A DNA stretch of 58,230 nucleotides from Candidatus Moraniibacteriota bacterium. GTDB taxonomy: Bacteria > Patescibacteriota > Minisyncoccia > Moranbacterales > UBA1568. The position numbers and the translations under genes are program-made. Shown piece by piece: positions 1-58,230 of this stretch (the stretch's first letter is position 1; each line of letters opens with the position of its first letter). The notes beneath the pieces are model-generated. The model worked only from the letters and a program-made list of their open reading frames with translations. It did not search any database and had not been told where the DNA came from. The stretch spans positions 1 through 58,230 of the forward strand of contig JAGOSP010000005.1 of NCBI GenBank assembly GCA_018062205.1. The letters are read 5' to 3'.

Positions 1-527
<527 letters not shown>

Positions 528-801
528 AGAAACGATATTCCGAAGAATACGTTTCATTGAAAAACAAATTGAAAGGAATCCGCCGTCTCCCTCTGCACAA
601 AGCAGAGGAGAGAGGACTAACCACAAAAAATTGTGATTGTTAAACTTTTTTCTCTTCTTTATTTGGCTCGCACAGAAATTGTTAATGGACTCCGACAGAT
701 ATTCTCTATATTATTTTTCCTTTTTCATACACACTCGTGCACTCAGCAGAAAAAAACAAAAAGAAACAAAAGCAATCCGTACACTTCCTGATTGCTTACC
801 T

Positions 802-829
802 AGTATAGCAGCCAAAACCGGTCTGTCAA
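802..829 (-). promoter_or_regulatory. Putative sigma70-type promoter upstream of the 16S rRNA
   Basis: The minus strand reads TTGACA, a 16-nt spacer, then TATACT, about 270 nt upstream of the mature 16S 5' end. Confidence 0.4.
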
Positions 830-881
830 GCCCCAGAGACTCTTTCTTATTCTTCCGGCTCTGCATCCCTATTTTTTCCAC

Positions 882-907
882 AAAAATCCTTTATCTAAAG
901 GATTTTT
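882..907 (-). terminator. Hairpin terminator after the 943-1476 gene (symmetric, possibly bidirectional)
   Basis: AAAAATCCTTTA-TC-TAAAGGATTTTT palindrome flanked by A and T runs. Confidence 0.5.
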
Positions 908-942
908 GTGTTCTTTTTAGCCAAGCTCCGCCATCAGACACT

Positions 943-1476
943 TTATTTCAACCGATTATTGATAAAGAGAAGGGCAAATATTGGAACAGCGAACCAGACT
1001 ATTGATGCGAGCGGCGAAGCAAAAACAAGAGCAACATGCTCCGTTACAAAACTCTGCGTTACCGTTCGTGGCAAAAGAGAAAGAAGCATACTGGTGAGCA
1101 TGCCAGAAACAAGCAGGCTCATAACGATCAAACGCCAAAAAAGATCCGATCCGGCACTCGAAATATGGAGATCAAAAAGTCGCTTATCAATCGCCGTCAA
1201 AAAGACAAGTAAAAGAACAAATATACCAGCCTTCGCATAGTCAGAAGCCAAGAGAATGGTCGTTGGAATTACCGATATAAAAGCCAATGCGATGTAAGCA
1301 TTAATAAGGATGTTGATGAGCTTAAAACGACCCAAAAAGAACCCCAATGCCAGACTTAAACCAGCAAACAAGAAAAAGAAAGAAAAGTCGGCAGAAACAT
1401 CTTTCGATAACCCAGTTATATTTTCCAAAAATGAAATACCTGGCATCATATATACGAAATAAAAGAATCTCCACAA
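943..1476 (-). CDS. Hypothetical polytopic membrane protein (177 aa)
   Basis: Long ORF with several hydrophobic segments and a terminator hairpin downstream. No recognisable family motif. Confidence 0.6.
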   Translation of the reverse strand: MWRFFYFVYMMPGISFLENITGLSKDVSADFSFFFLFAGLSLALGFFLGRFKLINILINAYIALAFISVIPTTILLASDYAKAGIFVLLLVFLTAIDKRLFDLHISSAGSDLFWRLIVMSLLVSGMLTSMLLSLLPRTVTQSFVTEHVALVFASPLASIVWFAVPIFALLFINNRLK

Positions 1477-1726
1477 AAAATGATACGCCGTGAGTGTACC
1501 ATTCCTTGTTGTACCCCGTCAAAAGAATACTTATTCTTTTTCATCTACTGGAAAACCTTTTTTGATGACATGAAAAATATTCTCCCGATGCTCTTATAAA
1601 CACTTTTCTCAAGAAAATGGACTCCTCTTATAAATCCCTTTCAATAGCCAAAAAGATGCGCTATGATAGCTTATAGTTGCAGAAGTATACCTTGCAACTT
1701 ATTATTCCTTCTTATGATTCATCTGT

Positions 1727-3202
1727 ATGCTTCAAGGTAAGCCACGTTTTGCGCTTTTTCTCCTCGCCGTTGTATCTTTTTTTGTTGTTTCAGGAAGCGT
1801 TTTATTCTATGCTTTTGGCTACCGATTTAACTTTGAAAGCGGAATTTTTATCTACGGGGGTTCGATTACACTGAAATCGAACCCCGTGGAAATTGATGTC
1901 AAGATTGATGGTATTCCTATTCTTTCTCAAGATCTCAATCGCCTTAATCAAAGTTATCATATTTCCGGCATTATCCCAGGAGAACATTCTATTGAAGTCA
2001 GCTCACCCGGATATCAAACCTGGACCAAACGGATAGTTGTCAAAAGTGGTCTTTCAAACGAATTTTGGAATATCACCCTTCCTCGACAAAATTATGAAAT
2101 CATTTCCTATCCAGGAACAGAAAATTTGACGCGTTATTTTCAATCACCAGAACCAGCACTTTTTGCTGGCATTTATGAAGGTCGCAACCGAATTAACATA
2201 CAATCATATGACACCGATCAAGAAATAAATGAACTCCTCTATTCTCAACCAAATATCTCTTTTGCTTTTGAAAAAAATGAAAATCTTGAGTGGTCCCCTG
2301 ATGCAGATCGAATTGTTTTCCCAGTTTTTTTTGAAAATAAGCGACACGTACTTTCAGTAGATACCAAAACAAAGCAGATTCGAGATCTAAGTGCCGAACT
2401 TAATCAGTTCTCAATCATGCGTCCTCGTTTCAATCCTACGGTCCGCAATTCACTCCTCTACCGTTCCGAAGGCAAACTGTATCGGCTTGATTTGAACGAT
2501 TCTACTAATGATAATAAAATACTTGAACCGATACTTCTTGCTGAACACGTTCTCAGTTATGATATTTCCGGATCAAATATCTATATTATAAATTCTGAAA
2601 ATAACCTTCTTTACCGATTCAAAGCCGATGAAAAACGTCCAGATTTTCGTCCTATTACCGATATTCCTCTTGACAATGTGAATGCTGACACAACACTGAT
2701 TGTTTACGATGAATACCGTATTGCCATTCTTTCCAAGGATGGAGCTCTCTCATTTTTCAACGCCTATCTAAACGATAGCCCACTTCAAATACTTGCCAAT
2801 CAAGGCATACAAGGCGCTCAATTTTCCGATGATGGGAAAAAACTTCTTTTCTTTTCTGACCATGAAACATCGGTCTATTTTATTCGACCGTGGGAAGTAC
2901 AACCAAAACGTGACCAAAATTCTATCTGGCAAATTAGCCGTTTTGCAGATAAAATCTCTTTCGTCCAATGGACGAAGGATTACGAACATATTCTCTACGC
3001 CAAAGGATCGCAAGCCTTTGTGATTGAACTTGATAATCGTGACCGACGCAATATTAGCGAGCTTATTCGCTTTGAACGACCTCCAATTCAAATCCTCTCC
3101 CGCGTCAACAGAAACCAAGTTTTTTTCATCAACGACACTGGCAATGCTTCTGAATTACGCTCCATTGATTTCCCTGAATTCAATAACTTCTTTACGCAAT
3201 AA
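1727..3202 (+). CDS. Membrane-anchored protein with a PEGA-like domain and a TolB/WD40-like beta-propeller region
   Basis: N-terminal TM helix (FALFLLAVVSFFVVSGSVLFYAF). PEGA-like motif IIPGEHSIEVSSPGYQTWTKRIVV. Repeated beta-strand-rich C-terminal part. Confidence 0.65.
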   Translation: MLQGKPRFALFLLAVVSFFVVSGSVLFYAFGYRFNFESGIFIYGGSITLKSNPVEIDVKIDGIPILSQDLNRLNQSYHISGIIPGEHSIEVSSPGYQTWTKRIVVKSGLSNEFWNITLPRQNYEIISYPGTENLTRYFQSPEPALFAGIYEGRNRINIQSYDTDQEINELLYSQPNISFAFEKNENLEWSPDADRIVFPVFFENKRHVLSVDTKTKQIRDLSAELNQFSIMRPRFNPTVRNSLLYRSEGKLYRLDLNDSTNDNKILEPILLAEHVLSYDISGSNIYIINSENNLLYRFKADEKRPDFRPITDIPLDNVNADTTLIVYDEYRIAILSKDGALSFFNAYLNDSPLQILANQGIQGAQFSDDGKKLLFFSDHETSVYFIRPWEVQPKRDQNSIWQISRFADKISFVQWTKDYEHILYAKGSQAFVIELDNRDRRNISELIRFERPPIQILSRVNRNQVFFINDTGNASELRSIDFPEFNNFFTQ

Positions 3203-3237
3203 AAAATCATACCTCGTAACCCTCTCATACAAAAACT

Positions 3238-4425
3238 ATGCCGCCAGAACAACCGTTTATTTCAACAGAAGCACCTATTTCTCAGCAAGAAAAGGTTCAT
3301 AGCGAGCCAGCTCTTGAGCGAGAACAGCAAGCCAGAATACTCTGTCAAATTGGAAATCATCATGCTATTCTTGAAAGCTTCAAGACTTCAGAAAATCGAC
3401 TCCTCCTTGAAGAAAGCATCTTACGTCTTCAATCAAACCCTACTATTCGCGAGCAGTTGTCCGATATCATCCCCGCGCTTGCTCCGGCACACTGGGAAAT
3501 GCTTACCTTACTGGAACTTTTTGATATTGAAACGTTTGAGCACTGTATTCGCACTTACCAAATTCTTGAACGAAAACTCAAAAGCACTCATCCTGTCGGA
3601 AATTTCCTGAGAGCCGAACTTGAAAAAGAAGGTGTCCAAAGGGAGACACTAACCATTGCTGCGCTGCTTCATGATGTCGGAAAAATTGGGATCCCCTTCA
3701 AAGACCTCATTCTCAACAATTCACTCACCGATAGCCAGTGGCATCGCCTCTGTATCAACCATTTTTGTTCACTCGATCACTGCTCCCCTGAACACGCAGA
3801 GGCGACCATCAACGAAAAACTTGCATCTGGCACAGAGCACAATCTCCGCGAAAAAGACCTGGTACCGTTTTCACTTTGCCTGACTCCCGAACAACAAGCA
3901 CGTCTGGGTCAATCAGGTATTGATTCAGATCAAACCCTCGGTGAAATTATCAATGCTCATCAAGACTTCTCCGGAGAAATTGCCAAAGCATATGGGCTCG
4001 ATGATACCTTTATCGCACTCGTTTCGAATCACCATGAACGTCCGCTTAATACAGAAGATATTCTTCCTGTTTCAAAATCTGCTCTTCGCATTGCAACCAT
4101 TCTCCGTTTTGCGGATGTCTTCGACGCTATCCATTCTGCCCGTTCGTATAAAAAAGGAAATCCATTTCTTACTACTATCGCCATTCTTATTCAGAAATCT
4201 CGCGATGGTTTCATTGATCCAAAACTCGCTTTTCTCTGGATAGATGAAGACATGCGGATATTCGAAACATCAAAAGAAAACTACTTCCAGATGCTTCCCG
4301 AAGCTATTGACCATGAACACATAGATGAAATTGAATATTCTCCGGCCACCCGCGAAGCCATTATTCAAAAAGAACATACGTCTCTACAAATTATTTGTAC
4401 TTTCTTAAAAGAAAAGCTAAACTAA
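3238..4425 (+). CDS. HD-domain phosphohydrolase, HD-GYP-like with a degenerate GYP motif
   Basis: AALLHDVGKIGIP (HD motif); NHHERP...RFADVFDAIHSARSYKKGNPF matches the HD-GYP core, but the DGxGYP segment is replaced. Confidence 0.7.
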   Translation: MPPEQPFISTEAPISQQEKVHSEPALEREQQARILCQIGNHHAILESFKTSENRLLLEESILRLQSNPTIREQLSDIIPALAPAHWEMLTLLELFDIETFEHCIRTYQILERKLKSTHPVGNFLRAELEKEGVQRETLTIAALLHDVGKIGIPFKDLILNNSLTDSQWHRLCINHFCSLDHCSPEHAEATINEKLASGTEHNLREKDLVPFSLCLTPEQQARLGQSGIDSDQTLGEIINAHQDFSGEIAKAYGLDDTFIALVSNHHERPLNTEDILPVSKSALRIATILRFADVFDAIHSARSYKKGNPFLTTIAILIQKSRDGFIDPKLAFLWIDEDMRIFETSKENYFQMLPEAIDHEHIDEIEYSPATREAIIQKEHTSLQIICTFLKEKLN

Positions 4426-4450
4426 TTCTATTAAATTAAAATTATAACCC

Positions 4451-4870
4451 ATGAAACGAAATCAATTGGTATTCATCCTAAGCACATTCCTCCTCTCGCT
4501 TGCCATACTCATATGGTTTGACTTCTTCTCATTCTCAAAAGTGATATATCTTCCTGCCTGGGCGAAAGTACTTCCATTTTCGATACACACACCCGCATAT
4601 ATCGTTTTTTTCTGTCTCATTCCAGTCGCCCTTTTCACTGATACCATCACTAATGCTAGTAGACTAACCTTGAAATCCGCATTCCTTTCACCTGTGCTTG
4701 GATTGATTATATATGCTTTCTCCGGAAATTTCTTATCTGTCGGTAATGCCTTCTTAAATACGCTCTTCAGCTACATGTTTATACTCTTGTTTCACAGCCT
4801 CATACCAGTCGTTTTACTTATTACGCTACGTGCAGCCATCATTCATTTTATTCCACAGAGATCAAAATAA
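4451..4870 (+). CDS. Hypothetical membrane protein (139 aa)
   Basis: ORF with about 4 hydrophobic helices. Confidence 0.55.
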   Translation: MKRNQLVFILSTFLLSLAILIWFDFFSFSKVIYLPAWAKVLPFSIHTPAYIVFFCLIPVALFTDTITNASRLTLKSAFLSPVLGLIIYAFSGNFLSVGNAFLNTLFSYMFILLFHSLIPVVLLITLRAAIIHFIPQRSK

Positions 4871-4889
4871 ATATTGTCTATGTTCATTA

Positions 4890-4918
4890 TTGACAAATAA
4901 GTTATTTAGGTCTATAAT
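4890..4918 (+). promoter_or_regulatory. Consensus sigma70-type promoter
   Basis: TTGACA (4890-4895), a 17-nt spacer, then TATAAT (4913-4918). Both hexamers match consensus perfectly. Confidence 0.6.
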
Positions 4919-5040
4919 TATTTTTTGAAGTTGCTTGGAATAACATCCCTCAAATAGGCGAGAGTATCGTTATTTTGGGGGTGTTATAGAATCAATTTCC
5001 TTGTTCTTGAACAATTTTCTTGCTCCAGAAAGGAGTTAGC

Positions 5041-5817
5041 ATGTTTGCGGTGACAGAAAAAGGTTGCTGGTCCAGTCGGACAGAAGGACCGATAGTACCC
5101 GGAGGAACTGCCCCGAAAGTATTATCTCCCCAAGCAAGAGCAGCACTTCGTGCTCCACGAGATGCTGTCGATCCTTCTAAGCGACAGAAACACGGTCCCC
5201 GACCAGACGCAATTCCAGAAACAGAACGTATTTCCCGGGGGAGAAAAACGGGTACGCAAGATAGCACTTGGGGTATTGTCATTCCTGCGCTTGAACTCCT
5301 GCTCGACAATAAATCGTCGGTGCAGCGGACCAAGAAAATACTACTCAAACTCTGGAGGCGCTCACCGGAAAAAATGCGCCAAAAAAGTAGCGCCATCGTG
5401 TCTCGCCTCTCCCAGATTTTTTCCGGAGAGGAGAGCGCTGCGAGGATGGACAAAAGGCTCCGTCGTGTCCTTGAAAGAGAATGGGCTTGTTTGATCGTCT
5501 CGGGATTCCTTCACCAGCTCGATGCAAAAACACTCCGGAGAATAGGCCTCTCTCAGGTAGCCGACTTCATTAACCCGGAAGGAGGAAAGCCTCTCAGTTT
5601 ACTCCAGTGTCTTCTCCACTGCGTCATCGAGTTTGAGAAGGCACAGGATCGCAAACCAGCGCTCGTTCTCCTTGATTTGATCCAGAACAAGGATTACGCA
5701 ACCCAGGACCAAATCGCTCTCTCTTGTTGGGTGCTTGATCTTCTTGACAGGAATTCTTCCCTCTCAACAGATGAGCTTGCTGCAAAACGCTGGGTATCAG
5801 CTGCTCTCCTACTGTAA
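5041..5817 (+). CDS. Orphan hypothetical protein (about 258 aa), more G+C-rich than its neighbours
   Basis: AAAGGAG lies 6 nt upstream of the ATG at 5041 (MFAVTEK...). A consensus promoter lies upstream and an intrinsic terminator downstream. No recognisable motif. Confidence 0.55.
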   Translation: MFAVTEKGCWSSRTEGPIVPGGTAPKVLSPQARAALRAPRDAVDPSKRQKHGPRPDAIPETERISRGRKTGTQDSTWGIVIPALELLLDNKSSVQRTKKILLKLWRRSPEKMRQKSSAIVSRLSQIFSGEESAARMDKRLRRVLEREWACLIVSGFLHQLDAKTLRRIGLSQVADFINPEGGKPLSLLQCLLHCVIEFEKAQDRKPALVLLDLIQNKDYATQDQIALSCWVLDLLDRNSSLSTDELAAKRWVSAALLL

Positions 5818-5848
5818 AAAAACTAGCCTCCATCGTGAGGTATTCGAA

Positions 5849-5888
5849 CCCGAGATTCACACCCTCGGGCTTTTCTTTTCCTTTTTTA
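5849..5888 (+). terminator. Intrinsic terminator of the 5041-5817 gene
   Basis: CCCGAG-attcacacc-CTCGGG hairpin followed by CTTTTCTTTTCCTTTTTT. Confidence 0.6.
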
Positions 5889-6038
5889 CACACTGCGCCC
5901 AACAAAAAAACCCTGGTTACCCAGAGCTTTTGTTTGTTTCGAAAAATCAGGGCTAGCGCTTGCTCCACTGCAAATCTCTTCGAGATTTCTATAGGGCTTC
6001 CGCCCTCTAGTCCTCGGATGACCTTGGACACTCCAAAC

Positions 6039-6075
6039 GGGGAAAATTCTTTTCCCCGCCCCCCCCCTTTTTTTT
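6039..6075 (-). terminator. Hairpin plus homopolymer tract downstream of rpsI (putative terminator)
   Basis: GGGGAAAA-gaa-TTTTCCCC hairpin on the minus strand, preceded by a run that reads C9 then T8 on the plus strand. The U-tract after the hairpin is weak. Confidence 0.35.
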
Positions 6076-6094
6076 GACACACCAATCGAAGCAA

Positions 6095-6529
6095 TTAACG
6101 CTTCGACCACTGTGGGGCACGACGGGCTTTCTTGAGACCTGGTTTCTTCCGTTCTACTGAACGAGAATCACGAGTCAAAAGTTTTCGCGCTTTCAAAATA
6201 GCACGTAAATTGATATCAAATTTTATGAGTGCGCGAGCCACGCCAAGCTTGGTGGCATCAGACTGTCCATGAACACCTCCGCCCTGTGCCAGAACTGAGA
6301 CGCTAAACTTTCCACTCATCCCAGCTACCTGCAAGGGAGAGAACGCATTGGACATATATGATGCCAAACCAAAATACGCCTGAGCATCACGGCCATTGAC
6401 TATGAGAGTCATATCCTTCTCATCTGCAATCGGAGTAATACGCACCTGAGCTACTGCCGTCTTGCGACGACCAACTGCGGCAATATATCGCTCTGCTACT
6501 TCCTTCGTTTTTACAGTCTTTGTTACCAT
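6095..6529 (-). CDS. rpsI: 30S ribosomal protein S9 (uS9)
   Basis: GGGVHGQSDATKLGVARAL...RKKPGLKKARRAPQWSKR C-terminus typical of uS9. Lies directly downstream of rplM. Confidence 0.95.
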   Translation of the reverse strand: MVTKTVKTKEVAERYIAAVGRRKTAVAQVRITPIADEKDMTLIVNGRDAQAYFGLASYMSNAFSPLQVAGMSGKFSVSVLAQGGGVHGQSDATKLGVARALIKFDINLRAILKARKLLTRDSRSVERKKPGLKKARRAPQWSKR

Positions 6530-6560
6530 ACTGCTGTCTACTATAAATCAAGAAAAGATA

Positions 6561-6983
6561 TTAATCATGTTGCACGTGAATGGTCTTGTGTGTGTGTTCG
6601 GCATTCTTGTACAGGTTTAACCGAGTCAGCATACGATCCCGAAGCTTATTCTTTGGGAGCATCCCGTACACAGCTTTCCAAAAAATCTTCCTCGAATCCT
6701 TCTTCATTTGATCCTGAAATGAGATCGACTTGATACCACTCGGATACCCACTAAAATGGTGGTATATTTTATCGGCACGCTTATTCCCCGTGACAACCAA
6801 CCCATCCGTATTGATAATCACGACACAATCGCCGCCATCGATATGCGGTGTATAGCCTGCTTTCTTTTTTCCAGAAAGGACAAATGCCACCTCAACCGCC
6901 AAGCGACCAAGAACCTTCCCTTGTGCATCAAACTGGTGATACACTCGACTTATTGATTGTTTCTTCGCTGTTGCCATAACCAT
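6561..6983 (-). CDS. rplM: 50S ribosomal protein L13 (uL13)
   Basis: GRLAVEVAFVLSGKKKAGYTPHIDGGDCVVIIN... pattern. Conserved rplM-rpsI pairing. Confidence 0.93.
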   Translation of the reverse strand: MVMATAKKQSISRVYHQFDAQGKVLGRLAVEVAFVLSGKKKAGYTPHIDGGDCVVIINTDGLVVTGNKRADKIYHHFSGYPSGIKSISFQDQMKKDSRKIFWKAVYGMLPKNKLRDRMLTRLNLYKNAEHTHKTIHVQHD

Positions 6984-7006
6984 TACATCTCATTTAACAG
7001 AGTACC

Positions 7007-7378
7007 CTATGAAACAAATTCGATAACCGCTCTTCGCGCACCATCGCCTTTGCGAGCCTCTACTTTAATAACGCGTGTATATCCACTCTCTCGCCCAGCA
7101 AAACGGCTCACAAACTCTTCTGAAAGCATTTTATCTGCGGCATCTTTTGGAAGACGCTGACGTACCATACGAACCATCGATAAGCTTCCAGCATCATTCT
7201 TCTTCGCCTTCTTCGCCTTATTGACTAGTTGATCAATAAAATCCTTGGTTTCTTTTGCTTTGGCTTCTGTCGTCATGATACGACCATGAAGTATCAAACT
7301 CGCGAGCAAACCCTTAATAAGAGCTCTCCGCTGATTGCGTTCACGACCTAAAATACGACCTTTATTCCTGTGATGCAT
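7007..7378 (-). CDS. rplQ: 50S ribosomal protein L17 (bL17)
   Basis: N-terminus MHHRNKGRILGRERNQRRALIKGL... Follows rpoA as in the alpha operon. Confidence 0.93.
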   Translation of the reverse strand: MHHRNKGRILGRERNQRRALIKGLLASLILHGRIMTTEAKAKETKDFIDQLVNKAKKAKKNDAGSLSMVRMVRQRLPKDAADKMLSEEFVSRFAGRESGYTRVIKVEARKGDGARRAVIEFVS

Positions 7379-7412
7379 ACTTCCATCTCATCAAATCACG
7401 ACCCGATTTAGC

Positions 7413-8204
7413 TTATTCTGCCTTCTTCTTTGATTTCTTCTCTTCTTTTGCTGCTGCTTCGACAACTACTACTGGAGCCACCTCTGCAACACTCACTGCC
7501 TCAATCACCTCTGCCTCCTCATCAACTCTTGATTCAGAAAGAGCGGTAAACTGATTCATAAGGATAGCAACGCTCTTAGCGAAAGCTTCTTCTGGAGCAA
7601 TACTTCCATCAGTCAAGATTTCCAGAGTAATTTTGTCATAGTCAGTCCGCTTCCCGACACGCATGTTCTCTACCTCATAATTGACACGCTTCACTGGTGA
7701 GTAGATTGAATCGACTGCAATAACACCAATTTCGCGTTCCTCACGATCACGAGCTTCAACGGAAACATATCCAACGCCACGATCAATTTCAATTTCCATT
7801 TCCAATTCCGTCTTCTTGTCGGTAATTGTTGCAATCATCTGATCGCCATCAACTATCTCAACGCTTGATGGTACCTTGAAATCCTTGGCAGTAACAACTC
7901 GTTCGCCCTTTACTTTCAAAGAAAGCTTGACCGGCTCATCGCCATGTAATCGAAAACGAATCTGTTTCAAGTGAAGAAGAATTTGAACTACATCTTCCAT
8001 AACACCCGGAACAGTGGTGAACTCATGCGTCACACCGGTAATCTTTACCGAACGAATAGCTGCCCCCTCAAGAGAAGACAACAATACCCGCCGAAGCGCA
8101 TTACCCAAAGTTGTTCCGTAACCAGGATAACACCCGAGAATCTCGAACTTACCATGGTTTTCACCAAGGGAGATATACTCTGGCTTTTGTGGGATAGCGA
8201 TCAT
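7413..8204 (-). CDS. rpoA: DNA-directed RNA polymerase alpha subunit: N-terminal domain plus acidic/lysine tail, no recognisable C-terminal domain
   Basis: LGNALRRVLLSSLEGAAI motif and alpha-NTD-like layout. The protein is only 263 aa and ends in EEAEVIEAVSVAEVAPVVVVEAAAKEEKKSKKKAE. Its position between rpsD and rplQ is conserved. Confidence 0.9.
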   Translation of the reverse strand: MIAIPQKPEYISLGENHGKFEILGCYPGYGTTLGNALRRVLLSSLEGAAIRSVKITGVTHEFTTVPGVMEDVVQILLHLKQIRFRLHGDEPVKLSLKVKGERVVTAKDFKVPSSVEIVDGDQMIATITDKKTELEMEIEIDRGVGYVSVEARDREEREIGVIAVDSIYSPVKRVNYEVENMRVGKRTDYDKITLEILTDGSIAPEEAFAKSVAILMNQFTALSESRVDEEAEVIEAVSVAEVAPVVVVEAAAKEEKKSKKKAE

Positions 8205-8243
8205 AGACGATGTAGTTAAAAACTTTTTTAGCGATAAGTAAGA

Positions 8244-8873
8244 TTATTTCGAGTAATACTCAACGACCATCTGAGGATCAACGGTCACTCCAATATCGCC
8301 GCGCGCCGGAAGACTCATAATGGTTCCTTCGAGCTTTTCGCTATTCAAATCAAGCCATACGGGGACATCTTTCTTCTCTTTCAAAATTTCAATGCGATTT
8401 TTCGTATAAGTCTTTTCGCGTTTCGTGTCTTTCAGGCGAATAACGTCACCCACGTGTAATTCAAATGAAGGAACATTCACGCGCTTTCCATTGACGGTAA
8501 ACATTTTGTGTGACACCAATTGACGTCCAGTCACCCGTGAAGGAGCAAAGCCAAGACGGTACACCACGTTGTCCATACGTCGTTCGAGTCGAGAAAGAAG
8601 AAGGTCTCCCGTCACACCCTTCTGCCGTTTCACTTCAGCATAATGGCAACGAAATTGCTTTTCAAGCACACCGTAAATACGCTTAATTTTCTGCTTCATG
8701 GCCAACTGCTTGCCAAATTCACTCTGATTTCGTGATGGGGTACCACCATGCACACCCGGAGTATTCGGGCGACGCACCATAGCGCATTTTTGAGAAATAC
8801 AACGATCTCCCTTGAGAAAAAGTTTTTCTCCAGCGCGACGACAGAGTTTGCATTTAGAATCAATATTGGCCAT
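8244..8873 (-). CDS. rpsD: 30S ribosomal protein S4 (uS4)
   Basis: N-terminal CKLCRRAGEKLFLKGDRC and an S4 RNA-binding domain (RLDNVVYRLGFA). Confidence 0.95.
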   Translation of the reverse strand: MANIDSKCKLCRRAGEKLFLKGDRCISQKCAMVRRPNTPGVHGGTPSRNQSEFGKQLAMKQKIKRIYGVLEKQFRCHYAEVKRQKGVTGDLLLSRLERRMDNVVYRLGFAPSRVTGRQLVSHKMFTVNGKRVNVPSFELHVGDVIRLKDTKREKTYTKNRIEILKEKKDVPVWLDLNSEKLEGTIMSLPARGDIGVTVDPQMVVEYYSK

Positions 8874-8959
8874 AATTTCGCTTCACTGACTTATCACTAA
8901 CGACGCTTATTATCTTTCTTCCTTGTGTTGTTTGACGAGCCAGTGACTTAATTTCTTAA

Positions 8960-9394
8960 TTAAATACGTCGTGGACGTCGAGAGCGACACCCCCCATGAG
9001 GAACCGAAGTGGTATCCTTAATTCCCAAAATTGAGAAACCGTTGTTTGCCAATGCACGAATGGCAGCCTCGCGACCATTTCCGACACCGTTGACAAACAC
9101 TTCTACTTCTTGCAAACCAAATTTCTTCACTTTTTCAATCACATCAGCCACAACCTGAGTTGCTGCGTATGGAGTTGATTTTTTCGCTCCTTTAAAACCC
9201 ATATGTCCAGAGCTTGACCATCCAAGTACATTGCCATTGATATCGGTCAGGGAAATAATCGTGTTGTTGTACGTACACTGAATAGTAGCACGTCCCTTCA
9301 AAATCTGTCGTCGGGAAGACTTCTTCTGTTTCTTTGTCGTTTCCTCAGCAACCTCGGCAACAACTTCTTCAGTTTTCTTTACTTCTTCTGTCAT
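8960..9394 (-). CDS. rpsK: 30S ribosomal protein S11 (uS11)
   Basis: GWSSSGHMGFKGAKKSTPYAA...PHGGCRSRRPRRI. Confidence 0.95.
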   Translation of the reverse strand: MTEEVKKTEEVVAEVAEETTKKQKKSSRRQILKGRATIQCTYNNTIISLTDINGNVLGWSSSGHMGFKGAKKSTPYAATQVVADVIEKVKKFGLQEVEVFVNGVGNGREAAIRALANNGFSILGIKDTTSVPHGGCRSRRPRRI

Positions 9395-9472
9395 ATTTTC
9401 TCCTTATCGTTTAGAGGCACTTGGCCCCAAAAAACCGGTTAACTCTTCAGAAATACTCTCCCAAGCTAGGTC

Positions 9473-9862
9473 TTAGGTCTTCTCAGATGCTTTTTTACGA
9501 CCGCTTCCCATAGTCTTTCGAACATTTCCCCGAACTGTTCGAGTATTTGTTTTCGTTCTCTGTCCACGTGACGGGAGATTCTTCTGATGACGCGATCCTC
9601 GATAACAACCAATTTCTTTCAAGCGCTTGATGTTTTGTTTCACTTCATGGCGCAATTCACCTTCGACACGATATTTCTTTTCTACAGCTTCGCGCAGCTT
9701 ATTAGCAACTCCTTCAGTCAGATCCTTCGTACGAATATTACGATCGATATCAAGCTCATCTAAAATTTTCTGACTTGTCGTCCGTCCGATACCATAAATA
9801 TACGTCAACGAAATTTCGATGCGCTTATTATCTGGAATGTTGATACCTGCAATTCTTATCAT
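9473..9862 (-). CDS. rpsM: 30S ribosomal protein S13 (uS13)
   Basis: [30 protein letters not shown]... Confidence 0.95.
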
Positions 9863-9870
9863 ATGCTTTG

Positions 9871-9984
9871 TTATCCTTGTCGTTGCTTATGCTTCGGGGT
9901 ACTGCAAATCACGCGAATAACACGCTTTCTTTTGATCACCTTGCAGCGTACACAGATTTTTTTTACTGATGGTCTAACCTTCAT
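9871..9984 (-). CDS. rpmJ: 50S ribosomal protein L36 (bL36)
   Basis: Not in the ORF track (37 aa). The minus strand translates to [37 protein letters not shown]. Lies between infA and rpsM as expected. Confidence 0.9.
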
Positions 9985-10004
9985 GACTTTAGATTTCCGA
10001 TATT

Positions 10005-10229
10005 TTAAAACTTCAGACGCTGGACAATTCTTCCTTTGGAAAGATCGTACGGACTCATCTCAACCGTCACGCGATCTCCTGGCAACAAACGAATGTAATG
10101 CACTCGTATCTTTCCTGAAATATGCCCGAGGATTTCATGCCCGTTGTCGAGTCGAACGCGAAAAGTCGTTCCTGGGAGTGCTTCTGTCACTTCCCCGTCC
10201 ATACGAATCACGTCCTTTCCATTTCCCAT
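10005..10229 (-). CDS. infA: Translation initiation factor IF-1
   Basis: [33 protein letters not shown]...[18 protein letters not shown]. Confidence 0.95.
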
Positions 10230-10387
10230 ACTTTCTTTTATTGCGCTCTCATTTCAGGAGGATACTTCTCAAACAAAACAAAAACAAAGGTGAATATTTT
10301 TCCGAAGCAAACCAACCCTCGTTCCTGAATTGCAGTATGTGGCACCTCTTGCCCTGAACCTATGCGATTTTTCAAAATGTATTGACT

Positions 10388-10415
10388 ATTGTAGCAAAAG
10401 CCAAAGTTTTGTCAA
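10388..10415 (-). promoter_or_regulatory. Putative promoter of the infA-rpmJ-rpsM... operon
   Basis: The minus strand reads TTGACA, a 16-nt spacer, then TACAAT, about 160 nt upstream of infA. Confidence 0.45.
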
Positions 10416-10435
10416 CAGGGGTTCAAAAAAACTCT

Positions 10436-11155
10436 CTACGATCCGAACCGACGCCCCCGCTCTTGATACTCCGCTATGGCTTCAGCAAAGGCCTCTGGAC
10501 CGAAATCTGGGAAAAGTTTTTCAGAAAAGAAGAGTTGTGTATTGGCAATATCCCACATCATAAATCCAGACGAGAGATGCGGCTCGCCCCCCGTTCGAAT
10601 CAAATAATCCACTGGCGGAAGATCTCGTGTCATTAAGTGTTTTTTGATCAGCTCATTGGATACTGGCTCTCCTGGCAACAGTTCTTGACTTACCTTTTCA
10701 AAGGCCAAACGCATTTCATCATCTCCACTATAGGCCAAAAAAAAGTTGAGGAAATACCGATCATACTTCTCGGTTGATTTGATACAATGAGAAAGTACCT
10801 TTTTGAGCGGTTCGGGAAATTGTTCTTCCCAGTGACCAATACACCGAATGCGGGCCTGGTCTGTATGAATTTCCTCGCTCTCTGCCAGTTTGGAAAAATA
10901 CGTTTCGTAGATATGGAGAAGAGCCCGGCTCTCCACGAGCGGTCGTTTGGTAAGATTTTCTATGGAGGAGCCCCAAAAAGAAATCTCACGAATACCCAGG
11001 CGTCTCGCCTCACGTATCAGTCGTTCGGTATTTTCAGCGCCCGCTTCATGTCCCTTCCACGGATCAAGATTCCGTTCGCGAGCCCAGCGACGATTTCCGT
11101 CTGGGATAATAACCACATGATTTGGAAGCGTATTGCCAGTTTGCATGACTTTCAT
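10436..11155 (-). CDS. uppS: Undecaprenyl-diphosphate synthase (cis-prenyltransferase)
   Basis: HVVIIPDGNRRWARERNL and the ...IRTGGEPHLSSGFMMWD... signature. Confidence 0.9.
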   Translation of the reverse strand: MKVMQTGNTLPNHVVIIPDGNRRWARERNLDPWKGHEAGAENTERLIREARRLGIREISFWGSSIENLTKRPLVESRALLHIYETYFSKLAESEEIHTDQARIRCIGHWEEQFPEPLKKVLSHCIKSTEKYDRYFLNFFLAYSGDDEMRLAFEKVSQELLPGEPVSNELIKKHLMTRDLPPVDYLIRTGGEPHLSSGFMMWDIANTQLFFSEKLFPDFGPEAFAEAIAEYQERGRRFGS

Positions 11156-11175
11156 AGTTCAATACCACGTCAAAT

Positions 11176-12252
11176 TTAGTATTCTCGCTCCGCCATATAA
11201 TCAGCGATAGCCTCAAAAAAGTCAAACGAACGCGGAGGCAAAATCCCCCGTACTCCCTCTAATACCTGTTTACCGTCTTGAATGTAATGCCGCGCGACTT
11301 CTTGTGCTCGCACCAGTGATTTTGTCTCAACAAGAAGATTTCTGAAACGTTCTATATCCTCCAGAGTTACGCCTGTACCCAAAGACAAAATGCGCCGTAA
11401 TTCTTGCTGCTGCTCATGCGTACCTTGTTCAAGAGCATAGGCAACCAAAAGAGTCAGTTTACCCTCCTGAATGTCTGACCCAACTGGTTTGCCAATTTTT
11501 AACTCCGAACCAAATACGCCGAGAATGTCATCTTGGATCTGAAAAGCGATGCCGAGTGGTAAAGCATACCCACTCAGCGTATCCACGAGAGGCCCCTCGT
11601 CTCCCGCAAGCAGCAGCCCCATCTGAATAGGTCGCTCCATGGTGTACCGAGCGGTTTTGTTCTTGTACATTTTCAAAATTTCTTCTTCAGTAGCATCCCT
11701 CTTGTACTCCATGTAAATATCCTGAGCCTGTCCAATAACAGTATACGATACTACTGACTGAAGTCGAGAGAGAGCTTCAAATATCCGCTCCTGAGGGAAG
11801 GGGGCCCGAAAGATAATATCATTACTCATTGCCGAGAGAAGATCGCCTACAATGAGCGCAATTGAATTCCCAAAATGCTCGACATCTCGGTCGGGAAAAT
11901 ATTTTCGACCAAACTCAGCATATTGTCGATGCAAGGTTGGCTTTCCATGTCGAAAATCATCTCGGTCAATAATATCATCATGCACCAGAAGAAACGTGTG
12001 CAGCAATTCAATCGATACTGCTGTTTCAAGAATTGCTTCCTCGTCAGTACCACCGCCAGCCAAATAACCGTAAAACATACAGGCTGGTCTCAATCTTTTC
12101 CCTCCCGAGAGAGTCAGATTACGAACATGCCGCAATGCCTCGGTAATGAGCAAATCTTCTTCTTTTGCATTGGCTTCGACCGTATCAAAATACGCGCTGA
12201 TTTTTGGATCGAAGCGCGCCTTAAAATCACGAAGTAGTATTTGAACATCCAT
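11176..12252 (-). CDS. trans-Polyprenyl diphosphate synthase (FPP/GGPP-synthase family)
   Basis: Two Asp-rich motifs: LLVHDDIIDRDDFRHG and FQIQDDILG. Confidence 0.88.
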   Translation of the reverse strand: MDVQILLRDFKARFDPKISAYFDTVEANAKEEDLLITEALRHVRNLTLSGGKRLRPACMFYGYLAGGGTDEEAILETAVSIELLHTFLLVHDDIIDRDDFRHGKPTLHRQYAEFGRKYFPDRDVEHFGNSIALIVGDLLSAMSNDIIFRAPFPQERIFEALSRLQSVVSYTVIGQAQDIYMEYKRDATEEEILKMYKNKTARYTMERPIQMGLLLAGDEGPLVDTLSGYALPLGIAFQIQDDILGVFGSELKIGKPVGSDIQEGKLTLLVAYALEQGTHEQQQELRRILSLGTGVTLEDIERFRNLLVETKSLVRAQEVARHYIQDGKQVLEGVRGILPPRSFDFFEAIADYMAEREY

Positions 12253-12372
12253 ATATTCTCACTCAATCGTCACGCTCGCATTGTAGCAAAATACCCTGTC
12301 TGACGGAAGGTTCAGCAAAGAAAGCCCTATCCGCGTTCATCAAGGCACCTATACAGATAAACACATTATAAC

Positions 12373-12422
12373 GCAAAAAGAAAACCCGCTAGGACACGCG
12401 ATGCAATCGTATCCTAAGCGGG
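12373..12422 (-). terminator. Intrinsic terminator after the 12442-12762 gene
   Basis: The minus strand shows a CCCGCTTAGGA...TCCTAGCGGG stem followed by TTTTCTTTTT. Confidence 0.6.
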
Positions 12423-12441
12423 CAGCAAACAATCACCCTCC

Positions 12442-12762
12442 CTACTTTGCCATCTCACGCAGAGCAAGGTCCCTGATTTCATAGTCCAGAAAAAGACCAT
12501 TGTCACATCGGTATTGCTTGTACACAACACCACCTTGACGCCCGCGTGAAACGGCAATGTGATCAATATGTTCACAATGATGTGCGCTCAAGTACTCAGA
12601 GTAAGCATGAGTCTTCCTCTGACTATTTCTCTTTGCGTCTGGAAAAATCAAGTTAAGCAAAAGCAAACCAGCACCCATGAACGCACCTAATGCCATCAAC
12701 AGCAGCAGTAGAAAGGCGGGCAGTGGTGCTTCTTCAAGTTTATTTGTAAACATAGTAAACAC
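12442..12762 (-). CDS. Hypothetical single-pass membrane protein (106 aa)
   Basis: N-terminal TM segment (LPAFLLLLLMALGAFMGAGLLLLNLIF), with a terminator downstream. Confidence 0.55.
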   Translation of the reverse strand: MFTMFTNKLEEAPLPAFLLLLLMALGAFMGAGLLLLNLIFPDAKRNSQRKTHAYSEYLSAHHCEHIDHIAVSRGRQGGVVYKQYRCDNGLFLDYEIRDLALREMAK

Positions 12763-12892
12763 AATAGGCTCCTTTGGTTCTGGTTGTGAAAAAACTCAAA
12801 ATTAGCTGTGTACCATACACTAAAAAACAGCACCACTCACACTAGGGTATATCTACTAAAAAAGCAAGAATGTGCAGGCTGGGCAAGAAGCT

Positions 12893-13639
12893 TCACTCAC
12901 GCTCATCAGAAAACGTAAAATAGTCCCGATACCGATGATAGAGAGCGAGCGTGGCCTGAAGATCACGCGCATTATACCGAGCAATTTCTTGGTATTTTCC
13001 TTCTTTGAAAAGTCGCCGCACATCATCACCTGTGACCCCCTGACTCTTCGGGCTCTCGATACCGAAAGCTCGTGTCCAGAGATGGAGACTCCCCTTCCGC
13101 CGTACCGATCCATAAAATGAGAGCTGATCAAACAAATCAATATGCTTGGCATTCCAAGGCTGGGAATTCAAATAGCGATTGGCCATGAGATTCTTCGTCG
13201 GCTTCACCCCGTGCACTGCCGAACGAGTCCACAAGAAAGGAACATCGAAAGCGCGACCATTGAATGTCACAAACGTATCATATTTCGTTGCAATATCCCA
13301 AAACCTGGACAACATGTCTTTCTCTAACAATGCCTCATATTTACAATGCTCCTCTTCAAATATTTTTTCTCCCTTCCCGTTTGGCTGATAGTAGACCGCT
13401 GCTTTCTCGCGCTCCACATCCAGGACACCCATAGCCACGATCTGTCCGGTCAGCGGTGAGAATCCAAGACCATCTTCCAAATCCCGAAGCTGTGTTTCAT
13501 ACTCTGTTTCAGAATATGACTCACGTTTAATCCAGCGAGTCAGACTTTCTTTTGTCGTCTCATCCATCGCACTAAAATCTTCCCCAACGGTTTCGATATC
13601 AAAAATAAGGGTGGGCATAGAGCTGAAAACAAATATCAT
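12893..13639 (-). CDS. RNase H-fold 3'-5' exonuclease related to the PolB exonuclease domain
   Basis: LIFDIETVG (Exo I), VTFNGRAFDVPFL (Exo II), and HIDLFD...YNARDLQAT (Exo III-like). Confidence 0.75.
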   Translation of the reverse strand: MIFVFSSMPTLIFDIETVGEDFSAMDETTKESLTRWIKRESYSETEYETQLRDLEDGLGFSPLTGQIVAMGVLDVEREKAAVYYQPNGKGEKIFEEEHCKYEALLEKDMLSRFWDIATKYDTFVTFNGRAFDVPFLWTRSAVHGVKPTKNLMANRYLNSQPWNAKHIDLFDQLSFYGSVRRKGSLHLWTRAFGIESPKSQGVTGDDVRRLFKEGKYQEIARYNARDLQATLALYHRYRDYFTFSDERE

Positions 13640-13681
13640 TTCTTCTCATAAATATAGCGGGTATCTGCCAGTATCGCACTA

Positions 13682-13710
13682 TTGCATATTTGTACAATGT
13701 ATGCTATAAT
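13682..13710 (+). promoter_or_regulatory. Putative promoter of the 13776-14048 gene
   Basis: TTGCAT, a 17-nt spacer, then TATAAT. Confidence 0.45.
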
Positions 13711-13775
13711 AAAAAAGGTAATCGTACCAAACTCCGTCCGGGAGAAAATCCGGATTTTTCAGAAGGAGAGTCGTT

Positions 13776-14048
13776 GTGGAAACTCTGGTTCTTTTGTCTG
13801 TTTTTGCTTGCGGTGCCATTGCCGGCGGCTCGGCGAAGATTAACCCGCACGGCGTCCCCCAGCGAGGTCCCAATCTGTTCTGGGGCATAGTTGCGAGTGG
13901 CATCAGTTTTCTCACTCTGGTAGGGGGAATCGACACCCCTCCGATTGAGTTCATGCTGCTCAGCGGACTTGTTTTCGTTTTGGCCATCCTGGCTGGCATA
14001 CCGTTTGCCTGGATGTGCCGAGGAAGGAATCCGTCCATTAGTGATTAA
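13776..14048 (+). CDS. Small membrane protein (90 aa, GTG start)
   Basis: AAGGAGAG RBS before the GTG start. About 3 hydrophobic helices, with a terminator downstream. Confidence 0.55.
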   Translation: METLVLLSVFACGAIAGGSAKINPHGVPQRGPNLFWGIVASGISFLTLVGGIDTPPIEFMLLSGLVFVLAILAGIPFAWMCRGRNPSISD

Positions 14049-14067
14049 ACGAGACAAAAACACCCTA

Positions 14068-14101
14068 CCCGGTCCCCCCCCAAAAGGACCGGGCGCTTTT
14101 T
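14068..14101. terminator. Hairpin terminator between convergent genes (likely bidirectional)
   Basis: CCCGGTCC-cccccaaaa-GGACCGGG followed by CGCTTTTT. On the opposite strand it is followed by GTGTTTTTG. Confidence 0.6.
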
Positions 14102-14184
14102 ATCCAAAAAAAGAAGGGTATCAATGGGACATGCTCTCACATGTACCAGATACCCTCTCAAAATTCTGAACCTTCGGCACTCAG

Positions 14185-14940
14185 TCAGCGATGTGCCTCC
14201 ATGGCAGCTCTCAGACGACCCCAATTATATTTCGGTTTCCAAACGACGCGCCCCTCGGCAATCGCCTGCGCCACCAGCGGATCATCCTGCTGATACTGAG
14301 GTGTCTCGCGTTCGATAACCCCCAGAATAGGAATTTCCTTATCATCCGACCCCAGAAATTCCGCCCTGAAAGGAAAGGATCGATTGATGGCGCAGAGGAT
14401 ACTAATGACCTGTCCCTTGGCCTGTTCGACAAGTTGTATGAGTGTACCGGTTGTACTCGCATTATTCACCAGCTCTTCACCGATAAACACCGAGGCTCCG
14501 GATTCGATAGCCCCCTCATATCGACCCAAGATAAGGCGCCCATCACCTGTCTTCTCGGCAAAAATCTGCCGGCACCCGATCTGCCGCGCTACTTCCTGAA
14601 AAAATTTCACTCCGGCCCACGGCGCCCCGATGATGATATCCGGAACCAAATTGGCTTCCCGCAACCGCTGCACCATCCGAAACGCAAAATATTCGAGCAC
14701 TGCCGGCCACATATCGGCCATGGCGAAATCGTAATACTCCAGGCCGACCCAGTGAAGTCCGGGTGCATACTTTTTGGTGTAACCAACAATCGGGCCAATC
14801 GGTATTCCGTTGGCGTCAACTGGACAACAGTAATACCCCTGGCAATTCCTGAGTATCTGAAAGGCATTCCCATCGGGCACGAGCAAGTGGGATCCATCTC
14901 TCTGATACGATTCGGAGCACGGTAGAATGATTCTGCTCAT
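14185..14940 (-). CDS. Phosphoribosyltransferase-like protein (type I PRT fold, atypical PRPP loop)
   Basis: VFIGEELVNNASTTGTL resembles the PRPP-binding loop, with EE in place of the usual DD. DIIIGAPWAGVKFFQEVA resembles the PRT hood/loop region. Confidence 0.6.
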   Translation of the reverse strand: MSRIILPCSESYQRDGSHLLVPDGNAFQILRNCQGYYCCPVDANGIPIGPIVGYTKKYAPGLHWVGLEYYDFAMADMWPAVLEYFAFRMVQRLREANLVPDIIIGAPWAGVKFFQEVARQIGCRQIFAEKTGDGRLILGRYEGAIESGASVFIGEELVNNASTTGTLIQLVEQAKGQVISILCAINRSFPFRAEFLGSDDKEIPILGVIERETPQYQQDDPLVAQAIAEGRVVWKPKYNWGRLRAAMEAHR

Positions 14941-15034
14941 AAACTACTCCCTCTCTCGGTTGTTAACGTGCAAAAAAACCAGATCGAGCTGGTTTTTGAG
15001 AGTAACATATGGTTTTGAGTCTATCAAACCACTA

Positions 15035-15469
15035 TTAATGAAGCGTCTCGCCCGTAGGAGTGCTCGCGATATCCACGGCATGCGGATATGCCTTTCGAAA
15101 AGCAGCAACAAAAACAGACAGAGCAGTATCGTCTGCGATAATTGATGGTAAATTTTCTGGATGCTCGTATTGGGCGACAATCAGGTCTCCTCTTTGATGG
15201 ATTTTTTCGAGAGGGAATTGCAAGAGATATATTTCCAAAGCAGATTGCCCGGCCGCTGAACTCAACCACTTGCGGAAATTTCCAGAATCATGAGTGATCC
15301 AAGACACCATATCGCTCCCTTCAACTAAAACGATACAAATTTGTAGCTCATTACCGATCTCCTCCAATTCACTCGCTTCGTATTCACGCGGGTGTTCTGA
15401 TTGTCTGCCCCCTGTTACTGGTGTCTCAAAAGATATGCCTGATTCCATATACGTAGTGAAATTTTCCAA
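15035..15469 (-). CDS. Hypothetical protein (144 aa)
   Basis: ORF co-directional with the PRT-like gene 94 nt downstream of it. No recognisable motif. Confidence 0.45.
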   Translation of the reverse strand: MENFTTYMESGISFETPVTGGRQSEHPREYEASELEEIGNELQICIVLVEGSDMVSWITHDSGNFRKWLSSAAGQSALEIYLLQFPLEKIHQRGDLIVAQYEHPENLPSIIADDTALSVFVAAFRKAYPHAVDIASTPTGETLH

Positions 15470-15696
15470 TTACTCCCCTCCAGTATAAGACTTTTCCAAT
15501 TGAAAAACAAAAAATCCCGAGAATAAATCTCGAGACTTTTTCGTTTATCAGTAGCCCAAGTAAGAAATGCTTGGAACCAGCTTATCCCAGAGCTGAGAGA
15601 GTGGCAGTTGTTTGCTAGAAGCTTATAGGATAGGCTATTTTCGCTGTATCTCAGCGTTACAGTAACTACCACAAGGGAGTGAGATAGGGATAAATG

Positions 15697-15735
15697 GAAA
15701 AGAAAAAAGGCTACCGGGTTTAGAACCAAGTAGCC
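15697..15735 (-). terminator. Intrinsic terminator of the 15793-16791 gene
   Basis: The minus strand shows a GGCTAC-15 nt-GTAGCC hairpin followed by TTTTTTCTTT. Confidence 0.55.
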
Positions 15736-15792
15736 AATTGTGTGCGGGAGTCCCGCGGCCGTACACTGGTTGGGTAAGTGACGGTGGCGACG

Positions 15793-16791
15793 CTAGGCTG
15801 CAAGCAGTTCGGCGAACCGCTTTTTCCATTCGCCGCTATTCTGCCATTCGTAGCCCCGCGAGGGAAGGAACGGCTCGAACTCGACTTCTTCGTCGGACTG
15901 AACCACTCGTCCAACTGGCCCGCACTGGAACTCGGGGTACCGCTTCTTGAGAACCGGGATGACGCAGGTGTGCATCACCTGACTGAAGCCGGTATGCGAG
16001 AAGTAGCTGACCCCTGGGAACAGAGCCGAGACGAGCGGCATGAGCGACTCAATCTTCTGATCTTCGGTGGTGAGAACGGGTGGCACCACGCCGGTGACCA
16101 GCCACCAAAGAACTGCCTTCTTGATCTTGAGGGCGGTGATAGTCGACAGGATGATCTCTGTGGTGATCACGCCACCTTCCACCAGCCGATCCAGGCACTC
16201 CAGGTTCGCGAGATGGCCATGGCAAGCACCAATCTTGACCTGAACCCGATCCGGTTCATGGGACCGATAGTCAAGTCGTGCACCATGAGCGAACATGCCG
16301 ACCACGCGCTCACCCGCTTCCTTGGTTTGGACGAACGCCGCGATGTTGTGGTACAGCGCCCGTTCTCCGCCGCAGACGAAGCAGCCGGGGGTTGTTTCCA
16401 TGCCGATGCCACGCGAACGGAAGTACTCGCCACCGCCATCCGGTCGCCGATCAGCCGTGCCATGTGCTGGGATACCGCGCCGCGGATGTACACGAAGCTT
16501 GGGATAGGCAATGCCGTACTTCGTGCCTAAGCCAATAGTCGAGCGGTGTTTTCCTTCCGCCAGAATCACCGACGTCTTGCTGCACTCGCCGCAGGACCAC
16601 ATTGCCGCTCCTCCCGCTTGAATCGTGGACGATCCGCTGCGGAAACCGCAATAAGGGCAACCAAACTCGGTTACTTCGGTATGGACAACCGCCAGAATGC
16701 TCTGCTCGATTGCAGACAGCATGGTGCCGAGCGCACCTGCATCATGCCACCGCACCCAGAACCGTTGGTCACGTACTTGGCTCAGGTTCAT
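15793..16791 (-). CDS. Orphan G+C-rich protein with several Cys-pair (zinc-ribbon-like) motifs (about 332 aa)
   Basis: GGAG lies 6 nt before the ATG at 16791 (MNLSQV...). Motifs CPYCG...CGEC and CFVCGG...ACHGH...LEC. Has its own promoter-like element (16863-16891) and terminator. Confidence 0.6.
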   Translation of the reverse strand: MNLSQVRDQRFWVRWHDAGALGTMLSAIEQSILAVVHTEVTEFGCPYCGFRSGSSTIQAGGAAMWSCGECSKTSVILAEGKHRSTIGLGTKYGIAYPKLRVHPRRGIPAHGTADRRPDGGGEYFRSRGIGMETTPGCFVCGGERALYHNIAAFVQTKEAGERVVGMFAHGARLDYRSHEPDRVQVKIGACHGHLANLECLDRLVEGGVITTEIILSTITALKIKKAVLWWLVTGVVPPVLTTEDQKIESLMPLVSALFPGVSYFSHTGFSQVMHTCVIPVLKKRYPEFQCGPVGRVVQSDEEVEFEPFLPSRGYEWQNSGEWKKRFAELLAA

Positions 16792-16902
16792 CACCGTCTC
16801 CTCAAAGGACTCCTCCTGTTTCGTCGGAGGTAACACGATTGCCGTAAACTTACGGAAATAATAAAATAGCACGAATGTGCTATTGAGTCAATGCTTCTAA
16901 GC

Positions 16903-16929
16903 ACAAAAAAAGAGGCTCGCTCAAGCCTC
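16903..16929 (-). terminator. Intrinsic terminator downstream of tRNA-Glu
   Basis: The minus strand shows a GAGGCT-tgagcg-AGCCTC hairpin followed by TTTTTTTG. Confidence 0.55.
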
Positions 16930-16948
16930 AATGCTGATGATTTATGTG

Positions 16949-17020
16949 TAGCCCTAAGGGGAATCGAACCCCTATTTCCTCCGTGAGAGGGAGATGTCCT
17001 AACCGTTAGACGATAGGGCC
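16949..17020 (-). tRNA. tRNA-Glu (anticodon CUC)
   Basis: The minus strand folds as a cloverleaf: acceptor GGCCCTA/TAGGGCT (G1:U72), D-arm GTC-TAACGGTTAG-GAC, anticodon loop CTCTCAC, T-arm AGGGG-TTCGATT-CCCCT. No encoded CCA. Confidence 0.85.
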
Positions 17021-17054
17021 ATACTTCGCTAAAGCTTCGTAATGGCAGGCCATA

Positions 17055-17303
17055 CTACTTCTTGTATTTTTCCATTCTCATAAACCTTTTATAAGCAAAT
17101 GCCTTCCCTGATCCCGTTTTGAGATATTTTTCAAAATCTTTCGCTAAACCCTCTTCTTCAAAAGCAATATAACACGCTAATCTCCAAGGTATGTACGGCT
17201 TGGTTGCTTGTGACTCACCTCTATTGTGCTGCAGTACTCTTCTCCGCAAATCTTGCGTAGACCCATAGTAAAACTATACAAAATATACGCATAGTACATA
17301 CAT
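17055..17303 (-). pseudogene. GIY-YIG nuclease family gene (UPF0213-like, about 82 codons) with an in-frame TAG at codon 10
   Basis: Minus-strand translation is MYVLCVYFV*FYYGSTQDLRRRVLQHNRGESQATKPYIPWRLACYIAFEEEGLAKDFEKYLKTGSGKAFAYKRF. The GIY...YIG spacing and the HN-G-S-TK..PW motif are typical. The TAG is at 17274-17276. Confidence 0.6.
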
Positions 17304-17346
17304 AATATCTTAAGCGAAGCTGTTCTGTAGCTTTAGCGAAAGACAG

Positions 17347-17417
17347 CAGGGGTGGTAGGAATCGAACCTACGCAAAGGGTTTTGGAGACCCTTGTACTGC
17401 CACTATACGACACCCCC
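17347..17417 (-). tRNA. tRNA-Trp (anticodon CCA)
   Basis: Cloverleaf on the minus strand: acceptor GGGGGTG/CACCCCT, anticodon stem-loop AGGGT-CTCCAAA-ACCCT, T-arm GTAGG-TTCGATT-CCTAC, discriminator G. Confidence 0.85.
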
Positions 17418-17568
17418 AGTTTTATTTTTCTCTTAATCGCTTAAGCAACATACTGTAAGCTGAAGCAAATTGTTTTAAGCTTCTTTCCCTTTCTTTAGCC
17501 AGCCCCTTCGTAGGATAAGCCTCATAATAGAGTAAGTCAAAAAAAGTAATCCCCCCAAACCGCTACGA

Positions 17569-17596
17569 ACAAAAATCCCGACAACGTATCGGGATT
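17569..17596 (-). terminator. Intrinsic terminator after rpmG
   Basis: The minus strand shows an ATCCCGA-tacgttg-TCGGGAT hairpin followed by TTTTTG. Confidence 0.55.
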
Positions 17597-17638
17597 CCGG
17601 TCTTGTTCACCCCAAACGTCACATTCCAAATAGACAAG

Positions 17639-17800
17639 CTATTTCTTTTCAGCGTGAGTGGTGTGCTTACGACAGAACTTGCAATGCTTATTCATTTCAA
17701 GCTTCTCTTTGACCTTCTTCTTGTTGCGCTGGGTATAGTACGTGATATTCCCACACTCCGAGCACTTCAGCTTCGCCATGTTGTCTTTAATACTTCCCAT
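17639..17800 (-). CDS. rpmG: 50S ribosomal protein L33 (bL33)
   Basis: Not in the ORF track. The minus strand translates to (MGSIKDN)MAKLKCSECGNITYYTQRNKKKVKEKLEMNKHCKFCRKHTTHAEKK, with the CxxC...CxxC zinc knuckles of bL33. An alternative start is at 17779. Confidence 0.85.
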   Translation of the reverse strand: MGSIKDNMAKLKCSECGNITYYTQRNKKKVKEKLEMNKHCKFCRKHTTHAEKK

Positions 17801-17937
17801 AGTCTTCCTACCATTCCTTATAAATACAATGTACTTAATGTACGGAATTTTTCCATTTCCGTCAATACTTCAGCAATTTCTGGCTTCTTTTACGGCATTT
17901 AAAAAAAGGCGCTCCAGAAAAAAGGCTTCTCGAGACG

Positions 17938-18350
17938 TCATGACAATCGGTGTGCTTCGAGTTCATCAAATCCTGTTTCTGTATCGGGCACTCGTGTATA
18001 CTCCACGTTTTCGAGAATACCAATGACCACTTCAATGGTAAAAAACACCGGACAGCCCTCCTTGAGATGCCCGCCATAACAACGTCCTTCACGATCTGAA
18101 ACGGAAGCATGGATGTGACATCCATCCGGAGAGAGCGTCCCAGTACACGAAACAATTTCAAGCGGTCCCTCAATCTTCTTCACGGTATGCTCGCCTGAAT
18201 CCTGTTTGGGCATACGTAGAAACGCGTATCGCACGCCACCCACTGCCGAGAGGATGACACTCCCGCTGCTACCCCATGCCTCGCTACGACCTCTTCTACC
18301 CCTTCTCGGAAATACTGCCCCGGCTTCAGTCTCACGGTTATAGTACGCAT
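17938..18350 (-). pseudogene. PPC/DUF296 domain protein gene interrupted by a frameshift near 18255-18265
   Basis: The ATG at 18350 gives MRTITVRLKPGQYFREGVEEVVARHGVAAG. The family sequence then continues in another frame as VILSAVGGVRYAFLRM...GPLEIVSCTGTL...HIHASV...GGHLKEG (ORF 17938-18243). Confidence 0.6.
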
Positions 18351-18355
18351 ATCAT

Positions 18356-18844
18356 TCATCGTTTATAAGTATCGCCTCCAACCGGATCCACTCTCTCCAC
18401 AAAAAAACGGAGGTCGTCTGCCGTCTTGTCGGTCAGGTCGAAACCAAATACGCGCGAAATCGGTATCCAACCGAAGTCCGCGCCCTCGCCGAGATGCATC
18501 GTCGATTTGTCCCGATCACTTTCGACGAGAAACACATACCGCCAGACATTCCTTTCTTCATTCCGGTAATCCCGGAGTGGTAGAATCTCACTTGGCGAAA
18601 GATCAATATCCAACTCTTCTTTCATCTCACGTATAAAAGTCTCAATCGGTGTCTCATTCCCCTCGCTCAAGCCACCGAAGAACCCCCACTTATGCGGATT
18701 GACCGTCGTATTTCCGTCCCGCTTATGGAGCAGGGCGGACTGGTTCTTCGGGTTATACAAAAACCCACCCGCAAAGAATTGCTCTCCTGACATATCTTTC
18801 TCAAAATATAACTTGTTATAAATTCTCCCTCCTTGAATTGACAA
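18356..18844 (-). CDS. NUDIX hydrolase
   Basis: Nudix box GGLSEGNETPIETFIREMKEELDI. The true start is uncertain (internal ATG at 18793). The stop codon is TGA. Confidence 0.85.
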   Translation of the reverse strand: MSIQGGRIYNKLYFEKDMSGEQFFAGGFLYNPKNQSALLHKRDGNTTVNPHKWGFFGGLSEGNETPIETFIREMKEELDIDLSPSEILPLRDYRNEERNVWRYVFLVESDRDKSTMHLGEGADFGWIPISRVFGFDLTDKTADDLRFFVERVDPVGGDTYKR

Positions 18845-19023
18845 AGGCGACCGACATTGCTACCGTTTCATTACCTGCGGGGTGATTTAGCCACCAACCC
18901 GCCCTTCTCGGAGGAGAAAGGTTGGCCGACGCAAGACTTGGAAAAGGGTTTGGTAGCGGCGAGCGAACAACCATGAGCTGGAATCACAGCTCAACACTTA
19001 TCCAAGACCCTTGCGTCTTTTTT

Positions 19024-21675
19024 TTATTTCCCATGGCACTTCTTCCATTTCTTCCCCGAACCACATGGGCAAGGATCGTTCCGATTGACAGTGCTTGTAT
19101 TCACGATTGGTTTCTGCTCAATCGGCTCTCCTGATGATTTACCCGTAGCAGTTGCCCCGGCAAATTGCCCCACACTTTCATCGGCGCCCCGAAACTCAAG
19201 ATTCACTGAAGGCTGCACGAGAGAAGCAATCGGTGTTGTTCCCATAGGCTCGAGTTTGAGTAGTGTCATCAGATATGTTTTCCGTACGCTGTCAAGCAAC
19301 AAAGTGAAAAGGTCATATGCCTCGCGCTTATATTCAATCAACGGATCACGCTGGCCGTAGCCACGCAAACCAATACCCTGACGCAGATAATCAATTTCAT
19401 CGAGATGATTCATCCAGAGCTGATCAAGCGAACGAATATAGAGCGCTCGTTCAATTTGCTGCCACATGCCTGCTCCAAAATCATTCTCCTTCGCAATACA
19501 AACTACCTTGGACTCACCAACCAAATATTCTTTGAGCGCGCTTTTCTTTTCGGCTTCGGTTTTCGAGTGATCATCCCGAATGGTCTCGAGCTTCTTCAAT
19601 GCCATCTTTTCATTCAGCGAAGGGAAAAGACCATTGGCCTCAGCAGCAATGGTGTCGACATTCCAAGTTGCCTCTTCGTTAACACAGTGAAACGCAATCA
19701 TACGTTCAAACTCTTCTCCAACGAGGCGTAGTGTTTCGTCGGTAAATCGCTCAACCGAAAGAGCATGTTTGCGACGGCGATACACCACCTCGCGCTGCTT
19801 ATTCATCACATCATCATATTCCAGTACGTGTTTGCGAATATCAAAGTTGAAACCCTCAATTTTTGACTGAGCACTCTCAATGGTTTTTGAAACAATACCA
19901 TTTTGAATCGGTTCGTCATCGGGCAAACCAAGCGAGGTCATAATACTCTTCATCTTGTCACCACCAAAACGCCGCATGAGCTCATCCTCTAGAGAAACAT
20001 AAAACTGTGTTTCTCCCGGATCACCCTGGCGACCAGACCGACCACGAAGCTGATTATCAATACGGCGAGCCTCATGACGTTCGGTACCAATGATGACTAG
20101 TCCTCCAAGCTCACGTACGCCATCGCCCAGTTTGATATCTGTTCCGCGACCAGCCATGTTGGTGGCAATAGTCACCGAACCCTTCTGTCCGGCACCCGCG
20201 ATAATAGCCGCTTCACGCTCATGATTTTTTGCATTGAGTACCTGATGCACAACGCCTTGACGTTCAAGTAGAGCCGCAAGATATTCTGACTTCTCAATCG
20301 CCACCGTACCGACGAGAACTGGCTGACCCTTCGTTCCTAATTCCTTCACCCGATTGGCAATAGCCTGAAATTTTGCCTCTTCAGTCTTGTATACAATATC
20401 CGACAAATCCTGCCGAATCATTGACCGATGTGTTGGCACTTCAACTACTTCAAGTTTATAGACTTTAAAAAATTCTTCCGCGGAAGTGGTTGCCGTTCCA
20501 GTCATACCAGAAATTTTCTGATACAAACGAAAATAATTCTGAAACGTAATGGTGGCGAGAGTGCGAGATTCCTTCTGTACGGTCACATGTTCTTTCGCTT
20601 CAATCGCCTGATGTAGTCCCTCGCTATACCGACGCCCCGGCATCAGTCGACCCGTAAAATCATCCACAATAATCACCTCGCCATCCTTCACGACATAATC
20701 TCGATCGAGCTTGAAAATCACTTCAGCTTTCAGTGACTGTTCCAGATGATGGACATATTGAACATTGCCTGAAGCGTAAATATTTCCCATTCCAAGAAGT
20801 TTTTCCACCGAATCCATACCGGCATCCGTAAGTGTCACCACCTTCATCTTTTCATCAACAACATAGTCTTTTTCAATTTGCAGACGCGGAATAATACGCG
20901 AAAATTGCTCATACAATTTGGTAGATTCGGTATCGGGAGCCGAAATGATAAGCGGCGTACGAGCTTCGTCAATCAAAATAGAATCTACCTCGTCCACGAT
21001 GGCATAGTGCAATTCACGTTGTGCCATTTCTGAAATATCTGACACCATATTGTCACGCAAAAAATCGAAACCAAACTCATTGTTGGTTCCATACGTGATG
21101 TCAGCCCGATAGGCCTCTCGGCGCGTGATTGGAATCAGGTTTTCCGTTTCGATACTCACAGAATCAGCATCCGTCACGCGTGGTTCAAATCGAAACGATG
21201 TCCCCTGATGACAAATACACGAGGTTGAAAGTCCGAGAAATGCATAAATACGCCCCATCCAGTTAGCATCACGCTTCGCCAAATAATCATTCACAGTAAT
21301 AACATGCACCCCCTTACCGGTAAGCGCATTCAAATATACCGGCAAGGTTGAAGTAAGCGTTTTGCCTTCGCCCGTTTTCATTTCCGCAATTTTTCCCTGA
21401 TGGAGCACCATGCCACCCAGCAGCTGCACGCCATAGTGCCGCTCGCCAATCACGCGCTTAGCTGCTTCGCGTACCGTTGCAAACGCTTCGGGCAATAGAT
21501 TGTCCAGCGTTTCCCCTTGCGTGAGACGTTCGCGAAACTCAACTGTTTTCTTCTGAAGGTCTTCATCGGAAAGGGCCTCAAAAGTTGGCGAGAGACGGTC
21601 AATTGCCTCTGCCGTCGGTTTAAGCTTATCGATAACTCTTTCGTTCGAACCAAACAGTTTCTGGAGAAAAGACAT
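19024..21675 (-). CDS. secA: Preprotein translocase ATPase SecA
   Basis: MSFLQKLFGSNERVIDKL N-terminus with an AAGGAA RBS. Walker A MKTGEGKT, DEAD-like DEVDSILIDEARTPLIIS, and C-terminal zinc motif CPCGSGKKWKKCHG. Confidence 0.95.
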   Translation of the reverse strand: MSFLQKLFGSNERVIDKLKPTAEAIDRLSPTFEALSDEDLQKKTVEFRERLTQGETLDNLLPEAFATVREAAKRVIGERHYGVQLLGGMVLHQGKIAEMKTGEGKTLTSTLPVYLNALTGKGVHVITVNDYLAKRDANWMGRIYAFLGLSTSCICHQGTSFRFEPRVTDADSVSIETENLIPITRREAYRADITYGTNNEFGFDFLRDNMVSDISEMAQRELHYAIVDEVDSILIDEARTPLIISAPDTESTKLYEQFSRIIPRLQIEKDYVVDEKMKVVTLTDAGMDSVEKLLGMGNIYASGNVQYVHHLEQSLKAEVIFKLDRDYVVKDGEVIIVDDFTGRLMPGRRYSEGLHQAIEAKEHVTVQKESRTLATITFQNYFRLYQKISGMTGTATTSAEEFFKVYKLEVVEVPTHRSMIRQDLSDIVYKTEEAKFQAIANRVKELGTKGQPVLVGTVAIEKSEYLAALLERQGVVHQVLNAKNHEREAAIIAGAGQKGSVTIATNMAGRGTDIKLGDGVRELGGLVIIGTERHEARRIDNQLRGRSGRQGDPGETQFYVSLEDELMRRFGGDKMKSIMTSLGLPDDEPIQNGIVSKTIESAQSKIEGFNFDIRKHVLEYDDVMNKQREVVYRRRKHALSVERFTDETLRLVGEEFERMIAFHCVNEEATWNVDTIAAEANGLFPSLNEKMALKKLETIRDDHSKTEAEKKSALKEYLVGESKVVCIAKENDFGAGMWQQIERALYIRSLDQLWMNHLDEIDYLRQGIGLRGYGQRDPLIEYKREAYDLFTLLLDSVRKTYLMTLLKLEPMGTTPIASLVQPSVNLEFRGADESVGQFAGATATGKSSGEPIEQKPIVNTSTVNRNDPCPCGSGKKWKKCHGK

Positions 21676-21808
21676 AGGAGTTTCCTTCATTAAAGCCAAA
21701 TGTCTGATTATTCTACCACCCTGCTCCCTACCAGTCAAAAAAAGAAAACGGGTTAGCCATAGCTCTGGCTTCCCCGTTCCGTAATCACACACATTTTTTG
21801 GAAAAATT

Positions 21809-22438
21809 TTAAAATGTCCCGCTTGCGATACGGTCGAGCCAAATCGCTGCCAGTCCGACGGTAGCGGTATTGTTGACCATTCCGTTTAGAACATCGATGA
21901 GTGTCGCTGGTGATGCAGCCTGCTCGATTGCTCCCTTCGACTGTCCCAAACACTCCGCTTGAGCAGCACAAGTCGACGTTTTCAGCGATATGAGATCGAC
22001 TCCTATCTGCCGGCGCACCACCACAAACCGGGCTGCCAATACGATAGCCCGCAAAAATGGGTACTCAGAGAGTGCCTGCGGCGCCCGCGAATGCCTGTCA
22101 TCAAAACCAGATACATACAAGTGCCACCCGATATTTGTATTCACATCAAAACGCATATCAAGGCAACTTCTTGCTATTTGCCGCATGCCGCGTGCGGCCA
22201 ATCCAATAGTGCTGCTCGCTTGCACACGCATTTGTTCGTTCACCAAGACAGACCAGAGAAGCGTCTCCTCGCAACCCTGAACAGTAAAGAAATCACCGAC
22301 TATTTGACATGAAAGAAGATCAAACTCATCTGCCGTAGTTGTCGGTATAAATGGTGCCACTTTTTTCAAGTCCGTGAACCAAGCTGGTATGGGATTCCGT
22401 TCCTCATCCATCCCTCTTCTCCTCTTATGATTGATCAA
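21809..22438 (-). CDS. Hypothetical protein (up to 209 aa)
   Basis: Long ORF between secA and engB. No recognisable motif. An alternative start is at Met10. Confidence 0.45.
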   Translation of the reverse strand: MINHKRRRGMDEERNPIPAWFTDLKKVAPFIPTTTADEFDLLSCQIVGDFFTVQGCEETLLWSVLVNEQMRVQASSTIGLAARGMRQIARSCLDMRFDVNTNIGWHLYVSGFDDRHSRAPQALSEYPFLRAIVLAARFVVVRRQIGVDLISLKTSTCAAQAECLGQSKGAIEQAASPATLIDVLNGMVNNTATVGLAAIWLDRIASGTF

Positions 22439-22564
22439 ACGATCGAAAAATTGTCAAAGTTCTATCTTTATATTATAAACCTAAATGATGTAAGAGTCAA
22501 TAGCAGAAAAAACGGGCTGGCTTTCGTTCAAGCCTTCCCGTTTTATCCACAATTTCCATTTCAA

Positions 22565-22930
22565 TCACGCATTGTCACTCGCACAACAACAGGAAGGCGT
22601 TCTGGTTTTTTGCGTGAAATCACCGAGGATTTCAAGAAGCGTCACCTCAGTATGCGATGGTTCGCTCACAAACAAAGTCCGATGAGGGGAAACTACGAGT
22701 CCTTGATACGCCGCCGTGCTCACCTTTTGAAACAACCTCCCATTCAGTCGAAAAAGCGCACCCACCGGAAGGTCCTCTGCTCCCACAGGAACACATAGCC
22801 ATATACGCGCCACCTGCCTCGTATGCAAGATTACTCTGCGCCCAGCGTTTTTCTGATACACCAGCGACACACAATCACTCAGACTACCCATCTGAAAAAA
22901 TGCCCCGCTTGGTATGTCAAAGTACATCAT
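22565..22930 (-). CDS. Hypothetical protein (121 aa)
   Basis: ORF only. Overlapping antisense ORFs make the coding strand uncertain. Confidence 0.35.
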   Translation of the reverse strand: MMYFDIPSGAFFQMGSLSDCVSLVYQKNAGRRVILHTRQVARIWLCVPVGAEDLPVGALFRLNGRLFQKVSTAAYQGLVVSPHRTLFVSEPSHTEVTLLEILGDFTQKTRTPSCCCASDNA

Positions 22931-22988
22931 CTTATCGCTCCTTTCTCAGAAAATTTCCGTTCAATTGAATTTTTAAAAAAACTTGACC

Positions 22989-23579
22989 TTACTCTGCGCC
23001 TTCATTCTCAGCTTCCAAAAGCAATGCGAGGAGTTCATTGCGTCCTTCACCGGTTTTGGCGGAGTAGCGTACCACTGCGGCTTCGGGGAACATCGTGCGC
23101 AAGGTCAAGACATTGCGTGCCACATCGTTTTGCTTCCCTTTATCCGCTTTGTTCGCTACGAGCACGATTTTGTGTCCCGTATCTGCGAGCAAAGCATAGG
23201 TTGCGTGATCGGAATTTTTGAGTCCGATTTCCGCGTCCACAATCAGAACGAAATAGCGGAATGGTACCATCGACTCATTCACGAACCACGAAAGTTGCTT
23301 TCCGATTTTTTCTTGTCGTTCGTGTGACAGTTTGGCGAACCCGTATCCCGGTAAATCAACAAAATATACGGCTTTGTCGATGAGAAAATAATTGATAGCG
23401 GTGGTTCTTCCTTGGGTATTACTGGAATAGGCAAGCTTTTTCACCCGCACAAGTGAGTTGATAACACTCGATTTCCCGACATTCGAACGTCCCAAAAATG
23501 CTACCACTGGAAAATCAACTTCGGGGAGACCCTCCGTCCCCGTGACAGCTTTGACAAATTGTGCGGAACGAATAGCCAT
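22989..23579 (-). CDS. engB: Ribosome biogenesis GTPase EngB/YsxC/YihA
   Basis: G1 motif GRSNVGKSS, G3 motif DLPGYGFA, G4 motif NKADK. Confidence 0.9.
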   Translation of the reverse strand: MAIRSAQFVKAVTGTEGLPEVDFPVVAFLGRSNVGKSSVINSLVRVKKLAYSSNTQGRTTAINYFLIDKAVYFVDLPGYGFAKLSHERQEKIGKQLSWFVNESMVPFRYFVLIVDAEIGLKNSDHATYALLADTGHKIVLVANKADKGKQNDVARNVLTLRTMFPEAAVVRYSAKTGEGRNELLALLLEAENEGAE

Positions 23580-23626
23580 AACGGTATCATTGACAATACG
23601 AATAAAATATTTTATCGTAAAAATGA

Positions 23627-23911
23627 GTTCTCGTCAAACCCTCGAAAAGAGTCTGTCTTGCAAAAAAATATTATTACGAGTGTGGCTGCACGGTCGACAC
23701 CTGTCCCGATCCCACCGACCCCGCAAACAGGAAATTGGTGCTCGATCTCTGGGTCTGGTGGCTTACGCCGAGTGACGAAGAACCATTCACTTGCCCTGAC
23801 TGTCGCCAGACATTCATCCCACTCCCACCACTTATGTCTGATGAGACAGAACCTGTCCGCAGGCGACCGATACATCCGTCCTTCTTTCCCCTGATACAAA
23901 GTCCGTCCTAA
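23627..23911 (+). CDS. Possible small zinc-ribbon protein (open frame without a canonical start; may connect to the ATG at 23623 across an A7 run)
   Basis: The frame reads ...YYECGCTVDTCPD...EEPFTCPDCRQTFIPLPP..., a CxC/CxxC pair pattern. A plus-strand intrinsic terminator follows at 23935-23970. Confidence 0.3.
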   Translation, partial: VLVKPSKRVCLAKKYYYECGCTVDTCPDPTDPANRKLVLDLWVWWLTPSDEEPFTCPDCRQTFIPLPPLMSDETEPVRRRPIHPSFFPLIQSPS

Positions 23912-23934
23912 CACGACCCATGACACCCTTTCAG

Positions 23935-23970
23935 CCCCCGCGTGCGAATTCTACGTGGGGGTCGTTTTTT
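23935..23970 (+). terminator. Intrinsic terminator (plus-strand orientation)
   Basis: CCCCCGCGT-gcgaattct-ACGTGGGGG hairpin followed by TCGTTTTTT. Confidence 0.55.
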
Positions 23971-23987
23971 ATCTATAAGAGAAAAAG

Positions 23988-24338
23988 TTAAAACCGAGCG
24001 GCGGCGTCGAGCACGACTTTTTTCTTGATGGAACGCGCACCACGAAGCTTCATGGTCACCTGTCGCTCTTTCTCATGCAGCAATTCATGCATGAGTTTTT
24101 CTACTACTAAGTCGATTGATCCCTCGATACTCTCACTCGTTTCTTCGGCTCGATACAGATGCTTCGGGGCTCGAATCATGACTTCCACGCGATATTTTCC
24201 CTGCTTGTTTTTGTCCACTTCGATCTCAATTTTTGAGGCGGTATCCGCAAGTTTTTCCAGCTTAGCTATTTTTTTCAAAATATATCCACGCGCTTTATCA
24301 TCAGCGTCGCTCGTCTGCAACAAGAATCGTGTTGTCAT
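23988..24338 (-). CDS. hpf: Ribosome hibernation promoting factor (S30EA/RaiA family, short form)
   Basis: KIAKLEKL...IEIEVDKNKQGKYRVEVMIRAPKHLYRAEETSESIEGSIDLVVEKL pattern typical of HPF/YfiA. Confidence 0.85.
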   Translation of the reverse strand: MTTRFLLQTSDADDKARGYILKKIAKLEKLADTASKIEIEVDKNKQGKYRVEVMIRAPKHLYRAEETSESIEGSIDLVVEKLMHELLHEKERQVTMKLRGARSIKKKVVLDAAARF

Positions 24339-24470
24339 ACTCGTATACTTATTTCAGATTACGCTTCTATTATACACCCTGTTCAGGAAGAATACATCGC
24401 TAATAAAAAATTCACACTTTTCACGTGAGAATACGCATAATAACGCTACTTGAGGGATTCTCAAAAAACA

Positions 24471-24701
24471 CTACAGGCCAACCGGCAAAGAATTGGAAAA
24501 AATATTGAGAATGTACGGCAACGCAATCATCATTCCAAAAAGAGGAAGAAAAAGGGCTAGGAGTGACAAAATCAGAAACCAGAAAAAATACTTGCGTGTT
24601 TTTTCGGCTGATTCGCGAGTTGCATCAACTTTTCGTTCGAGTTCCTCAATTTTTCGCATCAGCGCTTCTTCCATATATTTGTTCTTTAAGATGTCTGCCA
24701 A
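24471..24701 (-). CDS. Small membrane protein (76 aa)
   Basis: Charged coiled N-terminal part followed by one long hydrophobic segment (FFWFLILSLLALFLPLFGMMIALPYIL). Confidence 0.5.
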   Translation of the reverse strand: MADILKNKYMEEALMRKIEELERKVDATRESAEKTRKYFFWFLILSLLALFLPLFGMMIALPYILNIFSNSLPVGL

Positions 24702-24722
24702 GAAACCTTCATCGTCTCAGTA

Positions 24723-25652
24723 TCAAAACCCTATCATTTGTACTTCTTCTTGAAGCTGCACACGAAGATCGTCACGCACACGACGTTTCACCATACTCGC
24801 GAGTATTATCACGTCCTCAGCCGTCGCATTGCCAGTATTGATAATATAGTTTGGATGCTGATCGCTCACTTTGGCCCCGCCAACATGCTTGCCGCGAAGA
24901 CCCACATGATCGATCAACCACCCGGCAGGAAGTTTCTCGTCTTTTGGAAGAGCGCCAGTATCCTTTGCAAATTCTTCTCGAAGCTTTTCGTCTTTCACAA
25001 CTGGGTTCATAAAAAATGATCCGGCACATTTTGCGGACTGTGCATGCTTCGACTCGCGCAAAGCGATAATACGTTCCATCTCATTTCCAATCGTATTCTT
25101 ATCACCCGGCGTTAGCAAAATTTCTGCTGACAAAATAATAAATTCTGTCTGTTTTTTGAAAAGACTGTTTCGATAGGTAAAGCTACAAGCTTCTGTTCCA
25201 AGCTCGCGAACCATGCCTGTGTTTTTATTAAACACCTTAACGCTTCGTATCAAACTCCCAATTTCTGTCCCGAAAGCGCCCGCATTCCCCCGAAGAGCTC
25301 CCCCGAAACTTCCGGGAACTCCAGCAAGATTTGCCATTCCTGCTAATCCTTTGTCGCGTGCGGTTTCCGTGATGCGTTTCAAACTAATCCCAGCCCCAGC
25401 CTCAATCATAAAGTCGTGCGCCGTCAAACCTCCGTCAGAAATTTTAATCACTAACCCCCGGTATCCAGCATCAGAAAAAAGGATATTCGTTCCACCACCG
25501 ATAACGAAATAGGGAGTTTTTTCTCGAAGAGCAAATTCAATACTCTCTGCAATCTCAAGCGGACCTGAAGCCTCAATAAACAGATCCGCTGGTCCTCCGA
25601 TACCGAAAGAAGTATGCCGAGACAAGGGTTCTTGTTTTTTGATATGCAGCAT
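24723..25652 (-). CDS. murB: UDP-N-acetylenolpyruvoylglucosamine reductase
   Basis: HTSFGIGGPADLF, VIGGGTNILFSD (FAD-binding), and a C-terminal GGAKVSDQHPNYIIN motif. Confidence 0.92.
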   Translation of the reverse strand: MLHIKKQEPLSRHTSFGIGGPADLFIEASGPLEIAESIEFALREKTPYFVIGGGTNILFSDAGYRGLVIKISDGGLTAHDFMIEAGAGISLKRITETARDKGLAGMANLAGVPGSFGGALRGNAGAFGTEIGSLIRSVKVFNKNTGMVRELGTEACSFTYRNSLFKKQTEFIILSAEILLTPGDKNTIGNEMERIIALRESKHAQSAKCAGSFFMNPVVKDEKLREEFAKDTGALPKDEKLPAGWLIDHVGLRGKHVGGAKVSDQHPNYIINTGNATAEDVIILASMVKRRVRDDLRVQLQEEVQMIGF

Positions 25653-25661
25653 AAAGTATGA

Positions 25662-27095
25662 TTAGCGATGTGAATCGATGGCTGATCGTGCAAGAGTATG
25701 ACTTACTTTCCAAACGTCTCCAGCACCCAAGGATATAATAACATCATTTCGTCCCATAGACTGGTACAATTCTGCAATCAATACCTCACTTTCATGCGCT
25801 ACCCTACTTTTTCCTGGCGCAAAACGCTCCATAATATTCACAATATCTTGTGAACTCACTCCGCCCTGTTCTTCGCGTGCACTCCCATAAATATCCAGAA
25901 TATACACACGGTCTGCGTCCTCAAAACACTGTGCAAAATCTTGAAGCAGGGCCTTTGTTCGGGTAAAAGTGTGCGGATGAAAAACAACGGTGAGCATTTT
26001 TGTCGGGAACATCTCTCGAAAAGCGCGCAATGTCACCCGAACTTCTTCGGGATGATGAGCATAGTCATCGTACAATAAGGAACCAAAACGCTCCCCAATA
26101 TATTCAAACCGACGTTCGGTTCCCGGAAAAGTTTCTAGCGCCAAACCAACATTACGCATGTCTTTCTGGAGAAAATTGAGCAAAGCTATAATAGCAGTCG
26201 CATTGAGCGCATTGTGTCTACCTGCTAATTGTAGAGCATACTCTCCGAAAAGTTCTCCGTTCTGGAAAACCGAGAATCGCTGAAGCAAAACACCCGACTT
26301 GGGAGTGGTAGTCGGAAGTGCCGTATACGCCGTTACTTGATAGAGAGCTCCTTCTCCTTGACCGTAGGAGATCTTCTGACAATGAGCAGCTTCTGCTACG
26401 CGTACCACTGCGGCAGAATCATGACAATATACCAAAACTCCATGCGGAGGTATTCTCGCAACAAATTCTCGGAAAACATGCTCGTATGCTTCTGCGTCAG
26501 AAAAAAAATCAGGATGGTCAAAATCAGCACTCGTCAAAATCACCGCGAATGGTTGATATTCTTTGAGTTTATTTTGATATTCATCAGCTTCAAGTACGAG
26601 ATATTGACCAGTCCCCAGAAGCGCGCCCCCGCCCCATGCTGCAATCCGGCTTCCAACAATGGCCGTTGGAGATTCATCTATCTGCTCCAGTACGTGTCCA
26701 AGCAATGCGCTTGTTGTTGTTTTGCCGTGTGTCCCAGCAACCGCCAGCGTCAGGTACTCATTCGTAAGTACTCCAACAGCTTCTGGATAACTCAGTACTG
26801 GTTTCCCACCTTCAAAAGCCGCCCGAAGCTCTGGGTTTCGCTCCGGAGAATAGGAAGTTGAATAGACAATCATCTCTGCATCAGAAGGAATATTCTCTGG
26901 TACGAAGGACTCATTCACTTCCACGTTTAATGATTTCAGAATACTGTCCGTGAAAAAAACTTCACTCGTATCTGAGCCTGTAACATGTTTTCCTTGATGC
27001 ACAAAAATCTGTGCTAACGCCGCCATGCCAGCACCTTTGATGCCAATCATATGCACACGCTTGAGTATTGTCAGTGAAGTTCGACTCATAGACAC
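25662..27095 (-). CDS. murC: UDP-N-acetylmuramate--L-alanine ligase
   Basis: HMIGIKGAGMAALA and VAGTHGKTTTSA (Mur ligase P-loop). Confidence 0.93.
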   Translation of the reverse strand: MSMSRTSLTILKRVHMIGIKGAGMAALAQIFVHQGKHVTGSDTSEVFFTDSILKSLNVEVNESFVPENIPSDAEMIVYSTSYSPERNPELRAAFEGGKPVLSYPEAVGVLTNEYLTLAVAGTHGKTTTSALLGHVLEQIDESPTAIVGSRIAAWGGGALLGTGQYLVLEADEYQNKLKEYQPFAVILTSADFDHPDFFSDAEAYEHVFREFVARIPPHGVLVYCHDSAAVVRVAEAAHCQKISYGQGEGALYQVTAYTALPTTTPKSGVLLQRFSVFQNGELFGEYALQLAGRHNALNATAIIALLNFLQKDMRNVGLALETFPGTERRFEYIGERFGSLLYDDYAHHPEEVRVTLRAFREMFPTKMLTVVFHPHTFTRTKALLQDFAQCFEDADRVYILDIYGSAREEQGGVSSQDIVNIMERFAPGKSRVAHESEVLIAELYQSMGRNDVIISLGAGDVWKVSHTLARSAIDSHR

Positions 27096-27114
27096 AATCC
27101 AGTCAAATTTGCAT

Positions 27115-28239
27115 TCAAACCATCAAATCAATCAGTCCGTCAGTAATCCGCTCAGCAGCATCTGCATGATAAAATACATGAAGTTTTTCTCCCATTTCAG
27201 CTCGCAAGCCGTCATTATTCATTACATTTTCAAGATTTTCTAAGAAAAGATGTTCTCCAAGATTAGCCTCTTCTAGTACAAGTGCTCCACCAATTTCAGC
27301 AATATCGTATGCATTCTTTCTTTGTTCATTATTTGCAGCAGTGGAAAGTGGCACGAGTATTAAGGCCTTGCGGTGCGCAGCAACTTCAGCAATCGAACCA
27401 GCACCCGCTCTTGAAATAACAATATCAGCTGCGGCAAGAGCGTCGCCCATCTCCTCCGCAGAAAGAAAAGCAACTGGGTGATAGCTCCCGTTTTCAGTTG
27501 GAATTCCCAATTCAGTCGCGATAGAAAGAACACCCTCAAAATGGCTCCTCCCTGTTTGATGGATTACTTGCACTCCTTTCATTAATAAGGCTGGCAAAAT
27601 CTGAAGGAAGGCATTATTCAATCCATGCGCGCCCTGGCTTCCACCAAAAAGCACTACGGTCTTTTTTTGTAAATCAAGATGAAAAGACTCTTTCGCCCGC
27701 TCCTTTGAACCAGCCAGAATCTCTTCTCGTACAGGATTTCCAGTGAGAGCTGTTTTTCCAACAGGGAAATATTGTGCCGCACTCGGATATGCGATGGCGA
27801 TTTTCTGCACCCACTTTCCAAGCAAAACATTCGCACGGCCAGCTACTGAATCAGAATCATGAATGAGAACTGGGATACGATAAAAACGAGCTGCCAACAC
27901 GACAGGAACCGATGCCGCTCCTCCTTTCGAAAAAATCACATCTGGCATAAAAAAAAGAAGATGCCACAGTGCCTGGACAACACCTAAAGGAAGTTTAAAA
28001 AAATCAAGGTAATTGAGAAGAGAAAAATACCGTCGCATTTTTCCGTAGAGTATGCTCTTCATCGGAATATTTTCCGCCTTCATGGCAGTCTCCTCAAATA
28101 CGCCTCCTCCGCCAAGAAACAACAACTCAATTCCTTGAGGATATCGTTTCCGTAAAACGCGTGCTACGGCAACCAGCGGATAGGTATGTCCCCCAGAAAT
28201 ACCTCCAGAAAGTACCACTCGTGGAATTTGATTCGCCAT
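27115..28239 (-). CDS. murG: Lipid II-forming N-acetylglucosaminyltransferase MurG
   Basis: GGISGGHTYPLVAVA N-terminal G-loop and ISRAGAGSIAE motif. Located in a dcw-type context. Confidence 0.92.
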   Translation of the reverse strand: MANQIPRVVLSGGISGGHTYPLVAVARVLRKRYPQGIELLFLGGGGVFEETAMKAENIPMKSILYGKMRRYFSLLNYLDFFKLPLGVVQALWHLLFFMPDVIFSKGGAASVPVVLAARFYRIPVLIHDSDSVAGRANVLLGKWVQKIAIAYPSAAQYFPVGKTALTGNPVREEILAGSKERAKESFHLDLQKKTVVLFGGSQGAHGLNNAFLQILPALLMKGVQVIHQTGRSHFEGVLSIATELGIPTENGSYHPVAFLSAEEMGDALAAADIVISRAGAGSIAEVAAHRKALILVPLSTAANNEQRKNAYDIAEIGGALVLEEANLGEHLFLENLENVMNNDGLRAEMGEKLHVFYHADAAERITDGLIDLMV

Positions 28240-28268
28240 AATATCGTACAGAATCCGAATTGTCTCTA

Positions 28269-29396
28269 TTATTCCTCTAGTCTAGCTTGTTTAGATATGT
28301 TCAACAAGATACCAATAGCCGTCAGCAAAACAACAAGCGATGTTCCGCCATAGCTGATGAATGGAAGAGGAATGCCAGTCAAAGGGATGATTCCAGAAAT
28401 AGCCATAATATTAATCATTGCTTGAATAAAAATCCATGAAACAATACCCACCGCGACAAGTCTTCCAAACATATCAGGGGCTCTTTGGGCGATACGAAGT
28501 CCTCTCCAGGCGACAAAAAGAAAGAGAGAGACCACAACAAAGACTCCGATAAATCCGATCTCCTCTCCAAGAACAGCAAAAATGGAGTCTGTTACCGGTT
28601 CAGGCAGATAATTAAATTTTTGACGACCCTGTCCAAGACCGACACCGAGCCACCCTCCTGATCCAAGTGCCATTAGCGCCTGTCTTAACTGATATCCCGA
28701 TCCAAGCGGGTCATGATCGGAATTTAAAAAAACAAGAAAACGCTCCATGCGATATGGGGCTAAGCGAATCAAAAGTGCCAAAGTCCCAATTCCCCCAAAA
28801 ATTGTGATGGCAACATGAGAAAGACGGGCTCCTGAGACAAAGAAAATGGTAAGAGCGGTAAAAAAAATAAGGCCGAAAGTCCCCGTATCTGGCTGTTTGA
28901 TAATGAGAAACCCAACCAATGACAAAATAGCGAGAAACGGTACATATCCTTCGAAAAAATCTGTATTATTTCTTTCTTGTTGTCTTCCTGAAAGCCAAGC
29001 GGCGAGATAGAGTATGATAGCAAGCTTCATCACCTCTGATGGCTGAATCGAAAAAGGTCCGAGCTCAATCCAGCGAGCCGCACCGTATACCGTTGTGCCA
29101 ATACCTGGGATAAAAACCATCACTAACAAAGCAACAGCAAGAAAAAAAAGTGGGATGACAAATCTCTGAAAAACATGGTAATCAATACGAGAAACGATAA
29201 ACAATGAAGCAACTCCAATCACAAAACCGAGGCTCTGCTGTTTCAGAAAGAAGTATTCATCTCCAAAACGGACTTTTCCATAAGCAACACCCGCACTCGC
29301 AACCATTAACAACCCAATACCAAGTAAGGCAAAAATAGCCCAAAGAAGCGGCCGGTCAAGAGTCCCAACTGAACGTGAGTGAATTTCAGTCCTCAT
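28269..29396 (-). CDS. ftsW: SEDS-family peptidoglycan polymerase (FtsW/RodA)
   Basis: About 10 TM segments. PSEVMKL and LPEPVTDSIFAVLGEEIGFIG motifs. Adjacent to murG. Confidence 0.9.
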   Translation of the reverse strand: MRTEIHSRSVGTLDRPLLWAIFALLGIGLLMVASAGVAYGKVRFGDEYFFLKQQSLGFVIGVASLFIVSRIDYHVFQRFVIPLFFLAVALLVMVFIPGIGTTVYGAARWIELGPFSIQPSEVMKLAIILYLAAWLSGRQQERNNTDFFEGYVPFLAILSLVGFLIIKQPDTGTFGLIFFTALTIFFVSGARLSHVAITIFGGIGTLALLIRLAPYRMERFLVFLNSDHDPLGSGYQLRQALMALGSGGWLGVGLGQGRQKFNYLPEPVTDSIFAVLGEEIGFIGVFVVVSLFLFVAWRGLRIAQRAPDMFGRLVAVGIVSWIFIQAMINIMAISGIIPLTGIPLPFISYGGTSLVVLLTAIGILLNISKQARLEE

Positions 29397-29404
29397 GTTT
29401 CATT

Positions 29405-30121
29405 TTATGTTGTCTTAGAATCCAACTCCTTCTTTCGCTTGTTGCTTACAAGAAGTGACTGTTCTTTCCTCCATGCATCAATGACTCCGTGATGACCAGA
29501 AAGCAATACCGAGGGGACACACCAGTCACCGAAACATTCCGGCTTTGTATACTGAGGATATTCCAGAACACCTGATTCGCTATGCGACTCTGTCTGGGCA
29601 CTTTCTTCGTTCCCGAGCACTCCAGGAAGAAGACGCGCCACAGCGTCTGTCACAATCATTGCGGGAAGCTCACCTCCCGTGAGTACAAAATTCCCAATAG
29701 AGATTTCCTCATCTACCAGATATTCTGCAACTCGTTCGTCAACACCCTCATAACGACCACACAAGAAAATCAATCGATCATACTGTGTTGCGAAACGTTG
29801 CGCATCTGACTGCATAAAGAGTCGTCCTTTTGCCGAAAAAAGAATCGTGCGCGTTCGCTCGGCTACATACTTTTTCTCTTCTTTTTGATGAAGCTCTGCC
29901 AGACACTCTGCGAATGGCTCTACCTTCATCACCATACCTGCTCCTCCGCCGTATGGTGTATCATCAACTGTTTTGTGCCGATCGTGAGTAAAATCACGTG
30001 GATTATGCATGACAATTTCTATCTGTCCAGTCTCCCGCGCTCGTTTCATAATAGAAACCTCAAAATAAGCCTGGAAACTTTCGGGAAACAGAGAAAGTAT
30101 TTCAAAACGCATCTGTCTCAT
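29405..30121 (-). CDS. trmD: tRNA (guanine37-N1)-methyltransferase
   Basis: DDTPYGGGAGMVMK, LCGRYEGVDERV, and SIGNFVLTGGELPA motifs. Confidence 0.93.
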   Translation of the reverse strand: MRQMRFEILSLFPESFQAYFEVSIMKRARETGQIEIVMHNPRDFTHDRHKTVDDTPYGGGAGMVMKVEPFAECLAELHQKEEKKYVAERTRTILFSAKGRLFMQSDAQRFATQYDRLIFLCGRYEGVDERVAEYLVDEEISIGNFVLTGGELPAMIVTDAVARLLPGVLGNEESAQTESHSESGVLEYPQYTKPECFGDWCVPSVLLSGHHGVIDAWRKEQSLLVSNKRKKELDSKTT

Positions 30122-30136
30122 AAGATTGAAATCTAT

Positions 30137-30742
30137 TTATACTTTGAATATGGTTTCTTTTGCTTCATTCAGAGCTACTTGCAACTCATCAACCAACGGA
30201 TGTTTAAGCTGACGAGAAAGAATACCAAATACTGATTGGTAAAACCACCATGTTTCTTCTTTTCCTGCCGGGAAAGTTTTCCAAAGAGCATCGCCCTCTT
30301 CAAGATATCCATCTACCAAAGAACGGAGATTGTGAATTTTATCCGCCGCTGCGATCATTAGTCCTTCTTGCGAATCATCTTCTAATCTCTTAAGATATCC
30401 TTCTTTTCGCTCCTTCCACTGTTTTCTTCGAGAATTTCCATAAGGGAAAAATTGGATTTGATCTTCAGTCTCATAATCTTCAGTCACCTCTTTAACAATA
30501 CGGTACACCCGCTCGCCGAATTCTTGCTGCATACGATCTGCTCCATAACTTGGAACATCCTCAAGAATATCATGGAGTAATCCAGCGCAAATAACGTCTT
30601 CATCTTCAGAGTAATGCGCCAGAAGAAATGCAACAGCGAAAGGATGCACCACATACGGGGCACCGCCCGATTTCCGTTTCTGGTGTCGATGCAACTCTGC
30701 CGATCGGACAATCGCTTTTTCAATTTTTGAAGTCAAGAGCAT
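30137..30742 (-). CDS. Stand-alone RelA/SpoT-type HD hydrolase domain protein (small alarmone hydrolase-like)
   Basis: AELHRHQKRKSGGAPYVVHPFAVA...AGLLHDILEDVP...FGERVYRIVKEVTE. The ORF extends to 30793, but Met18 (30742) is the more plausible start. Confidence 0.8.
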   Translation of the reverse strand: MLLTSKIEKAIVRSAELHRHQKRKSGGAPYVVHPFAVAFLLAHYSEDEDVICAGLLHDILEDVPSYGADRMQQEFGERVYRIVKEVTEDYETEDQIQFFPYGNSRRKQWKERKEGYLKRLEDDSQEGLMIAAADKIHNLRSLVDGYLEEGDALWKTFPAGKEETWWFYQSVFGILSRQLKHPLVDELQVALNEAKETIFKV

Positions 30743-30837
30743 AGAAATAAAATCTGATATATCAAAGAAGGGGTCTCTTGCCAGCAATATCACCCCAGCC
30801 TACAATACAGTATAGCTCATCCGCTAAAGAAATAGCT

Positions 30838-32112
30838 ATGCAACAAACAGTCGCCGTTATTGGTCTTGGATACGTTGGTCTTCCTCTCGCAGTTCGTGCT
30901 GTTGAGCAAGGATACACAGTTATTGGCTTTGATACACATCAAGAAAAAATAGCCCAAATTAATAAACAAGAATGTCCAATCGAAGATTCTGCCCTAGATA
31001 TTCTTTTAAAAAAATTTCCGTTTGAGGCTACGAATCAACCAGAACGTCTGAGCGAAGCGGATATTGTTCTTCTTTGTGTTCCAACTCCAGTTGATGAGAT
31101 GTATCACCCTGATCTCAACCCCGTCATCTCTGCCGCCACACTTTCTGCGACTCATTTGAAACCAGGAGCGCTTATTGTACTCGAGTCTACCGTAAACCCT
31201 GGTGTTTCAGAAGAAGTCATTCTGCCTATTTTCGAAAAACATGGACACCAGATCGGAACAGATTTTTTTCTTGCGCACTGTCCAGAACGTATCAATCCTG
31301 GTGATGAGAAATGGAACGTTACCAATATTCCACGTGTGGTTGGGTCTATTGATTCCCGAGGACTTGACAAAGCTGTTAATTTCTACCGCTCTATTGTTGA
31401 TGGCGAAATCCGCCCAATGAAATCCATACGCGAAGCAGAAGCAGTAAAAATCGTTGAAAATTCTTTTCGAGACATTAATATTGCGTTCGTCAACGAACTC
31501 GCCCGATCATTTGATGTTCTTGGTATCGATGTCAAAGATGTCATTCAGGGCGCCGCAACCAAACCATTCTCTTTTCTGCCGCACTATCCATCCTGCGGTG
31601 TCGGCGGCCATTGCATACCCGTTGACCCATACTATCTTATTGAGAGAGCAAAAAAATCCGGCTTTGATCATCGTTTTCTAAAAATTGCCCGAGAAATAAA
31701 CAATGCTATGCCAGCATATTCAGTTGAACTTCTCCAGGACCTTCTGAATGAAATTCAACTCCCTCTTAACGGCACCACTATTGGTGTCCTTGGTCTTGCG
31801 TACAAAGCAAACATTGATGACCTCCGCGAATCCCCTGCCCTCCGTATCATTGAGAGCCTCAAGAAACACAAGGCGGAAGTTATCACTTATGATCCACATC
31901 TTCCAACACTCTCAACAGAATCATCACTGGAAACATTCCTCGAAAAATCAACCGCTCTTATTTTAGCGACCAACCACCGTGAATTTACAGAAAATCTCAC
32001 CCCAGAGCTTCTCAAAAAACATCAAATAAAAGTTATTATAGATGGGAAAAACTGTCTTGATAAAATGGCTTTCCTTGAAGCAGAAATCCTCTACAAGGGC
32101 ATTGGCCGATAA
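30838..32112 (+). CDS. Nucleotide-sugar dehydrogenase (UDP-glucose/GDP-mannose dehydrogenase family)
   Basis: VAVIGLGYVGLPLA Rossmann motif and catalytic GVGGHCIPVDPYY. Confidence 0.9.
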   Translation: MQQTVAVIGLGYVGLPLAVRAVEQGYTVIGFDTHQEKIAQINKQECPIEDSALDILLKKFPFEATNQPERLSEADIVLLCVPTPVDEMYHPDLNPVISAATLSATHLKPGALIVLESTVNPGVSEEVILPIFEKHGHQIGTDFFLAHCPERINPGDEKWNVTNIPRVVGSIDSRGLDKAVNFYRSIVDGEIRPMKSIREAEAVKIVENSFRDINIAFVNELARSFDVLGIDVKDVIQGAATKPFSFLPHYPSCGVGGHCIPVDPYYLIERAKKSGFDHRFLKIAREINNAMPAYSVELLQDLLNEIQLPLNGTTIGVLGLAYKANIDDLRESPALRIIESLKKHKAEVITYDPHLPTLSTESSLETFLEKSTALILATNHREFTENLTPELLKKHQIKVIIDGKNCLDKMAFLEAEILYKGIGR

Positions 32113-32194
32113 TGATTCTTCACGAGAAGGCGCTACCTGTTTTCATGAGGAATAATCGTTCATTGTTTCTCAGTATTATCGTCAACTTTCTTTT

Positions 32195-32515
32195 ATGTTT
32201 TCACTTCTCAAGCATCTCCTCTGGCTTCTTCATATCGGGGCAATAGCATACTTTGTGATGACCTATTTCGGGTATGATATTAATTGGCACTATTTCGATA
32301 CGCAAAAAAAAGCCTGCGAGGAACGTCTCGCGGAATGTCGTCACGATCTCATCAAAACCGGTATCGATGGCATAAAAGAAACATGTGACTGGAAATGTGC
32401 TAATATAAGCCCGAAACTTCTTATACAAAAAAAAGGAACTCAAAATGAAGAAATTTCACCCGAAACACTCCCAACCAAAGAAGCGCTAAATAATGATACA
32501 ATAGAAGCACCGTGA
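32195..32515 (+). CDS. Hypothetical membrane-anchored protein (106 aa)
   Basis: N-terminal hydrophobic segment. Co-directional within the glycan cluster. Confidence 0.5.
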   Translation: MFSLLKHLLWLLHIGAIAYFVMTYFGYDINWHYFDTQKKACEERLAECRHDLIKTGIDGIKETCDWKCANISPKLLIQKKGTQNEEISPETLPTKEALNNDTIEAP

Positions 32516-32530
32516 TTCTAATATTACCCT

Positions 32531-33478
32531 ATGCGCCTCATCATCAACATTCCCGCCTACAATGAAGAAGAGAAAATCAGAGAAACCATCAAGCGTATCC
32601 CACGTCAGTTTGAGGGCATAGACGAAGTATTCCTACAAGTAGTCGACGATGGTTCTTCTGATAACACTGCCAAAGCTGCGAAAGAAGCGGGTGCTGATTT
32701 TGTTTTGCTCCATGGCATCAACCGGCGTCTTGGCGTCATGTTCGCCACCGCGAGCGAAAATGCCCTCAAAGAAGGGGCGGATATCATGGTGAATATTGAT
32801 GCGGATGGTCAATTTGATCCTCATGAAATAAGTAAGCTTCTTCATCCTATTCTCACGAACCAAGCCGATATGGTTGTCGGTGATCGTTTTTCGCAATCCA
32901 CCGCAAAAAATATCCCCTGGATTAAAGATTTCTTTAACCGTCTCGGGGCTTCACTGGTCGGTTCTTTTCTAAATATAAAAACGAATGACCTTACCTGCGG
33001 CTTCCGTGCACACAATCGCGAGACACTCCTTCGCCTCAACAATCCCTCTGGCTTCACTTACACCCAAGAAACCATCATTGATGCCATTGGTAAAAATCTC
33101 CGCGTCATGTGGATTCCAGTACAAGTGACGTATTTTGCCAATCGAAAATCGAAAATCGTCAAAAGTGTGTATAGCTTTGTCAATAACAGCGCGCGTATTA
33201 TTTTGAAAGCAGTTCGCGATGTCCGACCTCTCAAATTCTTTGGTATTCCAGGACTGATTCTTATCGCAATTTCTCTTGGTCTTTTTTGTATATTTCTCGC
33301 TCATTATTTTCAAGATTTTAAAATCACTCCTTATCGAAATTACCTTCTCTCGTCGCTCGCCACCTTCGTCATTGGACTTCAGTTTTTTGTCTTTGCGCTG
33401 ATCGCCGACATGATCAAAACAAATCGCCGACTTACAGAAGATATGATTTATCTCTTCAAAAAAGAAAAGTACAAATGA
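32531..33478 (+). CDS. Family 2 glycosyltransferase (polyprenol-phosphate sugar transferase-like) with C-terminal TM helices
   Basis: INIPAYNEEEKI, VVDDGSSDNT, and NIDADGQFDP (DxD) motifs. Two C-terminal TM helices. Confidence 0.85.
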   Translation: MRLIINIPAYNEEEKIRETIKRIPRQFEGIDEVFLQVVDDGSSDNTAKAAKEAGADFVLLHGINRRLGVMFATASENALKEGADIMVNIDADGQFDPHEISKLLHPILTNQADMVVGDRFSQSTAKNIPWIKDFFNRLGASLVGSFLNIKTNDLTCGFRAHNRETLLRLNNPSGFTYTQETIIDAIGKNLRVMWIPVQVTYFANRKSKIVKSVYSFVNNSARIILKAVRDVRPLKFFGIPGLILIAISLGLFCIFLAHYFQDFKITPYRNYLLSSLATFVIGLQFFVFALIADMIKTNRRLTEDMIYLFKKEKYK

Positions 33479-33512
33479 TAAGTATCAAACTGAGTAGTAA
33501 GCTGTGGATTTT

Positions 33513-34586
33513 ATGAGAATACTCTTCATATCAAGAGCCTTCCCGCCGATCACTGGTGGTATTGAAAATCAAAATGCCGCTCTAGCCGAATGGCTTCCAA
33601 AATTTGCTGAGACAAAATTCATCATCAACCGTTCTGGGAAATTTGCTCTTCCTTGGTTTTTGCCTTTTGCTCTCTTCAAAGCGTGCATTTTAATGTTCCG
33701 TTCGGATGTCCTTGTTTTAGGCGATGGCGTTCTTGCTATCATAGGTGCAATTTTAAAAGTTCTCTTCCCCAAAAAAACGGTCGTTACCATACTCCATGGT
33801 CTTGATATTACTTATCCTCTCCCATTCTACCAAGGATTCTGGATTCATGGCTTTCTCCGTGTACTTGATGGGTATCTCTGCGTAAGTACTCACACAAAAA
33901 CCCAAGCCATAAGACACGGCGTGAACCCACACAAATGTTTTGTTATTCCAAATGGTGTAGAAACCGAACGCTTCGTCAGCAAATGCAATCGTGGCAGACT
34001 TGAGACAATACTCGGACGTTCATTGGAAGGAAAAATCGTCCTTCTTACTCTCGGTCGTCTCGCCAAAAGGAAAGGTGTTGCTTGGTTTATACAGCATGTT
34101 CTTCCTCGCCTAAATGGCAACATCCTCTATGTCGTTGCTGGATCGGGCCCAGAAGAACTTGCTATACGAGAACTAGCTTCTCAAATCAATCTTGAGACAC
34201 GCGTAATACTTCTTGGTCGTACTTCACAAGATGATGTTCTGACTCTCCTCAACTCGTCTGATATTTTTGTACAGCCAAATATCCGCATTTCCGGAGATAT
34301 GGAAGGATTCGGCATCGCAGTCATTGAAGCAGGTTCTGCCGGCCTACCCGTCGTCGCATCAGATCTTGAAGGTTTACGTGACGCTATTAAACACGGAGAG
34401 AATGGCCTCCTCGTTAAACCAGAACGAGCAGACGGCTTCGTGCGCACTATCAATGAACTCGCTGAAAATAACGATGAACGTCGTGAGTTTGGAGAAAAAG
34501 CCGCCCGTTTTGTTGAAAATACTTTTCATTGGAATATGGTCACAAAAAAATACATTGAAACGCTGAAAAAAATAGCCAAACGATAA
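33513..34586 (+). CDS. Family 1/4 glycosyltransferase (GT-B fold)
   Basis: MRILFISRAFPPITGGIENQ N-terminus and EGFGIAVIEAGSAGLPVVASD (EX7E-type motif). Confidence 0.85.
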   Translation: MRILFISRAFPPITGGIENQNAALAEWLPKFAETKFIINRSGKFALPWFLPFALFKACILMFRSDVLVLGDGVLAIIGAILKVLFPKKTVVTILHGLDITYPLPFYQGFWIHGFLRVLDGYLCVSTHTKTQAIRHGVNPHKCFVIPNGVETERFVSKCNRGRLETILGRSLEGKIVLLTLGRLAKRKGVAWFIQHVLPRLNGNILYVVAGSGPEELAIRELASQINLETRVILLGRTSQDDVLTLLNSSDIFVQPNIRISGDMEGFGIAVIEAGSAGLPVVASDLEGLRDAIKHGENGLLVKPERADGFVRTINELAENNDERREFGEKAARFVENTFHWNMVTKKYIETLKKIAKR

Positions 34587-34610
34587 TTCTCTCTCCAAAA
34601 AATACCCACC

Positions 34611-36527
34611 ATGACGCCACTCATTCAAACACTTCTTTTCTTTTGCGCTCTCTCACTTTTTATCGGAGTTGGGTTTATTCTTCTCCGGTTTTTTTTCGCC
34701 TCTCACCGGTCTTCTTTTTTTATTGAAACACTCCTCTTTTCTTTTGCGCTTGGTATCGCGTTCATAGACTTCTCTTTGCTCCTCCTTGGTACACTAGGAA
34801 CTCCACTCAACAGTCGTCTCATTACTCTATGTCTTGGGAGCGTCCTTGTTATCGGTGGCCTAATGTGGTATCGGCAATCTCATCGATCACATATACTCGA
34901 TGAAGCTCACTCACAACCGCTCCTTCGATCAAAACCAGAGCGCCTTCTTTTCTTTGTCCTCTTTATTTTCACGATTTTCCTTAAAACGCTCTACCTTTCA
35001 AACGCTATTGTCCCCACCTCGACTGATCTCGGACACCACCTCTACTGGGCCAAAGCTATCACCGAAAGTCATCGTCTCCCTGTCTATCAAGAGCAAGCGG
35101 TAATTGATCAGCCAGAAAATATTCATATCGCTGATCCAGAACCAATTGCCGACTTCATTATTGGAGAACACCTCCCATTTGCTGCCATTGCTTTCCTTAC
35201 GGGTTCAAGTTTTTTCTCAGCTTTTCCTGTCATATTTCTTCTTTTTATTAACATCCTCAGCCTCCTTGCGCTGGTCATTTTTGCCTACCGAGTCGTCGAT
35301 TTATCACCACTACGGCAACTCATTCGTCCACAACTTGTTGCTCTTTCTGTACTTTTTTTATGTGGACCACTCTATACGCTTGCCTCACCTCAAGCGAAAT
35401 TTGTTTCCGGAGGCGTCATTGGTAATATCATCGGAAATCTGTTTATTCCTCTTATTCTTCTTCTGTTCCTCCGTGCATTTCAAGAAAAAGATTCTCGTTT
35501 ACTCGGACTCGGTTTTCTCTGTACCTTTACTCTTGCCTATACCCACCATCTTTCAACACTTATACTCCTCTTTATTCTTGCCGGCAGTATTCTTCTTTTA
35601 ATTGTCAGTTTTATTGGCCATCTCCGAGCTCTTACCTCCCGCATCGTAACCATTCTCTTTCAACCAACCCCGATTATACTCATTCTCCTTTCAAGTATTT
35701 TTTTCTTTTTCGTTGCCATGCCTACGTATATCGAAATACATGCTGTCAGCACGGCAATCGGAACTCCAACCAAGCTGACTCGTATCGGTCTTACTCTCAA
35801 CCAAATAACCGAGACATCAGGGGATGTTCGTTTTACACTAAGTATTGTCGGTCTTATTCTTATTTTTGCCGTCTTCCGCTGCTCCCTTCCAGTTACTCTC
35901 ACGCTTGCCTGGATACTTGCTCTCTTTCTGATGACATTCCGTCCCGATTGGCTCTTTCTTGATATTCCTTCAAAGCGTGTCGGTACCTATTTGTCCTTCC
36001 CTGTTGGAATTGTCGGTGCCATTGGATTAGCTTGGCTCATCGGTATATTCCGGAGCAACCGAACCTCTCTTCTCTCCCTCCTCCTTTTAGCTGTTATTTT
36101 CGTCTACTCACTTTCTTCTGGCTTTACTGATAATGGACAAACCCTCTTAGCTACTCCAAAATCCGAAGCCGCCCTCGAGACTTTTGCGGCCGCTCAATTT
36201 CTCGCCGAAAAAATTACCCGGGATGACGTCGTTCTTAAGGATCACAATTATATTGTCGCTGACTCCTGGATGAAGCATTTTTTCATGCGTGACTATTTCT
36301 TCCCTCTTTCTCGTGGATACTTCAGTCGTTATGAAAATAATGGTCACGAACAGTGTACTTTGGATATGATTGCTATTCCAAATACACCTCGAGCACAAGA
36401 CTGTTTCCAAGGAACAGGCGTAAACTACGTTCTCGTCAATCCGCAATTTGATGCGCCACAATTTGAAAAATCACCTGATTTCTCTCGAGTCTATTCCTCC
36501 AATAAAATCCATATCTATGCACGTTAA
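34611..36527 (+). CDS. Large polytopic membrane protein (638 aa), probably a GT-C-like glycosyltransferase or glycan polymerase
   Basis: More than 12 predicted TM segments followed by a soluble C-terminal domain. Lies directly after two glycosyltransferase genes. Function is inferred from context only. Confidence 0.6.
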   Translation: MTPLIQTLLFFCALSLFIGVGFILLRFFFASHRSSFFIETLLFSFALGIAFIDFSLLLLGTLGTPLNSRLITLCLGSVLVIGGLMWYRQSHRSHILDEAHSQPLLRSKPERLLFFVLFIFTIFLKTLYLSNAIVPTSTDLGHHLYWAKAITESHRLPVYQEQAVIDQPENIHIADPEPIADFIIGEHLPFAAIAFLTGSSFFSAFPVIFLLFINILSLLALVIFAYRVVDLSPLRQLIRPQLVALSVLFLCGPLYTLASPQAKFVSGGVIGNIIGNLFIPLILLLFLRAFQEKDSRLLGLGFLCTFTLAYTHHLSTLILLFILAGSILLLIVSFIGHLRALTSRIVTILFQPTPIILILLSSIFFFFVAMPTYIEIHAVSTAIGTPTKLTRIGLTLNQITETSGDVRFTLSIVGLILIFAVFRCSLPVTLTLAWILALFLMTFRPDWLFLDIPSKRVGTYLSFPVGIVGAIGLAWLIGIFRSNRTSLLSLLLLAVIFVYSLSSGFTDNGQTLLATPKSEAALETFAAAQFLAEKITRDDVVLKDHNYIVADSWMKHFFMRDYFFPLSRGYFSRYENNGHEQCTLDMIAIPNTPRAQDCFQGTGVNYVLVNPQFDAPQFEKSPDFSRVYSSNKIHIYAR

Positions 36528-36918
36528 TTCTTTCCTCAAACGGCATCTGTCTTCCTTCTTGATAGCTGGTATCATTTTCTTTTCCGTCGCTTTTCTGTTT
36601 ATGAAAAACGATCGAGAGCTCGACCCGGATTATCAGAAAAACTGGTGGACGCTTGCTTTCTCTACTCTTCCTACCTCGGAAAACTCCAGCTTTATCATCA
36701 CCAATCACACGCAAACAGACCGCTTTACTTACACTCTCAAAAATGGTTCTGTCATCCTCGAAACCCAAGAAGTTCGAGTACCCAAAGGGGCGAGTCGTAT
36801 CATTCAGCCGGAATATATCACCGAGGAATTAGACGTCATTTACCCTCAAGACAGACGAGAAATCAGCGCGTGGCCAACGGATTCTCCAGAGAATATTTTT
36901 TCCATTTATCAAAAATAG
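36517..36918 (+). CDS. Small membrane-anchored protein (about 133 aa)
   Basis: The ATG at 36517 overlaps the end of the previous gene. Has an N-terminal TM segment (FLIAGIIFFSVAFLF). Confidence 0.5.
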   Translation: MHVNSFLKRHLSSFLIAGIIFFSVAFLFMKNDRELDPDYQKNWWTLAFSTLPTSENSSFIITNHTQTDRFTYTLKNGSVILETQEVRVPKGASRIIQPEYITEELDVIYPQDRREISAWPTDSPENIFSIYQK

Positions 36919-36932
36919 CTCTGTTTTTTAAA

Positions 36933-36966
36933 CAAAAAAAATCCCCGGAAACGCGTGGCTCCGGGG
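36933..36966 (-). terminator. Intrinsic terminator after the 36991-37671 gene
   Basis: The minus strand shows a CCCCGGA-gccacgcgtt-TCCGGGG hairpin followed by ATTTTTTTT. Confidence 0.6.
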
Positions 36967-36990
36967 GGTAACACCAGTCAAAAGAAAACT

Positions 36991-37671
36991 TCAGTCCGAA
37001 AGAGCGGATTCCGCGACTACTACGATCGGAAGCTCTGCCGAGCATTCTTCTTCTGGTACCAACAAAATGCATTGGCACTCGCACTCTTGAAATACAAAAG
37101 GCTGCGAAGCAAACCGAACCACAAAAAAAATCCCTCCTGCTGGCTGCGTTTCCGGCCGACCAAATACTCCTCTCCTCGCATCAGTTTCAAAATGATACAG
37201 ACGTCGATTGTCTTCCCCTCCCGGTAAAATACGTCCGACAACGAAAGCATCGTCGCAGGCAATCCATGGCTGGTTTTCCGGTGTCAACAATATTCTGGTC
37301 TCAAGCACCGCCCTGCTTGGCTTTGTTGAAAAAAGATATCCTTCGGCCACTGTGTTCCTTAGCTGCCAATGTACCACCTCCACACATAGACCCTCTGCTA
37401 TTTCAGCGCTTATCTGGGGAAAATGCTGGCGAAGTGCTTCTGGAAGTTGCGCTTGGTTCGAAAGGGTAACCACTTCTCCTTGCAGACAAGAGATGTTCAC
37501 AACCCAGAGATTCCCCTTCGCTGCCTCCTCTTCCCCTTCATCTTCCGTTTCCGGCGGACGACGCCAGCTCCGCACCCAGGAAACAAATCCGATGATAATC
37601 ACCACAAAAATCAATACGCCGTACCAACCAATCGAAGAATAATATTTCGGCACCATACAGCCCTCCTCCAA
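36991..37671 (-). CDS. Hypothetical membrane-anchored protein (about 221-226 aa)
   Basis: N-terminal TM segment (IGWYGVLIFVVIIIGFV), with a terminator downstream. No family motif. Confidence 0.55.
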   Translation of the reverse strand: MEEGCMVPKYYSSIGWYGVLIFVVIIIGFVSWVRSWRRPPETEDEGEEEAAKGNLWVVNISCLQGEVVTLSNQAQLPEALRQHFPQISAEIAEGLCVEVVHWQLRNTVAEGYLFSTKPSRAVLETRILLTPENQPWIACDDAFVVGRILPGGEDNRRLYHFETDARRGVFGRPETQPAGGIFFVVRFASQPFVFQECECQCILLVPEEECSAELPIVVVAESALSD

Positions 37672-37849
37672 AAATTGTAAAAAAACTTACCTTCACTGCA
37701 AACTATTCGCAGAAGACTGCAGGATAGTTTCTTATTCTAGCACAAAAGAGAGAACCGTCAAGAGACCGTGGTAATATGAGCACTCCAAATAGCGTCATTT
37801 TTCTCTCTCCTCATGATATAATAAAGTGTATCCTTTAATCTCATCTTCT

Positions 37850-39184
37850 ATGAATGCAAAGATTTTCAAAGCCTACGACATTCGCGGTATTTATGGAACA
37901 GATTTCGATGAGCAGGATGCTTACGCTATCGGACGAGCTACAGTTGATTTTCTTGGGTGCCAGCGCCTTGCTGTCGGACGAGATGCTCGCATATCATCGC
38001 CAGTGCTTTTCGAAAGCTTCACACGTGGCGCGATGGAGGCTGGTGCCCATATCCTCGATCTCGGCGTTATCACTACTCCTATGGTTTACTTCGCCGCTGG
38101 ACGCCTCGATATTGATGCCGCAGTTTCCATCACTGCTTCTCACAACCCTCCAGAATACAATGGCATGAAAATTTGCCTACGCGGAGCGCTTCCAGTTGGC
38201 GAAGCATCCGGACTTTCAGCAATACGTGACATCGCCATCGCAGGAAAATTCAAAACGCCAGAAACGGTTGGGTCGCTGACGCCCGAAGATATCAAACCGG
38301 CTTACTATGGGTTCTTTTCTTCTTTTGCTGAACTAAAAGACCACCATTTCTCGCTCGTCATAGATACTGCCAATGCGATGGGCGTGCTCGAGCTGCCTAT
38401 CTACGAACAGCTTTCTGAAAACCTCACACTCGTGCGTCTCTATGATGACCTCTCTCATCCTTTCTCAGCGCATGAGGCAAATCCACTCAATACACAAACA
38501 CTTGATGAACTCCGGGAAAAGGTTGTACGGTGTCAGGCACACCTCGGTATCGCCTATGATGGAGATGCCGATCGTATCGGCTTCGTTGATGAAACGGGTC
38601 TTATTATCCCAATGGATCTCGTCACGGCTCTCCTCGCGAAGGAAGTCCTCAAGAAAAAACCCGGCAGTACCATTCTGTATGATCTTCGTTCTTCTCGCTC
38701 TGTCAAAGAATTCATCGAAGAAAATGGCGGGCGGGCACTTGAATGTCGAGTTGGACACGCCTTCATCAAAAAACAGATGCGTGAGACTGGAGCAATTTTT
38801 GCCGGTGAACTCTCTGGTCATTACTATTTCGAAGAAAATTCCCTTGCCGAAGCTGGCACACTCCCCGCACTCCTTCTTCTCAATCTCATGGTTGAAACTG
38901 GCCAACCCATCTCTCAATTAGTTTCTGAAACCAAGCGCTACTTCCATTCAGGAGAAATCAATAGCGAAGTAAGGGATAAAGATGAGATACTTACCAAACT
39001 TCGCTTACACTATGCTGATGGCAAACAACACGAACTCGATGGCCTCAAAGTTGATTATACCGACTGGTGGTTCAATGTTCGTCCATCGAATACTGAACCT
39101 CTTCTCCGCCTCAATCTTGAAGCATCCACACCGGAACAGCTGGCAATCAAACAAGCCGAGCTTCTTAGTCTTATTCGGAGTTGA
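37850..39184 (+). CDS. Phosphomannomutase/phosphoglucomutase (alpha-D-phosphohexomutase family)
   Basis: Active-site TASHNPPEYNGMK, metal loop GIAYDGDADRIGFVD, and sugar loop GELSGHYYF. Confidence 0.92.
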   Translation: MNAKIFKAYDIRGIYGTDFDEQDAYAIGRATVDFLGCQRLAVGRDARISSPVLFESFTRGAMEAGAHILDLGVITTPMVYFAAGRLDIDAAVSITASHNPPEYNGMKICLRGALPVGEASGLSAIRDIAIAGKFKTPETVGSLTPEDIKPAYYGFFSSFAELKDHHFSLVIDTANAMGVLELPIYEQLSENLTLVRLYDDLSHPFSAHEANPLNTQTLDELREKVVRCQAHLGIAYDGDADRIGFVDETGLIIPMDLVTALLAKEVLKKKPGSTILYDLRSSRSVKEFIEENGGRALECRVGHAFIKKQMRETGAIFAGELSGHYYFEENSLAEAGTLPALLLLNLMVETGQPISQLVSETKRYFHSGEINSEVRDKDEILTKLRLHYADGKQHELDGLKVDYTDWWFNVRPSNTEPLLRLNLEASTPEQLAIKQAELLSLIRS

Positions 39185-39197
39185 TTCTTCTGTTGCC

Positions 39198-39422
39198 CTA
39201 TTTCTGGAGTAATGTAGCGGTATCTCCACGCTGATACGCATCCAAAAATGCTTCAGCACCTATTCCTACCGCTTGTTCTATGGAACAAAGCATTCTCTCG
39301 AGCGATAAAATCTCATTCTCGTTGAGGCTTGTTGATTCCTCTCTTAACGCCTGCTTCATAGCATCGGAAAGCACCGGAGAATTTACAACTCTTTCTTTAA
39401 ACTCTGTTACAGATATAGACAT
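39198..39422 (-). CDS. Hypothetical small protein (74 aa)
   Basis: ORF 5 nt downstream of the 39428-40417 gene on the same strand. Confidence 0.4.
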   Translation of the reverse strand: MSISVTEFKERVVNSPVLSDAMKQALREESTSLNENEILSLERMLCSIEQAVGIGAEAFLDAYQRGDTATLLQK

Positions 39423-39427
39423 ATATT

Positions 39428-40417
39428 TTACGGAAGTTTTAATCGAAAAACCACACCGACCGCTGGATCAGAATTCCCTTTGACTATTTTGGAAATACCC
39501 AAACCAGGATCAGCTCCAAAAGTGACCTCCCAGCCACCAGATGTACTCCCCAACGTATGTTGCAAGAGCATATTTCTCGCATTCATATGACTCGTATCGA
39601 ATTCGAGAGCGGCGTTTCTTAATTCTCCTTGCGAAATAGCCGCTCCACCGACTTGATTCGCTTGACGCATATTTTCATCTTTCATACTTCGAATGGCCAT
39701 CGCTCTTATCCGATCCGTCAACACAGCGTCGGCAAGCACAGAAGATCCAAGTACGACAAAATCTCCTACTTTTTGTATGGCTCCTGTTGGGTCAGCTCCA
39801 GTTAATTGAGCAATGCGCGATAAAAATCCTCGTATCTGCTCCTGTGTCCAAGCCACAGCTTCTTGTGTGCCAAGGGCTTTTTCGGTCTTTGAAACAAGTT
39901 CCTCTACTTTTTTTTCATCTGGAGTACGCAGGTCGAGGTCGAGTGCCGATACTTCTTTTAGTCGATCTATTCGTTCGCGGTATTCCTCCTCTACAATCGT
40001 CGGATCGGCAGACGGAACTTTTCCTGCTTGATACTCTGAAAATAACACTGTTCGTCCCAATTTTTCTTCAGTTCCTCCACTCTCCTGAATACTTTTTTCA
40101 TCAGACGCTCCTCCTGGCCCCTGTTCGCTTTGAGAAATTATCTTGGCTGCTGGAAGTGAAAATCGACCATCCTTATCCGCACGAAGAGGCGATGCCGCAC
40201 TTGTCGGCGCTGCTTCATATTTTATTTTCACGGTAGGATTTGGCACGTGTTCCTCCGAAGGATTCGAAGCCTGAGCGTCAGAAATCGCCAATGCACCAAC
40301 AACAGCAGCTGCCAATACGTGTTCTTTACTCGATCGTTTTTTTGTATTCCCTTCGCTTACCGAAACATCTTGCTTTCGAGTAGTTATTTGGGCTTCAGAA
40401 GGTCTCTCAAAATTCAT
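39428..40417 (-). CDS. Hypothetical membrane-anchored or secreted protein (329 aa)
   Basis: Hydrophobic segment VLAAAVVGALAIS after a charged N-terminus. Low-complexity Ser/Glu/Pro-rich region. Confidence 0.55.
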   Translation of the reverse strand: MNFERPSEAQITTRKQDVSVSEGNTKKRSSKEHVLAAAVVGALAISDAQASNPSEEHVPNPTVKIKYEAAPTSAASPLRADKDGRFSLPAAKIISQSEQGPGGASDEKSIQESGGTEEKLGRTVLFSEYQAGKVPSADPTIVEEEYRERIDRLKEVSALDLDLRTPDEKKVEELVSKTEKALGTQEAVAWTQEQIRGFLSRIAQLTGADPTGAIQKVGDFVVLGSSVLADAVLTDRIRAMAIRSMKDENMRQANQVGGAAISQGELRNAALEFDTSHMNARNMLLQHTLGSTSGGWEVTFGADPGLGISKIVKGNSDPAVGVVFRLKLP

Positions 40418-40491
40418 AATTCTTACAATTTTCAGTCTATGATCATTCTTAATTCATTGTATACGTTCAGAATAGACGTATTATAGCAGTT

Positions 40492-40718
40492 TTTCTCTCA
40501 ACATGAGAAGACCATGAAAAGATCTCTGGTACCACAGAATCCTCTCCAAAACAACGAGCCGTACCCTTGCCGAGAAAAATTACATCTAGTATACTAACAA
40601 ACAGGCGTATGGTAATCCGAGGAAGCATTCTTCATGTGATGAAGCGGCCGAAGCACTTTGGCTTTGTTCCTGCTTTCAAAACTGTTTCCTCTTCATCCCG
40701 ATAATCGGGATTTTTTTT
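40492..40718 (+). ncRNA. Orphan promoter-to-terminator unit: putative small RNA (or tiny-ORF transcript)
   Basis: TTGTAT, a 16-nt spacer, then TATTAT at 40457-40484. Strong terminator ATCCCGA-taa-TCGGGAT followed by T8 at 40695-40718. The only ORF inside is 27 codons. Internal hairpin CTTCAT-gtg-ATGAAG. Confidence 0.25.
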
Positions 40719-40779
40719 CGCCCGAATACGCTCAAGCTAACCCGCTCTTTAACACTCGCCACAGCAAACATCCAACAAA

Positions 40780-41091
40780 TCAATCGAATGATTGAGGAAG
40801 AACCGTATCTTGCGCAGTCCGCATTTCGTTGTAGCATGCCTCTTCAAGGAGATTGTCGTGAATAATACTTCCACTGTAGTTTGTGATTGCCCTTTGCTCG
40901 CAGAAAAAATCCGCCTGAGCAACACTGATCGTCAGTGCCACATTCCAACTACCCGGATTTTTTACCTTACTCAATATCCGAGTGGGAACTGCCATGACCA
41001 CCAAGCTTGCCTTGTTTGCCCGGCCTTTTCCGAAAAGGCAGCTCAAGAAATAGCCCTCCGTGAACAGCGCGGGAGAAAAGAAGCAATCCAA
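40780..41091 (-). CDS. Ambiguous ORF (103 aa; coding strand uncertain)
   Basis: Overlaps plus-strand ORF 40792-41169. The plus ORF would read through a terminator hairpin, so the minus ORF is slightly favoured. No motif. Confidence 0.25.
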   Translation of the reverse strand: MDCFFSPALFTEGYFLSCLFGKGRANKASLVVMAVPTRILSKVKNPGSWNVALTISVAQADFFCEQRAITNYSGSIIHDNLLEEACYNEMRTAQDTVLPQSFD

Positions 41092-41118
41092 AAAAGAACG
41101 CGCGCAAGTCGCGCGCGC
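41088..41118 (-). terminator. GC-rich hairpin terminator after the trpS-rhodanese operon
   Basis: The minus strand shows a GCGCGCG-actt-GCGCGC(G) palindrome followed by TTCTTTTTT. Confidence 0.55.
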
Positions 41119-41212
41119 ATCGAATCAGCAAAACAAACAAATCGCCGACCATCGGCAGCCGGAGCATAACTCGCAACAAAGATAATTCTTCCGGAGTACC
41201 ATTCCGAGACCG

Positions 41213-41605
41213 TCAACGCGCGGCCTCGTTTTCTTTTTCCTCTTGCCAGGCCAAATAGCCACCTTCCAAATTTTCGGTTTCTAGACCCACACTAGCACAG
41301 AGTGTCTGAGCCTGACCGGAGCGCCCACCTGAACGACAAGAAAGTACAATGCGCGCCTGCTCCGATGAGACACCGGCGTGTACCAAAAATTCTTCCATAC
41401 GCGCTCGTATTTCCTCTCTCGGCAATACCCGAAGAACACTCAATGGAAGATTCTTATAATAAGAAGTCTCTGGTGGAAAAAGTGGCAAATCCTTGACCTC
41501 ATCTTTCTCACGCACATCCACAATCAAAACGTTCTTCTTTCCTTGCGAAAGAAGTTCTTTTATTTCCCTGCTGCTGATTTCTTTCATACTTTCCACAATT
41601 TTCAC
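41213..41605 (-). CDS. Rhodanese-domain sulfurtransferase
   Basis: Active-site loop SCRSGGRSGQA and C-terminal LEGGYLAW. Confidence 0.85.
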   Translation of the reverse strand: MKIVESMKEISSREIKELLSQGKKNVLIVDVREKDEVKDLPLFPPETSYYKNLPLSVLRVLPREEIRARMEEFLVHAGVSSEQARIVLSCRSGGRSGQAQTLCASVGLETENLEGGYLAWQEEKENEAAR

Positions 41606-41650
41606 GTAACCATTTCTTGTTTACTGGCTTTCAATACAATCAATCATATA

Positions 41651-42637
41651 TCAGAAACCAATAAACCCAACTCGTTCACGAACGAGAAGCATCTTGGTAG
41701 AAGCCAACACCCGAGCCTTGATGGCACCCTCGCGGAGCACAACCAATGCTTCTTCATCTGAAATCTGCGCCAAACGCTCCTGAAAAGGCAAAAGAAATCC
41801 AATCACGACTTCCGCTAAATCTGTCTTGAAATCTCCATACCCCTTCCCCTGATATCCCGCCGCAATGTCTTGTGGCGTCTTACCCGAAAAGAGCGCGTAG
41901 ACATTGAGAAGATTCTTCAGGGCTGGTTTCTCGTCGCTATACACAATTTCACTCCCTGAGTCCGTTACCGCCTTCTTTATTTTCCGTCGAATTGTATCGG
42001 CATCGTCAGTCAATGCGATAAAATTGTACTCACTCGAAGCGGATTTCGACATCTTCTTGGTTGGATCATCAAGTGCCATAATACGGGCGCCTTCCTTGGT
42101 AATTTTTCCCTCTGGAACCCTGAATGTTTCACCAAAACGCTCATTGAAACGCCGCGCGAGAGTGCGTGTCAGTTCGATATGCTGCAACTGATCCTCTCCG
42201 ACCGGCACCACCGCTGTATCATAGAGCAGGATATCTGCTGCCATAAGAACGGGATAATCAAAAAGTCCGACACCTGTCGTCTCGCGCGTGTCTTTTGCTG
42301 ATTTGTCTTTAAACTGCGTCATTTTTTCCAAATCCCCCAAACGCGCAATCGTATTCAGTATCCACATGAGCTCGGTATGCTCGGGCACCTGAGACTGAAT
42401 GAAGAGCGTGCATTTTTTTGGATCAATACCAGCTGCGAGGTATATCTTCGCTATCTCCAGTGTCTTCTGCCGAAGTGCTGCTGGGTCCTGCGGAACAGTA
42501 ATCGCATGTTGATCCACAATGCAAAATATCGCTTCATATTCATCCTGAAGCGGCAACCACTGAGCAATTGCTCCGAGATAATTCCCAACATGCAAATTCC
42601 CTGATGGCTGTATTCCTGAAAACAAGCGTTGTTTTTC
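41651..42637 (-). CDS. trpS: Tryptophan--tRNA ligase
   Basis: FSGIQPSGNLHVGNYLGA (HIGH-type) and KMSKS. The start is taken at MEKQRLFSG (42637). Confidence 0.93.
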   Translation of the reverse strand, partial: EKQRLFSGIQPSGNLHVGNYLGAIAQWLPLQDEYEAIFCIVDQHAITVPQDPAALRQKTLEIAKIYLAAGIDPKKCTLFIQSQVPEHTELMWILNTIARLGDLEKMTQFKDKSAKDTRETTGVGLFDYPVLMAADILLYDTAVVPVGEDQLQHIELTRTLARRFNERFGETFRVPEGKITKEGARIMALDDPTKKMSKSASSEYNFIALTDDADTIRRKIKKAVTDSGSEIVYSDEKPALKNLLNVYALFSGKTPQDIAAGYQGKGYGDFKTDLAEVVIGFLLPFQERLAQISDEEALVVLREGAIKARVLASTKMLLVRERVGFIGF

Positions 42638-42795
42638 CATATATTCATTTACCAGATACCTTCCTATTGTACCCGACCCCCTTTTTTTAGGCAAAAAATA
42701 TCTCAATTTAAAAAAAAGGGGGGTGATCGCTCACCTCCCACACAAGTTCAATACTAATCTTATTCTATTCGCAGCACTCTTCTGTTACCGCCTCA

Positions 42796-44223
42796 TCATG
42801 AGCTTCGAATTCTCTTCCTACTGGCGAGAAGAACAATAATACCTGATGCCAAGACGGTAAACAGGGAACCTCCGATAATTGCTGGTGTGACCTTGTTTAA
42901 ATTTCCGTAGGCAAAAGTTGGAAGCCCGAATGACAGAGAAATCAGAATGCCCCAGAACATACCCGCTTCGTTCACTTCCTTACTGAGCAAGGTAATAATA
43001 GTTGGCAACAATGTTGATGCCCGTAATGTCCCATAGAACAAAAACAAGTAGAGGATAGTCAGCCCAGGGATGTTTGCAATCGCAATACCAACAACCACCA
43101 GCGCTACCATCGACCCCTTAGAGTAATGGGCGACGTCTTTCTGTTCATGCTTGTTTGGCTTCGTGATTGACAGCAAATCATGGCCAAACAGGCTCGAGAG
43201 AGACGCCAAGTTTGAATCCAACGTCGACACAAGACCAGCAAGTAGAAGATAGAGGAATGGGACTGCTACCCAGCCCGGCAAAATGCCCAAAACGACCTCT
43301 ATGTTCACTTGCGCTGGATTATTGATCTTCATACCTCCCCCGGCGGCTAAAAATCCAAGTATCGAGATAGAAAACGGAACTACAGCAAACAAAATCGCCG
43401 CCAAAAGAAACGCTGATTGTACTGATTCTTTCTTGACAGCGTATGCCCTTTGCCAAAAACTCTGATCACCAAATGGTCCAGAAAGCAACCCAATCGTTAC
43501 TGGAATCCCAAACGTATAAAACACGTTGAGACCATCACCAGAGAATAGGCTATCATACGTTCCGGACTTCCCATTTACTCCCTTCAGAACTATCTCAGGA
43601 CCGCCTCCAACTGAAACCGCCCATCCGACAATCGAGACTCCAATCACAAGCATTACCATCATCATCAAAAAATCGCTGATGATGGAAGCCCTTAACCCGG
43701 AGTACAATGAGTACCCAACTGGGATGATTGCTAAAAGAACTGTCACATAGAAATACGGGAGTCCGCTCATCGTAGAAATGATTTTTCCACCAGCCAACAG
43801 CTGCACTGCGAATGAGCAAGCTGCCAGGCCCCCAAATGCAACCAAATACACTCGTTGCACTCTGCGAGAGAAACGTTCCCGCATGTAGCCAGACATCGTG
43901 ATTCCATCAGGAAATAATGTGCGTAACCTTTTGGCGAAAAACGAGAATAAAACCAGACACCCAACATTCGGAACAAGAAACCAAAAAAGTCCAACCCAAC
44001 CCTGTGTATAGGATTTCTCCGCTGAAACAAAAAGGGCTGGAGCCCAAATCCAGGCTGCTGCAATTGAAACAGCAGCAGGAATCTTTGGAATGTTGCGCCC
44101 GGCAACAAGGAAACTCGACTTGGAAAAAACAAACCCCCGAGAAAAAATCCAGACGATGATCGACGAAAAAACCGCATACCCTACCAAGATAAGTAGTCCT
44201 TCCAAAGCGGAAAAGATTTGCAC
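42796..44223 (-). CDS. Sodium:solute symporter family transporter
   Basis: About 13 TM segments, SSF-like N-terminal pattern (FLVAGRNIP...). AAAGGAGG RBS before a GTG start. Confidence 0.75.
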   Translation of the reverse strand: MQIFSALEGLLILVGYAVFSSIIVWIFSRGFVFSKSSFLVAGRNIPKIPAAVSIAAAWIWAPALFVSAEKSYTQGWVGLFWFLVPNVGCLVLFSFFAKRLRTLFPDGITMSGYMRERFSRRVQRVYLVAFGGLAACSFAVQLLAGGKIISTMSGLPYFYVTVLLAIIPVGYSLYSGLRASIISDFLMMMVMLVIGVSIVGWAVSVGGGPEIVLKGVNGKSGTYDSLFSGDGLNVFYTFGIPVTIGLLSGPFGDQSFWQRAYAVKKESVQSAFLLAAILFAVVPFSISILGFLAAGGGMKINNPAQVNIEVVLGILPGWVAVPFLYLLLAGLVSTLDSNLASLSSLFGHDLLSITKPNKHEQKDVAHYSKGSMVALVVVGIAIANIPGLTILYLFLFYGTLRASTLLPTIITLLSKEVNEAGMFWGILISLSFGLPTFAYGNLNKVTPAIIGGSLFTVLASGIIVLLASRKRIRSS

Positions 44224-44274
44224 GATAATCCTCCTTTGAGCGAAAACAGGCTGAAAAAGAACTCCTGCACAAGA

Positions 44275-44303
44275 AATTTACAGGTTACTAGTGGCTATGT
44301 CAA
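44275..44303 (-). promoter_or_regulatory. Putative promoter of the symporter gene
   Basis: The minus strand reads TTGACA, a 17-nt spacer, then TAAATT. Confidence 0.45.
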
Positions 44304-44609
44304 GACGTATGCATACTCCAAGGCGAAAGAAATAGGTGGAGAATATAAATAGATAGATTGATTCAAGAATACTTTCTGAGTGGCCGGGATTTTAATCCAA
44401 TAAATATTGAGGCTCAAAGACGACCAAATATCCATGGGAACATCTCAATTACCAGAAACCAAATGTGATTTTCAGCACCCCCTCTCAGAAAGAACCAGGT
44501 TCTTAAATTTTAGGATCTACTAGCTCCTTTTTCATTAATTGATACCCTGTTTAAAATATCCTGAAACCATTCACTTCATTTGAAAATGCACTGATTGCAC
44601 TCTTGCAAA

Positions 44610-45275
44610 CTAAACAAGAGCATTGGTAAAAGAAACTCGAATAAAATCATCAAGAATGGGCTGTAATTGCTTTATCGAATCAGCCTTTTTAACTTTATCA
44701 AAATATATTAATCGCAATAATTCTGTTTTTGCCAATAAATCATCATCAAATTTTGCTTTCAAAAGAATTTCATCTGCTGCCTGCTGAAATGTACTCTCAA
44801 GAAAATCGGCATATTGAAACACATAAGGATAATCCGCTATCAAATCTTCGTTATATCCTAAACGCTTAAATTCACTTGCCTGCATTCTCTTCGCAGTATA
44901 TACACTCTCCTGAAGCATTACTCCAGTTGAAACCTCAAATCGAGCAACGGAGATCATCCTCATTATGCTATTAATCACCCTAAGTTTCTCTGATGATAAC
45001 CGTGCACTTTTTATTAATAATTCGCTCACCAAATCAGGTTTTGTTTCCTTAAAAATCCGATTATTCCAGTCCCATACCCAGTTAGGAAGGCTCTCTGGTT
45101 TCTCTGAAATGAGAAAAAAATCACTAAAAAAAAATTTTTTATACGATGGCCAATCAACAGAAAAACTACACAGAGTATCTTGAGTACAATTTTTTACAAA
45201 AACTAATGCAGGATAATTAGAACTAACTGCTAAAACCCTACTCGTCTGACAATCCAACAATACGCCATAGTTCAT
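44610..45275 (-). CDS. Hypothetical protein (221 aa)
   Basis: ORF 46 nt downstream of the PP-loop gene on the same strand. No recognisable motif. Confidence 0.5.
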   Translation of the reverse strand: MNYGVLLDCQTSRVLAVSSNYPALVFVKNCTQDTLCSFSVDWPSYKKFFFSDFFLISEKPESLPNWVWDWNNRIFKETKPDLVSELLIKSARLSSEKLRVINSIMRMISVARFEVSTGVMLQESVYTAKRMQASEFKRLGYNEDLIADYPYVFQYADFLESTFQQAADEILLKAKFDDDLLAKTELLRLIYFDKVKKADSIKQLQPILDDFIRVSFTNALV

Positions 45276-45321
45276 ATGAGAAAGCTTTAACCAAATGATC
45301 CAACCTGGCTACGGTAACGTT

Positions 45322-46410
45322 TTATATAAAATCATTATCAACATTACAATATTCACTCACATCCAAATCACGATAAAATTTCATTGATTCATCAATAAAA
45401 TTATATGTATCCTGCTGAAGGAAAACCGAGTACAATGAACCGCGCTTTATCTTATTGTCCCTATAATCAGCGTCTTTCGTATAATCAAAAATTATATCCT
45501 TACACACCCATTTGTATGTATTCCATTGATCTTTTATTTTTTTATCAGGATTATTCATGCTCCACAACTGGAAGTCTTCCGTATTGTAAAATTGGTTGCA
45601 ATAAGTCATCATGTAAGATAAGTCTATACGATTCACATTTCTCGGAGTCACGCGACAAATCATACGCATGAATACCGCTTGCCATTTGAGGGAAAAATTA
45701 ATCCACCAAAGATAATCCTGATTAGTTCTAATTTCAATTGGTGAGGATGATTTCAAGCGTTCAAATAACTCAATATAAAAGAACGCTCCCTTTTTTTCTT
45801 TAAGAATTTCAGTAAAAAATGTTTTAAACATGTCCTGACTATACGGTTGTTGGATAACAGATGGTCCAAATCTCAAAATCAACTTCCCCATCATATCGGA
45901 CCCGAAAAGCTGATCATTGTGCTCGCCACCAACAAACATTCGGTCTGTTCCCAAAAAATATGGGAATGCATTCACTGAATCTACCCGTAGCTTTCCTCGA
46001 ATATGATCTCGATAAAAATTTAAATTCTCGCGTATTGATTCTTCGGACAAAAGCACGATGAGATTTTCTTTTTGCTTTAAGGTTGCATTTTTGAGCAACG
46101 AAATCAAGAGGAGAGTGCTATCAATACCGCCAGAATAAAATACATTCAATGAGACACCAAGGGTGTCCGCTCTCACGAGCAATTCCCTGGCTCGTTCATT
46201 ACAAATCTCCTCGAATGTCTTCTTTATTGGTTTGAGAGCTGGTATTGGAAACAATGACTTAGTATAAAAAGGAAGTGTAATGGTATTCGTTCTATCTATC
46301 GGTACCACCGATGGATTATATATTTTAAAAAATTGCGAAAAACGATCAATTCCTGGAAGATGTGTGCATTGTCCGATTAAAATATTGGGATTGTAATAAA
46401 GAAAATTCAT
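45322..46410 (-). CDS. PP-loop (SGGxDS) ATP-pyrophosphatase superfamily protein, asparagine-synthase-C-like
   Basis: VFYSGGIDSTLLL PP-loop motif about 90 residues from the N-terminus. No glutaminase domain. Confidence 0.65.
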   Translation of the reverse strand: MNFLYYNPNILIGQCTHLPGIDRFSQFFKIYNPSVVPIDRTNTITLPFYTKSLFPIPALKPIKKTFEEICNERARELLVRADTLGVSLNVFYSGGIDSTLLLISLLKNATLKQKENLIVLLSEESIRENLNFYRDHIRGKLRVDSVNAFPYFLGTDRMFVGGEHNDQLFGSDMMGKLILRFGPSVIQQPYSQDMFKTFFTEILKEKKGAFFYIELFERLKSSSPIEIRTNQDYLWWINFSLKWQAVFMRMICRVTPRNVNRIDLSYMMTYCNQFYNTEDFQLWSMNNPDKKIKDQWNTYKWVCKDIIFDYTKDADYRDNKIKRGSLYSVFLQQDTYNFIDESMKFYRDLDVSEYCNVDNDFI

Positions 46411-46827
46411 ACTCTAGTACGTATGCATCAGCGACTTAATAATTAATCGTGATTCTGCATAAATATATTTCCCAGAAATCGGTACAGCAACTAATTCTAG
46501 AGTCGCCTTTTTAGCTTTGGAAAATCTCCCTGCATACAATCAACTTACTCTCCCGGAAAAAATTTTCAAGTGTAGAATGATGTAAATCCTAGCTCACAAA
46601 AAATCTCGTAATTTGTTCTTTTTTGTGGATCAGTTAATATATCGAAAAACATGTATTGATGCTTCTGATGCATTTTCTGGAAAGTAACACCGAATAGGTT
46701 CATCAATTAAAATTGTTCCTCATGGTATATACTGCCAAATCCTTCCAAAAAGCTCTTGTCTGCTCAATTTTATCACATTTCTCTTCATTCAACAAAAAGT
46801 TGCCCTCAGGTAAATGGTTGCACTTTT

Positions 46828-47880
46828 TTAAATCCCATAACACTTTCGATGATAAAATCTCATCATGTATTTACCGTATATACTCGTACTCATAAAACGA
46901 ATACGGTCGGCCTCAACTCTTGATCTTAACATCCTTCCTATAACTGGAAGTGAACCGTTTTTTGCCACCCGATAATCTAAAAAGGGAAATGCTGCAGCAT
47001 TTCGCATCTCAAACGCATCGCTCGATGGAACCAACAAAAGTGTTGCAGCGCTAGCAAGCGCTGTTACAAGATATAAGTTTGGGATAAATTCATAAGAGCA
47101 AGACATCGCATCCTTAAAAAGCTCTCCCGACGTCTCCGATGAAGTAAAGCTAACTTCTAATGATTCAAAATATCTCAACGCAGAAGCATATTGAACAGCG
47201 CTCCCCAAAAGATCAGGCGACAAATTACTACAATCATCTCTCCTTCGACATTAACGGCTCTTCGTATTGCATCGTCTGCTTTTTTGCAAAAAATACCGCT
47301 CTCTCGGTATCATACATTCTTGTGTCTATCGTATAATTAGGATAATCGAGTGATTCTCCTCGCAGCTTATCTTCAGTAATCATTCTATTGCAATACGCCA
47401 TTTGTGCATATCGGTACGACAAAGAAGCAAGGATAGATTCATTTGCATACCCATTCTTTTCCAGAATCTCTAGATAAGCCAGATAAATATACAGCCCCTG
47501 AACTGTATAATGAAATGGGTTTTTTCTTTCTAACCATTTCAAAATCTTTCGGACGCAAAATCTCAGCTTCTTTTAAAAAAACCAACTCTGTATGACTATT
47601 TACATAGTCATACAATTCATAAATATTTCCGCTGTTACTGTATTTTGAAAAACAAAATAGGCACCTTATTTTGTGTACTAATGACTTATGTTGTTTTTTA
47701 CATCATCTACAAAAAAACTTCTTGCAACATTATCATCAACAGACAAAAGCTCTATTCTTTCGATACAATTTCCTTCTAAGAATACATTCGTAATGAAAAA
47801 CGTAAGAAAAAAAATACGAAAAACAAGACTCGCCTCGTAAAAATCTTTCGGTTTTTAGACAGGAAAAAACATTCACACTA
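46828..47880 (-). pseudogene. Decayed tandem paralog of the 47916-49082 gene (multiple frameshifts)
   Basis: ORF fragments 46828-47223 and 47234-47542, plus an unlisted frame near 47560-47680 (SKYSNSGNIYELYDYVNSHTELVFLKEAEIL), align in order with the HRYSDTRGNVYEIYDYIQSRPHLAFIQAEADL..., YLAYIEVLKNHGY..., and NQYAAALRY... regions of the neighbour. Confidence 0.65.
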
Positions 47881-47915
47881 GGACAAAACAGGTACTCTTA
47901 TGAGACAGAGACTCT

Positions 47916-49082
47916 TCAACGAAAATCCTCCTCCGTCCATCCGTATCCTATTAACCACAATCTAAACGCGTGCACCCTACTTGCAAGTCTTGCAACATTT
48001 CGTTTACTATAAATATCTATTGCTTTCCGATCTTGAAATCGTGCATCAATAATATAATGGAGGATGCTCCCGTCTGAGATTTCGTCTTTTTTCTTAGTAA
48101 AGTTCAGAAATGGGTACAAAGCTTCTTTTATTTTTTGAGGATCTTCTGGATTCAGGATAACTAGAGTTGAAGCATTCAATATACCGGTGAAATACACTAA
48201 TTGGGGAACATTATTACGAGCATATTCTGTTGCAAAATCAAAAACTTCATCAGCAGTCTTCGGAGAACTATAGTCAGCGCCAACTGATTGTCGATATCGA
48301 AGCGCGGCTGCATACTGGTTCAATCCAACCAAAATATCTCTGGCGGGAAGATCCTTATCAGTTAATTCCCCATTCATTATTCTTACCACATCGTCCTTGG
48401 CGTAATCTGCGAACTGAATAGATTTCTCTATATCACGAGAAATGTACTTCGAAACAGCAAGGGCAGTCTTATCATCTTGTGCCATTTCACTCAAAATTAC
48501 CGTATTGAAATAAGCTGTTTTTGCATATTGATTTGACGCTGTCCCCAAACCTGCGATATCTATATAACCATGATTTTTAAGAACCTCAATATACGCCAAG
48601 TACGCATAACGCGTGTAATCGGTTCCCACCTCAACGGTACGATTTCTAATTCCCTCAAAAACGTCTGGATAAATTAAATCTGCCTCAGCTTGAATAAAAG
48701 CTAGGTGTGGACGACTCTGAATATAATCGTATATTTCATACACATTCCCACGCGTGTCCGAATATCTATGTACAATCCAGTAGGCATCAGCTTTCGTATG
48801 CTGATCATTCGTACCATTTTGTATATCGTCCGCAAAAAAGTTTTGTATCGCCTCTGGATTATTATGCAGCGTACTCTGTATCCAAGCCTCTTTACTCTCC
48901 CTTGCCCGTTCAGCTTCCTTTTCCTGCTCTCTTGGAATAAAAATAAAGTAATAGAAAATTCCACAAAACAAAATAACGACCAAAAAAACACCAAGAATAA
49001 TTTGTAGTATTTTTTTTCTTCTACTGATTTTTATTTTTTCCTCCATAATTATCATGCAAAAACTTACAAAATAAGAAAACAA
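47916..49082 (-). CDS. Membrane-anchored protein of unknown function (about 376-388 aa)
   Basis: N-terminal TM segment (ILQIILGVFLVVILFCGIFYYFIFI) followed by a helical soluble domain. The start could be Met1, Met10 or Met13. Confidence 0.6.
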   Translation of the reverse strand: MFSYFVSFCMIIMEEKIKISRRKKILQIILGVFLVVILFCGIFYYFIFIPREQEKEAERARESKEAWIQSTLHNNPEAIQNFFADDIQNGTNDQHTKADAYWIVHRYSDTRGNVYEIYDYIQSRPHLAFIQAEADLIYPDVFEGIRNRTVEVGTDYTRYAYLAYIEVLKNHGYIDIAGLGTASNQYAKTAYFNTVILSEMAQDDKTALAVSKYISRDIEKSIQFADYAKDDVVRIMNGELTDKDLPARDILVGLNQYAAALRYRQSVGADYSSPKTADEVFDFATEYARNNVPQLVYFTGILNASTLVILNPEDPQKIKEALYPFLNFTKKKDEISDGSILHYIIDARFQDRKAIDIYSKRNVARLASRVHAFRLWLIGYGWTEEDFR

Positions 49083-49115
49083 GATTCGCTCATTTTAGAA
49101 CCGACTTAACCCGAA

Positions 49116-49310
49116 TCACCCAGAACACCCCCCCGAGTCCCCTCCAGTAGGACCCCATTCCCACGCGGCTACATCCGCATGTGCAGTTGGGGTAAGCAAA
49201 GAGTCCTCTTTCAAGTCACCCCCCTTAAAATATCCGCTGATAACTCCTGCGAATCCAGCAACAAAAATACCTAGGAGAAACAAGATCTTCTTTTTTACTT
49301 TAAAAACCAT
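49116..49310 (-). CDS. 64-aa peptide, candidate precursor or substrate peptide
   Basis: MVFKVKKKILFLLGIFVAGFAGVISGYFKGGDLKEDSLLTPTAHADVAAWEWGPTGGDSGGCSG. Hydrophobic N-terminus and a Gly/Ser/Cys-rich C-terminus. Lies 106 nt downstream of the YcaO gene and has its own promoter. Confidence 0.5.
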   Translation of the reverse strand: MVFKVKKKILFLLGIFVAGFAGVISGYFKGGDLKEDSLLTPTAHADVAAWEWGPTGGDSGGCSG

Positions 49311-49361
49311 ATATATTATAGATTATTATCAATTTAATACTTAGCAATTTTAGTCAAATTT

Positions 49362-49390
49362 ATTATCGCAATTCGCATATCAATTGTCAA
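49362..49390 (-). promoter_or_regulatory. Near-consensus promoter directly upstream of the 64-aa peptide gene
   Basis: The minus strand reads TTGACA (49390-49385), a 17-nt spacer, then GATAAT (49367-49362). Confidence 0.5.
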
Positions 49391-49416
49391 GAATTTTGTA
49401 ACTTATTTCTGCATAT

Positions 49417-50934
49417 TTAAGAAAATCCATGAGGCAATGGGTTCAACTTCCAATCAGAAACATTCCGCGATTCTGCGAACTCTTGAAGTCTCTCGCTCTT
49501 GAATGTTCCGTATCCTTCAAATAAATACAATGGAAATGCTTTCGGAATATACACCTGCGCTACAAAGAACCCGAGTGTCTCCTGAATACTATTCTTTGGA
49601 TAATATACTACTGGGTAATAATCGCTCCCGAGTTTTTTTAATACCTTAAGGCACGTCTTCAATCGATTTTTATCATCCTGAATACACCTGAGATCATATC
49701 GACAGGCCTCTGCGTATGATACACATTTCCCGGAACAAAACCATTGAAAACGATCCACTCTCTCTTTTCCGTGCCAATAAAATTGTCGTGATATCTTATC
49801 TAAACGAGAAACAAATGGCTCAAATTCGGCTTCTGCATATTTTTGCCTCTCAACCGGATCTTTGTAGTAAAAAATTTCAATACCGATAATCATTTCTCTC
49901 AACGCATCTTGTATCGCCTCTTCTAAAGTCATCGCTGAGGCAGCTGTTATCGTGACTCCTGGAGTCTCTGACTCTGCATTCACTGCCGCGACAAGAACAG
50001 AGGGTATTGAAAGGGTAGTTGTGTGTAAAATAAAGAGAGATATCCCAATAGACTCAAAGACCTGTATCTGGTGCCTCAAAGAATCTGGGAGACTCTCCTG
50101 TAAAATAATTTCTGGTGGAATCGTTGTGAGCCAATGCACGAGAAATGCATCTCTCTGTACTACCTCAAGTAATCCCCGCAATACTGCCCCCTCCTTTGTA
50201 AAATAGCCAGCAGAACCATTGGTTGTCGCGTGAACAATAATTTTATCCCCAACTCCTCTCGGCTGCAACTGGGAACACCAAGAGGTAATATTAATCGGAA
50301 TATATGTTCTTTCTTGGGTAATTAAGTTTCTTCCTGTCACCCACGTTAATACGTCTGTTTGACTGTAGCGTAATTCAGGAAACCTCTCTTTTTGTTGATC
50401 CAAAAAACGATGGTATTTTGGTGGGTATATAACAGGAAATTTCTCCATCACCTCTTCTGGTGAAGCATTTACTACAAACGTATTTTTATCATAAATCCCC
50501 GATATCACCCTCTCAATTATTTCTCCAAGTGCTTTTGAAAGAGCTACTGATTTATCATTTGCTACGCCCTGTCCCCAAATAAGCAAAGTACGATTCTTAA
50601 AAGATATTTTTTTTGTTGAAAAATAAAAATAGTAGCCGGGATAATGCAAATCTCTTTCGGTTGCGACATCAAAAAACTGTTTCCTTCGAAGGTATTCGAG
50701 TAATACAGAGTACGCTGGACTTGTATCTTTCGAATGAAGAATAAAGAGAGACGCTGAAAATCGAGAGAATCGTACAAAGTAAGAGAGGAAAAAAAAATGT
50801 ACACGATCAATAATCCCAAGAGGAAGCTTCCACTTTCCACTCTTTCTCATGGAATTAATATCTTCCAAGTATTCCCGAACTGAGAGATATCCGGGTCTAT
50901 GAAATAATTCTGAATGAGTATACTTCTTCGACAT
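49417..50934 (-). CDS. YcaO-domain protein (SagD/cyclodehydratase-like)
   Basis: GQGVANDKSVALSKALGEIIERV, TTNGSAGYFTKEGAVLRGLLEVVQRDAF, and a Pro-rich C-terminal tail NPLPHGFS match hallmark YcaO blocks. Confidence 0.8.
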   Translation of the reverse strand: MSKKYTHSELFHRPGYLSVREYLEDINSMRKSGKWKLPLGIIDRVHFFFLSYFVRFSRFSASLFILHSKDTSPAYSVLLEYLRRKQFFDVATERDLHYPGYYFYFSTKKISFKNRTLLIWGQGVANDKSVALSKALGEIIERVISGIYDKNTFVVNASPEEVMEKFPVIYPPKYHRFLDQQKERFPELRYSQTDVLTWVTGRNLITQERTYIPINITSWCSQLQPRGVGDKIIVHATTNGSAGYFTKEGAVLRGLLEVVQRDAFLVHWLTTIPPEIILQESLPDSLRHQIQVFESIGISLFILHTTTLSIPSVLVAAVNAESETPGVTITAASAMTLEEAIQDALREMIIGIEIFYYKDPVERQKYAEAEFEPFVSRLDKISRQFYWHGKERVDRFQWFCSGKCVSYAEACRYDLRCIQDDKNRLKTCLKVLKKLGSDYYPVVYYPKNSIQETLGFFVAQVYIPKAFPLYLFEGYGTFKSERLQEFAESRNVSDWKLNPLPHGFS

Positions 50935-50952
50935 AAAACAATGTGCTCTTCC

Positions 50953-51708
50953 TTAAAAAAATAGCGTGTAAACAACTTTTTCATCCAAAGTCCCAAGTCC
51001 CATCATGCGCTCAGTCACGCTCTCATTGGTACCTCCAATCGGAATAATATTAATACATTTCTCCGTTCCTGCCAATAGCATATTTTGAGCTACATGACCA
51101 GCTTCAAGCAAAATATAGCGATATCCACGACTTCCGTATTTATCTGTAGTCCTTTCAAAAACGCTTGTCATGCAAATCATCCCCGTCGCACCACGCAAAT
51201 ATTTCCGAGGATTAATACTTGATCTATCCTCTAATGTGAATTCTCTACGAACAACAGGTTCAAGGGTATGCTCCTGTATCCCGTAATGATAAATGCCTGT
51301 CTGGAGCGAATCTACCGGCTTAAAAAGAAATACGTACATTTCAAGAGGATATCTCTTCCCAGCTGATGGGACAGTCCTATTTTCCTTTCGATATGATTCT
51401 TTTTTTGAACATCCTTGTAAACCATACCCACAACGGAGAACATAGGAAAGCATCGGTAGCGTGGACGCCGCAGGCTTATTATCAGAAAAATATTCTACAC
51501 TCGAACGACGCTTTGAAAGCATACTTTCAAAAAATACCCCGCTTGTTTGTGGCAAAGAAACTGGCTTCAACAGATGATACCTTTTATATTCAATCCGCTT
51601 CCATGCTTCCGGCCAATCCTGAGGATCCTTGGGTATTTTTACCGCACCTTTTTCTAATTTATCATTAGTCTCATGATGAAAAAAATTGAAGAGAAAAAAC
51701 AGGGACAT
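50953..51708 (-). CDS. SagB-type (McbC-like, nitroreductase-fold) dehydrogenase
   Basis: KRRSSVEYF, RTVPSAGKRYPLEMYVF, GIYHY, and ILLEAGHVAQNMLLAG motifs. Lies 18 nt upstream of the YcaO gene. Confidence 0.8.
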   Translation of the reverse strand: MSLFFLFNFFHHETNDKLEKGAVKIPKDPQDWPEAWKRIEYKRYHLLKPVSLPQTSGVFFESMLSKRRSSVEYFSDNKPAASTLPMLSYVLRCGYGLQGCSKKESYRKENRTVPSAGKRYPLEMYVFLFKPVDSLQTGIYHYGIQEHTLEPVVRREFTLEDRSSINPRKYLRGATGMICMTSVFERTTDKYGSRGYRYILLEAGHVAQNMLLAGTEKCINIIPIGGTNESVTERMMGLGTLDEKVVYTLFF

Positions 51709-51763
51709 AGTGTTGTTATTCTGATTTTTTAATCAAATCGAGTATTGTAAAAAATACTCACGC

Positions 51764-53419
51764 TCAATTCTGCATTTCATCTATTCTATAAAGTTCACAC
51801 ACATGCGTAGAAATGTAAAGAGTCCTCTTTCCCTCGGTCAAATACTCTATAGACACCCTATTCACAATTCTTTCGGTAAGCTGAATCTGGGAGAGCAACT
51901 TACCTGTATAGAGATCTAATTCGTAGAGTCTTCCATCATTGCTTCCAATAAACACACTCTCGGAACTCAATGTCGGACTTGCAAAAATCCGACCAGCAGT
52001 CTCAAATATCCACTCAGTTTTCTTGGTGATAAGGTTAAAACAATACACATTCTTATCCATCGATCCACTCACCACATATTCGTCCTTAATAAGAGGGGTC
52101 GAATAGAATCCAAATCGCGCCTCAAATTTATAAAAAAGCTTCCCGTTACTCGCATGAAGAACGTATAAGCCGCCATCCATACTCCCAAATAGAATAAGAT
52201 TTCGCTTTGAATCAAAAGCTGCTCCTTGCTTTATCATTCCGTCAGTTTTAAAAACCCAAGAAATATTTCCTTTTCTTTTGTTAAAAGCATAGAAACACTT
52301 ATCATCACAACCACAAAACACCAATTCGCTTTTCTTATCTATCACTGGGGAAGCAGATATTTTCCCTACTATCTCATAGTTTTTCCAGAGCACCTCTCCG
52401 GTTCTCACATCCAGAGCAACAATCCCACCTTGTTTTGAGGGAAGAGAAAACTCAAGCCCTATATAAACCACTCCTTGTGTATTATCGATACATGGTGATG
52501 AGCCAACCCAGTCAGCATCCATGTACACCCAGATACGCTTTCCTGAAAATCGGTCTAAACAATAGACATTTCCATCATATGCCCCAAACACCACACTATC
52601 TTTGTCTATTGCTGGGGACGAAAAAATTTGTTTCCCACGAAAACCAAAAAGTACTTTGTACTTCCACACGACATCACCATTATCTGCTCGTAAGCAATAC
52701 AAAAAGCCATCATCTGATCCTATGTATACGTATCCTTCCACAACAAGAGCGTTTGATTTTGATTCAACAGAATATAAATTTGGCTTGTCCGTGAGTCTTA
52801 CCTTATAGTTAATCGCATATTTTTTATTTGGAAATACAGCCCGATCCACAAGATTACTCACCGGTAAGACGTGTTTGAAGTCATCCAAATCGAAAATACT
52901 GACGACAGATATCCCTTGGTCAATCAAATCTTGATAGTATGCTTTATTCCTATACCGAAGACAGACGAAAACAGCCGCAACCTTAAGCCCGAGATCTTCC
53001 AAAATTTTTATTTGCTTCCGCATAGTTGTACCGGAGTTCAAAATATCGTCAACAAGAATAATTGGAAAATCAGGGGAAAGCTCCCCCTCAATCATATTTG
53101 CCAAATCACCCTTCTTGCGAGACTTTCTTATATAAAAACCACTCGCTACAATTCCGCCTTCCGCCTGCAATAAAACTCCCGCTACCAAAGGTATCGCTCC
53201 AACCTCCATGCCACCTATTTGCAATCGCCCTGGGTACTGATATCGAAAGGTTTTCCAAAAATATTCTGCGTATTCTTGTAAAAAAAACTTTGACAGACAT
53301 TGTCCTTTAAAATCAAAAATCCATTTTTCCATCTTACCAGTTGAAGCGAGAGAGATGGCTCGTATCTCATCTTCCTTGTACACTTTATCTCTGAGTATCT
53401 TAAATAAAATATCCGACAT
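51764..53419 (-). CDS. Fusion protein: N-terminal type I phosphoribosyltransferase domain plus C-terminal PQQ-like (BamB-like) beta-propeller
   Basis: PRPP loop FPIILVDDILNSGTTM. Then about 7-8 repeats such as VYIGSDDGFLYCLRADNGDVVWKY, VVFGAYDGNVYCLDRFSGKRIW, and VFIGSNDGRLYELDLYTGK. Confidence 0.8.
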   Translation of the reverse strand: MSDILFKILRDKVYKEDEIRAISLASTGKMEKWIFDFKGQCLSKFFLQEYAEYFWKTFRYQYPGRLQIGGMEVGAIPLVAGVLLQAEGGIVASGFYIRKSRKKGDLANMIEGELSPDFPIILVDDILNSGTTMRKQIKILEDLGLKVAAVFVCLRYRNKAYYQDLIDQGISVVSIFDLDDFKHVLPVSNLVDRAVFPNKKYAINYKVRLTDKPNLYSVESKSNALVVEGYVYIGSDDGFLYCLRADNGDVVWKYKVLFGFRGKQIFSSPAIDKDSVVFGAYDGNVYCLDRFSGKRIWVYMDADWVGSSPCIDNTQGVVYIGLEFSLPSKQGGIVALDVRTGEVLWKNYEIVGKISASPVIDKKSELVFCGCDDKCFYAFNKRKGNISWVFKTDGMIKQGAAFDSKRNLILFGSMDGGLYVLHASNGKLFYKFEARFGFYSTPLIKDEYVVSGSMDKNVYCFNLITKKTEWIFETAGRIFASPTLSSESVFIGSNDGRLYELDLYTGKLLSQIQLTERIVNRVSIEYLTEGKRTLYISTHVCELYRIDEMQN

Positions 53420-53499
53420 AATTCTGAAGAGAAAAAACGAAGACTTTCGATGGAATTAAGGTCAACACCATCAGAGTAGAATACCAAATAAATCGACTA

Positions 53500-53528
53500 T
53501 TGACAATAAAACATATCTGTGATATTTT
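53500..53528 (+). promoter_or_regulatory. Putative promoter of the lipoprotein gene
   Basis: TTGACA, a 17-nt spacer, then TATTTT. Confidence 0.4.
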
Positions 53529-53601
53529 CGAAGTACAGTTGGCTCAAAGACCAATTTTTATAAAGTAGATCTTTTACACCTACACCACAGGAGACGGCAA
53601 A

Positions 53602-54045
53602 ATGAAAAAGTATCTTATTGGAATCGCGTTGATCCCTACTCTCATAGCGGGATGCAGTACCCTACCCAAAGGTCAAACGACAGCTGCGGCAGAAAAGTTC
53701 GTGAATGAGCTTGTGGTGTCCGGCGTACCACAAGAATGTGCTCTTTTTTTCGGCGCATTTCGCGGGCGACTCGCCCGCGGATCAACGTCGCTGAAATGGC
53801 TCTGGGTAACGGACGTTACCCAGGATTGCAAGGTGAGAGCAGCTCTCCAGTCGGATGAAAATCCGCCACGAGAAGAAGAGCTGAGGAATGGGGCGATACA
53901 CAATGGCGTACTGTCATTCCATTGTGGGATGATATCCCCCAATACCGATTGCCGCTTCGAACGAAGCGGGGAGGATATCCACTTTAACGCTATATTCCCC
54001 GGGGATGGAGCCTCTGGGAATCGGGCCATCCTTGAAAGGATTTAG
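53602..54045 (+). CDS. Lipoprotein (147 aa), more G+C-rich than its surroundings
   Basis: CAGGAGA RBS. Signal peptide with lipobox LIAGC. A strong terminator lies downstream. Confidence 0.75.
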   Translation: MKKYLIGIALIPTLIAGCSTLPKGQTTAAAEKFVNELVVSGVPQECALFFGAFRGRLARGSTSLKWLWVTDVTQDCKVRAALQSDENPPREEELRNGAIHNGVLSFHCGMISPNTDCRFERSGEDIHFNAIFPGDGASGNRAILERI

Positions 54046-54058
54046 AGGATGGATGGTC

Positions 54059-54093
54059 AACACGGGGCTGCTTTTGACCCCGTGTTTTTTTTG
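54059..54093 (+). terminator. Intrinsic terminator of the lipoprotein gene
   Basis: AACACGGGG-ctgcttttga-CCCCGTGTT hairpin followed by T7. Confidence 0.7.
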
Positions 54094-54204
54094 TTTCTAA
54101 TAAATCGAGTGAATTAAAAAAATGAGGTGTTAAAAACTCCGATCCATGCAGTACTCAAGCCAATAAGGTAACCTTTAACTCAATACGCTGAGTCTGGCTT
54201 GTAA

Positions 54205-55065
54205 AAAAAGTGTCTGGAATGCGGTTCCTCTCACAACAAGAAGGACGGAAAACAAAGAAATATTCAACGGTACAAATGTCTCGTCTGCGATAAACGTTTT
54301 CAAAACGTAAAACAGCCGAAGAGGAGATATTCGGATCTTTGGAAGCAATATGTCTGGGATAAGCAGTCACTCGTACAGTTTGCCGAGAAGTATCAGCGAA
54401 GCCTCCCTTGTATTCAAAAGCAGCTCGGATTGGTTGTTCTCGAACAAGATCGCATCGATCCTCAGTCTCTCGTCTTCGTTGCCGATGTCTCCTTTTTCTC
54501 CCGTGGTAATGGCATGCTCGTGTTCCGGTCTCCGAGACTGAAGAGGACTCTCCTGTGGCGATTCGTTCAGGGAGAGAATCCGACGATGTACCGGGACGCG
54601 AGAAGAGAGCTCGAAGAGCAAAGTTTTATCTTCCTCGTCATCGTTCTTGATGGCAGGAGAGGTGCGAGAGCAGTGTTTTCGGACATTCCCATCCAAATGT
54701 GCCACTTCCATCAGAAAGCCCTCCTGAGACAGTATCTCACACTGAAACCGAAACTTCTCGCAAGACAAGAACTGCTTGCCATCAGGAGAACGCTCGCCTT
54801 CGTTCGTGAGAAGGCTTTCGGGAAACTCCTCGATGAGTGGTTCGGACGATGGGAGGATTTCCTTCGAGAAAAGACTCTCGAAAGTGATGGAAAACACTGG
54901 CACTACACGCACAAGAAAATCCGGTCAGCATATCACAGTTTGAAAAACAATCTCCCGCATCTGTTCACACTTCAAAGATACCCAGAACTCAAGATTCCGA
55001 ACACGACCAATTCCCTTGATGGATTTTTCAGCAAAAGGAAAACGCTCCATTCTCCCAAGAGGTAA
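54205..55065 (+). mobile_element. Transposase remnant (N-terminal zinc ribbon plus DDE-like core; lacks a start codon and appears C-terminally short)
   Basis: The open frame reads KKCLECGSSHNKKDGKQRNIQRYKCLVCDKRF (zinc ribbon as in IS1/IS1595-type transposases), then ...VFVADVSFF..., ...VIVLDGRRG..., ...QMCHFHQKA..., and ...IPNTTNSLDGFFSKRK. There is no ATG, GTG or TTG before 54430. Confidence 0.6.
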
Positions 55066-55181
55066 CCTCTATAGTCCATGTTGCTGCATAGAACGGATAT
55101 CCTCAAGATACTCCTTCAAAGAAATATACCCTAGCCAACAAAAAAGTTTGGACGGATCATTCATACTCTGCGCCTATTTCA

Positions 55182-55928
55182 TTACAAGAACAATGTATAG
55201 ACTATTCTTTCTTCAAGGGTACCCAATCCCATCATGCCCTCAATAACGTTTTCGTTCGTTCCCCCAACAGGAATAAGATTCACTCCTTTTTCTGTACCAG
55301 CCAACAACATATTCTGAGCAACATGCCCTGCTTCAAGTAACACGAATCGATAACCGCGGCTCCCATATTTACTTGTTGTCCGCTTAAACAAACCCGTCAT
55401 ACAAATCATCCCCCATGATTCGTATAAAAATTCTTGCGGTGAAATGGCCGCTATTTCTTCTTTTGAAAACGTCCGTTGAACGAGGATTTCTAAGGCGTGT
55501 TTTTTGACACCATAATGATAGATGCCTGCCCGCACACTTCCAATAGGCTTAAAAAGAAAAACGTAAATCTCCAAGGGATACCGTTTACCAGCTGATGGCA
55601 CAGTTCTATGTTCTTGTCGTTTTCCTAATCTTGAATCACCCTGAAGTCCATATCCACACCGCAACACAGAAGAGAGTTTTTCAATTGTCCACACATTATT
55701 ACCGAAGTGGGCTGTACTCGAACGACGCTTCAGTAATAGATCCCACAATCCACACTCGGTTTCTTGAGGAAGCGCTACTGGTTGAAATAAGTGATAGGTT
55801 TTATATTCAATTTTTTTCCATTCCTCTGGCCAATCACGAGGATCCTTAGGAACATTAACGAGACCTTTTTCTGATCGATCAACGGTTTCGTTATGAAAAA
55901 AAGCGTACAGAAATGATGGGTTTGACAT
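55182..55928 (-). CDS. Second SagB-type dehydrogenase (paralog of 50953-51708)
   Basis: Alignable end to end with the first copy. Shared blocks are RTVPSAGKRYPLE, LLEAGHVAQNMLLAGTEK, and MMGLGTL. Confidence 0.78.
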   Translation of the reverse strand: MSNPSFLYAFFHNETVDRSEKGLVNVPKDPRDWPEEWKKIEYKTYHLFQPVALPQETECGLWDLLLKRRSSTAHFGNNVWTIEKLSSVLRCGYGLQGDSRLGKRQEHRTVPSAGKRYPLEIYVFLFKPIGSVRAGIYHYGVKKHALEILVQRTFSKEEIAAISPQEFLYESWGMICMTGLFKRTTSKYGSRGYRFVLLEAGHVAQNMLLAGTEKGVNLIPVGGTNENVIEGMMGLGTLEERIVYTLFL

Positions 55929-55970
55929 ACGAGGTATTCTCTAATTTTTCTAAATACATGGTAACGAAGA

Positions 55971-56531
55971 TTACGGTTCTCTCATTCGATATAATTTACA
56001 AGTATGTGCTGGAACATACGAAAGTCTCTCCCCGTTGGAATCGTGCGCTATTTGTGTTTTATTCACTCTCCTTTCTGTGAATTGAAGACGAGACAGAACA
56101 GCTCCGGTTGCAATATCTAACTCATACAATCGTCCATCATTACTCCCAATAAAAAGACTCTCCTTATCTACTGCTGGATTCGCAAAAATACGTCCGGATG
56201 TCTCGAAAGCCCATTCCTTCTTTCGAAGAAAGAGATGAAAACAATAGACTTTCTTGTCAAGCGAACCCATGAGTACACGGTTACAGATAATAACTGGCGT
56301 TGAATATATCCCAAAACGTGCCTGAAACACCTGTTCTAATGTTTTTGTTTGTATTCGCAAGACATAGATACCTCCATCCATACTTCCAAAAACAACCCTC
56401 CCGCCACCCTCATCTATAGCTACCCCATATTTTATAGCACCTTTAGTTCGAAATTTCCATATAATAGTTCCTGTTTCTGCGTGGAATGCATACAAGAATC
56501 CATCATCACACCCGCATATCACCAGACCCAA
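55971..56531 (-). pseudogene. 5'-truncated paralog of the PRT/beta-propeller gene (propeller C-terminal about 186 aa only)
   Basis: Aligns with the last roughly 186 residues of 51764-53419 (CGCDD..YAF, FGSMDGG.YVL, FIGSNDGRLYELD). No PRT domain and no upstream continuation. Confidence 0.55.
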
Positions 56532-56598
56532 TCTATAATATTGATAACCATATCTATATGGGTTATATTACAATTATATCATTCTTTTTCTTAATAAA

Positions 56599-57354
56599 AT
56601 GATTCATTGTTTTCAAAAAATCTCTTTTTTTCGATTCATACAAAAAATCACTCTTGTAATCATATTCATTTTCATTTTAATACTCTTTTTCTATCCTTTC
56701 CTTTCTCTCGCTCTTGGAAATATCTTTTTCGGTGGCATCAGCCAAGTATACAATGTACGACTTGCGCAATTACTCTTCAAGCATGCTGCGTATCCAATTC
56801 TCCCAGTACAATCTCCGAACTACGCTCATTACCAGTTATCCCGCACCTATTTCATCCAAGGAAAACTCAGTGACACACTTGAAGAAGCGCATGAGGAACT
56901 TCGGATATATCCGAATAATACAAAGGCTTACTACATACTTGGTCTTACTCACGGCTATATGAACCAAACGTATGAGGCAATTGATGCCTTCTCTCTCTAT
57001 ATTGAAGCAAATCCACAAACATGGGCTGGGAGAAATGATAAAGCTTGGCTTCAATTTCGTATTGGTGATGTAGATGGAGCACTCGAAACGATACAACCAA
57101 TTATCAAGCAGTATCCAAAAACTCCTTGGGTACAAAATACGTACTGCGCTTTACTCATTAATAAACCAGACCGTCACGAAGAAGCGCTGACTGTCTGCAC
57201 CCTCGCAAAAGATCTCGCTGACAAAATGACCCCCCAAGACTGGGGTCATGCATATCCAGGAAACGATCCTCGTATATATGGAGAGGGACTCCAAGCAATG
57301 AAAGATTCTGCTACGCAAAATTTACGTATCATCAACGAAAAAAACCTTAATTAA
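56599..57354 (+). CDS. Membrane-anchored TPR-like repeat protein (251 aa)
   Basis: N-terminal TM segment (ITLVIIFIFILILFFYPFLSLAL). Helical repeats with a TPR-like pattern (AYYILGLTHGYMNQTYEAIDAF...). Confidence 0.6.
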   Translation: MIHCFQKISFFRFIQKITLVIIFIFILILFFYPFLSLALGNIFFGGISQVYNVRLAQLLFKHAAYPILPVQSPNYAHYQLSRTYFIQGKLSDTLEEAHEELRIYPNNTKAYYILGLTHGYMNQTYEAIDAFSLYIEANPQTWAGRNDKAWLQFRIGDVDGALETIQPIIKQYPKTPWVQNTYCALLINKPDRHEEALTVCTLAKDLADKMTPQDWGHAYPGNDPRIYGEGLQAMKDSATQNLRIINEKNLN

Positions 57355-57418
57355 ATATTTTTGCTACTTAAAAAATCTATGCTATACTGAATTTGATTTT
57401 TAAAAAGAAAAATAAGCT

Positions 57419-58230
57419 ATGAAATTAAATATGGTTTCTCTTGGAGATTTTATTCGGAAAGATTCCTTTCGAAAATATTTTGTTTCATTTGGATTGTTCA
57501 TTTTTTTATTTCTTCTTTTCCCTGTCATATTTTTTGTCACGAAGGGAACAACTCCTCTCTCATCTGAACTTACCTACAACGAATATTCTCCCGGTGGAGA
57601 ATCAGCAGGATCTGTTATTCCCGCAAGCTGTGATAGTCGGTATTGGAGTGAGATGTACGTTGCCCCGGAAACCGGCGCTTGGACACCATCAGGGAGTCAC
57701 TTCCCGGGAGATTGCTTAACAATGTGCCCAGGGAGACCATTTTTCAGTTATGATCCCTATTTCGATCCAACTGCATCTGCTTGCTGTGTATCTACTGTTG
57801 GTTGGGGCTGCTCATCAACAGCGAATGCTTGCGGATCAATAGGTGCAGGAACTATCAGTTGCGCAGGAGACTGCAATGCGGTTACCCCTGCTCTGCCAGC
57901 TGGATATGGCTGGGGTTGCGCAGGACCAGCAAACTCTTGCGGATGGGCTAATACTGGAACCATAGGTTGCGCTGGTTGCAGCGCTCCTGCTATGGCTGAT
58001 CCCTGGTATCTTGGAGTTAGTTGCACCATGACGAATGCCTGTGGGGCCTCTAATGTAGGAACATACCCCTGTTCTGGTATCTGCAACGTGAGCGCTCCAG
58101 CTATGCCAGCTGGATATGGCTGGGGTTGCGCAGGACCAGCAAACTCTTGCGGATGGGCTAATACTGGAACCATAGGTTGCGCTGGTTGCAGCGCTCCTGC
58201 TATGGCTGATCCCTGGTATCTTGGAGTTAG
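57419..58230 (+). CDS. Membrane-anchored Cys/Gly-rich repeat protein (open-ended, runs off the window)
   Basis: Not in the ORF track because no stop codon lies in the window. The frame from the ATG at 57419 is open to the window end. It starts with a TM segment (FVSFGLFIFLFLLFPVIFFV), followed by repeated 4-Cys modules such as GYGWGCAGPANSCGWANTGTIGCAGCSAP. Confidence 0.7.
   Translation, partial: MKLNMVSLGDFIRKDSFRKYFVSFGLFIFLFLLFPVIFFVTKGTTPLSSELTYNEYSPGGESAGSVIPASCDSRYWSEMYVAPETGAWTPSGSHFPGDCLTMCPGRPFFSYDPYFDPTASACCVSTVGWGCSSTANACGSIGAGTISCAGDCNAVTPALPAGYGWGCAGPANSCGWANTGTIGCAGCSAPAMADPWYLGVSCTMTNACGASNVGTYPCSGICNVSAPAMPAGYGWGCAGPANSCGWANTGTIGCAGCSAPAMADPWYLGV
57896..58230 (+). repeat. Tandem 210-bp (70-codon) repeat, copies identical over at least 125 bp
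   Basis: 57896-58020 is identical base for base to 58106-58230. The window ends inside the second copy. Confidence 0.9.

Follow-up and report, generated by a model that had tools for sequence, protein, structure and literature searches.

A reduced-genome (CPR) bacterium, Candidatus Moraniibacteriota, carries a putative azole-peptide gene set in which a YcaO enzyme and a SagB-type dehydrogenase are accompanied by a phosphoribosyltransferase (PRT)/beta-propeller fusion protein that recurs with them in related genomes, and by a small Gly/Asp/Ser/Cys-rich peptide that is predicted to be exported and is their likely substrate. Given that YcaO plus nitroreductase "LAP" clusters were already reported in CPR genomes (Sharrar et al., 2020; PMC7298704), the azole core is not new. 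We found no description, however, of the fusion protein, of this type of precursor peptide, or of the membrane-anchored protein whose gene nearly always follows the peptide gene. The window analyzed here is a 58,230-nucleotide stretch (contig JAGOSP010000005.1, assembly GCA_018062205.1, positions 1 to 58,230), and its relevant features are as follows.

51764-53419, minus strand: PRT-propeller fusion protein (551 aa)
50953-51708, minus strand: SagB/McbC-type FMN dehydrogenase (251 aa), the presumed azoline-to-azole oxidase
49417-50934, minus strand: YcaO cyclodehydratase (505 aa), stand-alone
49362-49390, minus strand: sigma-70-like promoter match upstream of the peptide gene
49116-49310, minus strand: putative precursor peptide (64 aa)
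47916-49046, minus strand: n388, a membrane-anchored, probably extracytoplasmic helical protein (376-388 aa)
46828-47729, minus strand: fragmented paralogue of n388, a likely pseudogene
44610-46410, minus strand: n362 (45322-46410) and n221 (44610-45275), a possible accessory gene pair
56599-57354, plus strand: membrane-anchored TPR protein (251 aa)
55033-56531, minus strand: decayed second cassette
54430-55065, plus strand: IS256-family (Zn-variant) transposase fragment

The first-pass annotation of four co-directional minus-strand genes was confirmed, with gaps of 55 nt (fusion to SagB), 18 nt (SagB to YcaO) and 106 nt (YcaO to peptide), and with the YcaO blocks (GEIIERV, NGSAGY...LLEVVQRDAF) and the SagB blocks (RTVPSAGKRYPLE, LLEAGHVAQN) all present in the translations. 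It omitted a fifth co-directional gene (n388) and the decayed second copy of the cassette. Its interpretation as a RiPP-like system with a distinct YcaO partner architecture is only partly supported. Peptide modification, the absence of a canonical partner and the linkage of the fusion gene to YcaO/SagB are upheld, whereas the novelty of the core, the universality of the link, the inventory of parts and the designation of the region as accessory need correction. Profile searches, which had been proposed beforehand as a check, support all four domains: PF02624 for YcaO (128.8 bits, cut-off 25.7), TIGR03605 for SagB (100.5 bits, cut-off 78.4), PF13570 for the propeller (213 bits, cut-off 133) and PF00156 for the PRT domain, the latter only at its threshold (27.0 bits, cut-off 26.3).

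The YcaO has no fused E1-like or RRE domain. Its ATP/Mg2+-binding motifs are intact, ExxER and E..RD being conserved in 27 homologues, with the glutamates invariant, but the curated SagD-family model TIGR03604 scores below its cut-off (134.9 against 219.25 bits), indicating a divergent clade. The AF2 model (pLDDT 90.6) is closest in fold to the azoline-forming heterocyclases MusD and LynD (TMq 0.65 over about 460-480 columns). The cyanobactin heterocyclases LynD, TruD and MusD (TMq 0.65-0.66) are the best structural matches, yet they carry fused N-terminal RRE and E1-like domains and are about 750-780 aa long, the window protein corresponding to the YcaO domain alone. A Pro-rich C-terminus is characteristic of azoline-forming YcaOs (PMC8442711). 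The family consensus here, conserved in 27 homologues, is LNPxPH(M/P)F(S/P), with P501 and H502 invariant, and a homologue in locus L016 (L numbers denote related loci) ends in NPYPHPFP, although the window protein ends in a partly degenerate NPLPHGFS. For SagB, PDB sequence hits include BmdC, McbC and CyaGox, and K190-Y191 aligns with the catalytic K201-Y202 of McbC.

It could alternatively be argued that this YcaO forms thioamides or amidines rather than azolines, as its best PDB sequence hit is the thioamide-forming M. kandleri YcaO (E 2.9e-7), TIGR03266 gives a weak hit, and rhodanese genes recur in related loci. We consider this very unlikely. No TfuA was found in the window or among the recurrent neighbours in related loci, a SagB dehydrogenase with a KY motif is co-encoded, the fold is closest to MusD and LynD, the family has the Pro-rich C-terminus that is partly degenerate in the window protein, and the rhodanese proteins are membrane-anchored and absent from the window.

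The fusion protein consists of an N-terminal OPRT-like type I PRT domain (about aa 1-200) and a C-terminal 8-bladed BamB/PQQ-like beta-propeller, without a signal peptide (AF2 model, pLDDT 89). The nearest solved PRT structures are OPRTs, which share the flexible loop IRKSRKKGDLANMIEG and the PRPP loop ILVDDILNSGTT, the latter with the acidic pair followed by a Gly/Thr-rich phosphate loop of type I PRTs. Within these loops, which correspond to (V/I)RKxxKxxGxxxxIEG and VDD(V/I)xxxG(T/S) of orotate phosphoribosyltransferase, R98, K99, K103, D124 and D125 are invariant in 21 homologues. The nearest curated models are PyrE, but all of them score below their cut-offs (TIGR00336, 48.1 against 106.8), and the PRT subfamily, unlike PyrE, occurs almost only fused to a propeller and is located here in a peptide-modification cluster. 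The propeller matches BamB in a Foldseek search (TMt about 0.8), BamB being a protein-binding scaffold and not an enzyme. The window protein differs from BamB in that it is cytoplasmic, lacks a lipoprotein signal, fails the equivalog model (TIGR03300, 110.9 against 285.2) and comes from an organism with no sign of a BAM machinery. It also fails the PQQ-dehydrogenase models (TIGR03075, 70.2 against 480).

The fusion belongs to a large CPR family. Of 33 fusion-anchored loci with at least 3 kb of flank on both sides, 23 have YcaO within 7 kb and 20 have SagB, SagB and the fusion gene abut or overlap in 9 loci, and at least four gene orders keep the genes clustered. The link is not universal, as about 30% of fusion genes have no YcaO within 7 kb, several of these loci still carrying Cys-containing peptides, and some YcaO loci (L084, L087, L088) show no fusion gene nearby. 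In other genomes the PRT-propeller scaffold is fused to Asp beta-hydroxylase (AspH; three times), to a sulfotransferase and to a formyltransferase, and one of these fusions sits next to a Cys-free Asp/Gly-rich peptide. L107 encodes PRT-propeller-AspH followed by an Asp/Gly-rich peptide and a C3-like protein (C3 being the homologue family of n388 in other CPR lineages), and in L090 a radical-SAM-propeller protein lies near the YcaO and fusion genes. These fusions lend indirect support to the first-pass suggestion that the propeller is the substrate-binding module.

The peptide ORF is real, as homologous small ORFs with the same architecture occur in more than 40 related loci and in none of 21 control loci. 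The family has 43 members, each with a Lys-rich N-terminus, a membrane helix, a conserved A-x-A-[D/E] junction and a microcin-B17-like Gly/Asp/Ser/Cys core, and no Pfam or NCBIfam family covers it. In the window peptide, a 20-aa hydrophobic helix and a linker are followed by an AHA|D junction and the core DVAAWEWGPTGGDSGGCSG. Across the family, cores contain G 32%, D 17%, S 16% and C 7%, with a median of 7 Ser+Thr per core. Cys is present in 39 of 43, and in about half of cases it is preceded by Gly, as in microcin B17. Cores carry more Cys where YcaO is in the locus (median 3 against 1.5; one-sided Mann-Whitney p = 0.009, not corrected for phylogeny). The strongest promoter-like match in 47.7-53.8 kb lies in the 106-nt gap upstream of the peptide gene (TTGACA-17-GATAAT with a TG extension, 11 of 12 positions). 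This is a consensus match only, and the total number of promoter-like sites in the region is no higher than in shuffled sequence.

As the first-pass annotation had noted for the window, no E1-like, Ocin-ThiF-like or TfuA partner was found there. Among window ORFs of 195 aa or more, none gave a ThiF/E1, TfuA, ABC-exporter or C39-protease hit, ten of these ORFs matching no Pfam or NCBIfam family at all. Nor did an E1-like partner, TfuA, exporter or leader protease recur in about 100 related loci (79 + 26 examined for recurrent neighbour families), although several neighbour families have no annotation and a very divergent partner cannot be excluded. The missing exporter and protease may be explained by the peptide itself, which has a signal-anchor-like N-terminus and the A-x-A-[D/E] junction. 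Its flank charges (+5 on the N-flank against +1 on the C-flank) fit an N-in/C-out orientation, and SecA is encoded in the window.

Given these observations, we contend, at about even confidence, that this is an azole-forming RiPP cassette of the linear azol(in)e peptide (LAP/TOMM) kind with an unusual third enzyme and an unusual precursor. In this view, the 64-aa precursor is made in the cytoplasm and, being so short, probably leaves the ribosome before it can be targeted to the membrane. YcaO would then use ATP to cyclodehydrate the core Cys residues, and perhaps Ser/Thr, to azolines, which the SagB-type flavoprotein would oxidize to azoles. The PRT-propeller protein would take the place of the missing E1-like/RRE partner, its propeller binding the precursor and presenting it to the enzymes while its OPRT-like domain still binds PRPP and either adds a further modification or regulates the complex. 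The signal-anchor helix would send the peptide through the general Sec/YidC route, N-terminus in and C-terminus out, where it may be cleaved at the A-x-A-[D/E] junction and act outside the cell together with n388. It counts against this view that the junction lies a median of 20 residues after the helix, which is long for a classical signal-peptidase site, and that a hydrophobic leader might be inserted into the membrane before cytoplasmic enzymes can act on the core. The analysis itself establishes the domain identities, catalytic motifs, gene linkage, peptide family and domain fusions, whereas azole formation on this peptide, propeller-peptide binding, PRPP use, export and cleavage are inferred from sequence and predicted structure alone.

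A partner is not obligatory for azoline formation, as stand-alone YcaOs that need neither an E1-like nor an Ocin-ThiF partner are known from bottromycin (PMC8442711). That pathway uses a follower peptide, has no SagB-type oxidase next to its YcaOs and involves no propeller or PRT protein. The cassette could accordingly be an ordinary partner-independent LAP cluster in which YcaO and SagB alone mature the peptide, the fusion gene being only a conserved syntenic neighbour with an unrelated cytoplasmic role. The incomplete linkage described above is consistent with this, as is the strong synteny of CPR genomes, in which other housekeeping-like neighbours (S10, EF-Tu, SecD) recur at these loci, and the earlier survey did not mention this gene. 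We regard this reading as unlikely, since the clustering survives several rearrangements and spans deep CPR lineages, SagB and the fusion gene often overlap, the fusion gene keeps its association with the peptide and n388/C3 pair even where YcaO is absent, the scaffold is fused to peptide-tailoring enzymes, and the PRT subfamily exists almost only in fused form.

Another possibility, also doubtful, is that the PRT-propeller protein is the primary modifying enzyme of the acidic Gly-rich peptide, for example by PRPP-dependent phosphoribosylation, with YcaO/SagB, AspH, the sulfotransferase and the formyltransferase as interchangeable tailoring modules. The fusion gene and the peptide/C3 pair do co-occur more widely than YcaO does (L006, L013, L015, L018, L019, L023, L025-L027 and L107), the PRPP-binding and catalytic-loop residues are invariant, and the fused tailoring domains vary. 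However, we know of no precedent for PRPP-dependent peptide modification, no acceptor atom is identified, PF00156 scores only at its threshold, and YcaO could lie outside the 7-kb flanks where it was not seen, as it is 4-6 kb away in L016, L021 and L055. It can be speculated further, although we consider it improbable, that the OPRT-like domain attaches ribose 5-phosphate from PRPP to a heterocycle made by YcaO/SagB or to one of the many Asp carboxylates. The product would be a peptidyl-nucleotide-like RiPP, the propeller a new, RRE-independent class of leader or substrate receptor that recruits interchangeable tailoring enzymes, and the leader would double as a Sec/YidC signal anchor.

A small-molecule pathway was also considered, in which YcaO (cyclodehydration), SagB (FMN oxidation) and the OPRT-like domain (phosphoribosylation) would mirror PyrC-PyrD-PyrE and make a nucleotide-like heterocycle in organisms that lack de novo nucleotide synthesis, the peptide being unrelated. 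In many loci the gene order ycaO-sagB-fusion matches that reaction order, the OPRT-type motifs are conserved, and the cassette is widely conserved in reduced genomes. This is nevertheless very unlikely, as the Cys/Ser/Gly-rich peptide family is tightly co-located with the enzymes, the YcaO has the peptide-azoline-type fold and, as a family, the corresponding C-terminus (partly degenerate in the window protein), SagB has the azoline-oxidase KY motif, and the propeller and its fusions to protein-modifying enzymes such as AspH would be left unexplained.

Among known systems, the window cassette is very probably one of the LAP cluster population surveyed with antiSMASH by Sharrar et al. (2020, mBio; PMC7298704), who found 110 clusters in 93 genomes, 89 of them with the nitroreductase. 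Shared features are a YcaO next to a nitroreductase-type dehydrogenase, with a short Ser/Cys-containing precursor beside YcaO, in Parcubacteria and Microgenomates. That paper describes YcaO, a nitroreductase and a peptidase, and makes no mention of a phosphoribosyltransferase-propeller protein, a signal-anchor type leader or a paired membrane protein. In the microcin B17 synthetase McbBCD with precursor McbA, a YcaO (McbD, which the window YcaO matches in fold) and a KY-motif FMN dehydrogenase (McbC) likewise act on a Gly-rich core, in which Gly-Cys and Gly-Ser become azoles. In contrast, the cassette has no McbB-type E1-like scaffold with an RRE, no McbEF exporter and no TldD/E-type processing, its family of cores is strongly acidic, and its leader is a membrane helix followed by the A-x-A-[D/E] junction.

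The cassette has more parts than the first-pass annotation listed. The n388 gene is paired with the peptide gene in nearly all loci, and its product is homologous to the C3 family (hhalign 97.3%, E 2e-11) but has no Pfam, NCBIfam or PDB sequence match. Its fragmented paralogue was found by tblastn as pieces at 47729-47523 and 47214-46957, with ORFs split into 102 aa and 131 aa, while intact tandem n388 pairs occur in L002, L048 and L081. The TPR protein (TPR Pfam hits) is a recurrent divergent neighbour of the fusion gene, with homologues in 24 of the fusion-anchored loci, often adjacent to it. The n362/n221 pair, a possible further component, recurs beside the cassette in L020, L031, L036 and L081 and beside a distant YcaO in L098; n362 has an SGGIDS PP-loop-like motif, but PP-loop hits are only very weak (E about 0.1) and there is no PDB match.

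The term "accessory region" is only partly apt, as GC is lower here and an IS fragment and pseudogenes are present, yet the cassette is widely conserved across CPR classes. The decayed second cassette has the same gene order and comprises the C-terminal 186 aa of a fusion paralogue (55971-56531), an intact SagB2 (55182-55928; 62% identical to SagB, 103.6 bits on TIGR03605) and a 40-aa remnant of a second YcaO (55033-55152). It is truncated by the IS256-family transposase fragment, for which NF048019 scores 201.9 bits over profile positions 86-277 of 304.

All four ORFs proposed in the first-pass annotation are located on the minus strand at the stated coordinates, with gaps of 55, 18 and 106 nt between them, and the observation is confirmed. 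Profile searches, which had been named beforehand as a test, supported the assigned domains. The YcaO protein (505 aa) scored 128.8 bits against PF02624 (cut-off 25.7), although it failed TIGR03604, the SagD family model (134.9 against 219). The SagB protein (251 aa) scored 100.5 against TIGR03605 (cut-off 78.4), and the fusion protein (551 aa) scored 213 against PF13570 in its propeller (cut-off 133) and 27.0 against PF00156 in its phosphoribosyltransferase (PRT) domain (cut-off 26.3). The nearest curated relatives of the PRT domain are PyrE models, all below their cut-offs, and the peptide matches no Pfam or NCBIfam family. The window otherwise holds housekeeping genes typical of a small genome, namely SecA, RpoA, S4, Mur ligase, MurG, FtsW, TrmD and an aminoacyl-tRNA synthetase, and close homologues of the cassette proteins carry CPR/Patescibacteria names. 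An Rfam scan of 43-58 kb revealed no RNA family.

The region contains more than the four genes initially listed, including a fifth co-directional gene that follows the peptide gene and a decayed second copy of the cassette upstream. The features in and around the cassette are as follows.

44000-54000: region in which the GC content falls to 0.36-0.41, against 0.41-0.50 in the rest of the window
44610-46410: the gene pair n362 and n221, belonging to no known family, downstream of n388
46828-47729: fragmented paralogue of n388, split into ORFs of 102 and 131 aa, downstream of n388
47916-49046, minus strand: n388, a protein with an N-terminal membrane helix, encoded after the peptide gene
49390-49362, minus strand: the best promoter-like site in 47.7-53.8 kb, in the gap upstream of the peptide gene (11 of 12 positions with a TG extension; a consensus match only)
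53602-54045, plus strand: 147-aa ORF with a lipoprotein-like signal (LIAGC), divergent from the fusion gene
54367-56531: decayed second cassette, comprising the last 186 aa of a fusion paralogue (54% identity), an intact SagB2 (62% identity, KY motif kept) and a YcaO remnant
55033-55152: the 40-aa remnant of the second YcaO (52% identity)
54430-55065: IS256-family (Zn-variant) transposase fragment that truncates the second cassette

A membrane-anchored TPR gene sits divergently next to this second cassette. Related loci (numbered here with the prefix L) contain counterparts of several of these elements. Intact tandem n388 pairs occur in L002, L048 and L081, and longer homologues (260-375 aa) of the lipoprotein-like ORF sit inside or beside the cassette in L002, L007, L016 and L058. 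The n362/n221 pair recurs beside the cassette in L020, L031, L036 and L081, and beside a distant YcaO (26% identity) in L098. The n362 protein carries an SGGIDS PP-loop-like motif. We considered it as a PP-loop adenylating partner, but only hits of E about 0.1 and no PDB match were obtained.

On sequence and structural grounds the enzymes look competent. The YcaO family, based on 27 aligned homologues of 35-61% identity, keeps the ExxER and E..RD motifs and a C-terminus LNPxPH.F, and a Pro-rich C-terminus is described as characteristic of azoline-forming YcaOs (PMC8442711), although the C-terminus of the window protein is partly degenerate. The AF2 model is confident (pLDDT 90.6) and superposes best on MusD and LynD (TMq 0.65-0.66 over about 460-480 columns), so that the whole 505 aa corresponds to a heterocyclase YcaO domain with no room for a separate E1-like or RRE domain. 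An RRE in the N-terminus was rejected on this basis and because the predicted order of secondary structure is not the beta-beta-beta-alpha-alpha-alpha of an RRE, though it is not formally excluded. In SagB, K190-Y191 aligns with K201-Y202 of McbC, the catalytic pair. The fusion protein model is likewise confident (pLDDT 89), with its C-terminal part predicted as an 8-bladed BamB-like propeller and its N-terminal domain aligning with OPRT structures, with which it shares the flexible catalytic loop (IRKSRKKGDLANMIEG against VRKEAKKHGMQRRIEG) and the PRPP loop (ILVDDILNSGTT). R98, K99, K103, D124 and D125 are invariant in 21 homologues of 42-62% identity, and PRPP binding is therefore likely to be retained.

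A scan of one genome per species with the fusion protein returned 591 confirmed relatives (tblastn E <= 1e-3), and of the 80 best kept, about 60 are full-length fusions, nearly all in CPR MAGs. Among 33 loci with at least 3 kb of flank on both sides, YcaO is present in 23 (within 3 kb in 19) and SagB in 20, and in 9 loci SagB abuts or overlaps the fusion gene. Gene orders differ, with fus denoting the fusion gene, pep the peptide gene and C3 a distant homologue of n388: fus-sagB-ycaO-pep-n388 as in the window, C3<-pep divergent from ycaO-sagB-fus, sagB-ycaO-pep-n388-fus (L091), and fus-ycaO or ycaO-fus without sagB in between (L005, L033, L047, L090). Clustering that survives rearrangement argues for functional coupling rather than inherited synteny alone. 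Of fifteen close YcaO relatives from metagenome contigs, however, the fusion gene is present in five and is not seen in L084 (6 kb upstream available) or in L087/L088, while the remaining contigs are too short to judge. The link is therefore strong but not obligatory.

Pfam and NCBIfam scans of the larger ORFs of the window found no E1-like, TfuA, exporter or protease gene, in agreement with the first-pass annotation. Similarly, none of the recurrent neighbour families in the related loci carries a ThiF/E1, Ocin-ThiF or TfuA domain, although several of these families are unannotated. The annotated ones are a membrane rhodanese, a DsbA-like thioredoxin, a UbiA-type prenyltransferase and an AMMECR1 protein. 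The last is a protein of 633-645 aa containing an AMMECR1 domain, which lies divergently next to the fusion gene in three loci (L014 1582-3483, L015 5031-6938 and L016 4930-6867) and is fused to a YcaO domain in a 977-aa protein in L040 (12537-15470). Membrane-anchored rhodanese, DsbA-like thioredoxin and Cys-rich secreted proteins recur around the fusion and peptide genes in Paceibacteria-type loci (e.g., L023 2629-3096, L041 2328-3035, L013 9002-10231 and L019 2346-3242), which hints at extracytoplasmic thiol chemistry, but none of these genes is in the window.

The peptide represents a real, conserved family. A small ORF of the same build precedes the n388 gene or its distant homologue C3 on the same strand, with a gap of -3 to about 40 nt. 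The n388 and C3 families are related (hhalign 97.3%, E 2e-11), and neither matched a Pfam or NCBIfam family or a PDB sequence. A pattern scan found such peptides in 31 fusion loci and in none of 21 control loci that hold unrelated propellers, and more turned up next to YcaO in metagenome loci. The 43 peptides have a hydrophobic helix of 14-24 residues, a linker with a median of 20 residues, a junction A-x-A-[D/E], most often AHAD and frequently followed by (V/A)P, and a core with a median of 40 residues (range 19-98) composed of G 32%, D 17%, S 16%, A 8% and C 7%. Cys occurs in 39 of 43, preceded by Gly in about half of cases, and the core resembles that of microcin B17 but is acidic. The N-terminal flank carries a median net charge of +5 against +1 after the helix, which by the positive-inside rule fits an N-in/C-out orientation. 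No NCBIfam or Pfam model covers the family, and two of 23 members hit the YxzE-like putative bacteriocin family weakly. Cores have more Cys where YcaO is in the locus (median 3 against 1.5, one-sided Mann-Whitney p = 0.009, not corrected for phylogeny), but this is a statistical tendency and did not yield a clean rule that no Cys in the core means no YcaO. A 271-aa relative of the precursor in L021 (1168-1983, plus strand) has a Hint/intein-like domain, starting at Cys and ending in VHN, inserted between a leader with an AHAD junction and a second ASAD plus Gly/Asp/Cys-rich tail.

Three observations point to the fusion protein as a substrate-presenting hub. First, the fusion gene stays with the peptide and n388/C3 pair even where YcaO is not within 7 kb (L006, L013, L015, L018, L019, L023 and L025-L027). 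Second, the PRT subfamily is essentially confined to this architecture: although a word-indexed search with the PRT domain alone was uninformative, returning only 3 hits because few candidates were collected, an exhaustive search of 1.84 billion representatives gave 295 clusters at E <= 1e-10, and the best 150 are nearly all 530-580 aa with the PRT domain at the N-terminus. Third, the scaffold is recurrently fused to tailoring enzymes, as seen in PRT-propeller variants (numbered with the prefix P) that carry an Asp/Arg beta-hydroxylase (P0089, P0401 and P0396), an Stf0-type sulfotransferase (P0391) or a formyltransferase (P0269). The contig encoding P0089 (L107, 1636-3897) reads TPR, PRT-propeller-AspH, an 84-aa Cys-free Asp/Gly-rich peptide and a C3-like protein, and an Asp hydroxylase next to an Asp-rich substrate is a coherent pairing. 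Also, an 872-aa protein joining a radical SAM domain to a PQQ-like propeller is encoded about 2 kb downstream of ycaO-fus in L090 (5428-8046). BamB-type propellers are protein-binding scaffolds, but that the propeller binds the precursor here remains an inference.

Given these results, the first-pass interpretation, in which a distinct YcaO partner architecture uses the propeller as its substrate- or peptide-binding module, is supported in part, and we place about even confidence in our own preferred explanation, an azole-forming pathway with the propeller protein as hub. The analysis itself establishes the identities and motifs of the enzymes, the gene linkage, the peptide family and the domain fusions, whereas azole formation on this peptide, binding of the peptide by the propeller, use of PRPP, export by Sec/YidC, cleavage at A-x-A and extracellular action together with n388 are all inferred. 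A weak point is the median of 20 residues between the helix and A-x-A, which is long for signal peptidase I, and the junction may instead be a recognition element or a site for another protease. It can also be speculated that the peptide is modified in a PRPP-dependent manner; we regard this as unlikely on present evidence, although it is not excluded. PRPP-dependent peptide modification is, to our knowledge, undescribed.

LAP clusters comprising YcaO, a nitroreductase, a peptidase and a short precursor were reported in CPR genomes, with 110 clusters in 93 genomes, 89 of them with the nitroreductase (Sharrar et al., 2020). The azole-forming core in CPR is therefore already known at annotation level, and the azole core is ordinary. 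Literature searches for YcaO with phosphoribosyltransferase, propeller or BamB returned nothing relevant, and we found no paper that mentions such a partner, this precursor type or the n388/C3 partner. The system would work like microcin B17 synthesis, but it fails one defining feature of the canonical LAP/TOMM machinery, the E1-like/RRE partner, and also falls below the SagD model cut-off.

The conserved PRT-propeller protein, as a putative hub, and the signal-anchor precursor are unexpected. Current models of YcaO biochemistry rest on E1-like/RRE or TfuA partners, and a conserved, structurally unrelated partner, here a propeller fused to a predicted PRPP-binding domain that recurs fused to other tailoring enzymes, would add a new way of recognising substrates. 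CPR bacteria are uncultured epibionts with minimal genomes, and that hundreds of species keep a five-gene cassette for an inferred exported, acidic, azole-bearing peptide suggests a role in host or competitor interaction, or in metal binding. Using a general-secretion signal anchor as the leader would explain how a minimal genome does without a dedicated exporter and protease. The system is also compact enough to be amenable to heterologous expression.

Distant PRT-propeller homologues (27-32% identity) occur outside CPR (L052, L060 and L067), including one in a cultured Sphingomonas (L060 6872-9211, Sphingomonas sp. Leaf198), and have no YcaO, SagB or peptide nearby; the Sphingomonas strain could be an experimental handle on the fusion protein. 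Two further ORFs of the window lie away from the cassette.

14185-14940, minus strand: separate 251-aa protein with a weak PyrE-like hit (TIGR01367, 50.5 bits against a cut-off of 150), a second atypical phosphoribosyltransferase in the same genome
57757-58173, minus strand: 138-aa Pro/Gln/Ala-rich ORF without a family hit, containing an internal direct repeat in which MVPVLAHPQEFAGPAQPQPYPAG occurs twice
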